This document shows, one piece after another, positions 1-55,468 of a stretch of DNA of 55,468 nt. Position numbers and translations under genes: made by a program. Below the pieces are notes generated by a model. That model saw nothing but the letters and a program-made list of their open reading frames with translations. It was not told the DNA's origin and ran no database searches. The stretch's first letter is position 1. Every line of letters starts with the position of its first letter. Origin of the DNA: a virus (taxonomy: Duplodnaviria > Caudoviricetes); IMG/VR virus record IMGVR_UViG_3300043449_000430, positions 1-55,468 of that record. One strand, given 5' to 3'.

Positions 1-157
1 AATATTAAGAGCCCCACGCAGGCGATTCAAGCACTATGGCCCAGGTCGTATATAGAATAGGTAACTAATCCATCCCAAGGTCCTGCGTGAGGCATGCCAG
101 GTATTTAATGTCGCTGTCTCCCCCGACTATTATATTGTAGCATAGAAATGCCAGACA

Positions 158-166
158 TGGTATACT
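158..166 (+). promoter_or_regulatory. Extended -10 promoter (TGG-TATACT), leaderless, for the ORF at 174
   Basis: TATACT at 161-166 preceded by TGG; ATG follows after a 7-nt gap with no SD. Confidence 0.6.
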
Positions 167-173
167 TGTAGGT

Positions 174-869
174 ATGGAACGCAAAGGGTCTAGACATTGG
201 CTTGAAGGTAAAGCAATAAGAGAACCACTTAGATACGATGAAGATAAAATGTATGAAGATCATGAGGTTGAAATGGCAATCCATATATCTCAAGATCAAC
301 TAAATGGTGCAAAACTATTTACATCAAAATATGAATATGCAAAAACATTAGACAAAAATATAGCATATTTGGAAGTAGGTGTTGGATGGGGAAACTCTGC
401 TAAGATGTTTATAGATACAACCAATGCTAAGAGTGCAGACCTTTTAGACTTTTATAATAATGCTGATGGAACTAGGGTACCAGGTGGAGCAGATCCAGGG
501 ATCACTGAAGAATCTCATGAAGAATATATAAAAAATAAATTTTCTTATCATCCTAATGTAAACACTATTAAAGGTGATATGAGAGAAGAATTTTTTAAAT
601 TAAGAAAAAGATATGATTTTATATTTTTTGATGGTGATACTGATAGAATTTTAGTAAGAAATCTTTTAAAACATGCTTCTGAACTAATTACCAGTAATGG
701 AGTCATAGGGATGACATCTTATTTGGTCTATGATGCAGTTCATTATGACAGACACCCAGGAGTATATCAAGCCGTAAATGAGTTTTTATATTTAAATAAA
801 AATTGGTTTGTTGACGGGATAGTTTTACATGATCTTGGATTTCACGAAATATATATTAAAAGATCATGA
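174..869 (+). CDS. Class I SAM-dependent methyltransferase-like protein
   Basis: Motif I YLEVGVGWGNSA, GDM, YDFIFFDGD and GVYQAVNEF motifs typical of the Methyltransf_24-like group; only credible plus-strand gene. Confidence 0.7.
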   Translation: MERKGSRHWLEGKAIREPLRYDEDKMYEDHEVEMAIHISQDQLNGAKLFTSKYEYAKTLDKNIAYLEVGVGWGNSAKMFIDTTNAKSADLLDFYNNADGTRVPGGADPGITEESHEEYIKNKFSYHPNVNTIKGDMREEFFKLRKRYDFIFFDGDTDRILVRNLLKHASELITSNGVIGMTSYLVYDAVHYDRHPGVYQAVNEFLYLNKNWFVDGIVLHDLGFHEIYIKRS

Positions 870-873
870 TAAA

Positions 874-905
874 TGAGCAGTTTATAGACGACTGCTCAGG
901 TCTAT
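874..905 (-). other. Predicted H-type RNA pseudoknot
   Basis: Minus strand AUAGAC-CUGAGCAGUC-GUCUAU-AA-ACUGCUCA: stem 1 AUAGAC/GUCUAU (6 bp), stem 2 UGAGCAGU/ACUGCUCA (8 bp). Confidence 0.55.
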
Positions 906-996
906 CAGCCACGGTAATCACCCTGCCGACTCTCCACTCATAGGAGCATCCGTTGTAAAACCTATTAAGTCTTATAGCGGAATGTCATATATTATA

Positions 997-1428
997 CTAC
1001 TTAATTTGAATCATTTTAGGCTTCTTCTCTTCTGGGACTTCCCGCTTTACTACTACATAAAGCATTCCGTCATTGAGATCCGCACTATCAACAAACATGT
1101 ACTCACCAAGAGCAAAACTACGGGTAAACTTTCTACCAGCAATTCCCTTATGCAAATACTCTTCAACATCTTCTGGACGCTCACCCTTAATGATAAGCGA
1201 TCCGTCATGTTCTGTGATTGTAATTGATTCCTTGTTGTATCCTGCTACTGCAAGTTCTACAGCAAATGTATCTTCATCTACTTTGCGAACATTGTATGGC
1301 GGAAAGCCAGATTGATTTGTTGTTGTGTTTGTTAATCGGTCAAACATTTTATCAAATCCAATAAAGAATGGATCGTTTAACCATGTTGGCCCTAGGCCGT
1401 TTGTTGTTGTTACACTTACATAACTCAT
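997..1428 (-). CDS. Small heat-shock protein (Hsp20/IbpA family)
   Basis: FPPYNVRK, ELAVAGY, YLHKGIAGRKFTRSF and A-x-L-x-DGML alpha-crystallin motifs. Confidence 0.95.
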   Translation of the reverse strand: MSYVSVTTTNGLGPTWLNDPFFIGFDKMFDRLTNTTTNQSGFPPYNVRKVDEDTFAVELAVAGYNKESITITEHDGSLIIKGERPEDVEEYLHKGIAGRKFTRSFALGEYMFVDSADLNDGMLYVVVKREVPEEKKPKMIQIK

Positions 1429-1484
1429 TTTATTCCCCTTTCAAGCGAATAGTTTAATTTACCCCCCAGTGGGCAGGCAATTAT

Positions 1485-1513
1485 ATTATAGCATAGAAAA
1501 ACAGGCTAGTCAA
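1485..1513 (-). promoter_or_regulatory. Sigma70/SigA-type promoter for hsp20
   Basis: TTGACT-N17-TATAAT, with TG at the extended -10 position. Confidence 0.65.
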
Positions 1514-1528
1514 CTACCCTAGCCTGCT
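1497..1528 (-). terminator. Intrinsic terminator after the holin-like gene
   Basis: CAGGCTAG...CTAGCCTG hairpin followed by TTTTT on the minus strand. Confidence 0.65.
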
Positions 1529-1539
1529 AATCTAATTAC

Positions 1540-1818
1540 TTACTTCTTTGCTGCTGATTTCTTAGCAGGAGCCTTCTTTGCAGCCTTCTTGACTACCTTT
1601 GCAGTCTTAAGTGCTGTATCAACCTCTTCTACCGAAGGCATCTTTCCAAACGCCTTGTCGTTAGGGTTGGCTGCTCTCAATACAACAGGAACCACTGCTC
1701 CAAGTAGTGAGTATGCCAGTGTTTGGGGATCTGTTACGCCAGATGCATACATTGCTGTTGCTGCTGCGATTACTGATCTTCCATATGACGCTAGTGCTGC
1801 TTTAATTTGTTCATTCAT
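1540..1818 (-). CDS. Holin-like small membrane protein with Lys/Ala-rich tail
   Basis: Two hydrophobic helices, LRAANPND motif like actinophage holins, C-terminal AKKAPAKKSAAKK. Confidence 0.55.
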   Translation of the reverse strand: MNEQIKAALASYGRSVIAAATAMYASGVTDPQTLAYSLLGAVVPVVLRAANPNDKAFGKMPSVEEVDTALKTAKVVKKAAKKAPAKKSAAKK

Positions 1819-1827
1819 AATTTCCTC

Positions 1828-1986
1828 CTAGGATATTACATTTGTTAGTACTGTGAAGCCAATCCATAGACCAATAATTCCTGCGACTCCCGCAAAAACT
1901 GGTGGTGCTGGTACTGGCAATTTGAATGCTGCGAAAACTACGCCACATCCAAAACCTGTTAATGTTGATAAGATAATGTCTTTCAT
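1828..1986 (-). CDS. XapX/DUF1427-like small membrane protein (52 aa, not in ORF track)
   Basis: Hand translation MKDIILSTLTGFGCGVVFAAFKLPVPAPPVFAGVAGIIGLWIG; LPVPAPP is the XapX-like signature; ATGA overlap with the upstream ORF. Confidence 0.75.
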   Translation of the reverse strand: MKDIILSTLTGFGCGVVFAAFKLPVPAPPVFAGVAGIIGLWIGFTVLTNVIS

Positions 1987-2132
1987 GATTCTCCCATTGC
2001 CTCATTATAATGTAGATCGCATAGATCTAGGATTCTGCTCTCTTTGGTTGCCCAAATTCGTGTACTATCTTCTTGACAAAACTCCTCTTCACATATAGAA
2101 AAGTTAAGACTCTTTGTTGATTTAAATATCAT
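1983..2132 (-). CDS. Small Cys/His protein (49 aa, not in ORF track)
   Basis: Hand translation MIFKSTKSLNFSICEEEFCQEDSTRIWATKESRILDLCDLHYNEAMGES; fills the gap with an ATGA overlap. Confidence 0.55.
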   Translation of the reverse strand: MIFKSTKSLNFSICEEEFCQEDSTRIWATKESRILDLCDLHYNEAMGES

Positions 2133-2152
2133 TTTTATATCATCCAAAGATA

Positions 2153-2728
2153 TTAGTATTGAACAGTCCTAGCAGTTCCCTCTTTTTCATTTATATCTCC
2201 ACGATATTGAGTGCCCTCAAAATTAAACCAGAGGGTTGAGGAGTATCTGTTTGCACTATTTGACAGAACTTCATGCAAGTAATGCTGATTGCTAGGGAAT
2301 GTAATAAAACTGTTAGCCTTTGGCTTAACCTTCAATTCATGCCAAGGGAAGTTGATCTCTCCACCTTCATAATCGTCATTTATGTAGTAGATTACTGCAA
2401 AATCTCCTGCAGTATCAATATGCTTGTTCATATAAAAATCTTTTTGAAATCTAACTAAGTGAACTTCCTGCTTTTTAAATACACGAAGTTTTGCATTATA
2501 GTTGTCCTCACATTTTTTAAAAGCAATTCTAAAAACCTTGTCTAGCATATCAACAATGTCAGAAGACATTCCCTTTTCAGAATTGAAGTATTCAACTCCC
2601 CACGGCTGCTTATGCCATCCAGTAACATTGGTAGCGTACTCAAGAAGTTTTTCGTGCTCTTCTTTGGATAAAACATTTTCGGTTATCTGTATATTGTCTA
2701 CAGAGTTTTCTGATGTAAATTCTGTCAT
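2153..2728 (-). CDS. 2OG-Fe(II) oxygenase (prolyl-4-hydroxylase-like)
   Basis: HID...YINDDYEGGE...FPS...HEV...RYSS. Confidence 0.85.
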   Translation of the reverse strand: MTEFTSENSVDNIQITENVLSKEEHEKLLEYATNVTGWHKQPWGVEYFNSEKGMSSDIVDMLDKVFRIAFKKCEDNYNAKLRVFKKQEVHLVRFQKDFYMNKHIDTAGDFAVIYYINDDYEGGEINFPWHELKVKPKANSFITFPSNQHYLHEVLSNSANRYSSTLWFNFEGTQYRGDINEKEGTARTVQY

Positions 2729-2731
2729 GTT

Positions 2732-3334
2732 TTAATTATACCATTCTGATTTTTTAGTGAAGGAAGATCCAGTAAACTGGAACCACATAGAAGAACTAAA
2801 CCTGTCACCAGTTAATATTGTACGAACCTCGTGCAAATAGTTTTCGTTACCAGGGAAGAATATCAAACTATTTGGCGTTGGCTTAATATAAACCTTAAGG
2901 TCTGGGAAACATATTTCGCCACCAATGTAGTCATCATTGATATAGTATATGGAAGCAAGATGGTTTGATTCGGCTGAATCAGTATCTACATGAGGATGTA
3001 GCGCAAGCCCTTTCTCAAACTTAATCAACACAAGATTGTTTCTATCAAAAGGATTAATCTCTACATCATAAAGATCTGTCATTTCTTTGTGAACACGCAC
3101 AGACATTCCCTCTAATATAGACACAATGTTTCCTGGCATCTTATCTAGACCAATGGTCTTAGAGTCCCATGGTTGAAGAGCCCAGTCTTTTTGGGATCTC
3201 ACATACTCAAGAAGAGTTTTGTGGTCTTCTTCTGGCAGGAAGTTCTCAATGTACTTTAGGCTGTCTACAGACTTTCCTATTTTTTCAACATTCTTTAAAT
3301 AAATTTCGTCTTTTTTGGATGGATTCGTAATCAT
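2732..3334 (-). CDS. 2OG-Fe(II) oxygenase (prolyl-4-hydroxylase-like), paralog of 2153..2728
   Basis: HVD...YINDDYIGGE...FPG...HEV...RFSS. Confidence 0.85.
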   Translation of the reverse strand: MITNPSKKDEIYLKNVEKIGKSVDSLKYIENFLPEEDHKTLLEYVRSQKDWALQPWDSKTIGLDKMPGNIVSILEGMSVRVHKEMTDLYDVEINPFDRNNLVLIKFEKGLALHPHVDTDSAESNHLASIYYINDDYIGGEICFPDLKVYIKPTPNSLIFFPGNENYLHEVRTILTGDRFSSSMWFQFTGSSFTKKSEWYN

Positions 3335-3738
3335 GTATCTATTGTACCATAATCTTCAGGTAGTAGGTTTTTGAGTTCGTCATACGCAGCAGCAATCTTT
3401 TTCATCGAGTAGTAGTTGGGGGACATAGAGGCAAGGTCTCCGTACTCTTTAAAGTAGTTTATCTCTGGCTCAATATCAGTAATAAACTTATTTAATGATG
3501 CCTGAACCTCGTCTATATAGGTGTAGGCCCAGTCACGAGAATCTGAAATAAATTTTAAGAAGTCCTCGTTGGCCTTGTCTTTGTCCGTTTTCATTTCCTG
3601 CTTTTGAGACTCTTGGATCATAATGAACTCAAGAGTTTGAGCAAGGACCTGCATAGTCTTTTTCCTTTGAATATAAAACAGAAAACCAAAGGTAGTTGAT
3701 GATACTGATAGGATAACTAATAGGATTGACTGAATCAC
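3331..3738 (-). CDS. Hypothetical protein with N-terminal membrane anchor
   Basis: 135 aa, hydrophobic N-terminus, overlaps both neighbours. Confidence 0.6.
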   Translation of the reverse strand: MIQSILLVILSVSSTTFGFLFYIQRKKTMQVLAQTLEFIMIQESQKQEMKTDKDKANEDFLKFISDSRDWAYTYIDEVQASLNKFITDIEPEINYFKEYGDLASMSPNYYSMKKIAAAYDELKNLLPEDYGTIDT

Positions 3739-3977
3739 TCTTCTTTACCACCCTCTCGAACAAGAAGCACAATAGCCCCGTTGTCTTCCAATGCCTTCTT
3801 TGAACGAATCATGTATTCAACTGCACGGATCTTATCTTCTCCAGTTAGAACCATGAAGTGTGGCTCGCTGGCCCTTAACGTAATAAAGTTATCGTTGTCG
3901 ATTACCTCAAGAACAAACCCAGGTGGACAAAAATGTTTTACTGAACTAAAGGCTCGCCTCATTTGATCTGTATACAT
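3735..3977 (-). CDS. Hypothetical protein
   Basis: Start moved to MYTDQMRR (TAATG overlap with the upstream stop). Confidence 0.6.
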   Translation of the reverse strand: MYTDQMRRAFSSVKHFCPPGFVLEVIDNDNFITLRASEPHFMVLTGEDKIRAVEYMIRSKKALEDNGAIVLLVREGGKEE

Positions 3978-4186
3978 TACTCTTCTCTCTTCCAGTGAAT
4001 AAATGATCTTATATATACCGCAGAGTATGCAGTAGCCATAGCAATAAACCCATATTGGTCTGTGGCAATTGCGTATGCAATCCAAATACACTCATTAAGA
4101 AGTAGTACTAGCCATCCCCAGATAGTCTTACGACCAACTAGAAATATTCCTGCTACTCCTATTACTGCTAAAACCCATGACCACAT
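3977..4186 (-). CDS. Small three-helix membrane protein, PnuC-like half transporter
   Basis: GRKTIWGW...W pattern and three TM segments. Confidence 0.5.
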   Translation of the reverse strand: MWSWVLAVIGVAGIFLVGRKTIWGWLVLLLNECIWIAYAIATDQYGFIAMATAYSAVYIRSFIHWKREE

Positions 4187-4187
4187 C

Positions 4188-4472
4188 TTATTGCTCCATT
4201 GTTAGGTGCTGCCATGTCTTTGCCCAATCAGCCTTGCTCTTATGGCTTGAAAACTCTTTAGACAGTTCTCCGTTTTCTAGGTATACCCCACCCCAAACCC
4301 CCCATTCTTTGCCAGATATACCGACAGAGAAGCATTCTTTCCTCACTGGACAAGAAAAGCATAGTTCATCAATTGCTGGCCTTAAAAGTTCGTCATCTTC
4401 ATACTTTTCAAAAAACAGATTTGTATCGTAGTCTAAGCAGACAGCATCATCTTTCCATTTAAATTTATTCAT
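4188..4472 (-). CDS. whiB: WhiB family transcription regulator
   Basis: W...C...C-xx-C-x5-C and GVWGG turn. Confidence 0.92.
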   Translation of the reverse strand: MNKFKWKDDAVCLDYDTNLFFEKYEDDELLRPAIDELCFSCPVRKECFSVGISGKEWGVWGGVYLENGELSKEFSSHKSKADWAKTWQHLTMEQ

Positions 4473-4685
4473 TTAGATCACATACTTATCAGGAATTTCC
4501 CAACCTTGGTTAGAAGGAGCAAACTCTTTTTTCATCTGCCACTTATTATTTTTATATATACCAAACTTTGAGAAGTATGCCTTCTCTGATGGGAATGTCT
4601 CAACAACAGTCCATCCATCCCAAGATAGTTGCTTATTCTTGTTCACTATAGATTCCATAGTCTCTAAAGAATTAATTAATTTCAT
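4473..4685 (-). CDS. Hypothetical protein
   Basis: 70-aa ORF packed in the operon. Confidence 0.6.
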   Translation of the reverse strand: MKLINSLETMESIVNKNKQLSWDGWTVVETFPSEKAYFSKFGIYKNNKWQMKKEFAPSNQGWEIPDKYVI

Positions 4686-4734
4686 AATAGTTCCGTTCTG
4701 TTTATGTGCAAAGCACAGGCTTATGTATCTTCTG

Positions 4735-5085
4735 TTAGAAGTTATATACGTTTGTATTTATATTATTTAGTTTTGATATATGAACAATCTTAGACACTGG
4801 CTCTTTTGGGTTAGACAAAAAAGCAAAGTGATTTATTTCAGATATGTTTTCTTCTAGCCACTGAGGAGAAACCTTAAAGAACTTGATATTCTTACCTCTT
4901 GACTTCATACCTTTCTCAGATAAATTTGCAAACTCCATTGACATCATGTTGATATTGTTTGGTCCAGCAGAGTATATGTGAAAGTCCTTGTCGCCTTCTA
5001 ATAACTCAGAAAGGGCAACGGCCATAGATCTAAGGAAAACCTGGTAGTTATCAAAACTACTCGTCCCTTGAACTCCTACTATCAT
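4735..5085 (-). CDS. Hypothetical protein, possibly YspA/SLOG-like
   Basis: MIVGVQGTSSFDNY start resembles the SLOG G-S/T-R-x-F motif; start reassigned to ATG 5085. Confidence 0.45.
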   Translation of the reverse strand: MIVGVQGTSSFDNYQVFLRSMAVALSELLEGDKDFHIYSAGPNNINMMSMEFANLSEKGMKSRGKNIKFFKVSPQWLEENISEINHFAFLSNPKEPVSKIVHISKLNNINTNVYNF

Positions 5086-5473
5086 CCTCAATCCCTTCTC
5101 TTAGTTTATCCATTATAAATAACATCTTATCTAATTGTACCTTATCCATGTGTATCGTGTCAACTTCTTCTGCTGCTTCCTTGTCAATAATTTCATTGAC
5201 CAATGGCGCTTTATAAAATATATTGTCTTTGATCCAGTATGCATCGTTATCAAAAATAATAACTTTTATATTATTCTTATCGTAACGGGCCTTAGACTGT
5301 GTTCTTGACTTCATTCTTTTATATCTTTTGTTAGCATCGCTGTATCTATAATGCAGCATTGACTGACTTATAATCGGCAGCCTATTATTCTTTATACTAT
5401 TTCTGAGCACAAAAATATAAATAACTAATAGGATAGCAACTGTTGTCCCAATAGCGCCATAAATGTTATTCAT
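5057..5473 (-). CDS. Hypothetical protein with N-terminal TM helix
   Basis: 138 aa, AGGAG SD upstream. Confidence 0.6.
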   Translation of the reverse strand: MNNIYGAIGTTVAILLVIYIFVLRNSIKNNRLPIISQSMLHYRYSDANKRYKRMKSRTQSKARYDKNNIKVIIFDNDAYWIKDNIFYKAPLVNEIIDKEAAEEVDTIHMDKVQLDKMLFIMDKLREGIEDDSRSSRDE

Positions 5474-5496
5474 AAATACTCCTATATATTAGTATA

Positions 5497-5826
5497 TCAG
5501 TTTTTATCTAAAAGAGCACGAACAATTTGTTCCATTACGACTCTCTCATCTGTTGGTAAAGACTTTATAGAATAAGCATTAAAAGACTTTGGACCAAGTT
5601 TTACGATTGGATCTTCTTGAGTAACATCCATGTCGATAAAACCTTTTTCCCATAGTTTTAAAGTTACATCTGAAAAGTATGTAGATAGTTCTTCGCTAAG
5701 TTTTTGGTCAATATCCTTAAGTTTATCTGTAGGCCTATACAGAGCCTCTCCAGTTTCAGGATCTTTGCCTGCAAACTCTAGCCCACCATTAATAACTAAA
5801 TTATCAACGATATCAAACTCATCCAT
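5497..5826 (-). CDS. Hypothetical protein
   Basis: 109-aa ORF in the operon. Confidence 0.6.
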   Translation of the reverse strand: MDEFDIVDNLVINGGLEFAGKDPETGEALYRPTDKLKDIDQKLSEELSTYFSDVTLKLWEKGFIDMDVTQEDPIVKLGPKSFNAYSIKSLPTDERVVMEQIVRALLDKN

Positions 5827-6082
5827 GTCTATCCTCAGAAATAAAATCTAAGAAATCTTGACGAGTTTTTGTACCATTCATTCGACGGATCTCTTTGTCA
5901 TTTTCCACTAGGATAAATGTTGGCACAGCCTTAATATCAAACTTTTTTATTAGTTCAATATTAGCATCAGCATCTACAAATTCAAAATTTATAATTCCTT
6001 CTGCATGAAGTTCTTCTGCAACAGGTTTTGTGCGCTGACATGGATTACACCAGTCTGCTGTGAAGTAAAGTACATTGGTCAC
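5819..6082 (-). CDS. Thioredoxin-like protein
   Basis: FTADWCNPC active site, cis-Pro VPT. Confidence 0.9.
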   Translation of the reverse strand: MTNVLYFTADWCNPCQRTKPVAEELHAEGIINFEFVDADANIELIKKFDIKAVPTFILVENDKEIRRMNGTKTRQDFLDFISEDRHG

Positions 6083-6486
6083 TTTCCAGACTTCTTTCTA
6101 ACCTTTGCAAGAGCATCAAAGTCCTTAACCTTAGTATCTCCTAGGTATCCCCAAGCATAGCCATCATTGATCATCATATCGTTTAGAGATACGGTGTTGC
6201 CATCTACGTACACCCAGCCCAAAATACGACCATACTTTTCTGATGAGTCCATCTTCTCAGTCTTAATAACAACAGACTTAGCATCCTTAAGATGCTTCTT
6301 TAGGTACTCCTTAGCCTCAAGACCAAGTGCCTTCTCAGCAAGGTCCTTTGTACGAGACTCAGGGGTATCAATACCAGCCAGTCTTACACGAGACGCAAAA
6401 AGGATATCAAACCCTAAATCAATAAGAACGTCTATGGTATCTCCATCTACAACATTCTCTACTTTTCTTACATAGTATTCATACAT
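6079..6486 (-). CDS. Thermonuclease (SNase) family nuclease
   Basis: VVDGDT, RLAGIDTPE, KYGRILG; start moved to MYEYY (TAATG overlap). Confidence 0.9.
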   Translation of the reverse strand: MYEYYVRKVENVVDGDTIDVLIDLGFDILFASRVRLAGIDTPESRTKDLAEKALGLEAKEYLKKHLKDAKSVVIKTEKMDSSEKYGRILGWVYVDGNTVSLNDMMINDGYAWGYLGDTKVKDFDALAKVRKKSGK

Positions 6487-6689
6487 TATTTTCTCCCCCA
6501 TTGGATTTTGTTCCAACCACGCTCATGTGCGTAGTAGATAAATACTTTAACTACCGTTTCCCAAAAGGCAATAGCCCCTGAAAGTGTTGCATCACCAGTA
6601 AGTACATATGCAACAACAAATGAAGATAGGGTGCCCCATATGCGATAACTCAGTGCTTTAGTAAATGATCGTGCTTTAGTTACCGTCAC
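6486..6689 (-). CDS. DUF2061-family small membrane protein
   Basis: RSFTKALSYR...YYAHERGW signature; GTG start overlapping the upstream TGA. Confidence 0.8.
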   Translation of the reverse strand: MTVTKARSFTKALSYRIWGTLSSFVVAYVLTGDATLSGAIAFWETVVKVFIYYAHERGWNKIQWGRK

Positions 6690-6889
6690 TCTTTGCCCCA
6701 ATTAACCGCATTCCAAATTCTTTCATGATAATAGTAACATACAAAGTTAACAGCATTTGTTATTACTGTTGCCATCGTAGCCATATTAATATCTTTGCTG
6801 AGCGCATAAAGGGTTACAAATGTTGTTATTAGTGCAACAACTCTCCAAGTTAGCGACTTAGCAAAAGACCTACTCTTTTTCACTTTCAT
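6686..6889 (-). CDS. DUF2061-family small membrane protein
   Basis: RSFAKSLTWR...YYYHERIW signature. Confidence 0.8.
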   Translation of the reverse strand: MKVKKSRSFAKSLTWRVVALITTFVTLYALSKDINMATMATVITNAVNFVCYYYHERIWNAVNWGKE

Positions 6890-6951
6890 CTGGCTCCCAT
6901 CCATACATTACTCGCATCTCGTTGTCTGCGATCTTGTTGTCAAAAAAGATA

Positions 6952-7713
6952 CTAAATGCCCAGTTCTTTACGCTTTTCAGTAGCCGAAATAGCATGAATG
7001 GTTGCTCCTAAATCTACTTGTTCGATCTTATATCCTACATCACGACCATAAACAATATTTGTAATGTTCGGCAGTCTTAGTACTAACGATCCATCCATAA
7101 ATTCATCCTTAGCAATGTAGCCTTTTACTTCATCAAAAGTAAGCGGATCTTTCTCACTTGTCTTATATGTGTTGCGAACTCCAAGAAGTACTTGGTTAGT
7201 GCGCTTACCAGCCTCTACATAAAGAGCATGGTGTCCTTCATGCCATGGCTGATAACGACCAAGCATCAGGGTCGTAGGTGCAGACCAATCATGCAAACCA
7301 AATTCCTCAATAACGACAGAAGATTTTTCATTTGGATCTAGAGTATGGTTTAAAAATGACCAATCATACTCAGTAGGCGCTTCGAACATTTTGTTTGTAT
7401 CTTCAAAGCGCCCTTCTTTAATTGTGTCCATATAAATAAGAATATCTGGCTTGCCAAATGCTGCACGAGTAAGGTCTGTTGGACACACAAAGTCAACAAT
7501 AACTGGTGCAACGCCTTGCTTTGCAATTAGTCTTGCCATCTCTCCCATGCGACGGGCCTGCTCAAGTCTGTCTTCAGGTGTAAAGCCTAAGTCAGAGTTT
7601 ACTGTTGCACGAACCTCATCTGCATTCAGATGGATAGCGTTAATACGTTCTTTTAGTGCTTTTGCTAGTTCTGTCTTGCCAGATCCTGGCAGACCAATAA
7701 TTTGAATAATCAT
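6952..7713 (-). CDS. cysC: Adenylyl-sulfate (APS) kinase fused to a C-terminal HxGH nucleotidyltransferase domain
   Basis: GLPGSGKT, NADEVR..NSDLGF..EDR..ARR (APS kinase); then GRYQPWHEGH and ISATEKR (HIGH superfamily). Confidence 0.8.
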   Translation of the reverse strand: MIIQIIGLPGSGKTELAKALKERINAIHLNADEVRATVNSDLGFTPEDRLEQARRMGEMARLIAKQGVAPVIVDFVCPTDLTRAAFGKPDILIYMDTIKEGRFEDTNKMFEAPTEYDWSFLNHTLDPNEKSSVVIEEFGLHDWSAPTTLMLGRYQPWHEGHHALYVEAGKRTNQVLLGVRNTYKTSEKDPLTFDEVKGYIAKDEFMDGSLVLRLPNITNIVYGRDVGYKIEQVDLGATIHAISATEKRKELGI

Positions 7714-7967
7714 GCGTGTGGCGCTTCCTTTGCTTTGTTTTCAATCAACTTATCTCTTTCATCAATGACTGTAATCATAAACGACATCATCTTCTTATAG
7801 CCATCTGGGTTGTTCATGATCTTGTTGTAGTGATGCCCACAAAAAAGAAGGTCTCCATTAAGCCCAGTTACCTGCACCAATGCTTCTGCAGCACATGAGT
7901 CACATCGATCTGTGGCTTTTAGTACCCACTCTTTTACTTCTACAGGCGTCTCAGTCATTGTCTTCAT
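7710..7967 (-). CDS. Small Zn-binding hypothetical protein (CxxC...CxHH...IDER)
   Basis: DRCDSCAAEALV...FCGHHY...VIDER. Confidence 0.65.
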   Translation of the reverse strand: MKTMTETPVEVKEWVLKATDRCDSCAAEALVQVTGLNGDLLFCGHHYNKIMNNPDGYKKMMSFMITVIDERDKLIENKAKEAPHA

Positions 7968-8005
7968 AGTATACCCCACTTCTTAGATTGTTTACAATAT
8001 ACTTA

Positions 8006-8034
8006 ATTATACCCTAGTATGTCAATCATGTCAA
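8006..8034 (-). promoter_or_regulatory. Consensus sigma70/SigA promoter
   Basis: TTGACA-N17-TATAAT, perfect match, upstream of the APS kinase/DUF2061 gene run. Confidence 0.8.
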
Positions 8035-8041
8035 CACAGGA

Positions 8042-8653
8042 TCAGACATAGGTAAGTTTCTCTGCCTCTTCCGCAAGAGTAATTGTCATTCTGTATCTTT
8101 CATCTATCACCTTATGAAAATCCTCATACACTACTCCATTATTATAATATCTATTGGACTCTCTTCTAAAATGAAAATTACAATAAAAAACACCATCTGA
8201 TATATTGTTTATATCTTTTACTGTAGTAAAGTTGATTTTACCATCAACCATTTTGATCGGTATAACCTTGACAAGTGCGTCTGCCGTGCAACCGTACCTT
8301 CTGTCGTAAGAATTAATTAGAGAACACTTATGACCCCATGTTTCTGTGGTTGTTACATTTTTTGGAAATGTATCTTTTACTCTTTCTCTTTCATCAACTA
8401 TATAGTTAACAATACTTTGCCAAGGATTTTCTGGGTGAGAGTAGCCCTGTTTAGACATGTATAATTCGTAGTGATAGTGATAATCACATAGGAATTTGTT
8501 ACCATGGCTACCCTCAATATAAACAAATGCTGGGGTAACACATGACACATTGGCATTCTCCTTTGCGCCATGCATCTCCAATACTGATGGAGGGAAATTC
8601 ATTTTTGGATCAAATGCTTGACATTTTTGCTCTTCTGGTATTTTTGTTATCAT
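8042..8653 (-). CDS. Hypothetical protein with two tandem Cys/His domains
   Basis: Two copies of C..A.V...C..H....DER; start moved to MITKIP after an AAGGGAAAGG SD. Confidence 0.6.
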   Translation of the reverse strand: MITKIPEEQKCQAFDPKMNFPPSVLEMHGAKENANVSCVTPAFVYIEGSHGNKFLCDYHYHYELYMSKQGYSHPENPWQSIVNYIVDERERVKDTFPKNVTTTETWGHKCSLINSYDRRYGCTADALVKVIPIKMVDGKINFTTVKDINNISDGVFYCNFHFRRESNRYYNNGVVYEDFHKVIDERYRMTITLAEEAEKLTYV

Positions 8654-8666
8654 ATTTACCTTTCCC

Positions 8667-9320
8667 TTAGTAATGCTTTCTTCGCCAAAAATTTTTCTTA
8701 TAACTAATCTTTTTGTCTGAATGTCTTTCTTTATACATTCTTTGCCAGAATGCAGTATCGTACTCGGACTCATCTGCAGACCAGTCTTCTCTTTTTATAG
8801 GAATCACCTGAAACATTGGGGTTCCTGCCTTAATAACACCAGTAAAACTACTTTTAATGTAGAAAGGAATGTTTCCAATTATAGTATGATGATAAGTATC
8901 TGAATCTACAATTCCAGACATAGTATAGAAAGGAAGATCCGCCCTGTTTAATGGGTGGGTAATGAGGCTACTATACCCATCTGGAAGTTGTATTGACCAT
9001 GGTCGTTGCCAGATAAATTCTTTTTGATAAAGTTCTTCTGATGAAGGCATGGCAGTATTTTCTCTTTGCTTTACCATTTCAACTTCGTGTGGAAGTGTTT
9101 CAACTTTTACTTCTCCATTGTCGCATGTGACTAGAATATCTGTCCATGTTCTTTGAATATAGCCTGAAGTTAAAGCATCTAAAAATGGAACACATTTTTT
9201 TACCCCTGAAGGATCTGTCTTTGGCAAAATATCTTTGTACCATTCTGGTACAACAGACCTTGCTGGAGATGGAACCAGTTCTTTGATTTTTTTAGATCCA
9301 GGAATAAAAAGAACCTTCAT
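8667..9320 (-). CDS. Conserved phage hypothetical protein (KKC.PFLDA / SGIVDSD type, beta-rich)
   Basis: 217 aa; KKCVPFLDALTSGY, PW.I.LP.GYS, GIVDSD, GTP..QVIP motifs; function not assigned. Confidence 0.6.
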   Translation of the reverse strand: MKVLFIPGSKKIKELVPSPARSVVPEWYKDILPKTDPSGVKKCVPFLDALTSGYIQRTWTDILVTCDNGEVKVETLPHEVEMVKQRENTAMPSSEELYQKEFIWQRPWSIQLPDGYSSLITHPLNRADLPFYTMSGIVDSDTYHHTIIGNIPFYIKSSFTGVIKAGTPMFQVIPIKREDWSADESEYDTAFWQRMYKERHSDKKISYKKNFWRRKHY

Positions 9321-9506
9321 TTATTTTTTTCTATTATCTGTACTATAGAATCCAGACCCAGTAAACTGAGCCCCTATGGGAGTGTAGTGTCTTTTCATAT
9401 CAGCACCACACTCACCACAAGGATAGGTCTCTTTATAGTTTGACATACTGGTGTTGAATGGAACAATGTTGTTGTTGCACTCACACTTGTATTCGTATAT
9501 AGGCAT
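9321..9506 (-). CDS. FmdB-family zinc-ribbon protein
   Basis: MPIYEYKC..C...C..C...F.GSGFYSTD; start moved to 9506. Confidence 0.85.
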   Translation of the reverse strand: MPIYEYKCECNNNIVPFNTSMSNYKETYPCGECGADMKRHYTPIGAQFTGSGFYSTDNRKK

Positions 9507-9613
9507 TACTTCTTTTTCTTCTCTTTGACTGTCCAGTATGGAAGGTTTAGCGAATCTCCGCCCCACTCATAGCCTAATGCTTTTACGACAAATTTAATTA
9601 TCTTGATACGCAT
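9506..9613 (-). CDS. Small hypothetical protein (35 aa, not in ORF track)
   Basis: MRIKIIKFVVKALGYEWGGDSLNLPYWTVKEKKKK; TAATG overlaps at both ends. Confidence 0.55.
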   Translation of the reverse strand: MRIKIIKFVVKALGYEWGGDSLNLPYWTVKEKKKK

Positions 9614-9813
9614 TACTTCACCTTATGACCAAACTTTGCCCAAACTCTTTCGTGAAGAAAGTATCCAAGCGCTTCCCAGCCAATGTATAGAAGGGCACCA
9701 AGACTTGCGTACTCCCATTCACCAGTAAAAAGATAAATCACTCCAGCAACACCAACTAGATGGAAAGTTTCCCAACTCGCTGTTTTAAGCAATGTTCTCT
9801 TCGTTGATTCCAT
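9613..9813 (-). CDS. DUF2061-family small membrane protein (third copy)
   Basis: ESTKRTLLKTASW...YFLHERVW. Confidence 0.8.
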   Translation of the reverse strand: MESTKRTLLKTASWETFHLVGVAGVIYLFTGEWEYASLGALLYIGWEALGYFLHERVWAKFGHKVK

Positions 9814-10416
9814 TTACTTTGCCTTCTTAACTGCTGGCTTCTTCGCTACTGGCTTAGCAACTGCTTCTGCAGGTGCTGCTAGTTTATTTAGCAATGGAGC
9901 ATTTTCTTCTCCAGCATAAACTGGACGACCCCAACCAACTACTGCGTTCATTAACTTCTTTTTGTTGTTCTTTACATATCCACGAGTTTTCTCTACGCAC
10001 ATTCCGCCATTGCGCTGATCTCCCTTTGCAGTTCCTGAAGTGTTTCCTTCAATAACTTGGATAGTTCCATCACCGTTGTTCTTAATACAAAGACCAACAT
10101 GTGAAATACGATTTACACCATCTTCTGGGAAATCAAAATAAATCCAGTCTCCTGGCTGTGGATCATCATTGCGAGCATCTGACCAACGCTCAGCCTTCTT
10201 GAACCAGTCTGCTGCTGCAACTGTTGATGCTGACTTTGGGAATGACTTTACTCCCGCTGTAAAAGCACACCATGAAACGAATGACTGGCACCATGGCTGG
10301 AAGTTTACCTTAATCCATGCACCGTATTTTGTTTCATTATCTTTTGGGCCTTCAATTGTGCCCACTTCCTTTTTTGCAATCTCAATGATTGCCTCTAAAC
10401 TACCTTTTACTGCCAT
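9814..10416 (-). CDS. CHAP-domain endolysin/amidase
   Basis: PWCQSFVSW (Cys), PQPGD, SHVG (His), IEGNT; Lys/Ala/Pro tail. Confidence 0.85.
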   Translation of the reverse strand: MAVKGSLEAIIEIAKKEVGTIEGPKDNETKYGAWIKVNFQPWCQSFVSWCAFTAGVKSFPKSASTVAAADWFKKAERWSDARNDDPQPGDWIYFDFPEDGVNRISHVGLCIKNNGDGTIQVIEGNTSGTAKGDQRNGGMCVEKTRGYVKNNKKKLMNAVVGWGRPVYAGEENAPLLNKLAAPAEAVAKPVAKKPAVKKAK

Positions 10417-10454
10417 GTTTATTCCTCCTTTAAGGACATATCTATTATACCAGT

Positions 10455-11894
10455 CTACCTACATATTGTAAAATTATATTCTTTTTCCCACTTAAGAATG
10501 TCATCCTCATCATTCAAAAGTGGCTGGCCTTTTATGTTAAGGCTAGTATTCAAAAGAACTGGGACACCAGTCTGAAGATAAAACTTGTTGATTGCTCTAT
10601 ATAGCCCTGGATGCTGCTCTCTTGTAACCGTCTGCACTCTAGATGTTCCATCTTCATGCACTACAGATGGGATCTTGTCGGGCTTCAAACACTTCACAGT
10701 GTATTGCATATACGGACTATCAAAATCCATATCAAACCATTTATGTGCATGATCAGCCAAAACTACAGGAGCAAACGGTCTGAATAGTTCTCTTTGTTTA
10801 ATCCTATTAACCTTATCTTTTATTAGTGGATCTCGTGGGTCTGCAAGAATTGATCTGTTGCCAAGTGCTCTTGGACCATACTCTGCTCGACCTGATGCTA
10901 CTGCTACTATTCCATCCTTCAATATTCCGTCAACAATTTGTTGAATAGGATAGTCTCCACCAAGATCATAGCCAAGATAAGGAGTCTTCCACTCAAGGTG
11001 CTTTCCATATAGCGCTGCTGCTGCACCCAAAGAACTTCCAGCATCCCCTGGGTTTGGCATAATCCAGATCATATCAAACAGGTTCCATAAAGATGTGTTG
11101 GCAGATGAGTTTAGTGCACATCCACCCATGAATACCAAATTCTTTTTTCCAGTTACAAGTTTAGCCATTCGCATAAACTCCATAAGCCTTGTGGTATAAA
11201 CAACTTGAACTGCTGCTGCAATGTCAAACTTATCTTGTTCTGTTATTGCCATATCCCAGTCGTGAATTCCTTTATGGAAGTTATATTTTTGAGTATGATA
11301 GTTTGGGAAATACTCGTCTACTTCTTTGTAATATCTCTTCCAGTCTCCATAAGCAGCCATACCCATCATAATGTATTCTTCTTGGTTTGGCATAAGGCCA
11401 ATCAGGTCTGTAAATGCAGAATAGAATAGGCCGAAACTAACTGGGTAGTTTTGCTTAAATTTAAGTTTAAGTTTGTTGCCTTCGCCTGACCAGACTGTGG
11501 ATGTATTGTATTCTCCCATTGCATCTAGGACTACAACTACAGCATCGTTAAATGGGCTTGTGTAGTATCCCGCAGCAGCGTGTGAATGATGATGACTAAA
11601 ATAAGTAGTTGGAACTCTTTTTCCAAACATATTATCAATTATATATCTTGGTTTCCAGTCTCCTGCACCACCCTTTAAAAGCAGTCTAGAGGCCTTTAGA
11701 AGAGGTTTTTCATAGTAGGCTATATGATCTGGATAGCCATACTGCAAAGCATCATTGATTAAACTATCATTGACATACCAGTCGTTTTTCTGCTTGCTAT
11801 ATCTTTCTGCATGACCTGCAAAAAGTATTTCTCCATCTTTGATTAGCGATACAGATGCATCGTGAGATGTTTCATTGATACCAAGAATTATCAC
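10455..11894 (-). CDS. Carbamoyltransferase (NodU/CmcH/TobZ family)
   Basis: HDAS, ERYSKQK, HHHSHA, DAMGE, MGMAAYG, GGCALN, GDAG, EYGPRALGNRS, FRPFAP, LNTSLN. Confidence 0.95.
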   Translation of the reverse strand: MIILGINETSHDASVSLIKDGEILFAGHAERYSKQKNDWYVNDSLINDALQYGYPDHIAYYEKPLLKASRLLLKGGAGDWKPRYIIDNMFGKRVPTTYFSHHHSHAAAGYYTSPFNDAVVVVLDAMGEYNTSTVWSGEGNKLKLKFKQNYPVSFGLFYSAFTDLIGLMPNQEEYIMMGMAAYGDWKRYYKEVDEYFPNYHTQKYNFHKGIHDWDMAITEQDKFDIAAAVQVVYTTRLMEFMRMAKLVTGKKNLVFMGGCALNSSANTSLWNLFDMIWIMPNPGDAGSSLGAAAALYGKHLEWKTPYLGYDLGGDYPIQQIVDGILKDGIVAVASGRAEYGPRALGNRSILADPRDPLIKDKVNRIKQRELFRPFAPVVLADHAHKWFDMDFDSPYMQYTVKCLKPDKIPSVVHEDGTSRVQTVTREQHPGLYRAINKFYLQTGVPVLLNTSLNIKGQPLLNDEDDILKWEKEYNFTICR

Positions 11895-11903
11895 ACTTTA
11901 TCC

Positions 11904-11990
11904 TTAATATATGTATCTATCTGTATTGTCGTTTTTCCTTATTTTTTTAATAAGAAAATACATCTTAATTTTTTTGATTAGTTTTTTCAT
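11904..11990 (-). CDS. Small basic peptide (28 aa) ending YIY
   Basis: MKKLIKKIKMYFLIKKIRKNDNTDRYIY; exactly fills the gap before the carbamoyltransferase. Confidence 0.5.
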   Translation of the reverse strand: MKKLIKKIKMYFLIKKIRKNDNTDRYIY

Positions 11991-11991
11991 G

Positions 11992-12660
11992 TTACACCAG
12001 AGGGAACCAATGCTGCTCAGAGATAGAGTTTCCAGCACGAAGCAAAGAACTTAGTGGCTCAATATCATAAGCAATAGTAATTCTGGAGCCTTCCCATTCC
12101 CAGTCTCCCATAGCGTGTGGGTGACCCATTTCAGAAAGAATTAGCCTGTTGTTCTTATTTACATTGTCAACAATTCTTCCTGATCCATCATTAATCTGGT
12201 AGTGCGTTGTTGATGGTTCAGCGTTAACACAGTAGTACCCGTGAAAATGAGGTGCAAATGGGCCGCCATGATCATGCCAGTTTAATTTGCCACCCTTTGC
12301 AACACTGTTAATATTAAACCATCCCTGGATGTAGTACTGTTGCTTGTCAAAGTCTACATCGTAATATTCGCATGCCTCTTTGACAGTGTTTACAATTTCC
12401 TTATACAACTTATGAATTGATGAATGGTAGAACTGAAATACATTGTACTCTCTCCACTTTACAGTTGATAGACTTTTGGAGTCAATCCAGTATCCTGGGT
12501 CATTCTCCATTGATGTGACCCCAGCAAGTTTTGCATTTTCAATTAACTCATACTGTTTTTCTAAGAATTTTGACAACTCTTGTAGATCATTGTCTAGATA
12601 CTTTTCAAAAAATTTATGCTCTTTGCTAGGCTTTGGCATTAGGCCATTTGAACTTAACAC
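11992..12660 (-). CDS. Putative 2OG-Fe(II) oxygenase
   Basis: WFNIN..WHDH...GYY...HAM...RITIAYD; AAGGAG SD before GTG. Confidence 0.7.
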   Translation of the reverse strand: MLSSNGLMPKPSKEHKFFEKYLDNDLQELSKFLEKQYELIENAKLAGVTSMENDPGYWIDSKSLSTVKWREYNVFQFYHSSIHKLYKEIVNTVKEACEYYDVDFDKQQYYIQGWFNINSVAKGGKLNWHDHGGPFAPHFHGYYCVNAEPSTTHYQINDGSGRIVDNVNKNNRLILSEMGHPHAMGDWEWEGSRITIAYDIEPLSSLLRAGNSISEQHWFPLV

Positions 12661-12719
12661 TGTCTATCTCCTTTATTGTTTGTCTGCTGTACATCGATAT
12701 AACAATTATACACCATTTG

Positions 12720-12792
12720 CTGCCCCACCAGGTCTCGATCCTGGGACATCCGAATTAACAGTTCGGCACTCTACCATCTGAGTTATAGGGCA
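12720..12792 (-). tRNA. tRNA-Asn (GTT)
   Basis: Full cloverleaf: acceptor TGCCCTA/TGGGGCA, D ACTC/GAGT, anticodon CCGAA-CTGTTAA-TTCGG, T CCAGG-ATCGAGA-CCTGG, discriminator G; CCA not encoded. Confidence 0.93.
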
Positions 12793-12825
12793 ATGAGCAG
12801 TTTTAAGTCATGCCTAGGACATTTT

Positions 12826-13698
12826 TTAATTACGAATATATGTTGCAGTACCAATCAAAATCTTTGGAAGAGCATTTAGATACTCTACAAAGGTCTTAAA
12901 TGTATTGCGGTTTACATATGATGCTGCTGATACCACGGTTGCCACAGAACTTCCAGCAGTATCTACTGGTGATCCATTGTACTTAGTGATTCTAACCTTG
13001 CCAGGGGCAACCATATCAAGTCCAGGACCTGTATTTGTTGCTGCCTCTAGTTGGGTTGCACTACCCAGTGCTCCAACACCAGTAACTCCACTTACACAAG
13101 ATGGGAATCCAACTACATCTCGTCGCTTATCATTACCTGTTGCAACAAAAACGGGGATGTTACTTGAAGTTAAAGATGAAACTGCGTTAATAGTAACTGT
13201 ATCTGTTGAGCATAGAGCAAGATTTCCTGCACTTACTGAAGACTGGCTAATTGAAAGAGCATCAATGCTATACTTTGAAGCATTCTTTGAAACCCAGTCA
13301 ATTGCTTGGGCAAGAGCCTTAGCATCTCCCCTTGAATTTCCAATGCTTGTTACATCATTAAATCTAACAAAAACAATCTTCAGTTCTGGGTTTACTGTAA
13401 GTGCAGCCTTTACCATTGAGTCTCCATGGTATGTCGCATTGTTGACTGCAGAAGGCCATGGCGCAGATGCAGAGCCCTTCCCTTCCATGAACAATTCACC
13501 GTTAGGGCAAGACATATTTTGGGAAACAACATTTGACTTTACAGTTGTAAAGCAAGCCTCATAAATAATTGATGGGAAGTTATTAGAATTAATAGCAGAA
13601 TCAATAATGGCAAGAACCTTTTGATCTTCTGCTTGTGCTGGGGTAATTACTGAAAACAAAAGTGTTGCTGATAGTAGTGCTAGTAGTGTCTTCTTCAT
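12826..13698 (-). CDS. Secreted subtilisin-like (S8) serine protease
   Basis: Signal peptide MKKTLLALL...AQA; AIIDS (Asp), HGD (His), ATGND (oxyanion Asn), AGSS (Ser). Confidence 0.8.
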   Translation of the reverse strand: MKKTLLALLSATLLFSVITPAQAEDQKVLAIIDSAINSNNFPSIIYEACFTTVKSNVVSQNMSCPNGELFMEGKGSASAPWPSAVNNATYHGDSMVKAALTVNPELKIVFVRFNDVTSIGNSRGDAKALAQAIDWVSKNASKYSIDALSISQSSVSAGNLALCSTDTVTINAVSSLTSSNIPVFVATGNDKRRDVVGFPSCVSGVTGVGALGSATQLEAATNTGPGLDMVAPGKVRITKYNGSPVDTAGSSVATVVSAASYVNRNTFKTFVEYLNALPKILIGTATYIRN

Positions 13699-13715
13699 TG
13701 TATTCCTTTTCATTT

Positions 13716-13910
13716 TTACGATATCATCAATCTGACGATATGACAACATGGGTCTCCACCTTGGTCCCACTCTTCAATCTCTTCTGCGCTCATGTATTGG
13801 TATCCACCGTCATGAGTATTGCAATACGGTTCTGTGATCCATCCCCGCTCAATTCCATTTGTAATCCAAATACCGAACTCTTGTTCTTCTACTGATAAGT
13901 CTTCGCTCAT
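13716..13910 (-). CDS. Small Cys/His hypothetical protein
   Basis: C.THDG...DPCCH; leaderless -10 upstream. Confidence 0.65.
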   Translation of the reverse strand: MSEDLSVEEQEFGIWITNGIERGWITEPYCNTHDGGYQYMSAEEIEEWDQGGDPCCHIVRLMIS

Positions 13911-13925
13911 ATTATAATTATATCC

Positions 13926-14450
13926 TTAAAGGCTAACGATGTCAACTGGACCCATACAGGATGGGCTAAATTTAATTGCAGCATTTACTGCCTGCAAGAC
14001 TCTGTTTCTTGCATTTTTTTGCTTATCTGTTGCATACAAAACTCCATATGCATACTCTGCCCCTGAACCCATAGCAAGATAGGGAAGTGTGTATTTAGAT
14101 AAAGACATATCTGCAGAACTGTGTTCGTAAATTTCACCACGGACTGCAATAATCAAACCAAGGTCTCCATCTTTAGATGTGTCAACCCAGAACTCGTTAT
14201 AGAAATCACGAAGTTCTTTAACAAACTTAGTCTGCATAAACTTATCTGTGTCTTTAATGTTTGGAGCAGTTGGCTTAAAATTGTATCGGATTCTTTCTCC
14301 GTCCATTGCCCCTGCATATCCAATAAGGTACGGACCAATCTTCCAAACCTTTGGAGCATCTAATGCTAAAATAGTACCATCATCTGAGGCACCACGATCA
14401 CCAGCCATGTAGATTTTATCTTCATGTTTTACTACAGAAATACAAGTCAT
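13926..14450 (-). CDS. Proteasome beta-subunit/HslV-like Ntn threonine protease
   Basis: N-terminal MTC, AGDR, PKV, GYAG, MGSG. Confidence 0.8.
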   Translation of the reverse strand: MTCISVVKHEDKIYMAGDRGASDDGTILALDAPKVWKIGPYLIGYAGAMDGERIRYNFKPTAPNIKDTDKFMQTKFVKELRDFYNEFWVDTSKDGDLGLIIAVRGEIYEHSSADMSLSKYTLPYLAMGSGAEYAYGVLYATDKQKNARNRVLQAVNAAIKFSPSCMGPVDIVSL

Positions 14451-14481
14451 GGAAAAAGCCCTCTCTAGATAGATATACCTA

Positions 14482-14511
14482 AGTATACCATTGCCCAGAG
14501 AGGGCTGTCAA
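14482..14511 (-). promoter_or_regulatory. Promoter for the Ntn protease gene
   Basis: TTGACA-N18-TATACT with TGG at the extended -10 position. Confidence 0.65.
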
Positions 14512-14527
14512 CTACCGCCAATAATGA

Positions 14528-14815
14528 CTAATTAGCCTTCTTGTCTACCGTCTTAAACGCATCATTGATCTCTGCCAATGTGAGTTTTCCATCGTCCAAA
14601 AAAGCCCTTGCCAGTCTTTCGATGACAGTTGCTACGCCTAATAGTCCTGCTAACAATACTGCCTGAACTGTGTCAATTCCAACGACTGCACCAGCACCAA
14701 GTACTGATAAGCCAGAAGCAGCAAATACTGCTACGATTCGCATTAGGATATTTGTTAGAGCCTTTTGTGGGTGCTCCTTTTTTGGAGCCTCTACTACTAC
14801 CTTTTTAGTTGCCAT
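14528..14815 (-). CDS. Small membrane protein (possibly holin-like)
   Basis: Two TM helices, C-terminal DDGKLTLAEIN. Confidence 0.6.
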   Translation of the reverse strand: MATKKVVVEAPKKEHPQKALTNILMRIVAVFAASGLSVLGAGAVVGIDTVQAVLLAGLLGVATVIERLARAFLDDGKLTLAEINDAFKTVDKKAN

Positions 14816-14817
14816 TT

Positions 14818-15045
14818 TTAGTCCTCCTTATCCTTATTATTTGCCTTTGCCCCAAAGTAACCACCAATGATTCCAATGAGGCCTCCAAGAGCAGTTTGTA
14901 CTAATGTCATTACCTCTGCAGATACCTCTACAGGCTCACCAGTCACTTGAGTTTCCATTGCTGCTGTTACGTAATCACCAACAATGGCAGTAATGATTGC
15001 TATTCCTACTAGGATAGCCAATACATAAATTACCTTATCTTTCAT
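14818..15045 (-). CDS. Small two-TM membrane protein
   Basis: Hydrophobic helices, GGLIGIIGGYFG. Confidence 0.6.
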   Translation of the reverse strand: MKDKVIYVLAILVGIAIITAIVGDYVTAAMETQVTGEPVEVSAEVMTLVQTALGGLIGIIGGYFGAKANNKDKED

Positions 15046-15251
15046 TATTCTTCCTTTCTAAGCGGAATTGTAATTAACCAGATTATTGTTGTTCCAAGTA
15101 CTGCTATACCAACAATGTCTCTGGCTGATCCCGTCAAAGTTAGCCATGCGATGAAGAAGCCTAGGAGAGTAAAGGCTTGTGCAATTACTTCCACTCCCGC
15201 ATCCTTTAGCCATGTAAAGAATCCCTTTACAACCTTCTTGATTATTTTCAC
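15045..15251 (-). CDS. Small two-TM membrane protein
   Basis: Q.FTLLG.FIAWL.L.GSA pattern. Confidence 0.6.
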   Translation of the reverse strand: MKIIKKVVKGFFTWLKDAGVEVIAQAFTLLGFFIAWLTLTGSARDIVGIAVLGTTIIWLITIPLRKEE

Positions 15252-15252
15252 A

Positions 15253-17334
15253 TTACCTCCTCATCCCAATCATTACATTTGCAACCTGTGAAACAATGAT
15301 TACTGGAATAATGACTTCTTGGGCTTTTTCTCTCTGATCGTCTGTCATATCCATACCCAACTCAGAGAAATTGGATAGGAGTTCTAGTGGGTCCACATTA
15401 AATAATGCTCCAAGTGGATCTGCTAAAAATGCTTCTGTTTGTACTTCTGTTACTGCATCTGCTAATGTAAATGGCATAGGAGTTTCTCCTGCTGCCCCTG
15501 CTCTATCAGAGAACTCAACAAATGCTGATGCAAGGGCTGGGTTAGATTTCATTTGATCTGCAATTTTGGCAACTTCTCCTGCAGAAATACCAAGATCTCC
15601 AGCAATCTCTGCTTTTGCTTCTTGTGTCAAAGACTTGAGTGTTTGGCTAACTGCTGTAATTTGCTCAGGGGAAAGTTGAACTAATTTATTGTCTTTGCTA
15701 GTAAGGTTAGCAATAACTCCAGATAAATCTTCTGTTGTCCCAGTACCCTTTTTAGGAATAAGTGCTGCTAGTTCCTCATCCTTGATCTCAGGATTAGTTG
15801 TTGGCTCTACTGTTGGCTCAGGCAACGGTTCTGGCGATGGGGCAACGGTTGGCTCTGGTTCTGGTGCAGGTGTAGGTTCTGGCTCTGGTGTAGGCTGAGG
15901 ATCTACGGTTGGCTCTGGCTTAGGCTCTTCTGTTGGTGGTGCATCTGGTGTAGGATCTGGGCTTGCTACAGGTATTGGTGGTGCTTCTACTGTAGGTTCT
16001 GGGGAAGGTGCAGGGCTTGGAGCAATTGAAGGTTCTGGCTGTGGCTGATTAGCAAGGGCAGTAGCAATTGCAGCAGCGATCCTTTGCTTTTCTTCAAAAT
16101 CCCATTGAGCAATATATTCTTCTTCTGCAGCAGTTATCGCATCATTCATATCACTAATAGCATTGTTATAAACTTCAATAGCATCATCTTTTGCTATTAG
16201 TGCTGAAGCAGTGTTTGTTTGTGCGGTTTCATGTGCAGTTTGTGCATCATCTTTTTCATCTTGTGCTTGTTCTAAATCATCTTGTAGATTATTGAGGGTT
16301 GAAACTGCCTGATTATAAACAGATAACTTATCGTTATAAACATCTTGTGCTGCATTCTTTTCAGCAAGAGCATTATTATATGCATTTATTTGTGACTGTG
16401 TTGGACCTGATCCAGAAGAAAATGTTCCAAGATTACAACTAAACCCTACCCCCCAGCCACCAGTATAGTCGCACCCTGCTCCTGTCCATCCTCCAGGTAT
16501 AGCCCAACCAAGATGATAAGATCCAGGACCTCCACCGTTATACCACCAAATTTCTACATCAAATGTCTTGTCTTCAGTTACATCATAAACAGGTGAATAC
16601 TGGCTCCACCTAACGCCTTGCTCTTGCCAATTACTAATAGCAAGTTGTCCATCAATATACATTTTAAAGCCATCGTCTGTATACCCTGCAAAATATGTGG
16701 ATGTCCAGTGTGATGGAACAGTGATCTGTCCAGTAAACTTAACTACAATATTTTCATACCTATTGCCACATACTGGAAGTTGCATAGAATTTGAATTCCA
16801 TGTGCCAGAACAAATAACAGAATCTGGGACTGCTATGCTTGGCCAAACTCTGGCTAAGTTATATACAGTGTATTGAAGTCCTGATCCACCTGCTGACTGC
16901 ATGTTAGATTGTGCTGTTTGAAGATTAATATTGGCTATGCTCAATGCCTCTTGAGCATTATTTTTATTAGTTTGGGCAGTCGCTACTGTTGCTGTTTGTC
17001 CATCTACTGCTGACTGGGCAGAGGATAGATTTGATATTTTTGTATTAAGTGTGGATAGGGCTGACGTTTCTGCTTCTACTGATTGGGCATAGGACTGTTC
17101 TGCTGATGACTTATTATCCCTGGCAATAACGGCAGCGTCATATTTGTCCTGGGCGACATCAATAAGTGAAACCAACTCGGCACTATCAGTAAGGTCTGAA
17201 ACCTTCTGATTCAGGGCTTCTATCCTTTGTGCACCTACTGTTATAGGGTCATCAGAATGAGCATCTGTGGGGGCTATTGCAAGCCATCCAAAGGCCAAGA
17301 AGGTGGCTGTTGCTATACGTAATAATCTCTTTAT
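15253..17334 (-). CDS. Exported, membrane-anchored PA14-domain protein with coiled coils and Pro-rich linker
   Basis: Signal-like N-terminus; PA14 motifs (FTGQI, TDDGFKMYIDG, W.EQG, WWYNGGG); PEPT repeats; hydrophobic C-terminus; start uncertain (TTG 17298 or ATA 17334). Confidence 0.75.
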   Translation of the reverse strand: MKRLLRIATATFLAFGWLAIAPTDAHSDDPITVGAQRIEALNQKVSDLTDSAELVSLIDVAQDKYDAAVIARDNKSSAEQSYAQSVEAETSALSTLNTKISNLSSAQSAVDGQTATVATAQTNKNNAQEALSIANINLQTAQSNMQSAGGSGLQYTVYNLARVWPSIAVPDSVICSGTWNSNSMQLPVCGNRYENIVVKFTGQITVPSHWTSTYFAGYTDDGFKMYIDGQLAISNWQEQGVRWSQYSPVYDVTEDKTFDVEIWWYNGGGPGSYHLGWAIPGGWTGAGCDYTGGWGVGFSCNLGTFSSGSGPTQSQINAYNNALAEKNAAQDVYNDKLSVYNQAVSTLNNLQDDLEQAQDEKDDAQTAHETAQTNTASALIAKDDAIEVYNNAISDMNDAITAAEEEYIAQWDFEEKQRIAAAIATALANQPQPEPSIAPSPAPSPEPTVEAPPIPVASPDPTPDAPPTEEPKPEPTVDPQPTPEPEPTPAPEPEPTVAPSPEPLPEPTVEPTTNPEIKDEELAALIPKKGTGTTEDLSGVIANLTSKDNKLVQLSPEQITAVSQTLKSLTQEAKAEIAGDLGISAGEVAKIADQMKSNPALASAFVEFSDRAGAAGETPMPFTLADAVTEVQTEAFLADPLGALFNVDPLELLSNFSELGMDMTDDQREKAQEVIIPVIIVSQVANVMIGMRR

Positions 17335-17392
17335 TAGCCTTCCCCCTCGCAGACTGGATGTCTGATAGGATGATTATACCATTTTATTGCAC

Positions 17393-17425
17393 AAAAAAGG
17401 GGCCACCATAATTGGCAACCCCTTT
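17393..17425 (-). terminator. Intrinsic terminator
   Basis: AAGGGGTTGCCA-loop-TGGTGGCCCCTT followed by a T-run. Confidence 0.75.
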
Positions 17426-17438
17426 AGTGTTGGACTAA

Positions 17439-18545
17439 TTACTTAAGCAAAGCAACCTTAGCCTTTGGATTCTTTGCATTCCACTTCTTAGCGAGTGCAT
17501 TGAATGATGCCTTAATCGTTGCAAGTGCTGCTGCGTTATCTGCAGTCAACTTAGCGATTGTTGCATCCTTAGCAAGAATTGCTGCATCTGAAGCAACCTT
17601 TGCATCAGCAAGAGCCTTTGCAGAAGCAGCCTTTTCAGCAGCAAGATCTGCAGCAGCCTTAGCGTTAGCAGTTGCTATAGCAGCCTCTGCTACAGCCTTT
17701 GCAGCAAGTGCTGCATCCTTAGCAGCAGCCTGAGCAGCAAGTTCTGATACTAGATCACGAACTGCGATCTCTGCAAATGGTGCAAGAGTGCGAGAATTAA
17801 GACCAGTTACATCAGCAGAGTTTGCATCTGATGAAGTTGTTGGTGCAAATGTGATTAGTGAACGTGTTCCAGTTGTTGGAAGTGTTGCAGAAAACTTTGC
17901 AACTCCGAAATCAGCAAGTGTAGCACCAGTTGTTGCTGTTGCTGTGTCTAGTGTTGCTGTAGCAGCAAATACTGTTGCTGTGATTGACTTACCAGAAACC
18001 TTGTTTCCGAATACGTCTGTTGCAGTAACTGTAATTTCCTGCTTTGTTCCAGCAGCGCCGTTTGCAGGTGCTGAGACAGCAAGGTTATTAATCTTGCCAG
18101 CAGTTCCCTGTACGTAGTATGTAAGTTGTGTTCCACCGTTGGTGACTACAACTGTACCAATTGCTGTTGTCTTTGTGTAGACATAAAATGTTGCGGTTGT
18201 TCCTGTACCAGTTGCAATTGTCAAAGATGATGATCCTGACGATGCTCCTACTGGTGCAGCAGATGTGTGTAGTGCAGACACGATTGTTGCGTTTGTTGCT
18301 ACTACAGAAACAGATGTTCCTGTGTCAACTGTTGCGACGAACTTGAGTGCGTCAGCAGCGTCAACTGAGTTGTCTGCAGGGACTGGCAATGCAGCAGGTG
18401 TAGCGATTGATGATGCCGTTGAGTTAGCGGTTCCATCAAGAGTTACAGCGACTGACATTACAGCAGCACTTGCAGGTGTTGCTACGATTGTGCCCAAAGT
18501 CATGGCTGCAACCATGGCTAGTGCGATTTTCTTAAATGAGTTCAT
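17439..18545 (-). CDS. Secreted Ala/Thr-rich surface protein (Ig-like beta domains plus C-terminal coiled coil)
   Basis: Signal peptide MNSFKKIALA...PASA; TATDVFGNKV Ig-like motif; AAAK-rich helix. Confidence 0.65.
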   Translation of the reverse strand: MNSFKKIALAMVAAMTLGTIVATPASAAVMSVAVTLDGTANSTASSIATPAALPVPADNSVDAADALKFVATVDTGTSVSVVATNATIVSALHTSAAPVGASSGSSSLTIATGTGTTATFYVYTKTTAIGTVVVTNGGTQLTYYVQGTAGKINNLAVSAPANGAAGTKQEITVTATDVFGNKVSGKSITATVFAATATLDTATATTGATLADFGVAKFSATLPTTGTRSLITFAPTTSSDANSADVTGLNSRTLAPFAEIAVRDLVSELAAQAAAKDAALAAKAVAEAAIATANAKAAADLAAEKAASAKALADAKVASDAAILAKDATIAKLTADNAAALATIKASFNALAKKWNAKNPKAKVALLK

Positions 18546-18566
18546 TTAATTTATTTCCTTTTCTTT

Positions 18567-20363
18567 TTATAGTGTTTTTAGCCTATCCAAATAGTCTTTT
18601 ATCTCTTCTATTTGAGCAGGATTATATTGTATCACATTGCGCTTATCTAGGTCAAATTGCTCTTCTGGAGTCTTTGGCCTATCTCTGAAAGTGTGAACCT
18701 CTACTTCAGTGTCTATATTTTTTGGTGTGTGTGATATAGCACCAAAAATTGCACCACACACGGCATCCGCCAAGTCCTTTGACTTTTTTCGTGGGTGGTC
18801 AACTCTATCGTTTTTCATGATCTTTAACTGTGTTAGTTCATCAAATAATAAATCAATTGCTGGCATAGCAAGTCTTTCCTCATATACTAGCATAGCCATA
18901 TCCTCGTAGTGCTTTTTAGCAACAGAAACAGTATCAGTTTTCATTCCAACCTGCTTTAGTTCATTTTGAATATCAAATGATTGCCAACGGTCAAATGAGA
19001 CCATACCTATATCAAAACCAATTCTGCGAAGGTTTTGGATCCATTGCTTTACCTCAGAAAGGTTTACTGGGCCTTCAATCTTTGGCTCCCACCATGCTAC
19101 TGCATCTACTACTACAATTGGTGCTACCTGCTCATAATTATTAATAACCTGAATATTTACCCATTTTTCTACATGTGCAATTGCTACTGCACACTTGTCA
19201 TGCTTTTGTGCAAGGTCAGCATGAACGTAGTACTTCTTTGTTGGGTCTGGCTTAAAAGCGTCATCAAATCTTTTAAATGTATCAACTGGGTTTCTTAGTG
19301 TCATACATGATCTAACTTTGTCTGCCTGCTTAAAAAATGCGTCAGAAGCAAATGTTGGGACACATGTAAAACGCATCATTGCATCCCCAAGGTCAGTCAT
19401 GAATGCGATCATGAAGTCATCAATCTTTCTTGTAGGGTTTACTTCCCATGTAGGTCGCTTTAATGCAAACACTCCTGGGTATTTGTATGATATGATCTGA
19501 TCCTCATCCCAAGAGATTTCAAAAGTGTTGTCTGCACTATCTTCTGGAAGTAGTGGATTAATTGTAAACTTGTGCGTTCTTTCTATAACTTCTTTCTCAG
19601 CAATTACATCATCGTATCTTTCTGAAATAAAGTCACCTGGATAGCGTGGGAACGAAAGCAAAACAACTTTACCAAGGTCAGGGAAGCGAGAGTCTACTGA
19701 TCCACGGAAAGCCTTGTAAATATTATCAGCAGTCTTTCCTTGTTCATTTCCTGTTCCAACCTCAGATGCAAAACCAGAAATCTCGTCAAGCACTGCAAGA
19801 AGAAGGTTGAGCCCCTCATGAGACTCTCTTTCTGAGTGACCCGAATAAACAGTAATTGCCTTATCAAACTCAACAGAGTCTGCCTTAGCATTATACTTTC
19901 CTGCAAACCAAGGGGATCTTTCAATTTTTGATTTAAAACCTTTAAAGAAAACATTCTTTGCCTGCTGAGCGTTAATCGCTACGTTAATAAGATCAATAGC
20001 ATCTCCAGATGGCTTACCGAAGTACTTTGCTGGGTCTTTTAGGCATAGAAGTTTATATACGATATATGAGCAGGCTACTGTAGATGTGAAGTCTTTTCCA
20101 GATCCCTTGCCAAGTTGCAAAATAATTTCATTCTTTGTGTACTTGTTATAGTACTGAGTACCTTTTTCTTCACCCATTATGTTTATCAAATCTTCTTTAC
20201 GATAGATCTGACTCATTGCCTCTACAATATCATACTGGATATCTGATAGTGGTGGCTGTCCTAGGTAAGCCTCACCCTCTACAAAAGTTCTTGCGTCTAC
20301 AGGGGTTTCTTCAAAGTGATCATCTTGAAGTGCCTCAAGGAACTCATTGAACATCGTGGACAA
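18567..20363 (-). CDS. terL: Terminase large subunit
   Basis: Walker A GKGSGKD, Walker B AVLDE, nuclease HAD...SFDRW...DH..KKSKDLADA. Confidence 0.9.
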   Translation of the reverse strand: MSTMFNEFLEALQDDHFEETPVDARTFVEGEAYLGQPPLSDIQYDIVEAMSQIYRKEDLINIMGEEKGTQYYNKYTKNEIILQLGKGSGKDFTSTVACSYIVYKLLCLKDPAKYFGKPSGDAIDLINVAINAQQAKNVFFKGFKSKIERSPWFAGKYNAKADSVEFDKAITVYSGHSERESHEGLNLLLAVLDEISGFASEVGTGNEQGKTADNIYKAFRGSVDSRFPDLGKVVLLSFPRYPGDFISERYDDVIAEKEVIERTHKFTINPLLPEDSADNTFEISWDEDQIISYKYPGVFALKRPTWEVNPTRKIDDFMIAFMTDLGDAMMRFTCVPTFASDAFFKQADKVRSCMTLRNPVDTFKRFDDAFKPDPTKKYYVHADLAQKHDKCAVAIAHVEKWVNIQVINNYEQVAPIVVVDAVAWWEPKIEGPVNLSEVKQWIQNLRRIGFDIGMVSFDRWQSFDIQNELKQVGMKTDTVSVAKKHYEDMAMLVYEERLAMPAIDLLFDELTQLKIMKNDRVDHPRKKSKDLADAVCGAIFGAISHTPKNIDTEVEVHTFRDRPKTPEEQFDLDKRNVIQYNPAQIEEIKDYLDRLKTL

Positions 20364-20880
20364 CTGTAATCACCTCATTGTCTTTTGCAAATGAAGATAG
20401 TCTTCTCATAATCTCATCACGAATCTGCGGGTATTCAGAAGCAATATCCTTGAGTATACCAACAAGGACTTCCTGTCTGCGTTCAATCTCAACCATTTCT
20501 TCAGCAAGTTCTTTATTCTCAAGAAGGCCAGCCTTCTGCAACATATCTATACGCTTAGACTCAATATCCATAACAAGTTTGATTGCTGCTGTTTTTGCAC
20601 TAAGATTGTTGGTCATGGACGCTTCATCAATAACCTCATAAGTTCGGGATACCAACTTGCTGTAATGTGTATCTGCAGCAGCGAGTGCCTCTTTAGCACG
20701 AGCACGGATAGCATCGTTAGCAGATGCCATAACCTTCCACTCATTAATAAGCGTTACAACTTTTTGTCTTGGGATAGACAATTGCTTTGAAATTACAGTT
20801 GGGTCATTTCCCTTAAGATATTCTTCTACGACCAAGTTTACCTGGTCTAGGTGCTTTACAAGATCGTCTTCAGTTGTCAT
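20344..20880 (-). CDS. Putative terminase small subunit
   Basis: N-terminal HTH-like segment plus helices, directly upstream of terL. Confidence 0.5.
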   Translation of the reverse strand: MTTEDDLVKHLDQVNLVVEEYLKGNDPTVISKQLSIPRQKVVTLINEWKVMASANDAIRARAKEALAAADTHYSKLVSRTYEVIDEASMTNNLSAKTAAIKLVMDIESKRIDMLQKAGLLENKELAEEMVEIERRQEVLVGILKDIASEYPQIRDEIMRRLSSFAKDNEVITVVHDVQ

Positions 20881-21112
20881 ATTTTCCCTCTAGTCTATTA
20901 ATTTCATCCTTAATATAGAATATAGCCTTTTCAAGATCCTGAATTGTTTTTGACTCATCCTTAAGTCCTGCTCTCCACAAATATTTGAAAGCATTTCCAA
21001 TATTAAAGTTTCGGTGTCTTGTAATTTCAATGCATTCAATTCCAGATGGATCCGATGTATAGTGGGTAGGGTTATTTACTTGATCAACTGTAATAGTAAG
21101 TTTATTATTCAT
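20870..21112 (-). CDS. DUF3310 (SaV-like) protein
   Basis: VNNPTHY...IECI...GNAFKYLWRAG.K...DLEKA.FY. Confidence 0.85.
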   Translation of the reverse strand: MNNKLTITVDQVNNPTHYTSDPSGIECIEITRHRNFNIGNAFKYLWRAGLKDESKTIQDLEKAIFYIKDEINRLEGKYDN

Positions 21113-21227
21113 CGTCTTCTTCCCAATCAAATACATCTGGAATACCCCTCAATGAAGATATGGCATACCCAAGTCCAACCATTCCAATAACTGCAATAGC
21201 AACCACTGCTTTTTCAAGTTTGTTCAT
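21105..21227 (-). CDS. Small membrane peptide (40 aa, not in ORF track)
   Basis: MNKLEKAVVAIAVIGMVGLGYAISSLRGIPDVFDWEEDDE; overlaps both neighbours. Confidence 0.55.
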   Translation of the reverse strand: MNKLEKAVVAIAVIGMVGLGYAISSLRGIPDVFDWEEDDE

Positions 21228-21379
21228 CGTTTTGACTTCCTTAATCCAAATTTAGCAAGGTAAACATAAATAGTTTCTAGGCTTACTCCGCACTCTTTAG
21301 CAATTTCTTCTGGCGTTTTCTTATCCATAAGGTATCTCTTACGCATAAAAGTTTCGCTTGTATATAGTTTAGCAGCCAT
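21224..21379 (-). CDS. Small HTH DNA-binding protein (51 aa, not in ORF track)
   Basis: KTPEEIAKECGVSLETIYVYLAKFGL. Confidence 0.7.
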   Translation of the reverse strand: MAAKLYTSETFMRKRYLMDKKTPEEIAKECGVSLETIYVYLAKFGLRKSKR

Positions 21380-21383
21380 AGCG

Positions 21384-21974
21384 TTATTTGTCAACCCCTA
21401 TTGCCTTACCCCAGTTCTTTACAGCCCAATGCCCAATGCCACAGGCATCGGCCACATCGTTATCAGTAATAGTCTTATCGTACTGAATGTTAATAAAGTT
21501 AATAGTTCTTTGTTTGCGTAGTTCCCTTTCATAACCTTTAAGCCAAGATTCAGACTTTCCAGGATTTTGCGACTTGATATAAAGTTTTTCGTCCTTAGAG
21601 ATCTTCTTGTTGCCAATGAAATTTTGCCAAGTAATCGGTGCTACTTTCCCTATCATTCTAATTCCAGACTGACCTGCTGCACCAAGTAGAGCACCTTGAA
21701 CTAATGCCAAGTCAGCAGCAGTCTTGGGGCTATTCATAAAAACAGTATGCTCAATAACAATTGCATCGACATTCACAATATGATCAAACAATCCCTTAGA
21801 CTTTCTGCCAGCATCAATCACTTTCTCATAGATATTGTTTCCTTCAAAGTTAATCTTTCCAACCTCTTTAAGGTGTCCTCCATGAAATGTAGCGTATGCA
21901 AGACTATTGGTACTAGCATCAATAGCACAAATACGTTCTGGCTGTAACTCTAAGCCCCACTTATTTTTTACCAT
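21384..21974 (-). CDS. RuvC-like Holliday junction resolvase
   Basis: CAIDAS, IVIE, DNDVADA acidic motifs. Confidence 0.8.
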   Translation of the reverse strand: MVKNKWGLELQPERICAIDASTNSLAYATFHGGHLKEVGKINFEGNNIYEKVIDAGRKSKGLFDHIVNVDAIVIEHTVFMNSPKTAADLALVQGALLGAAGQSGIRMIGKVAPITWQNFIGNKKISKDEKLYIKSQNPGKSESWLKGYERELRKQRTINFINIQYDKTITDNDVADACGIGHWAVKNWGKAIGVDK

Positions 21975-22245
21975 TTATTTTTCCCTTTATTTCTTTAATT
22001 GCTTTTGTTACGGCATCAGGATTAACACTACAAGATGAACAAACTAAATCATCATTATAGATAGAAAGAGGAAGGGAGCAAGACTTGCAGAGCCTAGTCT
22101 TTCCTTTTCTTTTTTGCCTTTTTGATTGCAAATACCTTGCTGCAATTTTTTCTTTTGTTGCAATATCTCTACAGTTTGGAGAACAGTATATCTGATAAGA
22201 GACTGTTGGCTCAAACTGATTATCGCAGCATCTACAATTGTTCAC
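21961..22245 (-). CDS. Cys-rich zinc-binding hypothetical protein
   Basis: CxxC, QIYCSPNC, CKSC, CSSC. Confidence 0.65.
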   Translation of the reverse strand: MNNCRCCDNQFEPTVSYQIYCSPNCRDIATKEKIAARYLQSKRQKRKGKTRLCKSCSLPLSIYNDDLVCSSCSVNPDAVTKAIKEIKGKINGKK

Positions 22246-23047
22246 CGAGAATCTCCAGAGGCGCTATTTTTACTACGCCTGGGCCTGCAGACTCACATGC
22301 TTTTTTAATTGGGCATGACTTGCATATCTTGGAGTTTGATCTATAGTTTTTGTTTGGCAGGGTTCTGTCTTCCCATGTCTTGCGAACTAGTCTCATCCAA
22401 TCAAATGCCTGGTCTACCCACCGACGGTAATGATCGTTTACATCTACAGGGATCAAAAGGAGTTCATGATTATTTTTATTTTCATATATCATTACACCAG
22501 TTGGTCTCTTTAAGATCTTCATATAGATAAGTAACTGCATTAGGTGGCCATTCTTTGCCTTACCTGATGCCTTTCTATATTCAAATCCTTCATTCATCAT
22601 TGTTTTAATTTCACCAATAAGTTCTTGGCCTTGCCAATCAAACATGACATCTCCATACCCAAAAATAGGCGGATCATCATGTCTAATCTTAAATTCTGTT
22701 GTAGGTTCGTTATCATCATCACGATAAACCTTTACAATTCCAGCATTCATCATTGCATTTTGAATTCGTGCATGGGATAATGTTCCTGCTGTCATATTTG
22801 CAGAAGCATAGGCATCAGCATTGTCTTCAAACATCTGGCCATCAAATGCGAGGTACCAATATCTTGCACACTCTCCATGGCCATATGCAATAGTAGAAGG
22901 AGCAAATGTTTTCTTGGTAGTATGCTTGTCTACACGAGTGATCGTGTATCCTTCTTTAATCTTTGCCTCTAGCCCCGCTATATCCATAGGGTGAACTGGC
23001 TTTTCTTCTGGCTTAATCATAACTGTATGTAGTAAATTCTTCGTCAT
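22232..23047 (-). CDS. Cas4-like PD-(D/E)xK exonuclease
   Basis: N-terminal C (ECAR), GTLSH, GD..EIKT, QLLIY, C-terminal CKSC..KKAC Fe-S cysteines. Confidence 0.8.
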   Translation of the reverse strand: MTKNLLHTVMIKPEEKPVHPMDIAGLEAKIKEGYTITRVDKHTTKKTFAPSTIAYGHGECARYWYLAFDGQMFEDNADAYASANMTAGTLSHARIQNAMMNAGIVKVYRDDDNEPTTEFKIRHDDPPIFGYGDVMFDWQGQELIGEIKTMMNEGFEYRKASGKAKNGHLMQLLIYMKILKRPTGVMIYENKNNHELLLIPVDVNDHYRRWVDQAFDWMRLVRKTWEDRTLPNKNYRSNSKICKSCPIKKACESAGPGVVKIAPLEILGEQL

Positions 23048-23083
23048 TAATTTTCTCGTTTCTATTAGTATAAGTATAGCAGA

Positions 23084-23389
23084 CTATCGAGTTATATATT
23101 TTAATGCAGAAACAAGATTATTAATTGACTCTGCTGCAGTGTAGTAAAGATTTTTCTTTGCACGATCAGACTTGTCAACATTTGCCATCCATGTTGCCTT
23201 GAATGCCATCTTTGCTGCAATAGCCTGTAGTCTCACAATCTCCACAGTTGCAACATTTAGAGGAATGTCTGGCTTAATAATTATCTTAGCAATAAAAGTA
23301 AGAGCAGTAGTAAGTTCTTCGTCTTCCATGTAGTCTGCAATTTCTGACAAACCATTTACCATATCAATTGTAGTATTTTCACTTTGCAT
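23084..23389 (-). CDS. Hypothetical protein
   Basis: 101-aa helical ORF with AAGGA SD. Confidence 0.65.
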   Translation of the reverse strand: MQSENTTIDMVNGLSEIADYMEDEELTTALTFIAKIIIKPDIPLNVATVEIVRLQAIAAKMAFKATWMANVDKSDRAKKNLYYTAAESINNLVSALKYITR

Positions 23390-23400
23390 TATTTTCCTTT

Positions 23401-24093
23401 TTAAGCGTTGTCGGTTTTGTTTGTTTTAGTTAAGTTTCCTTCTTTTTCAAAAAAGTTCTCGTTGTACTTTAAAAATACTGGATCTGACTGCCAAGTCTTA
23501 AGTCTTTCTTTTCTTTCTTCTGGATTACGGGCAGCAAAGTTTAACTTTTCAAAATCTTCTCTTGTTGAGAAATGCATAGTTAAAACTTCTGTGTAGTCTC
23601 CTTCTTTAAACAATACTGGCTCTCTCCAGTGCACTTGACCAGCGCCCCAGAATACAAGAAGATCTCCATACTGAAGATTAAAACTTTCGTTTTCAATCAC
23701 AATCGGCCAATCTATATTGGCACCTAACTGGTAATCAATTGTTAGTTTAGAAAAATAATTATCTGAATCATAGTGTACTGGTAATTTTGGATTGGTTGCT
23801 TCATTATGCTCCTTGTTATAACTTAAATAACTATTGTGAGACATAAAAACATCTTCTCCAACTAAGTTAGAGGCAAGAACTTCAATCTTTCTCTGAATAG
23901 TTGGTGGATACATAACTTCTATCTGCATTCTTGACAAGTCTGGCAAGATAAGTGGAGAGTAGAATGTGCCTAGGTCTTTGGCAGTTTTTTGATACTTAAT
24001 GATTGCCCTTATGACCTCTACTTCCTCATCGCTAAGGAAGTTCTTTATAATGTGTGGAACTATCTTGTTCTTTGGTTCGTGTCCTGTGTTCAT
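23401..24093 (-). CDS. Putative 2OG-Fe(II) oxygenase
   Basis: LPVHYD...IDYQL...WP...G..QVHWR; start moved to the leaderless ATG at 24093. Confidence 0.65.
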   Translation of the reverse strand: MNTGHEPKNKIVPHIIKNFLSDEEVEVIRAIIKYQKTAKDLGTFYSPLILPDLSRMQIEVMYPPTIQRKIEVLASNLVGEDVFMSHNSYLSYNKEHNEATNPKLPVHYDSDNYFSKLTIDYQLGANIDWPIVIENESFNLQYGDLLVFWGAGQVHWREPVLFKEGDYTEVLTMHFSTREDFEKLNFAARNPEERKERLKTWQSDPVFLKYNENFFEKEGNLTKTNKTDNA

Positions 24094-24100
24094 AATACTA

Positions 24101-24388
24101 TTATACACCATCCTCTGTAAGTTGTTCTAAAATACTCATTTCAATTATAGCAAGTCTAACCTTAGAGTTACCCTCGCCCATAACGACAACTATGGCTGGA
24201 TCTTTACCATTTTTCATAGCGTCAGTAGTAGCCTTAGCCCAAACCTCTTTGTTCAATGTAAATGACTTACCAACTTCTTTAAAATCAACAACAAAGTTTT
24301 TCCAAGAAGCATCACCTTTCTGAGTATTTCTGCCAGAGTTTTTGTGCTGTTTAGCACCTATCCTCTTGGACTCACTCTTCTCTGTCAA
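24101..24388 (-). CDS. PD-(D/E)xK Holliday-junction-resolvase-like nuclease
   Basis: E...NSG...KGD...VDFK pattern. Confidence 0.6.
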   Translation of the reverse strand: MTEKSESKRIGAKQHKNSGRNTQKGDASWKNFVVDFKEVGKSFTLNKEVWAKATTDAMKNGKDPAIVVVMGEGNSKVRLAIIEMSILEQLTEDGV

Positions 24389-24548
24389 AATCGCTCTTCT
24401 TTCTTTTACCTAGACCGACCCTGCTTATATGCTTATCCTTGCACATCCAGGTCATTTCTTTTGTCTCTGCATAAAGTCTTAAAGTCCCCACCTCTGCCTT
24501 GCAGACTTGGCACAAGAACTTGCCTTGATATACAGTAAAACTAGCCAT
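24372..24548 (-). CDS. Small Zn-binding hypothetical protein
   Basis: CQVC...WMCKDKH; start MASFT. Confidence 0.55.
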   Translation of the reverse strand: MASFTVYQGKFLCQVCKAEVGTLRLYAETKEMTWMCKDKHISRVGLGKRKKSDFDREE

Positions 24549-25551
24549 TGAGTTTTGCCTTGATTGATTCTTGCAAGTCAAGGTCCTCCCTTACACGGTT
24601 GACAAATGCTTCTTTGCCCTGAACCTTTGTGCCATCAGGAAGAATGTACCAGGCTCCTGTTCGTTCCACAATACCATTTAGTTCTGCTGTAGTAACCAGA
24701 TCACCGATGGTATCAAGACCAATATCATCACCTCTAAAATAAAAATCGTACTCACCAGATTGGAACCCTGGAGAGGTCTTAGAAAACTGTAGTTCCCATT
24801 TAATAGTTCTACCAACTTTTTCTTCAATTAATTTATCTCCCACCTTGATTTTGCCCTTAATTGCCTGATTATCTGACTCTGAAGAAAAGAGTTTAATAAT
24901 ACATGAGGAATAAAACTTAGTAGCCTGACCACCAGAAGGCTGCTGGCTAGTATACATAGCATTGATATTGTTACGAGACTGAGAAATAAGAACAAGCAAA
25001 GTTGGCTTAACTTTATTGTTTGCATAGTTAAGCATTTTCCATGCGTTACTAAAGTCACGAGATTCTGCTCCAATCTGCTTTGTATTTTCCAAAGCCTTCA
25101 TCTCATCTGTATCCTTTTCAAAATAAATTGCAGGAAGCATTGATGTAATAGAGTCTACCACAATTAAATCTACTCCAGCGTTCATTAGACCAACCCCAAC
25201 ATCCACCATGTCGCTGATTGTTCTTGCTTGTGAATAAATAAGTTTTTCTGGATCCACTCCTAAAGACCTTGCCCAGTCTTCTGAGTATGACATTTCTGAG
25301 TCAATCCAAGCACATAACTTTCCTTCGGCTTGGGCTAGAGCGATCATTTGAAGGCACATAGAGGACTTTGCAGACGACTTAGAGCCCCAGATAAGAACTT
25401 GTCTACCATACGGCAGTCCGCCCCCTAGAGCACGGTTTAACCCAAAACTTGGAGTAGGCTGATACTCGTAGTTAACCCCAACGCCACTTCCGAGTCTCTT
25501 TCTCAACTTAGGATCAAGTTGTGCTAACGCTTCTTCTATACTAACTGACAT
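24541..25551 (-). CDS. recA: RecA-family recombinase
   Basis: LNRALGGGLPYGR, variant P-loop GSKSSAKS, IDSE, VVDS, GGQATKFYSS, GAWY. Confidence 0.9.
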   Translation of the reverse strand: MSVSIEEALAQLDPKLRKRLGSGVGVNYEYQPTPSFGLNRALGGGLPYGRQVLIWGSKSSAKSSMCLQMIALAQAEGKLCAWIDSEMSYSEDWARSLGVDPEKLIYSQARTISDMVDVGVGLMNAGVDLIVVDSITSMLPAIYFEKDTDEMKALENTKQIGAESRDFSNAWKMLNYANNKVKPTLLVLISQSRNNINAMYTSQQPSGGQATKFYSSCIIKLFSSESDNQAIKGKIKVGDKLIEEKVGRTIKWELQFSKTSPGFQSGEYDFYFRGDDIGLDTIGDLVTTAELNGIVERTGAWYILPDGTKVQGKEAFVNRVREDLDLQESIKAKLNG

Positions 25552-28500
25552 GTACATCCTCCAATGTTACGGTTCCGTCTTTAGTCTTACCAAAATCAAA
25601 CTTGTAGTACTTTCCTTCTTCAATATTCATATAAGCCTTTGCAAAAGAAGTCGGGAACACTGTAATAGAGTGCAGATCTCTGCTTGTATCTGCAAGTGTA
25701 AGAGATGCCATCTTCTTTCCAGTCTTTGTAATTCTTGGCTTAAATGAAACAACGAACATCTCGTCATCCTTGTATGGAAGTTGCTTATAACTCAAGAACT
25801 TTACAAGAGCATGAGATGACTCTTTTATTTCGTCAGACGGTATGAAAGATACAATCCTGTTATCATTACAAAGAACCAGGTAAGAACGACCCGTCTCAAT
25901 AGTTGTATTTTCATCGTCAAATATACCAACACTACCAGTCTTGTCCAAAATTTCAACTCGTGACCACCCTGTTCCTCGCTTAATTGATTTTACCATACCC
26001 ATAAAAATGTAAGATCCCTTTTCTTCAAAGTCAGATATATCCTGAATGAATGCATAATAGTGAGAAGGAATAGCGATATTGAACTCTGGTAGGTTTAGAT
26101 ACTCGTAAAGATTTTCTTTAATGTCCTGATCATTTCTAGGATTATCATTAAAAGTTGCAGCACCGATTGCCCTTAGTGCTTGAAGAGCCCTAGAATTAAC
26201 CCCGTTACCCTTTGTAAAGGTAAACTCTTCAAGTTCTTTGTAGGATACGAACGGGCGAGCAGTAATATATCTTTCTGCAATCTTATCAGAGATGAACTTA
26301 ATTGCTGATAATCCAAACCGAATACCCTTGCCTTCAATTTTAAAATCAATATCCGAATCGTTAATATGTGGCAGTTTAATCGAAATGCCCATTCGCTTCG
26401 CTTCAATAAGGTATTCAGTTCTTGCATCTTTATCCTTTTCATTCTTAAGTAGTGAGTACATAAACTCTAGTGGGTAATAGTACTTTAACCATGCTGTCCA
26501 GTAGGATAGCGTTGAGTATGCTACTGCGTGTGACTTGTTAAATGAGTACCCTGCGTGAGCCTCAAAGTCATGCCAAAGATCAAGAGCAAGGTTTGGAGAG
26601 ATAAACTTTGATGCACCCTCTACAAATTTCTCTTTAAACTGATCAAACTCTTTAGCATCCTTTTTCTTTCCAATGATTTTTCTAACTTTATCTGCTTCCG
26701 ACATGGACATACCGCCAAGGTGTACGCATGCTTGCATAACTTGTTCCTGGTAAAGAATACAGCCATATGTGTCCTCCGTAAATTGTTTAAGTACTTGGTG
26801 TGTATAAGAAATGTTTTGGCGACCATGCTTACGATCAACATAGTCTTTTCCAATAGTATTCATAGCACCTGGGCGTACAAGAGCATTTGATGCTGCTAGT
26901 TCATTAAGGTTCTTTACACCCATCTTAACAAGAAGATTTGTGTATGGTGCTGCTTCACACTGGAATACGCCCTTTGTATAGCCATCCGAAAGCATCTGAT
27001 ACACGTTAGCGTCATCCATCTTGATTTTAAGAAGATCAATCTTCTTTCCATCTCGTTCCTTAATTATATCAATTGTGTTCTTAAGAACAGACAAAGTTTT
27101 AAGGCCCAACGCATCAATCTTAATCAAACCAATTCTTTCAGCCTCTTCCATGTCGACACCAACAACTGGAATTCTTTCATCAGAGCCAGTAGATGATCTT
27201 GTCTCAAGTGGAGCATATCTAAAGATTGGCTCCTTACTTGTTACTACACCTGCTGCGTGAATACCTGTACCACGAATACGACCTCTAAGTTGTTCACCGT
27301 AGACCTCTACCTCTGGATACTTCTCACGAAACTCCCGTGTTGATTTAGAGTTACAGAAGTCATCCCAAGAGTCAACAGTTTTTAGAACCTTGTTAACATC
27401 CGATAGTGGAATATTTAATACTCGTGCAACGTCTCTAACGATTCCTTTTCCTGTAAACTCAAGAAATGTAGCGATAGATGCAACATGGCGATACTGTCTA
27501 ACAAGATAGTCTTTGACTTCTTCACGACGAGTATCCTGAATATCTGTATCGATATCTGGGAAGTCGTTACGCTCTGGGTTAATAAATCGGAAGAACAAAA
27601 GGTTATGCTCAATAGGATCGATGTCCGTAATCTTTAGAGCATAACATACAAGAGACCCAGCAGAAGAACCACGTCCAGGACCAACCATGATCTCTTCCTT
27701 CTTGGCCCAGTTAATCATGTTGCTAACAACAAGGAAGTATGGAGCAAACTTCTTGTCTTTAATAATCTGCAACTCTTCTTCAAGTCTATCAAGGTATTCT
27801 TGATTTTCTGATAATCCTCGTTCTGCCAAACCTTCTAGCGCAACCTTTGCAAGTTCTTTGTCAGGACTCTTGTACTGCACTGGTAGAAGGTTTAGGCCTT
27901 CTTGAATTCCATAGTCTCCTACTGTATCTGCTAATAGCAGTGTGTTTGAGTATATGTCTGGTCTATCAATACCCTGGGCTTCCATGGCTGCTTTAATTTC
28001 TTCATATGAAAGCAGATGAATATCAAACTTATTAAAAGTAATCTGACGATCTTCGCCGTAGAGGTAGTCAAGGCGCTCCATCATTGTGCCCTTTTTCTTT
28101 GACTTTTCATACGTTGCATCTTTTACAAACTTACCGTGTGTGTTCATGAGCAACTTAAACTCTTGGACTTCCTTTTGTGATGGGTCAACATGGTGGCAGT
28201 CTGGTGTAACAACAACCTTAATGTTAAACTCGTCTGCGAGTTCAATGAGATACTTGTTTATGTGTGCTTCATTATGAGGCATTACCTCAATGTAATAGTC
28301 ATCCTCAAAGCGCTCTTTGAACCAAGAGATGTACTTCTTAGCAAGAGCAAACTCTTCTTCTTCTAATGCCTTTACAAGCACACTACTTGGACAAGCAGAA
28401 GTAACAATAATTCCTTCTTTATACTTTTCAAGAATTGTAAAGTCAAACCTTGGTTTCTTAAAAAACCCATCTGTCCAAGACAGTTCACTAATCTTATTAA

Positions 28501-28816
28501 GGTTTTCTAAGCCAATTTGATTCTTGGCTAGAAGGATAATGTGGTTATAGACAAGATCTTGCTGACCTTCTCTTTCAGACTTATCTCGTGTATCAGATAT
28601 GTCTGCACACATGTATCCTTCTAGACCTAGAATTGGCTTAATGCCCTTTGCTTTTGCAATACGGTGCAGTTCCCTATGCCCAGATAAAGTACCGTGGTCA
28701 GTGATGGCTATTGCAGGCATCCCTAACTCAACTGCACGGTCAACGTATTCTTCTGGAGTAGCAATCCCATCAAATAAACTAAAATGGGTATGGACATGTA
28801 AGCCGACGTAGTTCAT
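25541..28816 (-). CDS. dnaE: DNA polymerase III alpha subunit (family C) with PHP domain
   Basis: HVHTHFSLFDG, TDHG, GRGSSAGSLV, PDIDTD, HAAG, KIDALGL, YQEQVM, FNKSHA. Confidence 0.97.
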   Translation of the reverse strand: MNYVGLHVHTHFSLFDGIATPEEYVDRAVELGMPAIAITDHGTLSGHRELHRIAKAKGIKPILGLEGYMCADISDTRDKSEREGQQDLVYNHIILLAKNQIGLENLNKISELSWTDGFFKKPRFDFTILEKYKEGIIVTSACPSSVLVKALEEEEFALAKKYISWFKERFEDDYYIEVMPHNEAHINKYLIELADEFNIKVVVTPDCHHVDPSQKEVQEFKLLMNTHGKFVKDATYEKSKKKGTMMERLDYLYGEDRQITFNKFDIHLLSYEEIKAAMEAQGIDRPDIYSNTLLLADTVGDYGIQEGLNLLPVQYKSPDKELAKVALEGLAERGLSENQEYLDRLEEELQIIKDKKFAPYFLVVSNMINWAKKEEIMVGPGRGSSAGSLVCYALKITDIDPIEHNLLFFRFINPERNDFPDIDTDIQDTRREEVKDYLVRQYRHVASIATFLEFTGKGIVRDVARVLNIPLSDVNKVLKTVDSWDDFCNSKSTREFREKYPEVEVYGEQLRGRIRGTGIHAAGVVTSKEPIFRYAPLETRSSTGSDERIPVVGVDMEEAERIGLIKIDALGLKTLSVLKNTIDIIKERDGKKIDLLKIKMDDANVYQMLSDGYTKGVFQCEAAPYTNLLVKMGVKNLNELAASNALVRPGAMNTIGKDYVDRKHGRQNISYTHQVLKQFTEDTYGCILYQEQVMQACVHLGGMSMSEADKVRKIIGKKKDAKEFDQFKEKFVEGASKFISPNLALDLWHDFEAHAGYSFNKSHAVAYSTLSYWTAWLKYYYPLEFMYSLLKNEKDKDARTEYLIEAKRMGISIKLPHINDSDIDFKIEGKGIRFGLSAIKFISDKIAERYITARPFVSYKELEEFTFTKGNGVNSRALQALRAIGAATFNDNPRNDQDIKENLYEYLNLPEFNIAIPSHYYAFIQDISDFEEKGSYIFMGMVKSIKRGTGWSRVEILDKTGSVGIFDDENTTIETGRSYLVLCNDNRIVSFIPSDEIKESSHALVKFLSYKQLPYKDDEMFVVSFKPRITKTGKKMASLTLADTSRDLHSITVFPTSFAKAYMNIEEGKYYKFDFGKTKDGTVTLEDVHVS

Positions 28817-28817
28817 A

Positions 28818-29474
28818 TTACCAATCTGCGTTGGTAGATGAAGTTACAGATGGACCATCAAAGCCCAAATAGTATGCTTCTTGCTCGGCATAAGGAATCT
28901 TCTTAAGTGCTGACTCAAGAGGATAAGGCTCAATGTCCTTCCAATCAAATGGTTCCTTGTCTGGTGCAGATGGAATAAGTGTGTAATTAGTTTCAGTTCC
29001 CTGACCATTACGCTTTAACTTCCATAGTACATTTGAGATGCTTCCTGTTTCAAGAGCATACTCACGAATTGTATTGAATGATGACTGCTTGCTGATACCC
29101 ATTGACCAGATTGCAACATATGGTGCTTCGATACCATCGTCAACTAGGACATTACAATAGAAGCGAAGACGGCCACGCCATCCAGCCTTTGGATCCTTAC
29201 GGTGCATTTCTTCAGCCCAGTCACGGCCTTCTGTGTCCATTGTGTCTACAGCCTTGCGCTTGTAGTCCTTTGGGTTTACGTGTTCCTTAACAACAAGTGC
29301 TAGGCCACGCTTTTCATTGTAGTTTGCAGAATCCTCATCGAGTTCTTCGATGAATCGAATCTTTACAGACTGACCATCTGCAAGTTTGAGCCACTTTACC
29401 TTTGGCCCGTCGTTTTCATACTTTGGCTTGTCGAGCAGGGCATTAATGTTTTTGAGTCCCTTTACTACGCTCAT
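28818..29474 (-). CDS. Phage single-stranded DNA-binding protein (gp32-like)
   Basis: WLKLADGQSVKIRF, KRNGQGTETNY; lies between primase and polymerase. Confidence 0.65.
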   Translation of the reverse strand: MSVVKGLKNINALLDKPKYENDGPKVKWLKLADGQSVKIRFIEELDEDSANYNEKRGLALVVKEHVNPKDYKRKAVDTMDTEGRDWAEEMHRKDPKAGWRGRLRFYCNVLVDDGIEAPYVAIWSMGISKQSSFNTIREYALETGSISNVLWKLKRNGQGTETNYTLIPSAPDKEPFDWKDIEPYPLESALKKIPYAEQEAYYLGFDGPSVTSSTNADW

Positions 29475-29497
29475 ATTATTCTCCTTTGGTTGTTATA

Positions 29498-30442
29498 TTA
29501 GTTTAGCATAAGAGATATTGATTTGTCAAACTGAAACTCCAGACCTGCAAGTTCTTCATCTGGCATATCGCCTATGTCTTTGTATTTTTTATTTAGTTCG
29601 ATAACAGAAACACGACTAGAAAGTTTTTCGACTATTCTATCTTTCATGTTTCTTCCTGCCTCATCATTATCAGCAATAACAATAATGTTATTGAAATACT
29701 TTTGAAACAATTCTATTTGTGTACTTGATACATTTGCACCAAGTGTTGCTACTGCTGGAAGTCCAACTTGATCTAATCTAATAGCATCAAATGATGACTC
29801 CACTACATATACTCTATCATATTTCTTTACACGGTGCAAGTTAAACAGTGTCTTACTTTTTGGAAGACCTGGAGTATTTTTAAAATCTTTACCCTCAATA
29901 GATCTTCCAACAAAGCCCAGTGGGATTCCGTCAGGACTATGAACTGGTACAGTAACCATGTCCTGTTTTTCTGAGTACCCTAAAGAAAACTTTATACATG
30001 AAGATTTTTCTATTTTTCTATATGTGAAATAGTTTCTTGCTCTTTCAGAAGCAACCAAGTTATTGTGCAACCTTTTGATAATTAGTTCGTCAAAAGTCTT
30101 ATACTGTTCTTCTTTTACAAGAACCCTATCAATTTCTGTGGTAAGGTTAGTTAACTTTTCCTTGCTCTTAATAAATCTAGCAGACTCAAAATATGTTCTA
30201 CCAGATGTGTGCATAACTAGTTCTAACAGGTCTGCAGATTTTTGACATGAGAAACAAAAGAACATCCCGCTATCTTTTTGAACTTCTCCTGCTGGTGTTC
30301 TGTGGTTATTATGAAATGGACAAAAGATCATGAAGTCTGCATCAAGTTCAGACTCTATTGTTATACCCGATCCTGTAAGGACTCGCTTGACTTGCTCTGC
30401 GGAATAAGTATTGGATTGGTTCCGTCTATTCCTGCTATCCAT
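29498..30442 (-). CDS. dnaG: DNA primase (CHC2 Zn finger plus TOPRIM)
   Basis: CPFH...CFSC, VESSFDA, DNDEAG, KDIGD. Confidence 0.9.
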   Translation of the reverse strand: MDSRNRRNQSNTYSAEQVKRVLTGSGITIESELDADFMIFCPFHNNHRTPAGEVQKDSGMFFCFSCQKSADLLELVMHTSGRTYFESARFIKSKEKLTNLTTEIDRVLVKEEQYKTFDELIIKRLHNNLVASERARNYFTYRKIEKSSCIKFSLGYSEKQDMVTVPVHSPDGIPLGFVGRSIEGKDFKNTPGLPKSKTLFNLHRVKKYDRVYVVESSFDAIRLDQVGLPAVATLGANVSSTQIELFQKYFNNIIVIADNDEAGRNMKDRIVEKLSSRVSVIELNKKYKDIGDMPDEELAGLEFQFDKSISLMLN

Positions 30443-30711
30443 TCGCTTTTCCTTTTCCCCGTATATACTGCCTGTACTGATAATTTAAATTCAAAAAAGT
30501 TCTTTGTACTATTATACCTTATCGTGAAGTCTGGGTCAAGATCAATTCTTGGAACATACCCACTTAACTTCATTTCTGATATCAATAACCTTATATATTC
30601 TTCTCTAAGTCGTCCGATCATTGAGTCGTCATGGATTATGCCATCGATATAAAACCTTTTAATGGTCTTATGATGGTATGAATCATTAGTGCTGACACTC
30701 TTTTTTGACAT
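30361..30711 (-). CDS. Hypothetical protein
   Basis: 116-aa ORF between helicase and primase. Confidence 0.6.
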   Translation of the reverse strand: MSKKSVSTNDSYHHKTIKRFYIDGIIHDDSMIGRLREEYIRLLISEMKLSGYVPRIDLDPDFTIRYNSTKNFFEFKLSVQAVYTGKRKSEWIAGIDGTNPILIPQSKSSESLQDRV

Positions 30712-30723
30712 ACCATATTATAA

Positions 30724-31944
30724 CTACTTATCTTCAAAGTCTTTATAACGATAGTATCCCTTGTCAAAGTCACACTGCACTAAGAAGTCTCCCATAAACC
30801 CATTACGGTTCTTTCTAAAAGCACACTCGATAATGTCACTATTTGTTCCACGGCCCAATGCAAGAACCCAGTCTGCATCGTAGGCAATCTGTCTAGACCA
30901 GGCTGTTTGACCCAGTGTAGGGACCGTAGACAGGTCATTAACATCATCTGGTGTAGCAGATGAGATAGCAATGATAGGGACTTCTTCACCAATAGCCATG
31001 AGTTTAAGTTCTCGTGAAAGGTTCTTCATTCGTACCGTTTCGTTATCTGACTTCTGATTAGGAGCCATCAACTGTAGGTAGTCAACGATTACAAAGTCTG
31101 GCTTGTACTGGTCAATCTTTCCACGTAGAACTGATGGGTTGATTTCTCCACCGCTATCGTTAGAAATGATATGGAACTCAGGCTTGCCTGCAAGGTTCTT
31201 TGCATGCCAATCCTTAAGCATATCAATTTCGATCTCACCATTACTAATCTTTCTGTGTGACCATCTGCCCTCACCCATAATAGTAAATATTCGATTACGG
31301 ACTTCTGTCTCACTCATTTCAAGAGAAATAACCATCGGAGACTTTCCCTGCTTCCATGCCTGAACTGCAAAGTACAGTGCAAGCCAAGACTTTCCAATTC
31401 CAGGATAAGCAAGAAATACTCCAAGTTGCCCTGGCATAATTCCAGAAGGAAGGTAATTGTCAAAACCTGGCAGACCTGTTTTAATGCCAGAGAGTCCTAG
31501 AGCCTGCTGCTTCTTAACATTCTCAAAGTATGCAATGGCAGACTCAAGATCTGTAACATCAATATCACGGATTGCAGCAGTATTTTTCTTTAACTCAGAA
31601 GTCTTTGTAATTAGTTCATTTAAGGCGCCAGTTCCATTATTATTCTGAATCTCAGATGCTGCTGATCTAATGATATCTTTTAGACTGTCTGTTAGATATT
31701 CTCCCTGAAGTTCTTCAAGATGGTGCTTGGTCGCACCAACACCCTGCACTGGTTCAAAGTCCCTGAACTTTTCAGTAATAAGTTCTGCTGGAGGAAGAAC
31801 TGAGTTGTTCTCAAAATATAGCCTAACAAAATTCCAGATGTCTCCGTGAGTTCTTAGCAAGCCGTCTACGTTTGCCTGAAGAAGAACATGGATCTGTTTA
31901 TCTTTCAAAACAGCCGTAAGTAGTTTTGCCTCTGTATTATTCAC
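30724..31944 (-). CDS. dnaB: Replicative DNA helicase
   Basis: AYPGIGKS, SLEMS, VDYLQLM, YDAD, KNRNG. Confidence 0.93.
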   Translation of the reverse strand: MNNTEAKLLTAVLKDKQIHVLLQANVDGLLRTHGDIWNFVRLYFENNSVLPPAELITEKFRDFEPVQGVGATKHHLEELQGEYLTDSLKDIIRSAASEIQNNNGTGALNELITKTSELKKNTAAIRDIDVTDLESAIAYFENVKKQQALGLSGIKTGLPGFDNYLPSGIMPGQLGVFLAYPGIGKSWLALYFAVQAWKQGKSPMVISLEMSETEVRNRIFTIMGEGRWSHRKISNGEIEIDMLKDWHAKNLAGKPEFHIISNDSGGEINPSVLRGKIDQYKPDFVIVDYLQLMAPNQKSDNETVRMKNLSRELKLMAIGEEVPIIAISSATPDDVNDLSTVPTLGQTAWSRQIAYDADWVLALGRGTNSDIIECAFRKNRNGFMGDFLVQCDFDKGYYRYKDFEDK

Positions 31945-32245
31945 TTAGCCACTCCTTTGCCATTCGTCTACGCTCTGCTCTCTCTGAATCATCTTTAAGT
32001 TTGTCTTTTTGTGCCTGCAATATTTTTTCTGCATTGTATGCAAAATAATTCCACGAAGGGTTTTCTGCAACTGAAAAGTAATACTCAAGTATATCGTAAC
32101 ATCCTGGCAATGTGTATGACTCAACAAGAGCATCAGATGCCCACTGCTCTACATTAAGATTTAGGGATGGCTTTGATTCGTACCTTACGGTATGATACTT
32201 GCTGTATCTTGAAAGCAAAGCCATACGGTCTTTGCGTTCTGCCAT
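31937..32245 (-). CDS. Hypothetical protein
   Basis: 102-aa ORF upstream of the helicase. Confidence 0.65.
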   Translation of the reverse strand: MAERKDRMALLSRYSKYHTVRYESKPSLNLNVEQWASDALVESYTLPGCYDILEYYFSVAENPSWNYFAYNAEKILQAQKDKLKDDSERAERRRMAKEWLSE

Positions 32246-32454
32246 TACTTCTCTTCAGCCTCGCTTTGGGCTTCTAGAATCTTTGCGGTGAGTTTGTCTT
32301 CAACAAACTTGTAGACTCTTTCAAAAGCCTGATCTGCAGTTTCTCCATTGCGCCTTGAGTCAACAATTCCGAGATCGAGTCTTAGTGATTGAAAGTTTCC
32401 TAGGTTAAGTGTGTATCCAAGTGTAACAGATACCTTTGTGTCTTCGTTTTCCAT
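32245..32454 (-). CDS. Hypothetical protein (TLNLGNFQSLR motif)
   Basis: Start moved to MENEDT. Confidence 0.65.
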   Translation of the reverse strand: MENEDTKVSVTLGYTLNLGNFQSLRLDLGIVDSRRNGETADQAFERVYKFVEDKLTAKILEAQSEAEEK

Positions 32455-32467
32455 TTTATACCCTTCG

Positions 32468-33010
32468 TTAAATAGATTCATTCCAGATTGGAATAAATCG
32501 CCCATCTTCTGTTCTCCTATATGTAAGTATACCATCGCCCATTCTTCGTGTCAACTCTTGTTTGCTGGGCGTAATATCATTAGTAATTAACTTATCTTTT
32601 CTTGGTCTACCAATATGGTATGAAGCAAGTATATCACGAATCTCTCTAACTTGCGATTCAGAATAGTATGACCTTACCTGAAATCCTCTAGCCCCGCCTT
32701 TTTGAGATCCAGTTGGGAATGGAATCACCCCACGCTTCATTAAGTCTGGCAAATATTTTTTGTGACGATTAACTAATTCAGCAGTCTGGCCAACTGTGTA
32801 TGCTCGTTCTCTTTTGTTTTTAAAATCACTAATTAAACAACTCTCAATCTGATCCTTTATAATATTATAAACAGACATTATTCCGTTAGAGTGGTTATAG
32901 TGATGTATTCTAACAAGATCCCCATTAAGAAACCAAACCTTTTTGTTACCTGGTATTACAGGTGACTCATTGTATTTTTCGCTCTCGATTGTTCCCTTTT
33001 TAGCAACCAT
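32468..33010 (-). CDS. DNA-binding protein with MerR-like HTH
   Basis: YTVGQTAELVNR...KRGVIP...RSYYSESQV. Confidence 0.6.
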   Translation of the reverse strand: MVAKKGTIESEKYNESPVIPGNKKVWFLNGDLVRIHHYNHSNGIMSVYNIIKDQIESCLISDFKNKRERAYTVGQTAELVNRHKKYLPDLMKRGVIPFPTGSQKGGARGFQVRSYYSESQVREIRDILASYHIGRPRKDKLITNDITPSKQELTRRMGDGILTYRRTEDGRFIPIWNESI

Positions 33011-33147
33011 CGTCCCTCCAAGGTGTGGCTAGGTGGATGAAAGAATACTCTAAATCCACAACTCATACAATAAACTTCTAAATGGTTAATCTCAGTATAC
33101 TGTCTATCTACGAACATTCTACCTTTGCATTTTTTACAAGACATCAT
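32956..33147 (-). CDS. Small zinc-ribbon protein
   Basis: CKKC.GRMF.D...YCMSCG. Confidence 0.65.
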   Translation of the reverse strand: MMSCKKCKGRMFVDRQYTEINHLEVYCMSCGFRVFFHPPSHTLEGRWLLKREQSRAKNTMSHL

Positions 33148-33590
33148 TAGTTAGGTATTCCAACTATGATCAGGTTAATACCAATACTTGTATCTCCACC
33201 AGCGTTGAACTTTACGGTTCCCTCTACTTGAGAAGTTGATATGCTATTAATTGTTACAGTTACATCTTTTCCAGCATCTGTGCTTCCAATGTTAATTGGT
33301 GTTGCAGTAACCACTGGGGCAAACTTAAAGTCTGTTCCAAATGGATAAGAAAAAGTTTTAGATGACCCTGCAGTCTGTGTTGTGCTTGTTGTCACCTGAA
33401 CATACCCACCGATTATACGGGCTTCTGAGGCTTTTACGCTTTGCTTTCCAGATGTCGGCGTATCGACTGTCACATATTTGTATGTTGACGGAGATATCTG
33501 GGTAGACAAATCATTAATAGCCTTAACAATCTGATAGATATAAGTTACGTCTAGCGGTTGCCCTCTTTCGGGCACAGGTAAAATAGCCAT
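33147..33590 (-). CDS. Putative tail-associated protein
   Basis: F..APVVTAT beta-rich motif, end of the tail cluster. Confidence 0.5.
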   Translation of the reverse strand: MAILPVPERGQPLDVTYIYQIVKAINDLSTQISPSTYKYVTVDTPTSGKQSVKASEARIIGGYVQVTTSTTQTAGSSKTFSYPFGTDFKFAPVVTATPINIGSTDAGKDVTVTINSISTSQVEGTVKFNAGGDTSIGINLIIVGIPN

Positions 33591-33597
33591 AATACAA

Positions 33598-34029
33598 TTA
33601 TACCAGAGACCTGACTTCAGAATCGTAAACCTGTAGAGAGGTGTTAACTACTGGATTTATTGATGCTAACTGGACTAAGACTCTAACGGAAGATGTCCCA
33701 GTTTTTAAAAATGAATAACTGGTACCAGTAGCAATACCAACATTTGAATACGCCCCACCATCAAATGAAGCAAAGACGTCATACATTTCTTGCGTAGAAG
33801 TTCTTGATCCTTTAGACCAGTTTACAAGAATTGTGTTGCCAACAACATTTAAATCACCTGGCAAAACCTGAACTGCTTCTGAGTCAACCAAAAATATTTG
33901 TGACCAGGCAGACTTTCTATTCTTATCTTCTGATACCAGTCTAAACCTTGCGACTCTACCATTTTCTGATGTTACCTTTCCGAGCAACTCTTTCTTAACA
34001 ATAATATTTTTTATTCCTGCGTCAGCCAT
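33598..34029 (-). CDS. Putative minor tail protein (FN3-like)
   Basis: NRKSAWS, beta-rich; tail cluster. Confidence 0.5.
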   Translation of the reverse strand: MADAGIKNIIVKKELLGKVTSENGRVARFRLVSEDKNRKSAWSQIFLVDSEAVQVLPGDLNVVGNTILVNWSKGSRTSTQEMYDVFASFDGGAYSNVGIATGTSYSFLKTGTSSVRVLVQLASINPVVNTSLQVYDSEVRSLV

Positions 34030-35396
34030 TAGACCACATCCAAACCAAATCTAAACTCAATATAGTTTGTCGTATTTGCTGATTTAATAATTGTCTTTGC
34101 TTCTGGTGTCTTAATAACTGAGTAACCAGTTAGTCCGTATACTGAGTTATTGGATGTAACATTTTCAAGTCTAAAACCATCTAGACAAACATAGAAATCT
34201 GATGTTGGGGTTGTGCTACCATCTTTAATAACAGATGCATATATTCTTGCGTTATTTACTTCTGCCCAGGAAAAATCGGAACTCTTCTGTAATTCTTGAA
34301 GTTGTTTAGATACAACAAAATATCTATTAGTTGCAAAGTCATTGTCAGAGTCGTCCACCACTGCTTCAAACAATGCCCACTTACCACTTTTAAAGGTTCC
34401 AGTTGAGGAAAACTCTACAATAATTCTAACAGATTTTGGAAGTGTGCTTGCTGCACCAACCTTATTAACTACAGAGAATGCAAGTCTTAGTTCGTCTGTT
34501 GGAGAATTTTTGCTAAAGTCAACAGATGTATTGGTTAACTGGATGAAGTTTGATCCTGCTTCTGCTATTAGGTTCCCACTACTATTTACTGTAATGTTTG
34601 CGTTATTACCAACAATTGCAAAAATATTATTTAAGAACCTACATCTTTCATATCTGCTAACTCTATTTGAGTTTGTAAATATTTTATTATCTGCATTTGT
34701 TTGAAATACTGGATAAACCTGGTTAATAATATTTGTATCAACATCATTAATTAAGTAGCCAGAAGATGCGAATGTTCCTGTTACAGTCGAAGAAGATGTA
34801 ATAGTAAAAGATGTAGCAGATGGTACAGTGGCTATAGCAACATCAGACAAGTTAAAGACTGTCGGAGTTATACCAGAAATAGATATCCTAGTTCCAGATG
34901 TAAGTCCATGTTCTGCATCTGTAGTGTATGTTAAGACAGATCCAGAGGGTGTTCCTGCTGCTGATGTAGCATTTACTATTTTTACAACACGATCATCTAG
35001 TGGCTCATAAATTGATGGAATTTCTGTGCCCTGTGAAGAGTACTTCCATTGCTCTGATTCAGAAAATGAATATACAGTTTTGCTGTCAAAAGAACCTGCT
35101 GCAGGGTTTGATGCTGCAGAAAATATTCCAACTTCTGTAATCTCGTATCTTTCCTGAGTTGGAAGTTCTGCAGTAAGGACTACTTTTGAAACTCCATCTT
35201 CTTCTACAAAACCACGGGAAATGACTGGCACACGAAACATTTCAAAGTCAAGCGATGACTTGCTAGAGTAGTCTTCTAGGATTCCATCTGAGACAATAGG
35301 CTTTGGTCCACAACCAATTGCTATGTGTGATGCATATGATGGTGTTTGCCCAACAAGATACTTTGCTAAAATATTCTTACCTATATTAGTTATCAT
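34029..35396 (-). CDS. Putative minor tail/baseplate protein
   Basis: MITNIGK..LAK..IAIG..L.FE..R...ITEVGIF N-terminus typical of tail proteins. Confidence 0.6.
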   Translation of the reverse strand: MITNIGKNILAKYLVGQTPSYASHIAIGCGPKPIVSDGILEDYSSKSSLDFEMFRVPVISRGFVEEDGVSKVVLTAELPTQERYEITEVGIFSAASNPAAGSFDSKTVYSFSESEQWKYSSQGTEIPSIYEPLDDRVVKIVNATSAAGTPSGSVLTYTTDAEHGLTSGTRISISGITPTVFNLSDVAIATVPSATSFTITSSSTVTGTFASSGYLINDVDTNIINQVYPVFQTNADNKIFTNSNRVSRYERCRFLNNIFAIVGNNANITVNSSGNLIAEAGSNFIQLTNTSVDFSKNSPTDELRLAFSVVNKVGAASTLPKSVRIIVEFSSTGTFKSGKWALFEAVVDDSDNDFATNRYFVVSKQLQELQKSSDFSWAEVNNARIYASVIKDGSTTPTSDFYVCLDGFRLENVTSNNSVYGLTGYSVIKTPEAKTIIKSANTTNYIEFRFGLDVV

Positions 35397-35941
35397 TAAC
35401 TTCCTCCATTGTATATTGTATCATCAAAGGTTGATCCACTTGTCAGTATTTGAACCTCAGCCTGCTCTCCATCTTTAAGGTTAACTAGGTTAATTACTAG
35501 GTCTCCTGTTATTGGGTCTATGTATATTGACTTACAGTTTGGCACCTTGGTCCACTTAGTCTTGTCTGGCTCCCCGACCTTTTCTACGAGGTCGTATCCA
35601 TTACCACATTCTGGCAAGTGGTCTAGAACAGAAAGAGAAAGAGACTTAAAATACGAGTCTGAAGACTGAAGTCTTAAGATATTGTTTGGATTGTACTGCA
35701 AGTAAAGGTCTGTCAAGTTTTTTATTGGACTGTACAATATTTTTTGACCATTAACAAGGTCATGTCTTGAAATTGTTGCAAGTTCTTGCCCACCTATATC
35801 TTCAAAGATTAAGTCTGTCATTATATCAATAGACATAACCTCATCATCTCTTATAATAAGATCAGGTGTAGCAATCTTTACGGCACTACTATCCACTACT
35901 GTTTTTGGATCTGGAAGATTTGGTGTTGCGCTTGTTGTCAT
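35396..35941 (-). CDS. Putative tail protein
   Basis: Position in the tail operon, TAATG overlaps. Confidence 0.5.
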   Translation of the reverse strand: MTTSATPNLPDPKTVVDSSAVKIATPDLIIRDDEVMSIDIMTDLIFEDIGGQELATISRHDLVNGQKILYSPIKNLTDLYLQYNPNNILRLQSSDSYFKSLSLSVLDHLPECGNGYDLVEKVGEPDKTKWTKVPNCKSIYIDPITGDLVINLVNLKDGEQAEVQILTSGSTFDDTIYNGGS

Positions 35942-38900
35942 TAAACTACCTCACTTAGGAATACTGTCATTTCTGGCCCATCAGAACTCTTTGAATACTC
36001 TATATTATATATCACAAATCTACTTGAAGAAGAAGGAGATGCCATGCTTAGACCGTTTTCCTCATAGTCCACCGTAACTATATCTCCCAACTGAAGCGTT
36101 GGGATTGCAAAGATCTTAATACCTATAGACTTTCTTGGCTTTGTAATCTTTTCAACAAGCCACTTCATCAAACTATTTGCTTCATCATAAGACTGGATGT
36201 ATAGAGCGCTTATAGAAAAATCTTTTTTGCCGTAAGTCATTCTACTTAGTTTAATGTCTTGATAGTCCTGCTTAAACTTATATGGATTTGAAACTAGTTT
36301 ATCGGCAACAAACTCTGGATTTGAAGTTAAACTATTTTTGTTAAAGTATTCATCAAGTGTCAGTCTATTGTCAGACTGCTGAGTGAATGTCACACCCTGA
36401 ACTCTTAGATAGTTGCCTGTTGTCTCATCTAAACTGATTGCTGTATCCGTTGCGTTAAAGATCATAAACTCTGCCCCGTAAGATCCAGCCCTGAATCCTG
36501 AAACAACATATCCTTTAATCTTATTGAACGTTGGTGATATTTTTGCAGTCAATGCTGGAAACGCCTTATCATACTTGAAGTTAAATGTCGCTGCTTCTCT
36601 CATTATTGATCCAAACTCTTCAAAGAATATATTGTACTTAGGTGCTTCTGATGTTCCGATTCCAGATAGGTATGTGTTTTGGATTAGACCGCTCAGGGCA
36701 TACTTTCTAAAAGACTCATTTGCATCAACATCGGAATCTCCAAATGCTGAGTTAACTGGGGCACCTAAAGAGAAAGTTGTATTTTGAGAATAGTTATTGC
36801 AAAGAGCATATACATTTTCAAACATAACTCTTGAAGACCCTCTTGAGAATAGTGCAATCCCAGAGTAAACTGGTAGAGGATCTGTATCGTCCACTGTCTT
36901 AATTATTTTCCCGTTTAGATACAAATAGAATCTTCTTACTTTTCCTATGTCTTGGTACTCAACTGCAAGATCGTAAACCGTAGGATTTTCCTCAGCCACA
37001 ATTCTTGCCTGCCCAGTGAACTTGCCATCATCTACAGTTATTTCTCCAAGACCCTCCCATAACTTTACTGGGACTGCTTTTCCGTTATCAGACTTTACCT
37101 TATAAAAGAAAACATTGCTTACACTTTCTCTCTCTTCCTTTGAAAGATTTCCTATCCCAAGGGCTGCAATCTCAAAGTAGTATCCGACATTTGTTGATGA
37201 ATTTAGCATAAAAGCAAGTCCACCAGAACCACCAGAGATATTAATATTCTTGTCTGGAGTGTTTCCATTGACAACATAGTATGTTGCAGATCCATTAGAT
37301 GTCTGTCCTCTATCAGAACTATTCTCTATCTTTCCAACAATTCTCATTCTTGTTCCAAAATGCTTATACTTATTGTCTTCTAGTGATTTATGAACATATG
37401 AAATAAAGTTTCGTGGCTTTTCTTTTGTAGTAAAGTTTGGTCCAGTAACTGAAAGGGCGGAAGACTGAAGGGTTCCACTCTGAACTGCTGTTGCTGTACT
37501 GATTTCTCCTAAGAATGAAGTCGACATAAAGTTTTTAATAATTCCACTTCTTGAAGATGTTCTTGAAAGAGCATCTGAAGATATTCCAGAGTCAGTTAAC
37601 TTTCCAGCAGACGCCACAGTTGTTGATGGAGTAGTTAAGTCTTTTTGGAATAAGTATTCTGATGACATATAACAACCCTTTACGTTATCATCTGCCTTCC
37701 AGTAATCTGCTATCCCAGCACTATGAGCGACCACCTTTGTGCCAAACTGACCACGACCATGTTTTTGAACATCTCCATTTTGTAGTTTTACGACACCATC
37801 TTTTTCAAAATACTTTGGCTCGGAATAAATTCTGACAAGGCCAGTAGGATATATTTTTCCATTAAATGGAAGTTTTGCAAAATAGTTTTGATAGTCTTCT
37901 GTAGATGTTATCCAGACATTTCCAAACCCAGACACATTGTATTGAACAGCGTCATACTTTATAATCTCTCCCTGTGAATAAAAATATCCATTGTATCTAG
38001 TGATCCAATATGCTGCTTCTCCAAGACTAAATGTATTATTTATTACGATATTATTTTTTACAATGGGTACGTCTGCTGTAAGATCTGAGTTAAGCGGAAT
38101 AGCGCTAAGGACATAAGCAGACTGGGTAGCCACCTCATTATTAATAGACTTTGTGTTTTGGGTTCCAGAAACTTCCCACAGCAGTGCTGGCTTGTATGTA
38201 TAGAATCTTTCATTATCTACAAGGCTTGCCTGTCTAAGCGATCCGATAGACCTTTGAATGTATCTGCTGGTATAGTTGATTGTTCCATCATTGTATGCCG
38301 AATTTTCTTGGGTTGATACAGAGATTATGTTTGCCAATTTTGGTTTATTTGTCTTGTTACGAATTTCAGACTCTTCAATAAAGTCTTTAGTTCCTTTTAG
38401 GGCAAAGGTGGTTGGTCTTTCTGCTACTGTTGGCATTATATAATTTTTGCTCATCATAACAAAGTTATTGTATTCATCAAAGAACATCGCTGTCTGTGTT
38501 GATACTGCTAAATCTTCAAGAACCTGAGCAACGCTAGTTTCTGGAGAAACAAAAAAATATGGGATAACTATTTCTTTTTCGTTTGCTACTCTTTTAAAAG
38601 TATAGTTAGAAAATCCAATATGGTCTAGCAATAAAGAAACTGCAGAACTAACCGACACCTCTGTCATTAATATTTCTGGAGCGGTTATAGACTCAAGATA
38701 CCAATATAGATCTCTAAGATTTATGGCCACACGCTTTGTCATTAGGTCTTGCTTTGGAAATGCATCAGAGTATAGAGTTTTTATTGGGACATAGTAATCC
38801 CAGCCATCGACATCGACAACCACTTCGTAAAACTTAAACTGCACATGTCTGGAAATATATTTAGAAATAATGCTGTCTTTATTATTATCATTAAATGCAT

Positions 38901-40233
38901 TGTCATGATCAAAAATATTAATGTTTCCATTAGAGGCTATCAACTGGCCAACTGGCAATCCAGAAATACCAAGGTCTGAAGCGCTCTTGTTGATCGAGTA
39001 GTCTAATGTCTTATCGGAAATGTTTAAAGCAAGTCTTGGAGATATCTCGATAAGATCAAAAGTTGAATCTTTGACATTCATTGTCTCAACAACAACTCTT
39101 ACTCCACTAAGGTATTCAAATTCTCTAAATTGCAACTTATTGTCAAGTGGCCGATAAAAAACATCTGGGGATGTGGCGTCGGTAACAAAGTTTGTTAACC
39201 TGTCAACTGTTTCATCTTGTACATACCAGCCATACTTTGGGCTAAGCACAATATATTCTGTACCGTTCCAAATATGGAAACTTCCAATATCGTTAGCATT
39301 TGCTTTAATTAAATAAGCATACCCAACAACAGACTGCTCAGGGAGCAATACTACATCGCTATATGTCTCAGCAAATACAAAAGTATCTCTCCATTCGTCT
39401 GGGACAATTAGTCCATAAGCAATCTCAACATAACCATCACTCTTTATAACGGAAGAGCCATCTTTTCTTTTTACCGCTGGATCAAACGATATTACATTCT
39501 CCCAGTTGCCATCTTTGAGGAACTGGATTTTCCACTTGCTAGGAGTTTTTTGATTTGACTCACCAAAAAATGGATCAATGTACGACCCAGTAGATGAAGA
39601 AAATGGCCCAAGGTTTTCAGTTCCTGTATGGGTCTGCATTTTGACAACGACTCTGTTTGCTGGGATCTTTTCTTTATATACAACGAAGGGCACAGCGTCT
39701 TCAATAGAGTACTGCTGTCCACGAACCTTTGAAGCAATGCCATATTCAGAGCCAGACTCTGTTCTATAAGATGTCCAATATTTAAATTTATCATTTTTGT
39801 CTGGCATGTAGTACCTAGGTCTATCTGCCATAACAAGATTAGGATGATGAAGTTTTCCATTTTCAAAGAACATTGCCTTATTGATTCCAGACCTTGGCCT
39901 AAACTGTCCGAAGCAATCCTCTAGTGAGTACAGTGTCTGCATTTTTTCTTTTTTGTTTAAAAGAATTGTGGGGATATTGTCATTATCAAAAACACCGTCT
40001 ACGACAACATCTGCATCTGTTGCCCCAGTGTAAAAGTTTCCAGCATCGTTAATGTCAAAACTTGTTGGTAAAGAAGCATAGATAGAGCCTGACTGAGTTG
40101 GTCTGTATCGATAGTTTCCTATGTGCTTAATATTAGTTGGAATATTCATATTCCACTCAGCAGTTATAACTGACTTATTTCTTATTGTAGAAGATGTTTC
40201 TAAAAAATTCTGCAGACCTTTATCTTCAAACAT
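35941..40233 (-). CDS. Large tail tip/hub protein
   Basis: About 1430 aa, second gene after the tape measure; P.LQLGDIV C-terminal motif; start moved to MFEDKG. Confidence 0.65.
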   Translation of the reverse strand: MFEDKGLQNFLETSSTIRNKSVITAEWNMNIPTNIKHIGNYRYRPTQSGSIYASLPTSFDINDAGNFYTGATDADVVVDGVFDNDNIPTILLNKKEKMQTLYSLEDCFGQFRPRSGINKAMFFENGKLHHPNLVMADRPRYYMPDKNDKFKYWTSYRTESGSEYGIASKVRGQQYSIEDAVPFVVYKEKIPANRVVVKMQTHTGTENLGPFSSSTGSYIDPFFGESNQKTPSKWKIQFLKDGNWENVISFDPAVKRKDGSSVIKSDGYVEIAYGLIVPDEWRDTFVFAETYSDVVLLPEQSVVGYAYLIKANANDIGSFHIWNGTEYIVLSPKYGWYVQDETVDRLTNFVTDATSPDVFYRPLDNKLQFREFEYLSGVRVVVETMNVKDSTFDLIEISPRLALNISDKTLDYSINKSASDLGISGLPVGQLIASNGNINIFDHDNAFNDNNKDSIISKYISRHVQFKFYEVVVDVDGWDYYVPIKTLYSDAFPKQDLMTKRVAINLRDLYWYLESITAPEILMTEVSVSSAVSLLLDHIGFSNYTFKRVANEKEIVIPYFFVSPETSVAQVLEDLAVSTQTAMFFDEYNNFVMMSKNYIMPTVAERPTTFALKGTKDFIEESEIRNKTNKPKLANIISVSTQENSAYNDGTINYTSRYIQRSIGSLRQASLVDNERFYTYKPALLWEVSGTQNTKSINNEVATQSAYVLSAIPLNSDLTADVPIVKNNIVINNTFSLGEAAYWITRYNGYFYSQGEIIKYDAVQYNVSGFGNVWITSTEDYQNYFAKLPFNGKIYPTGLVRIYSEPKYFEKDGVVKLQNGDVQKHGRGQFGTKVVAHSAGIADYWKADDNVKGCYMSSEYLFQKDLTTPSTTVASAGKLTDSGISSDALSRTSSRSGIIKNFMSTSFLGEISTATAVQSGTLQSSALSVTGPNFTTKEKPRNFISYVHKSLEDNKYKHFGTRMRIVGKIENSSDRGQTSNGSATYYVVNGNTPDKNINISGGSGGLAFMLNSSTNVGYYFEIAALGIGNLSKEERESVSNVFFYKVKSDNGKAVPVKLWEGLGEITVDDGKFTGQARIVAEENPTVYDLAVEYQDIGKVRRFYLYLNGKIIKTVDDTDPLPVYSGIALFSRGSSRVMFENVYALCNNYSQNTTFSLGAPVNSAFGDSDVDANESFRKYALSGLIQNTYLSGIGTSEAPKYNIFFEEFGSIMREAATFNFKYDKAFPALTAKISPTFNKIKGYVVSGFRAGSYGAEFMIFNATDTAISLDETTGNYLRVQGVTFTQQSDNRLTLDEYFNKNSLTSNPEFVADKLVSNPYKFKQDYQDIKLSRMTYGKKDFSISALYIQSYDEANSLMKWLVEKITKPRKSIGIKIFAIPTLQLGDIVTVDYEENGLSMASPSSSSRFVIYNIEYSKSSDGPEMTVFLSEVV

Positions 40234-40871
40234 TATACTTCTTCCAAAGTAACTGAGACATTCCAATAATCAAAATTGGATCCTCTTTTTTCTACAGAGT
40301 ATGTAAAACTAGAAATAAACATCTCTACAAGTTGATTATATTGGGCTAAATGGTCATATGGATTTTCTTTACCCTTAAATACACCCTTCTTATCGTATGC
40401 AAGAAATACCCAAAAAGAGCCCTTATGCGAGTCATACCACTCAAGCATATCTGCTCCGCCAGCACCACCATCTGTAGTATAAGACTTGTATGGAGATAGC
40501 CCTGTTTCTGGATTAAAACTTGGGACATCTGAATGAGATCTAGAAGGAATCATGTTCCAACTAGTGCTAAGTTTCATCTTGTCTGCAATATGATATGACC
40601 TCATACGGCCATTTATCATTCGCTCCCGTTTTTCAATTCGCTCATCTGAGAAGTCTAATGGAGATCTATTGTCATCTGTAAGCATTAAAAACTGGTCTAT
40701 AAGAGTTGAATCTTCTTCTGCTGAGGCATCGGCTCCAACCTCAAGACCATAAGGGATATACAAACCATTTATCAGGGTCCCAGAATTTTCAGACCAAAGC
40801 ATACCGCTAGGTCTATCATATTTCCTACGACTTTGCATATAGGTATATCTTGGATCAATATTATCTGCCAT
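40233..40871 (-). CDS. Putative distal tail protein
   Basis: Directly after the tape measure; RMINGRMR...WNVSVTLEEV. Confidence 0.55.
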   Translation of the reverse strand: MADNIDPRYTYMQSRRKYDRPSGMLWSENSGTLINGLYIPYGLEVGADASAEEDSTLIDQFLMLTDDNRSPLDFSDERIEKRERMINGRMRSYHIADKMKLSTSWNMIPSRSHSDVPSFNPETGLSPYKSYTTDGGAGGADMLEWYDSHKGSFWVFLAYDKKGVFKGKENPYDHLAQYNQLVEMFISSFTYSVEKRGSNFDYWNVSVTLEEV

Positions 40872-43800
40872 TTATCCCAATCCCCCGAATTCTTCTATCT
40901 TCTACTTGCTTAATTGTCGACATTACTGCTTGTGCAATCTCATTTGGATTAGCGTCTGTCTTTGCATTAACAGTTAAAGTATATGTATTATTATACACTG
41001 CTCCGCCACTCGCATCTCCATTATTGATCTTTTTAAGATTATCTATCCCGTATGAGTCAACAGCATACTTGCTCATTACAAACTCTCCTGGGGTTAGCAT
41101 TGCTGGAATTGTGTCTGTTCCTCTTGCAAAACCTCCTGCTGCAAAATACTTAGGGACGATTCCGCCACCTGATAGATATCCGTACTTTGCTTTTCTTTCA
41201 GCAATAATCTCTGCTGCTGTTTTTGGTGCAACAACAGGTGCCATACCTAAGTATGATCTTTCTGCAGCAGATAAGGTCTGACCAGAAGTCAACTTAGATA
41301 GTGCTGCACGTCCGTCTACAGATGAACTAGTAGATGTCGCAGCGGGTGCCTGAGTCGTAGTCGCAGTAGTTGTAGTAGGCGCTGTAGTTGTTGTTGTAGG
41401 GGCTGTAGTCGCTGCTGTAGTTGTAGTTGGAACCACTGCTGGGTCATAAGCAGCACCGACAATTGGATCATTTCCGCTTGCTTGCTGATTGTTATAGCCC
41501 TGAATCAACTTGTTTTGAGTATTCAGACCAAGTTGCATTGACTCAATAAACTTCTTGCTACTAATCATAGCAACGTCTACCTGGTTTTTAATTGCTTCCC
41601 AGGCATCTCTAGTCTTCCCAAGTACGGTCAAACCTTCTATATCTTTATCTAGTTGAATCTGTCTTAGTCTAACAAATTCTTGTGCTGGCTCAATCTTCTT
41701 TTCTTCTAGGTCAAAGATTTCATCCTGAAGTTTCTTGATATCTGCCTCAAGTTCTTTTCTAGTCTTATAAGATTTTGTAGTAGGGTCGTACGCCTTTACT
41801 GAATCAAGTTCATATTGTCTAGCCTGATCTACTGCATCTTTTTGCTTTGTCACAGCATCAGCAGCCTGCTGTGCTCTCATATCCTGTGCTGCTCGTGCTG
41901 CTGCTGCGATGTCTCCAGATGTCAGTGCTTCGGCAAGTGTTAGTTGGCCTCTTTGTTGATCAGCAATAGAAGCATTGGCCTTTTCTACTTCATCTAAAGC
42001 CCTAATTCTCTCATCATACTTTTCATTAATCTTTTTCTCTTGATCTTCAATGGCCTTAAGAGATGCTTCTTTATCATCAATGCTATACTGAATTCCAGCA
42101 ATAGTATTTTGTGCTTCTTCAATTATCTTATTACTTTCTTTGGTGTCTAGATCAAACTTTATTTGAAGAGCAGTTTCTTGTACATCGAAAGCCTCCATAG
42201 CATTTCCAAAACCTTCATCAAATATGTCCTGCATATATCCAATTGTATTCTTTAACTGGTTAAGTCTTTCATCAAATTCTGAAACCATCTTATTGAGGTC
42301 GGCCTGGGCAGTCTTGATAAGTTCCTTGTCTGCGCCACTCTTAATTCTTTTTTGAACAAGAGCCTCTTGAGCAGCAATAGCGCTTTCCATTGATCTTAAG
42401 TTTTCGTCAGATCCAATTGCTGCTGCAGTCTCTGAACTATACTTACTTCTAATTCTGTCTTCCTGAACTCTGTCCTTTTTAAATTGAGCAATATCTGTTC
42501 TCACTCCTTGGATTGCTGCAGACTTTTCTTGTGCTTCTGTCAAGCCCTTATATCTGCTAATTAAAGTTTTTAGAGTTTTGTCATTTACCCCATTAGCAAT
42601 TGCTTGAGCAATAGTCTTATCAGTTATCAGATCATAAGCGTTTGCTACTGGGACACCAAGACCTGCGATCCTATCAAATGCCTTACCTTGATCAAGAAGA
42701 GCCTTAGACTCTGCCTCCATGCTAGAATTCCAGTCACCCATAGCAATTGAGTTCATGGCTTCTTGGATGTTCTTGGCATCATTTTTTAGTCCAACAATAT
42801 TTCCCTTATTGTCAAACTTAAACAGTGAGTTCTTTCGCTTTTCGTATTCTTTTGGATCCATGCCAACGATGAGTTCGATAAAGTCCTGGCTACCGCCCAA
42901 CTTTCTAATATCATTCTCTATACCGCTAAATACATCAATTGTCTTCTTGCCACCAAACAGGCCGTCAAGGGCCTTACGAGAGGCGCTCCAGCCTTCTGTG
43001 ACCTTTATCTGGTTCTTTCGTACATCTCTAAGTTTCTTAACTAGATCGTCAAGGGGGGAAGCCTCTACCTTGGTTGCTCCGCCACCACCACTGCCTGGGG
43101 GTGCTGTAGAAGTATCGACCTGCACTCCATCCTTTACAGCCTTCCATCCTTGGGACTCTATATATTTTTGTACAATATAAGACTTGCTTCCCTTTACGTC
43201 CTTTCCACCCTTTGGCCCACCTTCTTGTCTCCATGCCTTGAAGTCTGCGCTTTCAAGAATCTCTGGTTCTGGAACATTTATCAAAGAAGCAATTGTGGTT
43301 GAATAAACCTTTTGTTCGTTCTCGTCTAGAGTGTTAAAGTATGCCTCATCAAATGCTGCAGTTCCTTCAACCTTTGGTATAATCTTATAAACTATTTCGG
43401 CAGTTAAATCTTTTTCTCCTTCAATACTATCAAGCATTTTATTTAAGTCTTCATACGCTTTTGTATTCTTTGTGTAGTAACTTACCATCACATCTGAAGG
43501 GATTACAGCATTAAGATTATTTAATTTAATCATGTTCTTTGTAAAATCAAGAGCATCTGATTCTTTTTCAAATGCTGAAACCTTATTGATAAACTCAGTC
43601 TGAACTGTTTTATTAACAACCTTGTCTGCTCCAAGGATATTTTGTGCTGCAACACCAATAGATTCAGAAGTTGCTCCACTGAACTTAGTAATAATGTTCA
43701 TCATCTTTGGAGCAATATCTTCGTTATCTGTTGCTAGTTGTAAAAGACTTCTAAATACTGCTGGAGGAATATCTCCACTTGCCATCTTTGCTTGAATTAA

Positions 43801-46800
43801 AAACTCTTGACCACTATCAATAAGCCCTTCTTTTTGTAGGTTTGCTGCTTGTGTATTTACAACATCTACATACGCTAACTGATTTGGATCATTCTTATAT
43901 CTAGCAGTTGTTGACTTCTTCATTCCATTCATCATTGACTCTTGAAGCCCACCAGCATTATTGTATTGAGATATCATGTCTTCAGAAAGTTTTGCTTGAG
44001 CGTTAGTTAACTTATCTCTTTCTCCAACTGTACCTTTTTCCTTATCTCCCAAATACTTTTTCTCTAACTCCAGGGCTTCGTTAATCTTTCCCTGCAGTCT
44101 TAGTTCTTCAATTTTCTTTTGATAGTACATATCCAATGAGTCAAGCATTTGCTTATTTTGCTCTAGGGCAATCTTTGCATCTACAGCATATGCTGCTCCT
44201 AATTGTCCTGCTTGCTCTGTAAATTTCTTTGAAGCAAAGTAACCACCAATTGCTCCCGCTGCTGCTCCGATTCCACCACCAATAATTGCTCCGACAACAT
44301 TTCCAACTCCAGGAACGATTGATCCAAGAACTGCTCCGACAGTTGCTCCTGCTGCAGCGGTTGCACCGATTCCAACCTTTTGCATAGTTGCCTGTCCAGC
44401 AAGTTTTGTTATTGGGTTAGCCTTATTGATGTTCTTGGCACTGTTTTGCATATTCTTAGCATTTGCAGCAACCATATCCATTCTAACCTTCAATGGCTCT
44501 TTATCAAGTCTTTCTCCATTTGGACCAAGCATTTCTTCCATCTGGGCAATTACCTTAAGACCTATAGACATATCTCCTGCTTCTCTTGCAGTATTCATTG
44601 CCAAACTTCTTGCCTGGTTCATGTCCATTGCACCAGACATTATTGCTGCCGATAATTGTCCACTTAAATCTTTTGCTGCTACATTGCCCTTGCCAGCAGC
44701 ATTCTGTTGCGAAACTCTCTTAGTTAATTCTTTTCCTTCTTTTGTCTGAACAAAGGCCTCTCCATAGGTTGTCTTTCCTGTTGCTGGTCCAAGCATTTGG
44801 AAAGAATTTTTTCTTCTTAGATCCATTTGCTCTGAGGCAGTTACTTTACCGCTGAACTTTGCTATGTTATTTATTGCAGAGTTAGAGCCCTTAAACTTTT
44901 CGCCTTCTTCCAAAACCTTGTTTGCTGCCTTATCAAATGCCATTCTTAATGCGATTATTGAACCAACTATTGCTGTGAGTCCAAGAGCAACAGAAGCAAC
45001 TGGGCTCTTCAACATTGGAGCAATCATTGAAAGACCCATCAATGGCATCATAAGTTTTTGTGAGATTTCACCAACTTTTCCTGGTGCCATAGACCCAATC
45101 ATTGCAGCACCTGATGCAAGACCAAGCGCTCCTCCCATGCCCATCCCTGGTTTTGCTGTTCCTGCTGCTTTTGCTGCAGCCTGCTTTGCCTGACGTGCCT
45201 TAAAACTTTCAAGAACTTTTGCTGACACAGTATTTTTTTGAACGGTCTGTGTTGCTTTGTCTAGTACTTTTGAAAAAACTGAAACTGGTGCTGCAAGTTC
45301 TTTAGTCAATCCAATTAGTGGCTTGCCCTGTCTTTGCAATTTGTCATTTTGTTTTCTTATAGATTTCTGAGAAGCAGTTGGGGCCTCTGTGCCGTACATC
45401 TTTCGTGCATTAGCCTGTCTCGCTTCTGCTGCGTTGGCTTCTCTTGCTGCTCTTAGTGCTGCTGCACGTTCTCTTACTTCTGGAGTCACATAGTCAACGG
45501 GGGCAACAGGTGCTTTCGGCACTCCGACTAGTGGTAGACCCTGCTTTGCATTACTATCATTCTTTCTTCTCAAAGCCTTTTCGTATGCAGTTGGCTTATC
45601 TGTTCCATATCTTTGTCTTGCATTTGCTTCTGCAAGTGCCTTTTTCTTTGCTAGTTTTTCGATTGCTCTTTCTTCGATTCGAGCAGCCAAGGCTGGATTA
45701 ATTATAGTAGGAGCATCGGCTCTTCCTCTAATATTAGTTACATTACGAACTTGTGATGTCTTTGCTTTTGGCGCTGTTCTAGTGTCGCTAGGACTCTTAG
45801 TCTTTGTATTTTTGCCTTTTGGCTGAGTCTTTGGCTTTTTTGCTTTACCCTTTTCGTCTATGACAACTTCGTTAGGCTTTATAGCAATTGAACGATGCTT
45901 GTCGTATAGTGGCCTCCAGTCTTTTACCTGTGCACCTTCATTTACTCTACGTAAAATATCTAGATATGCTGGTCTTAGTGGATCATCTAGAGGAATCTTT
46001 GCAACGAATGCTTCTGTATTTGCCTGAATCCTTTTAATTTCTTTTTTCATGTCACGATCATAATGATCTGCAGTATACTTTGAACTATTTATATTCTTTT
46101 GAGTTTCATTAGCAAACCAGTTTGGAGAATTCTTTGCTTGTGTTCCAGGAACTCCCTGGAGGTTTCTCTCTGCCATTTCATAGATTGATGGCATATTTGT
46201 TGAAAGCGTACGCAAGCCAGCCTTTCTAGTAGATGTAGCCCTATCAAACACACCTGCAGTTCCAACATCTGCTAATACATTTCCTCCAAGATTTCCAATC
46301 TTAAGATCTTTATCCCCACGGAGTCCTGATGCAACAAGTTGTCTAAAGTATTGGTCTCTAGTAAATGTCTTTGGCATTTTCTTTTCGTCAAATTTGGTAT
46401 CATACTTAGACTCTAATACAATAATTTTTCTCTTTCTTTCTGGATCTGAAGGATCTATTATTGTGCTGATTTTTTGTTCTGGTGTATTAAGGCCGTGGAC
46501 TTCTCTTGCAAAGTCAGTTGCTCTTTTTTCTGCTAGAGCATCCAGTTCAGTCATCATTGGCTTTACAAAGACTTTACCATTTGGACCATCGTACAGTCCG
46601 CCTACTCCTGGAACATCAAAACTATATCCAGTTGTTGGTGCAATAAGTTTACCAAAATTAGTCGCTGGCAACTTGCCAGATTTTGTTTGTGAAGCGAGGT
46701 CTGCAGTTTCCTTTAACTTTCGTTGATCTGAAGTTCCAAACCTTTTTGATGGATCATCCTCTGCAACTCTTTCAAGAATTACTCCCTTATCCTTTGGGAA

Positions 46801-49764
46801 AATATCTGCAAGAGACTTTAGACCTCCTTCGCCAAAAGCACCTATACCCTTTGCTGCTCTCCACTCTAAGCCAGCATCAACTAGATGCGCTTGGTATATC
46901 TTATCTTTTTTAACTGATCTAGTTTTGTCTAGTTCTATATCGTATCTTGCTATATTTCTAAATGTTCTTGCTGCTTCTGCAGTTACTGGATGCTTACCCT
47001 GCATAAGGCCTCTGAGTTCTTTTCTATCAATGCCACGCTTTTCCAGTTCAGCGTCTGTCATGTTTAACAAGTTCTTTCCGAGGTCACCCTCGACAGTGTT
47101 CATGTAGTTATTGATATACCCTGGGTCTGGCGAAATATTTACTATTCTCCATCGCTTCTTTCCATCAGGTCCAATATCTTTTTCACGGTGTGCTTTAGAA
47201 GTTGTAAAAGAATCTTTTAACTGTGTTTCAGTAAGTGGTGGCAGACCACGATCCTTTAATGTTTTTTGGAGTGCTTCTTTTTCTTCCAGAATTACCGCTG
47301 CATTTTTTTCATTATATACGTCTACCATTTTTTTAACAAGTGGGGACCTATTAGACATATTCTCTCTTTGAATAGATCTTTTAATTTGGCTTGGAGTAAG
47401 TGATTTGCCTTCTTGAGATCTATAACTAAGAACCTCAGCCAGTCTTGCTTTTGTAAATGTTTTTCCTGTTGTTGTGTCTGTAAGAGTGCCATCTGGGTTT
47501 CTTACAAGGCTATTTATGTAGTCTCTTACCCGTGTTGCTCTCTGAGCAGTTCTTGCGTTATATTCTTTACCATCAAAAGTTACACCAGTTGATCCTACAC
47601 TAAACTTTTGAACCTTCTGTCCTGCAACCATTCGTGCAATTATTGGTCTGTTTGCTGGATCCTGTGCAGGACCTGCTGGGATAACTGCTTCTCCAGGAGT
47701 AAGCATTGCTGGAATGGTATCTTTGTTGCCTGTTCCAGGAACACTTGTAATACCACTTGAATACTTTCTGCTTTGTGGAGGGCCACCCATTTTGCCAGGT
47801 GTACGAACTGGTCCAGTAAATCCTACCTGTGCTGCGATTGCTCTTCTGTATGCATCTGCAAGCATATTTACTGCTGCTGCTTCAGATGTAAATGTTTGTC
47901 TAAGTCTTTGGTGTACCTGATCAAGAGATGCTGCAACTGCTGATGCCTCTATTTGTTCTTTACTTAAATAGTTTGTTTGTTCTCCTAAAACCCTACTTGT
48001 ATTGCCAGTACGGTTGTACATAGACTTTATGCCTGCAAATAATTTTATTATATTCGCTGCAGCGTTTGCTATCAAACCAAATGTCATAAGTAGTACTGGA
48101 CCAACGCCTGCAACTCCGACAGTTAGCAGGGTAATAAACTTCTTAGTTCCATCTCCAAGATTATTAAACTTATCTAGAATCTTTCCAACAAACTCAACAA
48201 TAGGAGTCAGGGCCTTTAGGAACTGCTCTCCAACTGGGGCAATTGCCACCTTAAGGTCTTCCATTGACTTCTTAAACTTATAAGTTGTTGTATTCTGAAT
48301 CTTATCCATTTCTCGCTGTGACAAGATTGCAAGTTCTTCTGTAGTTGCTTTTGTAAGGCCTAGCACTCTTTGTGCCTGTGTACCCTGGGCTGTTACGTTC
48401 TGAAACAATGTAGAAAGTCTTGAGAACTGGAACTTACCAAATAGTTGCTCAATTGCTCTTGCACGGTTAAGAGGATCAAGTGTATCTAATGCTTGTGCAA
48501 AACCAACAACAGTTCCTTTAATATCTCCCTTGTTCGCTTCAACGATTCCCTTAATATTAACGCCAAGGCCAGCAAGCATTTTGCTTGCCTTTTCTGATGG
48601 ATTGATAAGTGATGCTAGACCAGACTTGAGAGCATTAGCGCCCTCAGATGCATTAATTCCACCTTCCTTCATTGCTGTAAGGAAGAATGCTAAATCTTCT
48701 ACGTCTCCTCCAAGTTGCTGAACGACTGGTCCAGCCTTTGGAATTGCTATGGTTAGGTCTTCAATAGATACTACAGTCTGGTTTTCAACTGCGTTAAGAA
48801 AGTCAATCTTGTTTGCTAAATCTTCTGCTGCAACTCCAAATGCATTGGTTACAGAAATTGTTGTCTCTAAAGCCTGCGCTTGCTCTACACCACCAAGGAC
48901 TGCAAGACGAGTTGCTTGTGCAACCTGTGCAGTTAGTTCTGCACCCATCTTACCCATTGCTGCTGCATCCGCAGCCATCTTCATTGTATCTTCTACTGCA
49001 ACGCCATACTTAGTATACTCTCTTGCAAGCGTCTGTATCTGCTTGACCATTGCATCGGTTTCTTCTTGCGTTGTAAACATTTCTCCATACACTCGCTTGA
49101 AACGAATTGCCTGCTCTTCAAGTTTCATGAATGTCTTAGCAGCAGTTGTTCCAAGCATTGCCAAAGGAACGGTGAAACCGACCATCAACTGGCGACCAGC
49201 CCATTGTGTATTCTTACCGAAGTTTAGAAGATTTGTCGATCCCTGCTTTAAAAGTTGATTTAAAAGTTGCTGTCTTTGTGCAGCAATGGCAGTCTGTGTG
49301 CCAAGGTTCTTCATGTCTAGAGTTAAAGGTCTTACAGCAATTGACTGTAGTGCCCCATTTGCACCACGCCCCATTTTAATATATTGGGTCTGAACATCCT
49401 TTACACGCTCTCGTGCTACCTTGTTTATTGTTTCAAATTCTGACTTAAAGAGTCTGCCGAATGTTTTGGTTGCTGCGCCTGTGTATCTGAAGTATTCTCT
49501 AGATGTTAGTTTATTGCGCTCTAACGCATTTGTAAAATGCTCTGTGCTTGTTGTTACCTGTCGCATAGACGCCTGGAATTGTCCAGTAGCATTTATGCTG
49601 TTCATCAAGTTTTGGGCTTGATTTGCTGCTACCGCTGAGGCTGCGGTACCAGACTTTGCCATTTGTGTATGGAAGGCTGATATTTGACGTTGCAGAAGTT
49701 TTAGACTTGCTAAAGCATCAGACGTATCAATATTTACATGAATATTGGATTCAACATCAGCCAT
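40861..49764 (-). CDS. Tape measure protein with internal cargo domains
   Basis: 2967 aa; TP901-type TMP core (GANALKSGL), hydrophobic segments, coiled coils; follows the tail chaperones. Confidence 0.92.
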   Translation of the reverse strand: MADVESNIHVNIDTSDALASLKLLQRQISAFHTQMAKSGTAASAVAANQAQNLMNSINATGQFQASMRQVTTSTEHFTNALERNKLTSREYFRYTGAATKTFGRLFKSEFETINKVARERVKDVQTQYIKMGRGANGALQSIAVRPLTLDMKNLGTQTAIAAQRQQLLNQLLKQGSTNLLNFGKNTQWAGRQLMVGFTVPLAMLGTTAAKTFMKLEEQAIRFKRVYGEMFTTQEETDAMVKQIQTLAREYTKYGVAVEDTMKMAADAAAMGKMGAELTAQVAQATRLAVLGGVEQAQALETTISVTNAFGVAAEDLANKIDFLNAVENQTVVSIEDLTIAIPKAGPVVQQLGGDVEDLAFFLTAMKEGGINASEGANALKSGLASLINPSEKASKMLAGLGVNIKGIVEANKGDIKGTVVGFAQALDTLDPLNRARAIEQLFGKFQFSRLSTLFQNVTAQGTQAQRVLGLTKATTEELAILSQREMDKIQNTTTYKFKKSMEDLKVAIAPVGEQFLKALTPIVEFVGKILDKFNNLGDGTKKFITLLTVGVAGVGPVLLMTFGLIANAAANIIKLFAGIKSMYNRTGNTSRVLGEQTNYLSKEQIEASAVAASLDQVHQRLRQTFTSEAAAVNMLADAYRRAIAAQVGFTGPVRTPGKMGGPPQSRKYSSGITSVPGTGNKDTIPAMLTPGEAVIPAGPAQDPANRPIIARMVAGQKVQKFSVGSTGVTFDGKEYNARTAQRATRVRDYINSLVRNPDGTLTDTTTGKTFTKARLAEVLSYRSQEGKSLTPSQIKRSIQRENMSNRSPLVKKMVDVYNEKNAAVILEEKEALQKTLKDRGLPPLTETQLKDSFTTSKAHREKDIGPDGKKRWRIVNISPDPGYINNYMNTVEGDLGKNLLNMTDAELEKRGIDRKELRGLMQGKHPVTAEAARTFRNIARYDIELDKTRSVKKDKIYQAHLVDAGLEWRAAKGIGAFGEGGLKSLADIFPKDKGVILERVAEDDPSKRFGTSDQRKLKETADLASQTKSGKLPATNFGKLIAPTTGYSFDVPGVGGLYDGPNGKVFVKPMMTELDALAEKRATDFAREVHGLNTPEQKISTIIDPSDPERKRKIIVLESKYDTKFDEKKMPKTFTRDQYFRQLVASGLRGDKDLKIGNLGGNVLADVGTAGVFDRATSTRKAGLRTLSTNMPSIYEMAERNLQGVPGTQAKNSPNWFANETQKNINSSKYTADHYDRDMKKEIKRIQANTEAFVAKIPLDDPLRPAYLDILRRVNEGAQVKDWRPLYDKHRSIAIKPNEVVIDEKGKAKKPKTQPKGKNTKTKSPSDTRTAPKAKTSQVRNVTNIRGRADAPTIINPALAARIEERAIEKLAKKKALAEANARQRYGTDKPTAYEKALRRKNDSNAKQGLPLVGVPKAPVAPVDYVTPEVRERAAALRAAREANAAEARQANARKMYGTEAPTASQKSIRKQNDKLQRQGKPLIGLTKELAAPVSVFSKVLDKATQTVQKNTVSAKVLESFKARQAKQAAAKAAGTAKPGMGMGGALGLASGAAMIGSMAPGKVGEISQKLMMPLMGLSMIAPMLKSPVASVALGLTAIVGSIIALRMAFDKAANKVLEEGEKFKGSNSAINNIAKFSGKVTASEQMDLRRKNSFQMLGPATGKTTYGEAFVQTKEGKELTKRVSQQNAAGKGNVAAKDLSGQLSAAIMSGAMDMNQARSLAMNTAREAGDMSIGLKVIAQMEEMLGPNGERLDKEPLKVRMDMVAANAKNMQNSAKNINKANPITKLAGQATMQKVGIGATAAAGATVGAVLGSIVPGVGNVVGAIIGGGIGAAAGAIGGYFASKKFTEQAGQLGAAYAVDAKIALEQNKQMLDSLDMYYQKKIEELRLQGKINEALELEKKYLGDKEKGTVGERDKLTNAQAKLSEDMISQYNNAGGLQESMMNGMKKSTTARYKNDPNQLAYVDVVNTQAANLQKEGLIDSGQEFLIQAKMASGDIPPAVFRSLLQLATDNEDIAPKMMNIITKFSGATSESIGVAAQNILGADKVVNKTVQTEFINKVSAFEKESDALDFTKNMIKLNNLNAVIPSDVMVSYYTKNTKAYEDLNKMLDSIEGEKDLTAEIVYKIIPKVEGTAAFDEAYFNTLDENEQKVYSTTIASLINVPEPEILESADFKAWRQEGGPKGGKDVKGSKSYIVQKYIESQGWKAVKDGVQVDTSTAPPGSGGGGATKVEASPLDDLVKKLRDVRKNQIKVTEGWSASRKALDGLFGGKKTIDVFSGIENDIRKLGGSQDFIELIVGMDPKEYEKRKNSLFKFDNKGNIVGLKNDAKNIQEAMNSIAMGDWNSSMEAESKALLDQGKAFDRIAGLGVPVANAYDLITDKTIAQAIANGVNDKTLKTLISRYKGLTEAQEKSAAIQGVRTDIAQFKKDRVQEDRIRSKYSSETAAAIGSDENLRSMESAIAAQEALVQKRIKSGADKELIKTAQADLNKMVSEFDERLNQLKNTIGYMQDIFDEGFGNAMEAFDVQETALQIKFDLDTKESNKIIEEAQNTIAGIQYSIDDKEASLKAIEDQEKKINEKYDERIRALDEVEKANASIADQQRGQLTLAEALTSGDIAAAARAAQDMRAQQAADAVTKQKDAVDQARQYELDSVKAYDPTTKSYKTRKELEADIKKLQDEIFDLEEKKIEPAQEFVRLRQIQLDKDIEGLTVLGKTRDAWEAIKNQVDVAMISSKKFIESMQLGLNTQNKLIQGYNNQQASGNDPIVGAAYDPAVVPTTTTAATTAPTTTTTAPTTTTATTTQAPAATSTSSSVDGRAALSKLTSGQTLSAAERSYLGMAPVVAPKTAAEIIAERKAKYGYLSGGGIVPKYFAAGGFARGTDTIPAMLTPGEFVMSKYAVDSYGIDNLKKINNGDASGGAVYNNTYTLTVNAKTDANPNEIAQAVMSTIKQVEDRRIRGIGINGR

Positions 49765-49782
49765 CCATTAACACCTCTTTAT

Positions 49783-50106
49783 TTAGTTATTTCCAAGATT
49801 GCCGAGTAATGATGCGTCAGAAAGTTTAATTCCTGATGCCTCTTCGACGATCTTGTACACTGTTGGAAGATCCAGATTTTCTTCTAGAGATTCCTTGTCT
49901 TCTGCCAATTCTGGCTTGTATTGTTGCATTGCGATTTGTACACAGTCCATAAGTAGATCCATAGACTTTTCGTTATCGTCTGCGACCTTTGCGATATCCT
50001 CAAACTTCTTCATAAATGGACGAAGTAGCGAGATCTTTAGTGGTCGGACCTTGACCTTTGTGCCGTCAATTAGTGTTACTGTCTTTTCTTCAGTGGCAGT
50101 TGCCAT
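49783..50106 (-). CDS. Tail assembly chaperone (short form)
   Basis: 107 aa directly before the TMP; AGGAGG SD; own TGGTATAAT at 50133-50141. Confidence 0.7.
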   Translation of the reverse strand: MATATEEKTVTLIDGTKVKVRPLKISLLRPFMKKFEDIAKVADDNEKSMDLLMDCVQIAMQQYKPELAEDKESLEENLDLPTVYKIVEEASGIKLSDASLLGNLGNN

Positions 50107-50164
50107 TTATTCCTCCTTATAAGGTTTAGTCAATTATACCATAGGAGAGGCTTATTTTTTGCTA

Positions 50165-50842
50165 TTAATAAGTTTCATAGTCAAGCCCCATTCCTATACC
50201 AAAACCAGCCCTTTCAGCATTCATTCCTTGTAAGGCTAGAATATCATTTCCATTAGTTGTTGCACCTTTGCTAAAAACTCTAGCCTTCATATCTTCCCAT
50301 TCGTTACCGCTTCCAGAATTCTTATCTAGATCTACACCCTGCATAGAGGCAGCAAACTTCTTATCTGAATAATCTAGTTCTCTTTTTATTTGAAGAGTTG
50401 CAGTTAGTTCTTGCATAGACAAAGATGACTCTAGTTCATGATAGTCTTTCCATATTCCAAGCAAGAAAACCTCAGACTCTAGTTTTGCTAAGTCTAATGT
50501 GTCCCACGTGGATCCGCTATCTACTGCCTGATTTTTTACTGTATCCTCTGACTTCTCATTAATTTTAATACCTGCTGCAACATCAATTATTTCATAGATT
50601 GTTGGCAAGTCTAGGTTGTCTTCTAGTTCTTCTATGGTTTTTATAGACGGGCAATACTGTTGCATTGATATAAGAGCACACTGTGCAAGAACAGCAATTG
50701 ATTCATCATCTGTTTTTGCATCTTTGATTGTCTCAAAGTTTTCTAAGAATTCTCTAAGGTATTTTATTTTTAATGGCGAAACAGTAATAATCCTGTCATC
50801 GACTAATGATATTTTTTTGGTATCGTATACTTTTGTTGCCAT
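50165..50842 (-). CDS. Tail assembly chaperone paralog (long form)
   Basis: N-terminal ~100 aa align by eye to 49783..50106; extra C-terminal domain; leaderless start at 50842. Confidence 0.7.
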   Translation of the reverse strand: MATKVYDTKKISLVDDRIITVSPLKIKYLREFLENFETIKDAKTDDESIAVLAQCALISMQQYCPSIKTIEELEDNLDLPTIYEIIDVAAGIKINEKSEDTVKNQAVDSGSTWDTLDLAKLESEVFLLGIWKDYHELESSLSMQELTATLQIKRELDYSDKKFAASMQGVDLDKNSGSGNEWEDMKARVFSKGATTNGNDILALQGMNAERAGFGIGMGLDYETY

Positions 50843-50860
50843 TATACAAGTATACCAAAC

Positions 50861-50890
50861 AGAAAGGCCCAACCCCGAAGGATTGAGCCT
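50861..50890 (-). terminator. Intrinsic terminator after the major tail gene
   Basis: AGGCTCAATCC-TTCG-GGGTTGGGCCT-TTCT (cUUCGg tetraloop). Confidence 0.75.
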
Positions 50891-50908
50891 CTCATATATT
50901 AAGTTGTA

Positions 50909-51565
50909 TTATGCTGATAGTGAGCGGTCTACGATCTTACCGTAAGACGCATTATCATTTGGAAGGAGACGGAATGAAACTTCAAACATTGTTGCTTCAT
51001 CACGCTTTGCTGATACTGTTACATTCTCGATTGAGAGTGCACGGTATGCAACATAGATTCTTTCCTTTGGATCTAGAGAAGAACCAGAACCTGGTCCTAC
51101 TGCTACAAGACCACGCTCTAGTGGAACGTCGCCAATGTCACCTGCAGACATCTTGAGTGTTGAGACTCCTGATGCTGAAGTAAGATCTGTGTCACTTCCT
51201 GCAATTGCTACTAGAAGGTTTTCTAGTGTTGCCTCTGCGAAAGATGTATTTAGATTAACTGTCATACCTTGCTTGAAAAGACGAGCAACGTCGAGAAGTT
51301 GGTCTACTGCTACATCACCAAAGTCTGGCTGGAATGCGAGTTCCAAACCATTTGATGTGTAACCGATGTTTGTGTATTCATCATTCTCTGACAAAGTGTC
51401 TTTGTATGATGTTGCTGATGCAGTAAATACTGGAAGATCTGATGATGCTTGAAGATCAGTTATCTTGTTAGTTACTGAATCGTATCCGATTGGACCTGCG
51501 TCATGCGTAAAGAGTGCTGCTGCACCTACGATGATATTGCTACTTGAACCACGGCTGTATGCCAT
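50909..51565 (-). CDS. Major tail (tube) protein
   Basis: NIIVGAA, GYTSNGLE, VDQ, AEATLENL motifs; position before the chaperones. Confidence 0.8.
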   Translation of the reverse strand: MAYSRGSSSNIIVGAAALFTHDAGPIGYDSVTNKITDLQASSDLPVFTASATSYKDTLSENDEYTNIGYTSNGLELAFQPDFGDVAVDQLLDVARLFKQGMTVNLNTSFAEATLENLLVAIAGSDTDLTSASGVSTLKMSAGDIGDVPLERGLVAVGPGSGSSLDPKERIYVAYRALSIENVTVSAKRDEATMFEVSFRLLPNDNASYGKIVDRSLSA

Positions 51566-51630
51566 ATATTTCACCTCTTTCATTTTATTAAAAGGGGGTT
51601 GTTTCCTCACCTTAATTATAACACCTTTTA

Positions 51631-52161
51631 TTAAGGGTTTACTGGGTGCCAGTCGTAGTCTATAATTATCTTATTCCCCGCATACGTACGGGCTGTACCA
51701 AAGTCTACGATATCTCTGGTCTCTTCTAGTTGGTAGATCTTAAAATTATGAAAGAATACTGGCTTAGATTCTGGCCAAGCACCCTGGTTTGCTGATGCCC
51801 ACTCATTTAACTCTTGTGCTGACTCATCTCCACGATCTAGCAGGTCTTGAACTCTTTGAGTTATTCTGATCAAATTGGGAACAGCATTTTCTTCTAAAGC
51901 ATTAAAATAGTAAAGCAACTGCTCACATTTAATATGAGGGAATGGCATTCTTCTCATTTTAAACATTCTGTCATATATTGCAGCATTACCATTAAAAGAA
52001 AATATAGTTCCTTCTGTTAGGTCATTTATAGTAAATTCTTGAGCCAAGCCTGCCATATCTGTAGGCACTGTTGGAAACATTGGAATAGCACCAAAGTCTG
52101 GGCCTAGTTTTTGCTGCAAGTATGCATTAATGATTGTAGGCGGATGATGTATGGTAGCCAT
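51631..52161 (-). CDS. Putative tail terminator/completion protein
   Basis: Position just before the major tail gene. Confidence 0.5.
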   Translation of the reverse strand: MATIHHPPTIINAYLQQKLGPDFGAIPMFPTVPTDMAGLAQEFTINDLTEGTIFSFNGNAAIYDRMFKMRRMPFPHIKCEQLLYYFNALEENAVPNLIRITQRVQDLLDRGDESAQELNEWASANQGAWPESKPVFFHNFKIYQLEETRDIVDFGTARTYAGNKIIIDYDWHPVNP

Positions 52162-52835
52162 TATGCATCAACTCCTGCGTTGGCAATCCAGCGATAGCCA
52201 GTAGATACACCCTTAGATCTGCCCATCTTTTTACCTGCTTGAATATTTTTCTTATACAGTTGCGGATTCTCAAGATATTGTGCAATACCGCTTGATCTTA
52301 AGAATGCTTGAGAAAAGTATCTATTAAAGAACATATCAAATACCTTTTCAAAACCACCCTGAACTTCTGTTCCTCCAGGGTTGTCTACACGCACTTCATT
52401 TCTAGTAAAAACCATTTCTCCATTTTCTTCAAATGCCAAAACCTGTGCAGCCTTTGGTCTGATGGTGACTGGAATGCCTTCTTCCATTATTCTTGCCTTA
52501 TCATAAAACGGAGTTCTAGATCCGTTCTTGATTGATACTGATTGGCTAAATGAAGACTTAAATGACAGCCCTAGGTTGCTAGTTGTATATGAAATATCAT
52601 ACAATCTAGCGCTTGGGCTTCCTGTTTGATTCCACTCGTATATGTGATGAAGCATTTCTGGATTAACTCTTGCATTAGAGTCAATAAATTGTTTCATCAA
52701 CTCTACAGTTTCCATTCCTAGTGTTTTCAAAAATACTGTTTTTCCTCTTTGTACCCCGTCTAAAAATCCAATAGAGTAGTTAACAATATTATTCATCTCT
52801 TTTTTGAACTGGTTAGAATTAAAGACCGCTCTCAT
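52161..52835 (-). CDS. Putative neck/tail completion protein
   Basis: Position; EEG..VTIRPK...V.NPG motif. Confidence 0.5.
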   Translation of the reverse strand: MRAVFNSNQFKKEMNNIVNYSIGFLDGVQRGKTVFLKTLGMETVELMKQFIDSNARVNPEMLHHIYEWNQTGSPSARLYDISYTTSNLGLSFKSSFSQSVSIKNGSRTPFYDKARIMEEGIPVTIRPKAAQVLAFEENGEMVFTRNEVRVDNPGGTEVQGGFEKVFDMFFNRYFSQAFLRSSGIAQYLENPQLYKKNIQAGKKMGRSKGVSTGYRWIANAGVDA

Positions 52836-53281
52836 ACGTCACCTGTTTGATTCTCTGAGCGTCTAATTACTACCTTGTATGACTCAACTGTCCCGAAAGG
52901 GCCTACGAAAGGCTCATACGTGGCTATTTCAAATAGGGTACCCTTGCCAGATCTTGGACCAGATGTTTCCATATAAACAAGGTTTCCCTCTTGGTCTCTA
53001 ATGTCTGTTATTAATATGTTTGTTAGGGAATTTTTGTTATCACGAGAAGAGATTCTAAGGTCTGACTTTGTTCTGCCAACTAGGACTGAGTTCTGTGTTA
53101 TATTTACGTTTGGCTTTACTTCTTCTTTAAATGCAGATCCGCCTGAAGAAAATGTACAAGCAAACACTCTGTCTAGGACCCACTGCTTTTTAATTGCGCC
53201 AAAGTCACCCTGCTCAACTATTGGATGATATACAGATGCTTGAAGCGGGTACATGAAGTCTGGGGTTTCACACACTGTCAT
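52832..53281 (-). CDS. Putative head closure protein
   Basis: Position and size in the head-tail block. Confidence 0.5.
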   Translation of the reverse strand: MTVCETPDFMYPLQASVYHPIVEQGDFGAIKKQWVLDRVFACTFSSGGSAFKEEVKPNVNITQNSVLVGRTKSDLRISSRDNKNSLTNILITDIRDQEGNLVYMETSGPRSGKGTLFEIATYEPFVGPFGTVESYKVVIRRSENQTGDV

Positions 53282-54177
53282 TATAGAACCCCAATTTTTG
53301 TAATAGACTTAGCATACTTTGAAAGTATTTTGTCTACAATTATGTTTCCCGTTCCTTCGAAAAGACCCTTGTCAAACTGAATTCTATACTGATCTGTATT
53401 GTAAGAAGAAATAAATCTCTTATAGTAGTCTAACTTTCCACATTCGATATCATGGATAAGCATCTCTGCTGCTCTTGTAATGTCTGATGGAACATTTGTA
53501 TACCCATGTTCTACAGTTATTGCATAGTCCCAAGTCTTGCCAAATCCTCTATAAACAAACTGAGGATCAAGAGAGTCTGAAGATGCTGCAGGAAGAACTA
53601 GCGGAGCAGACTCTGCACGATTGATATTGTCTGTAGACTTTTCAACAATTGCTGTCTTGTCTGGAGTTACTTCAAACTGTCTATCTGTTACTAACTTATT
53701 ATTTTCATAAACACTTAAGACTTTCTTTACATCATCCCAGATAGGCAAGTAGTCTGATCCAGTTCCTGTAAAACTCAAAACCTTTTTCTTGTAATAAAAT
53801 CCTTCTGGAATTACTGAATCGATAACCGCTCTTGCAATTTCTTCATTTATTGCATATGCAGATATGTCTGATGCAGTTGTTCCTTTGGTTGATGGATCAA
53901 CATACGGTCTGACTATCTCGTATGTTTCATCCTGTAAAATTTCTTCATCTTCCCCGCCAAGATCTGATACAACTTCTACTCTATAAGAGGAGTCGTACTT
54001 TCCTGACAATGAAATTTCTAGTAAGTCTCCAGATGATGCATCTGGGAAGTTTAACTCTGAGATTGAAAGGTCCGCCATATCCGTTATGGTGACAGATATA
54101 TCTTTATTTGTAATTCCCGCAGGAACTACAAAATTAGCAGGTACATCTGCATATGGCGAAACTCTCAATATTTCCAT
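53281..54177 (-). CDS. Putative head-tail adaptor
   Basis: GY..VPSDI..A and DKILSKY adaptor-type motifs; start MEILRV. Confidence 0.6.
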   Translation of the reverse strand: MEILRVSPYADVPANFVVPAGITNKDISVTITDMADLSISELNFPDASSGDLLEISLSGKYDSSYRVEVVSDLGGEDEEILQDETYEIVRPYVDPSTKGTTASDISAYAINEEIARAVIDSVIPEGFYYKKKVLSFTGTGSDYLPIWDDVKKVLSVYENNKLVTDRQFEVTPDKTAIVEKSTDNINRAESAPLVLPAASSDSLDPQFVYRGFGKTWDYAITVEHGYTNVPSDITRAAEMLIHDIECGKLDYYKRFISSYNTDQYRIQFDKGLFEGTGNIIVDKILSKYAKSITKIGVL

Positions 54178-54179
54178 AA

Positions 54180-54641
54180 TTATCCGAAAGCCTTCTGGAC
54201 TTCTTCTGGTGTAGCGGTACGGACATGTGAGCGTGTAAGCCACTTGTCTGCTTGTGCCTTTGTTACGATATTGTAACCCTTAGAAATTGAACCAACTTCT
54301 TCCCAGCGAACACTCTTTGTTGAGTGAATTGCCACCTTGTCTGAAAGTTCTGCTTCTGGCTTGATTGTCTTCTTTGGTCCATCTGCTGCCATTGATCCAA
54401 TAGCCCCTGTCTTTGTAAATCCTAGGGACTGAACTGGCTCTTCTGCTGCTGGAGCCTCTACAACTACAGCAGGGGCTTCTTTAACCTCTACTGGTGCTTC
54501 GACAACTGGAGCCTCTACGACTGGTGCTTCTTCAACTGTTTCAACTTTGGCTGCTGCTTCAGCAACTTGCTCTGGAGTTGACCAGTATCCGACAGAAGTC
54601 TTTTCATCTTTTACTTCTGAAACGTTATTGTTATTTTCCAT
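54180..54641 (-). CDS. Hypothetical protein with VEAP repeats
   Basis: AGGAGG SD; VEEAPVVEAPVVEAP low-complexity linker. Confidence 0.65.
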   Translation of the reverse strand: MENNNNVSEVKDEKTSVGYWSTPEQVAEAAAKVETVEEAPVVEAPVVEAPVEVKEAPAVVVEAPAAEEPVQSLGFTKTGAIGSMAADGPKKTIKPEAELSDKVAIHSTKSVRWEEVGSISKGYNIVTKAQADKWLTRSHVRTATPEEVQKAFG

Positions 54642-54677
54642 TGTATCCTCCTTGTTTGTATTATATCATTAAAGTAT

Positions 54678-54712
54678 TAAGGGGGACAGGAGAGTGAACT
54701 CCCGCCCCCCAT
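54678..54712 (-). terminator. Hairpin terminator after the major capsid gene
   Basis: GGGGGCGGGAG...CTCCTGTCCCCC hairpin. Confidence 0.6.
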
Positions 54713-54731
54713 TAAAGGTACTGTTTACAGA

Positions 54732-55468
54732 TTATGCATCTGATGCAGCGTCAGCGAATGCAATTGCATCCTCTTCTTCCCACTGAATACCAAAGCGGAC
54801 GAATACTGTGTATTCAATTGTGTCCTTCTTTGCTACGTATTCACGGTTTACAGTGATATCACGCTGGAATCCCCATACACGGTTTGCAGGGAATGTCAAG
54901 TCGATATAGCCTGCTGGGTAGTAAGGAACTTCCTGAACTTCGATTCCGAGAACACGAGTTGTACGTGCTCCACCGAATGTCTGTCCGATACCATCAAGGT
55001 ATGACTGGCGGTTTGCCTGGGTTGATCCTGGCATCTGGCCTGCGAATGCTTCTGCAACTGCATCAGCAAGTGTACCGTTGTTCTTAACGATTCCACCGAA
55101 TGCATCTGTACCTGCGTAGAACTTAAGATTGTTCTTAAGTGCACGGTACTTACGTGGCATTGCATTGATGATGCCCTGCATTACATCAGGTGTCCAAGCA
55201 TTATCTGCTACGGTTACAACTGACTCATGTGCATCTCCATTTTCCTTTACCTTGTTGATAAAGCCTGGCATGATTGACAAGAATGCTCCTGTTTCACCAT
55301 CACCATTGATAGCGAGATCTTCGATATCATTTGCGAATGCGTTTGTCATCAAGCGTACCAAGTGATCTTCTAGAGCGTCACCTTCTACACCATCTTCCAA
55401 TGATTCTGCTGTTACTTCCCAATCAAGACGAATCTTCTTGGTAGTAAGTTCGACCTTAGAGAATGTTG
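54732..55468 (-). CDS. Major capsid protein (HK97 fold), 5' end outside the window
   Basis: Frame open to the window edge (…FSKVELTTKKIRLDWEVTAESLEDG…), DLAINGD, LGI.V..VP. Confidence 0.85.
   Translation of the reverse strand, partial: TFSKVELTTKKIRLDWEVTAESLEDGVEGDALEDHLVRLMTNAFANDIEDLAINGDGETGAFLSIMPGFINKVKENGDAHESVVTVADNAWTPDVMQGIINAMPRKYRALKNNLKFYAGTDAFGGIVKNNGTLADAVAEAFAGQMPGSTQANRQSYLDGIGQTFGGARTTRVLGIEVQEVPYYPAGYIDLTFPANRVWGFQRDITVNREYVAKKDTIEYTVFVRFGIQWEEEDAIAFADAASDA

Follow-up and report, generated by a model that had tools for sequence, protein, structure and literature searches.

The window analysed here, a 55,468-nucleotide stretch of a virus record with an estimated completeness of about 51%, contains a gene for a 253-aa protein in which an APS-kinase-like domain (K) is followed by a miniature HxGH nucleotidyltransferase domain (N) (Table 1). 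A sequence-only reading had described this fusion together with three DUF2061 genes and a perfect promoter, and all of these elements are present where that reading had placed them. The exact TTGACA-17-TATAAT arrangement occurs twice in the window, compared with 0.08 occurrences expected from shuffles. The promoter had been noted as lying upstream; the perfect site exists, but it directly precedes the DUF7455 gene rather than the fusion gene. Co-directional genes continue downstream of the site, beginning with DUF7455, whose stop overlaps the fusion gene's start and which is a near neighbour of the fusion in 33 of the 80 related loci. The 72-aa DUF2061 gene, an additional, inserted copy, separates the fusion from its conserved 71-aa partner. 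The end of the latter is overlapped by the nuclease gene (found in 40/80 related loci), with which the thioredoxin gene (23/80) shares a 4-base overlap.

Table 1. Features of the fusion locus and its surroundings
Feature	Position	Strand	Basis or remark
CHAP endolysin gene	9814-10416		Stop one base before the start of the third DUF2061 gene
Third DUF2061 protein, 66 aa	9613-9813	-	Pfam, E 3.2e-11
Sigma-70-type promoter-like site TTGACA-17-TATAAT, putative	8006-8034	-	12/12 hexamer matches
DUF7455 protein, 89 aa, Cys/His-rich	7710-7979	-	PF24254, E 3.4e-14
K-N fusion, 253 aa	6952-7713	-	ORF; K then N
K domain, residues 1-138, APS-kinase-like P-loop	7300-7713	-	Pfam APS_kinase
N domain, residues 141-253 and stop, miniature HxGH nucleotidyltransferase	6952-7293	-	Motifs
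DUF2061 protein, 72 aa	6686-6904	-	Pfam, E 2.7e-15
DUF2061 protein, 71 aa, conserved downstream partner of the fusion	6486-6701	-	Pfam, E 1.5e-17
Staphylococcal-nuclease-like gene, co-directional	6079-6516	-	Pfam SNase, E 7.5e-17
Thioredoxin gene, co-directional	5819-6082	-	Pfam Thioredoxin, E 3.4e-17

No Sat or CysD/CysH-type protein was found in the window or in four related phage records, and PF01747, the ATP-sulfurylase catalytic domain, has no match in the window. A Nol/NodU-like carbamoyltransferase is also encoded in the window (phrog_1601, E 1.1e-105).

The two domains of the fusion

Residues 2-84 of K match Pfam APS_kinase (PF01583; E 6.6e-15, 55.9 bits with a cut-off of 21.1) over profile positions 4-90 of 152, and positions 91-152 are unmatched. 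Most of the lid is missing, and the DGD motif is replaced by NAD. The score against NCBIfam CysC (56.8 bits) is far under the cut-off of 138.7, and canonical CysC shares 40% identity with K residues 2-78. The structure of K was predicted by AlphaFold2 with a pLDDT of 95.8, and every top match of this model in a Foldseek comparison with the PDB is an APS kinase (E from 4e-9). The P-loop (GLPGSGKT) is intact, and K13, D32, R35, F44, R49 and Q52 are conserved in 47 or more of the 52 representatives; position 30 is Asn in 32 of the 52 and Asp in 17. In human PAPS synthase, APS kinase activity is abolished in the D87A and D89A mutants, as reported in PMC8528679. Close relatives carry the source annotation 'adenylylsulfate kinase'.

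The N domain comprises 113 aa with the motifs GRYQPWHEGH, YGRDVGY and ISATEKR. It had been read as a relative of Sat-type ATP sulfurylases, with a NadM-type NMN adenylyltransferase named as the alternative, and it is to the alternative that the searches place it nearest. The N profile finds NadM NMNATs among PDB sequences (2qjt, E 2.8e-9; MJ0541, E 8.4e-9) and no ATP sulfurylase. The best fold match is likewise NadM (2r5w, E 5e-3; TM 0.56-0.70), and ATP sulfurylase is absent among the listed fold matches. In a profile-profile comparison with Sat, only 21 columns around HxGH were aligned, with a probability of 12.5%. N is nearest to the NadM-type NMN adenylyltransferases, and Sat-type ATP sulfurylase does not match it significantly. 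Its family scores are weak, with an E of 4.4e-5 and 23.1 bits against a cut-off of 127 for NCBIfam NadM/NMNAT and an E of 0.011 for Pfam CTP_transf_like. Only the ISxTxxR end and roughly 60 residues at the N-terminus align with NMNAT, and the middle of the domain is shortened, with 19 profile positions compared with about 44 residues of a 168-aa NMNAT chain. G223, R224, G227 and R248 are invariant across the 52 representatives. From its genomic context, N is proposed to be a sulfate adenylyltransferase.

Genomic neighbours in phages and cells

In every arrangement seen, N occurs with an APS-kinase domain. The K-N fusions comprise 52 full-length representatives, the reverse order N-K is found in one protein (P0160), and K and N are split neighbouring genes in about 60 Pelagibacteraceae/SAR86 loci. 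In another protein (P0159), an N part with 52% identity to the window N is joined to an entire canonical APS kinase (PF01583, E 5.7e-63, positions 2-151 of 152), an architecture common to 177 protein clusters. In other relatives, K or K-N is joined to DUF4118, a membrane domain.

Sulfotransferases are the commonest neighbours both of K-N in diverse phages and of N-CysC. Of 80 diverse phage loci, 37 have a sulfotransferase gene close to K-N, in 18 cases directly adjacent. Two different families are represented, Sulfotransfer_3/1 (E 7.5e-13) and Sulfotransfer_2 (E 1.3e-10); among 50,697 phage records, these same sulfotransferases matched no more than 10 and 4. A TPR-Sulfotransfer_3 protein (E 1.9e-32) is present in 11 of 37 marine N-CysC contigs, and the cultured Stenotrophomonas phage DLP6 carries K-N (44% identity) and an annotated sulfotransferase. 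In the lineage of the window itself, 9 of 80 loci have strong matches (E < 1e-9), two of them checked with Pfam; the one complete related genome shows no more than a weak Sulfotransfer_1 match (E 9.6e-5), which is interrupted by an internal stop. The sequence-only reading had seen no sulfotransferase in the window, and searching the window found none either; the co-occurrence with sulfotransferases that it had suggested looking for was present in these relatives.

The most conserved neighbour of K-N in the related phage loci is DUF2061, found in 77 of 80 loci compared with 40 of 80 for the next gene. In 72 of these loci a DUF2061 ORF starts no more than 110 bp downstream of K-N, and the number rises to 77 when the limit is 800 bp. 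The 80 loci contain 116 DUF2061 matches, of which 71 are near-downstream copies of the 71-aa type, the hydropathy of which shows two moderately hydrophobic segments, and 8 are near-downstream copies of the 72-aa type. DUF2061 also adjoins K-N in 8 further loci from other phage lineages, and in 3 loci N and DUF2061 form a single 192-aa ORF. DUF2061 is thus a real partner of K-N in phages. The third gene, which had been counted in the same system, behaves differently: of the 20 loci that have both the 66-aa type and a CHAP gene, 17 place the former immediately behind the latter, and the distance of this DUF2061 gene to the fusion ranges from about 430 to 5776 bp. It probably goes with the endolysin cassette and not with the K-N unit. 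DUF2061 is absent from the K-N-carrying Xylella phage Sano and from DLP6. In a set of 121 Pelagibacterales genomes, DUF2061 shows neither proximity to N nor an association with N (52/99 genomes with N, 17/22 without), and the suggestion that DUF2061 oligomers carry sulfate found no supporting evidence. Bacterial DUF2061 genes appear in Fur or iron-limitation regulon listings of three species (PMC3751524, PMC12442407, PMC12341060).

In cells, K/N adjoins aprA/aprB in 6 of 80 loci. Of the 121 Pelagibacterales genomes, 95 carry N together with AprB, 18 have neither and 8 have just one of the two (Fisher p 3.6e-14, uncorrected for phylogeny), a co-occurrence behind which there may be few evolutionary events. 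In 20 of the 121 genomes, N lies no more than 3 kb from aprB, in two different arrangements. Sat is present in only 5 genomes and missing from 116, and a preprint (10.1101/2022.09.23.509140) states that 'most SAR11 lack ATP sulfurylase'. Four of the 5 Sat-bearing genomes also carry N, so the two distributions are not complementary. AprBA is thought to remove sulfite, according to PMC12636525 and PMC5069961, and Table 3 of the latter lists cysC in exactly the aprA-bearing SAR11 strains; this cysC is probably the K domain. An unrecognised K/N pair sits by APS reductase in SAR11, an abundant ocean bacterium in which the usual sulfate-activating enzyme is mostly missing.

Proposed function and alternatives

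The genomic context supports a role of the fusion in APS/PAPS metabolism, and its best reading is that of a compact enzyme for making PAPS. The miniature PAPS synthase of the sequence-only reading retains the support of its context (APS kinase, sulfotransferases, APS reductase) and loses that of homology to Sat; the case is made by context. We see an even chance that the 253-aa protein is a two-domain sulfate-activation enzyme that makes PAPS and has a DUF2061 membrane partner. N, as a miniature NadM-derived HxGH nucleotidyltransferase, would transfer the AMP of ATP to sulfate, yielding APS and pyrophosphate. K, as a short-lid APS kinase, would phosphorylate the 3'-OH of APS to form PAPS, which would serve the sulfotransferases encoded by related phages and possibly the host too. 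The 71-aa DUF2061 protein may sit in the membrane and act there as partner or tether for the enzyme. Several observations count against PAPS synthesis: N is closest to NadM and not to ATP sulfurylase by sequence and fold, it coexists with Sat in four of the five Sat-bearing Pelagibacterales genomes, K lacks DGD and most of the lid and scores below the CysC cut-off, and the window has no detected sulfotransferase. The absence of DUF2061 from Sano and DLP6 and its lack of linkage to N in cells count against the partnership.

A less probable reading keeps the unit linked to APS and has N run in reverse or serve another APS role, the phage copy boosting flux or ATP yield and not PAPS. In SAR11, N would convert APS and pyrophosphate to ATP and sulfate, finishing sulfite detoxification after AprBA. 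The co-occurrence and proximity of aprBA and N, the 116 Pelagibacterales genomes without Sat, the sulfite removal ascribed to AprBA (PMC12636525, PMC5069961) and the lack of a detectable sulfotransferase in the window agree with this direction. However, an APS-consuming kinase domain is always attached or adjacent to N, and the commonest neighbours in phages and N-CysC contigs are sulfotransferases, which require PAPS; the chemistry is identical to that of PAPS synthesis, and direction and host context alone differ. Non-catalytic APS-kinase-like domains occur in some fungal and bacterial ATP sulfurylases, and K could likewise be an APS/PAPS-binding regulatory or scaffolding domain in a unit that releases APS only. 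The NAD motif of most members, the unmatched PF01583 positions 91-152 and the inactivation of human PAPSS by D87A (PMC8528679) point that way. We nevertheless consider this improbable: the P-loop is intact, D32, R35, R49 and F44 are kept, Asp at position 30 in 17 of 52 members indicates that both residues are tolerated in one family, the neighbouring sulfotransferases require PAPS rather than APS, and one branch has N joined to a complete canonical CysC that takes the same role.

The GRxQPxHxGH motif and the best sequence and fold matches of N, all of the NadM type, would suit an NAD salvage unit in which N is an NMN or pyridine nucleotide adenylyltransferase, K a nucleoside or nucleotide kinase and the membrane proteins serve uptake. 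NadR likewise joins an NMNAT to a P-loop kinase. The partial alignment of N (about 60 N-terminal residues and ISxTxxR; 23.1 versus 127 bits in NCBIfam), the APS-kinase-like sequence and fold of K, the fusion of N to canonical CysC and a neighbourhood of sulfotransferases and APS reductase with no NAD genes make such a unit very unlikely. It is possible, though doubtful, that DUF2061 is unrelated to sulfate and that these are small lysis or host-takeover membrane proteins (e.g., holin-like) adjacent to K-N by shared history. The position of the third copy, immediately behind the CHAP endolysin in 17 of the 20 loci, the lack of nearness or association with N in the 121 Pelagibacterales genomes, the cultured K-N phages Sano and DLP6 without DUF2061, and the regulon listings (PMC3751524, PMC12442407, PMC12341060) are all in line with this. 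On the other side stand the conserved downstream copy in 77 of 80 loci, where other neighbours reach at most 40, the 8 loci in other phage lineages, the three fusions to N, and the DUF4118 membrane domains fused to K in cellular relatives.

Relation to known systems

In such phages, and probably in SAR11 too, K goes by the name of CysC in annotation pipelines and papers; CysC is reported in freshwater viruses (10.1101/655167). K differs from bacterial CysC in its truncated lid, altered DGD and attached second, predicted catalytic domain, which the viral and SAR11 CysC literature, as far as consulted, does not mention. NadM, both archaeal NMNAT and the NadM-Nudix of Francisella and Synechocystis, has the motifs GRFQPFHxGH, NPF and ISxTEIR in common with N, whereas N has a shortened middle, its own invariant YGRDVGY, sub-cut-off family scores and a gene context of sulfur rather than NAD. 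With Sat-/CysDN-type ATP sulfurylases, N would share its proposed reaction, and Sat has the same signature of the HxxH superfamily; the Sat proteins of SAR11 carry F(Q/H)TRNxPHxGH, VGRDHAG and SG(S/T)xxR. Beyond the HxGH turn, however, a family relationship to N is undetectable. In rhizobia, NodPQ and NodH provide a dedicated PAPS supply encoded beside a glycan-decorating sulfotransferase. The window resembles this system, which includes NodU, in also encoding a Nol/NodU-like carbamoyltransferase, but NodPQ are CysD/CysN-CysC paralogues unrelated to N. Compared with animal PAPSS1/2, the phage fusion is short (253 versus about 620-630 aa), K is missing most of the lid and carries NAD in the place of DGD, and the second domain is NadM-like with about 113 aa, whereas PF01747 spans 212 profile positions. 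Both are single chains in which an N-terminal APS-kinase domain precedes an adenylyltransferase with His-x-x-His, and the proposed product is PAPS in each case; K aligns to the human APS-kinase domain with an E of about 1e-9, and PAPSS structures are its best fold matches.

Domains of the K-N fusion protein

The 253-aa fusion protein K-N joins an APS-kinase-like P-loop domain (K; residues 1 to ~138) to a 113-aa HxGH nucleotidyltransferase (N). K matches Pfam PF01583 with 55.9 bits (cut-off 21.1; E 6.6e-15) over profile positions 4-90 of 152 only, and reaches 56.8 bits with the NCBIfam equivalog TIGR00455, far under the cut-off of 138.7. The P-loop, GLPGSGKT, occupies residues 7-14, and its G7, G12, K13 and T14 show little or no variation among the 52 full-length representatives of the family alignment. 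In Foldseek, the fold has only APS kinases among its top PDB matches (E 4e-9 to 7e-7; target-normalised TM 0.55-0.78). The full APS-kinase lid is absent: profile positions 91-152 are unmatched, and in the AlphaFold2 model built on the 52 representatives (mean pLDDT 95.8) the lid is a single short helix (residues 104-109) between strands 91-95 and 118-120. In APS kinases, a Phe stacks on the adenine, and two Arg and an Asn are located at the phosphosulfate. Pairwise alignment places F44, R35, R49 and Q52 of K opposite F, R, R and N of the human enzyme, and these four K residues are conserved across the representatives. The DGDN(I/V)R motif with both Asp residues is not found in the window protein, which reads NADEVR. 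Position 30 is Asn in 32 of the 52 representatives and Asp in 17; D32 is retained in 49 and R35 in all 52. The cellular copies of K have NAD instead of DGD in 79 of 80 cases. Because the D87A and D89A substitutions each abolish the kinase activity of human PAPS synthase (accessible part of PMC8528679), K is APS-kinase-like with one divergent defining feature, the DGD motif. K is probably a working APS kinase.

The N domain (residues 141-253) carries the motifs GRYQPWHEGH and ISATEKR and an invariant YGRDVGY. Its HxxH signature is H158-E-G-H161, with both His residues present in 51 of the 52 representatives. The NadM motifs GRFQPxHxGH and ISxTxxR are found in N, which was aligned to NadM by profile. 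Against PDB sequences, the N profile detects NadM-type NMN adenylyltransferases at E 2.8e-9 and 8.4e-9; ATP sulfurylases do not appear among its matches up to E 10. The separate model of N (pLDDT 88.2) resembles NadM most closely (E 5e-3, TM 0.56-0.70); pantothenate synthetase, GCT and PPAT are its other best Foldseek matches, and ATP sulfurylase is absent among the matches listed to rank 50. The Pfam search of K-N gives no match to PF01747, the family of the ATP sulfurylase Sat. When the N family was compared with five Pelagibacterales Sat proteins in hhalign, the alignment extended over just 21 columns, at HxGH, with a probability of 12.5%. Since the profile and fold comparisons favour NadM and hhalign does not join N to Sat, N is, as judged by sequence profile and predicted structure, a shortened NadM-like nucleotidyltransferase outside the Sat family. 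The sequence-only reading had allied N with Sat-type enzymes, which fails on all three comparisons; the alternative that it named, a resemblance of GRxQPxH to NadM, is substantiated by profile and fold. An equivalence of YGRDVGY with VGRDHAG of Sat was also considered and rejected, the hhalign alignment being confined to the HxGH turn.

N fails both NMNAT family models (NF002243, 23.1 bits, cut-off 127; TIGR01527, 16.3 bits, cut-off 181.2). It aligns only to residues 5-65 and 110-134 of the 168-aa MJ0541, and the missing middle segment of NadM is presumably the nicotinamide-binding part. Foldseek alignments of N with most NMNAT matches span 77-80 columns. Protein atlas clusters name N only by the generic 'cytidyltransferase-like'.

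More than 7,200 proteins match the fusion at E <= 0.001, of which the top 120 share 85-96% identity with it and almost all have a length of 253 aa. Clustering at 50% gives 92 representatives at E < 1e-30. The PHROGs entry, phrog_10255 (E 1.2e-60), is labelled 'kinase', and cultured phages of Xylella, Xanthomonas, Stenotrophomonas and Clavibacter carry K-N at 36-44% identity, annotated as 'kinase' or hypothetical. Besides K-N, the protein relatives include a reversed N-K (P0160), a DUF4118-K-N (P0128) and fusions of K to DUF4118 (P0252, P0222, P0253 and P0193). In the N-CysC type (P0159), N is joined to a complete canonical APS kinase (PF01583 E 5.7e-63, positions 2-151 of 152); this architecture comprises 177 clusters, mainly from marine metagenomes, and N in this type shares 52% identity with N of the window. 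In Pelagibacteraceae and SAR86, about 60 genome loci, found by a genome-contig search with a 14-row alignment as the query, encode K (~135 aa) and N (124-135 aa) as two genes; these are adjacent or overlapping in nearly all of the loci and ~2.4 kb apart in three. N is linked to an APS-kinase-type domain in all arrangements seen.

Gene neighbourhood and the DUF2061 partner

The window, with an estimated completeness of ~51%, carries nearly all of its large ORFs on the minus strand, and its genes include a terminase, a DNA polymerase, a DnaB-like helicase and a UvsX-like recombinase. No near-identical DNA was found in the phage collection searched. The genes from DUF7455 through K-N, two DUF2061 genes and the nuclease to thioredoxin run in the same direction and mostly overlap or almost abut. 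Every feature of this locus noted in the sequence-only reading is correct; an amendment is needed only for the promoter, since the gene that follows it is DUF7455. A 243-aa ORF (8042-8773) beside the DUF7455 gene has no family match and is present in 2 of the best 80 related loci; this ORF and the DUF7455 protein contain Cys/His-rich segments that resemble each other (CDSC...CGHHY, FLCDYHYHYE, FYCNFHFRRE). The Nol/NodU-like carbamoyltransferase and the two 2OG-Fe(II) oxygenases, together with a PAPS supply, are reminiscent of glycan-decorating gene sets.

Features of the K-N locus and of the rest of the window
Feature	Coordinates	Strand	Remark
Promoter-like site TTGACA-17-TATAAT	8034..8006	-	exact pattern twice in window, 0.08 expected
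Second exact TTGACA-N17-TATAAT site	13917-13945	-	pattern search of window
DUF7455 gene, 89 aa	7979..7710	-	first gene downstream of promoter-like site
K-N fusion gene, 253 aa	7713..6952	-	
DUF2061 gene, 72 aa	6904..6686	-	
DUF2061 gene, 71 aa	6701..6486	-	
Staphylococcal-nuclease-like gene	6516..6079	-	
Thioredoxin gene	6082..5819	-	
Third DUF2061 gene	9813..9613	-	starts 1 base past CHAP endolysin stop
CHAP endolysin gene	10416..9814	-	
Nol/NodU-like carbamoyltransferase	10455-11894		just upstream of CHAP endolysin gene
Two 2OG-Fe(II) oxygenases	2153-2728 and 2732-3334		
Two very large ORFs, 2967 aa and 1441 aa	40861-49764 and 35941-40266	-	

Two sets of viral loci were compared, namely the best 80 each of 522 and 288 confirmed N-carrying stretches; one represents the window lineage, and the other, a diverse set, was retrieved with the N-CysC protein and nearly all of its loci bear K-N. 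Three window ORFs pass the DUF2061 model (PF09834; 64.2, 57.0 and 43.9 bits, cut-off 23.1). In the best 80 loci of the window lineage, a DUF2061 ORF starts no more than 110 bp downstream of K-N in 72 and no more than 800 bp downstream in 77; the three remaining loci include one contig that ends at K-N. The nuclease comes second among the conserved neighbours, with only 40 of these 80 loci. The conserved partner type is the 71-aa gene, and the 72-aa gene is an extra copy that few relatives carry. Both K-N-adjacent copies contain two moderately hydrophobic segments in hydropathy analysis. Twenty loci have both a CHAP endolysin gene and a DUF2061 gene of the third copy's type; in 17 of them the latter comes directly after the former, an arrangement suggestive of a function in the lysis cassette. 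The proposal that all three DUF2061 genes are tied to the fusion is thus upheld for the K-N-adjacent type and not for the third copy, which tracks the endolysin. The third gene occupies a place where a holin-like gene might be expected.

DUF2061 adjoins K-N in 8 of the best 80 diverse viral loci. Three further loci (L200:7767-8345, L201 and L204), in which no K domain was detected, contain a 192-aa ORF that joins the C-terminal HERxWN end of DUF2061 through a short linker to N. To judge from this DUF2061-N fusion, N may not need a fused kinase in order to function or to be anchored. A word search for longer fused DUF2061 forms gave one doubtful match only. Among 121 Pelagibacterales genomes, DUF2061 is present in 69 (17 of the 22 without N and 52 of the 99 with N) and is never close to N; it was also looked for, and is absent, in phages Sano and DLP6, both of which carry K-N. 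The bacterial DUF2061 genes CC_0155 (Caulobacter), SO_4740 (Shewanella) and VP_RS12985 (Vibrio parahaemolyticus) belong to Fur/iron-limitation regulons according to the accessible parts of PMC3751524, PMC12442407 and PMC12341060, and no mentions of DUF2061 beyond such regulon tables were found in the accessible portions of the literature. Complex prediction for K-N with the 71-aa DUF2061 protein (score 0.00, mark 0.32) is uninformative either way. Our conclusion is that the partnership of DUF2061 with K-N is specific to phages and that DUF2061 acts, in the simplest view, as a membrane tether. Whether DUF2061 itself binds or tethers K-N is evenly balanced in our estimate, and the role of sulfate carrier proposed for its oligomers from sequence is very improbable.

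Sulfotransferases and APS reductase beside K and N

The two most recurrent neighbour families in the best 80 diverse viral loci are sulfotransferases, of the Sulfotransfer_3/1 type in 21 and the Sulfotransfer_2 type in 16. One or the other is present in 37 of the 80, with the gene directly adjoining in 18, and the pairing with K-N is seen in several different gene orders. Across phage records generally, the same two sulfotransferases find matches in 10 and 4 of 50,697. The best 80 loci of the window lineage (59-92% identity) contain strong sulfotransferase HMM matches in 9 and weak matches in about 5 more, two of which matches were confirmed with Pfam. Stenotrophomonas phage DLP6, which has the closest K-N among cultured phages, also has an annotated sulfotransferase, and a TPR-Sulfotransfer_3 protein (E 1.9e-32) is encoded on 11 of 37 marine N-CysC metagenome contigs. 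The co-occurrence with sulfotransferases on which the sequence-only reading had asked for a check is therefore positive in relatives. The window itself, from which about half of the genome is missing, contains no sulfotransferase family at the thresholds used, as that reading had observed, and the complete related genome G001 has only a weak match with an internal stop. Neither PAPS reductase/CysD nor Sat was found in searches of the window and four related records.

Several loci contain further genes of possible relevance. In the marine contigs L252-L288, a divergent POT-family transporter gene flanks the N-CysC gene in 25 of 37, and a 654-aa protein without a Pfam match follows it in 23 of 37. 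At one viral locus, a 219-aa ORF upstream of K-N (L075:5324-5983) has a sulfotransferase-like GGAPRSGST loop and is a lead only: its match to the sulfotransferase model is weak (E 1.6e-3, 19.2 bits, cut-off 27), and jackhmmer found no relatives among the collected loci. A GT2 and TPR glycosyltransferase gene lies downstream of the DUF2061 gene at the same locus (L075:6974-8044). A stand-alone K gene is located ~2.7 kb from a 618-aa Sulfotransfer_3 protein (E 4e-15) on a Saccharibacteria contig (L102:1475-3331). Xylella phage Sano (L001) has a 'cysteine dioxygenase' annotation, also sulfur-related, at 2199-2876, ~3 kb upstream of the K-N 'kinase'.

The K/N module adjoins aprA/aprB in 6 of 80 cellular loci (L150, L157, L159, L160, L162 and L163; for example L160:4416-7908). 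In these loci, where the K/N genes are of the SAR11 type, aprA/aprB are flanked by two conserved proteins of 116 aa and 265 aa without Pfam matches, the latter of which we take as a candidate for AprM, the membrane anchor of the reductase. In the 121 Pelagibacterales genomes, all at least 80% complete, N and AprB are each present in 99; 95 have both, 18 have neither and 4 have each gene alone. The Fisher p value of 3.6e-14 is uncorrected for shared ancestry and so overstates independence. These tallies include G089, a genome flagged as unpublished that has both genes; without it, each gene is found in 98 of 120 and both in 94. N lies no more than 3 kb from aprB in 20 genomes, in two arrangements. 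Table 3 of PMC5069961 lists cysC in exactly those SAR11 strains that have aprA, and from this portion of the paper we infer that the listed cysC is K. The accessible parts of two further sources describe aprAB as core genes under strong purifying selection (PMC12636525) and state that 'most SAR11 lack ATP sulfurylase' (10.1101/2022.09.23.509140); Sat is found in only 5 of the 121 genomes. A complementary distribution of N and Sat was rejected: 4 of the 5 Sat-bearing genomes also carry N, which disfavours N as a simple replacement of Sat.

A proposed route to PAPS and its relation to known systems

The K-N unit very probably acts in APS/PAPS metabolism. A pairing of adenylyltransfer with a kinase would also suit another acceptor, as in a CoA-synthase-like or Kennedy-pathway-like reaction; both readings were dropped in view of the sulfotransferase and APS reductase neighbours. 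Judged from genomic context, N has about an even chance of being an ATP sulfurylase. N would then convert ATP and sulfate to APS, and K would phosphorylate APS to PAPS. The ATP sulfurylase step is unfavourable and is pulled forward by the following step; the fusion would retain APS and draw this first step forward. DUF2061 would hold the enzyme at the membrane, and PAPS would pass to sulfotransferases of the phage or the host. In SAR11, N of the K/N pair may run in the ATP-forming direction after AprBA.

Taken together, these proposals form a joint reading that we advance tentatively, at slightly less than even probability. N would represent an unrecognised class of ATP sulfurylase of ~115-135 aa, derived from a NadM-like enzyme, and with the lid-less APS kinase would supply the missing sulfate/APS step beside AprBA in SAR11 and SAR86. 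The form carried by many aquatic phages would be fused, tethered to the membrane by DUF2061, and would make PAPS during infection to sulfate glycans or other targets.

Viral CysC has already been reported as an auxiliary gene (accessible parts of 10.1101/655167, PMC8066274 and 10.1101/2020.08.24.253096), and CysC is the existing annotation of the K half. A literature search, with subscription journals and supplementary tables outside its scope, found no paper describing the attached N domain, the sulfotransferase pairing, the aprBA link or the DUF2061 partnership. Phrase searches for a phage or viral sulfotransferase and for a novel, unusual, non-canonical, alternative or atypical ATP sulfurylase found no paper, and titles and abstract openings on phage, sulfotransferase, APS kinase and ATP sulfurylase describe no such fusion. 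If the reading is true, the widely reported viral 'cysC' auxiliary gene would be a complete sulfate-activation unit, often alongside sulfotransferases, which would point to sulfation as a phage strategy. A third, minimal ATP sulfurylase would be a candidate for the step that forms or consumes APS in the sulfur metabolism of SAR11, where AprBA is core but Sat is mostly missing, and a one-chain PAPS generator of 253 aa could be of use in biocatalytic sulfation.

PAPS synthesis is textbook chemistry, and K-N would be a PAPS synthase with a different, miniature adenylyltransferase. The tether reading of DUF2061 parallels the DUF4118 membrane-domain fusions of K relatives. To our knowledge, only two kinds of ATP sulfurylase exist, Sat and CysDN; in the bolder reading, N would be the third.
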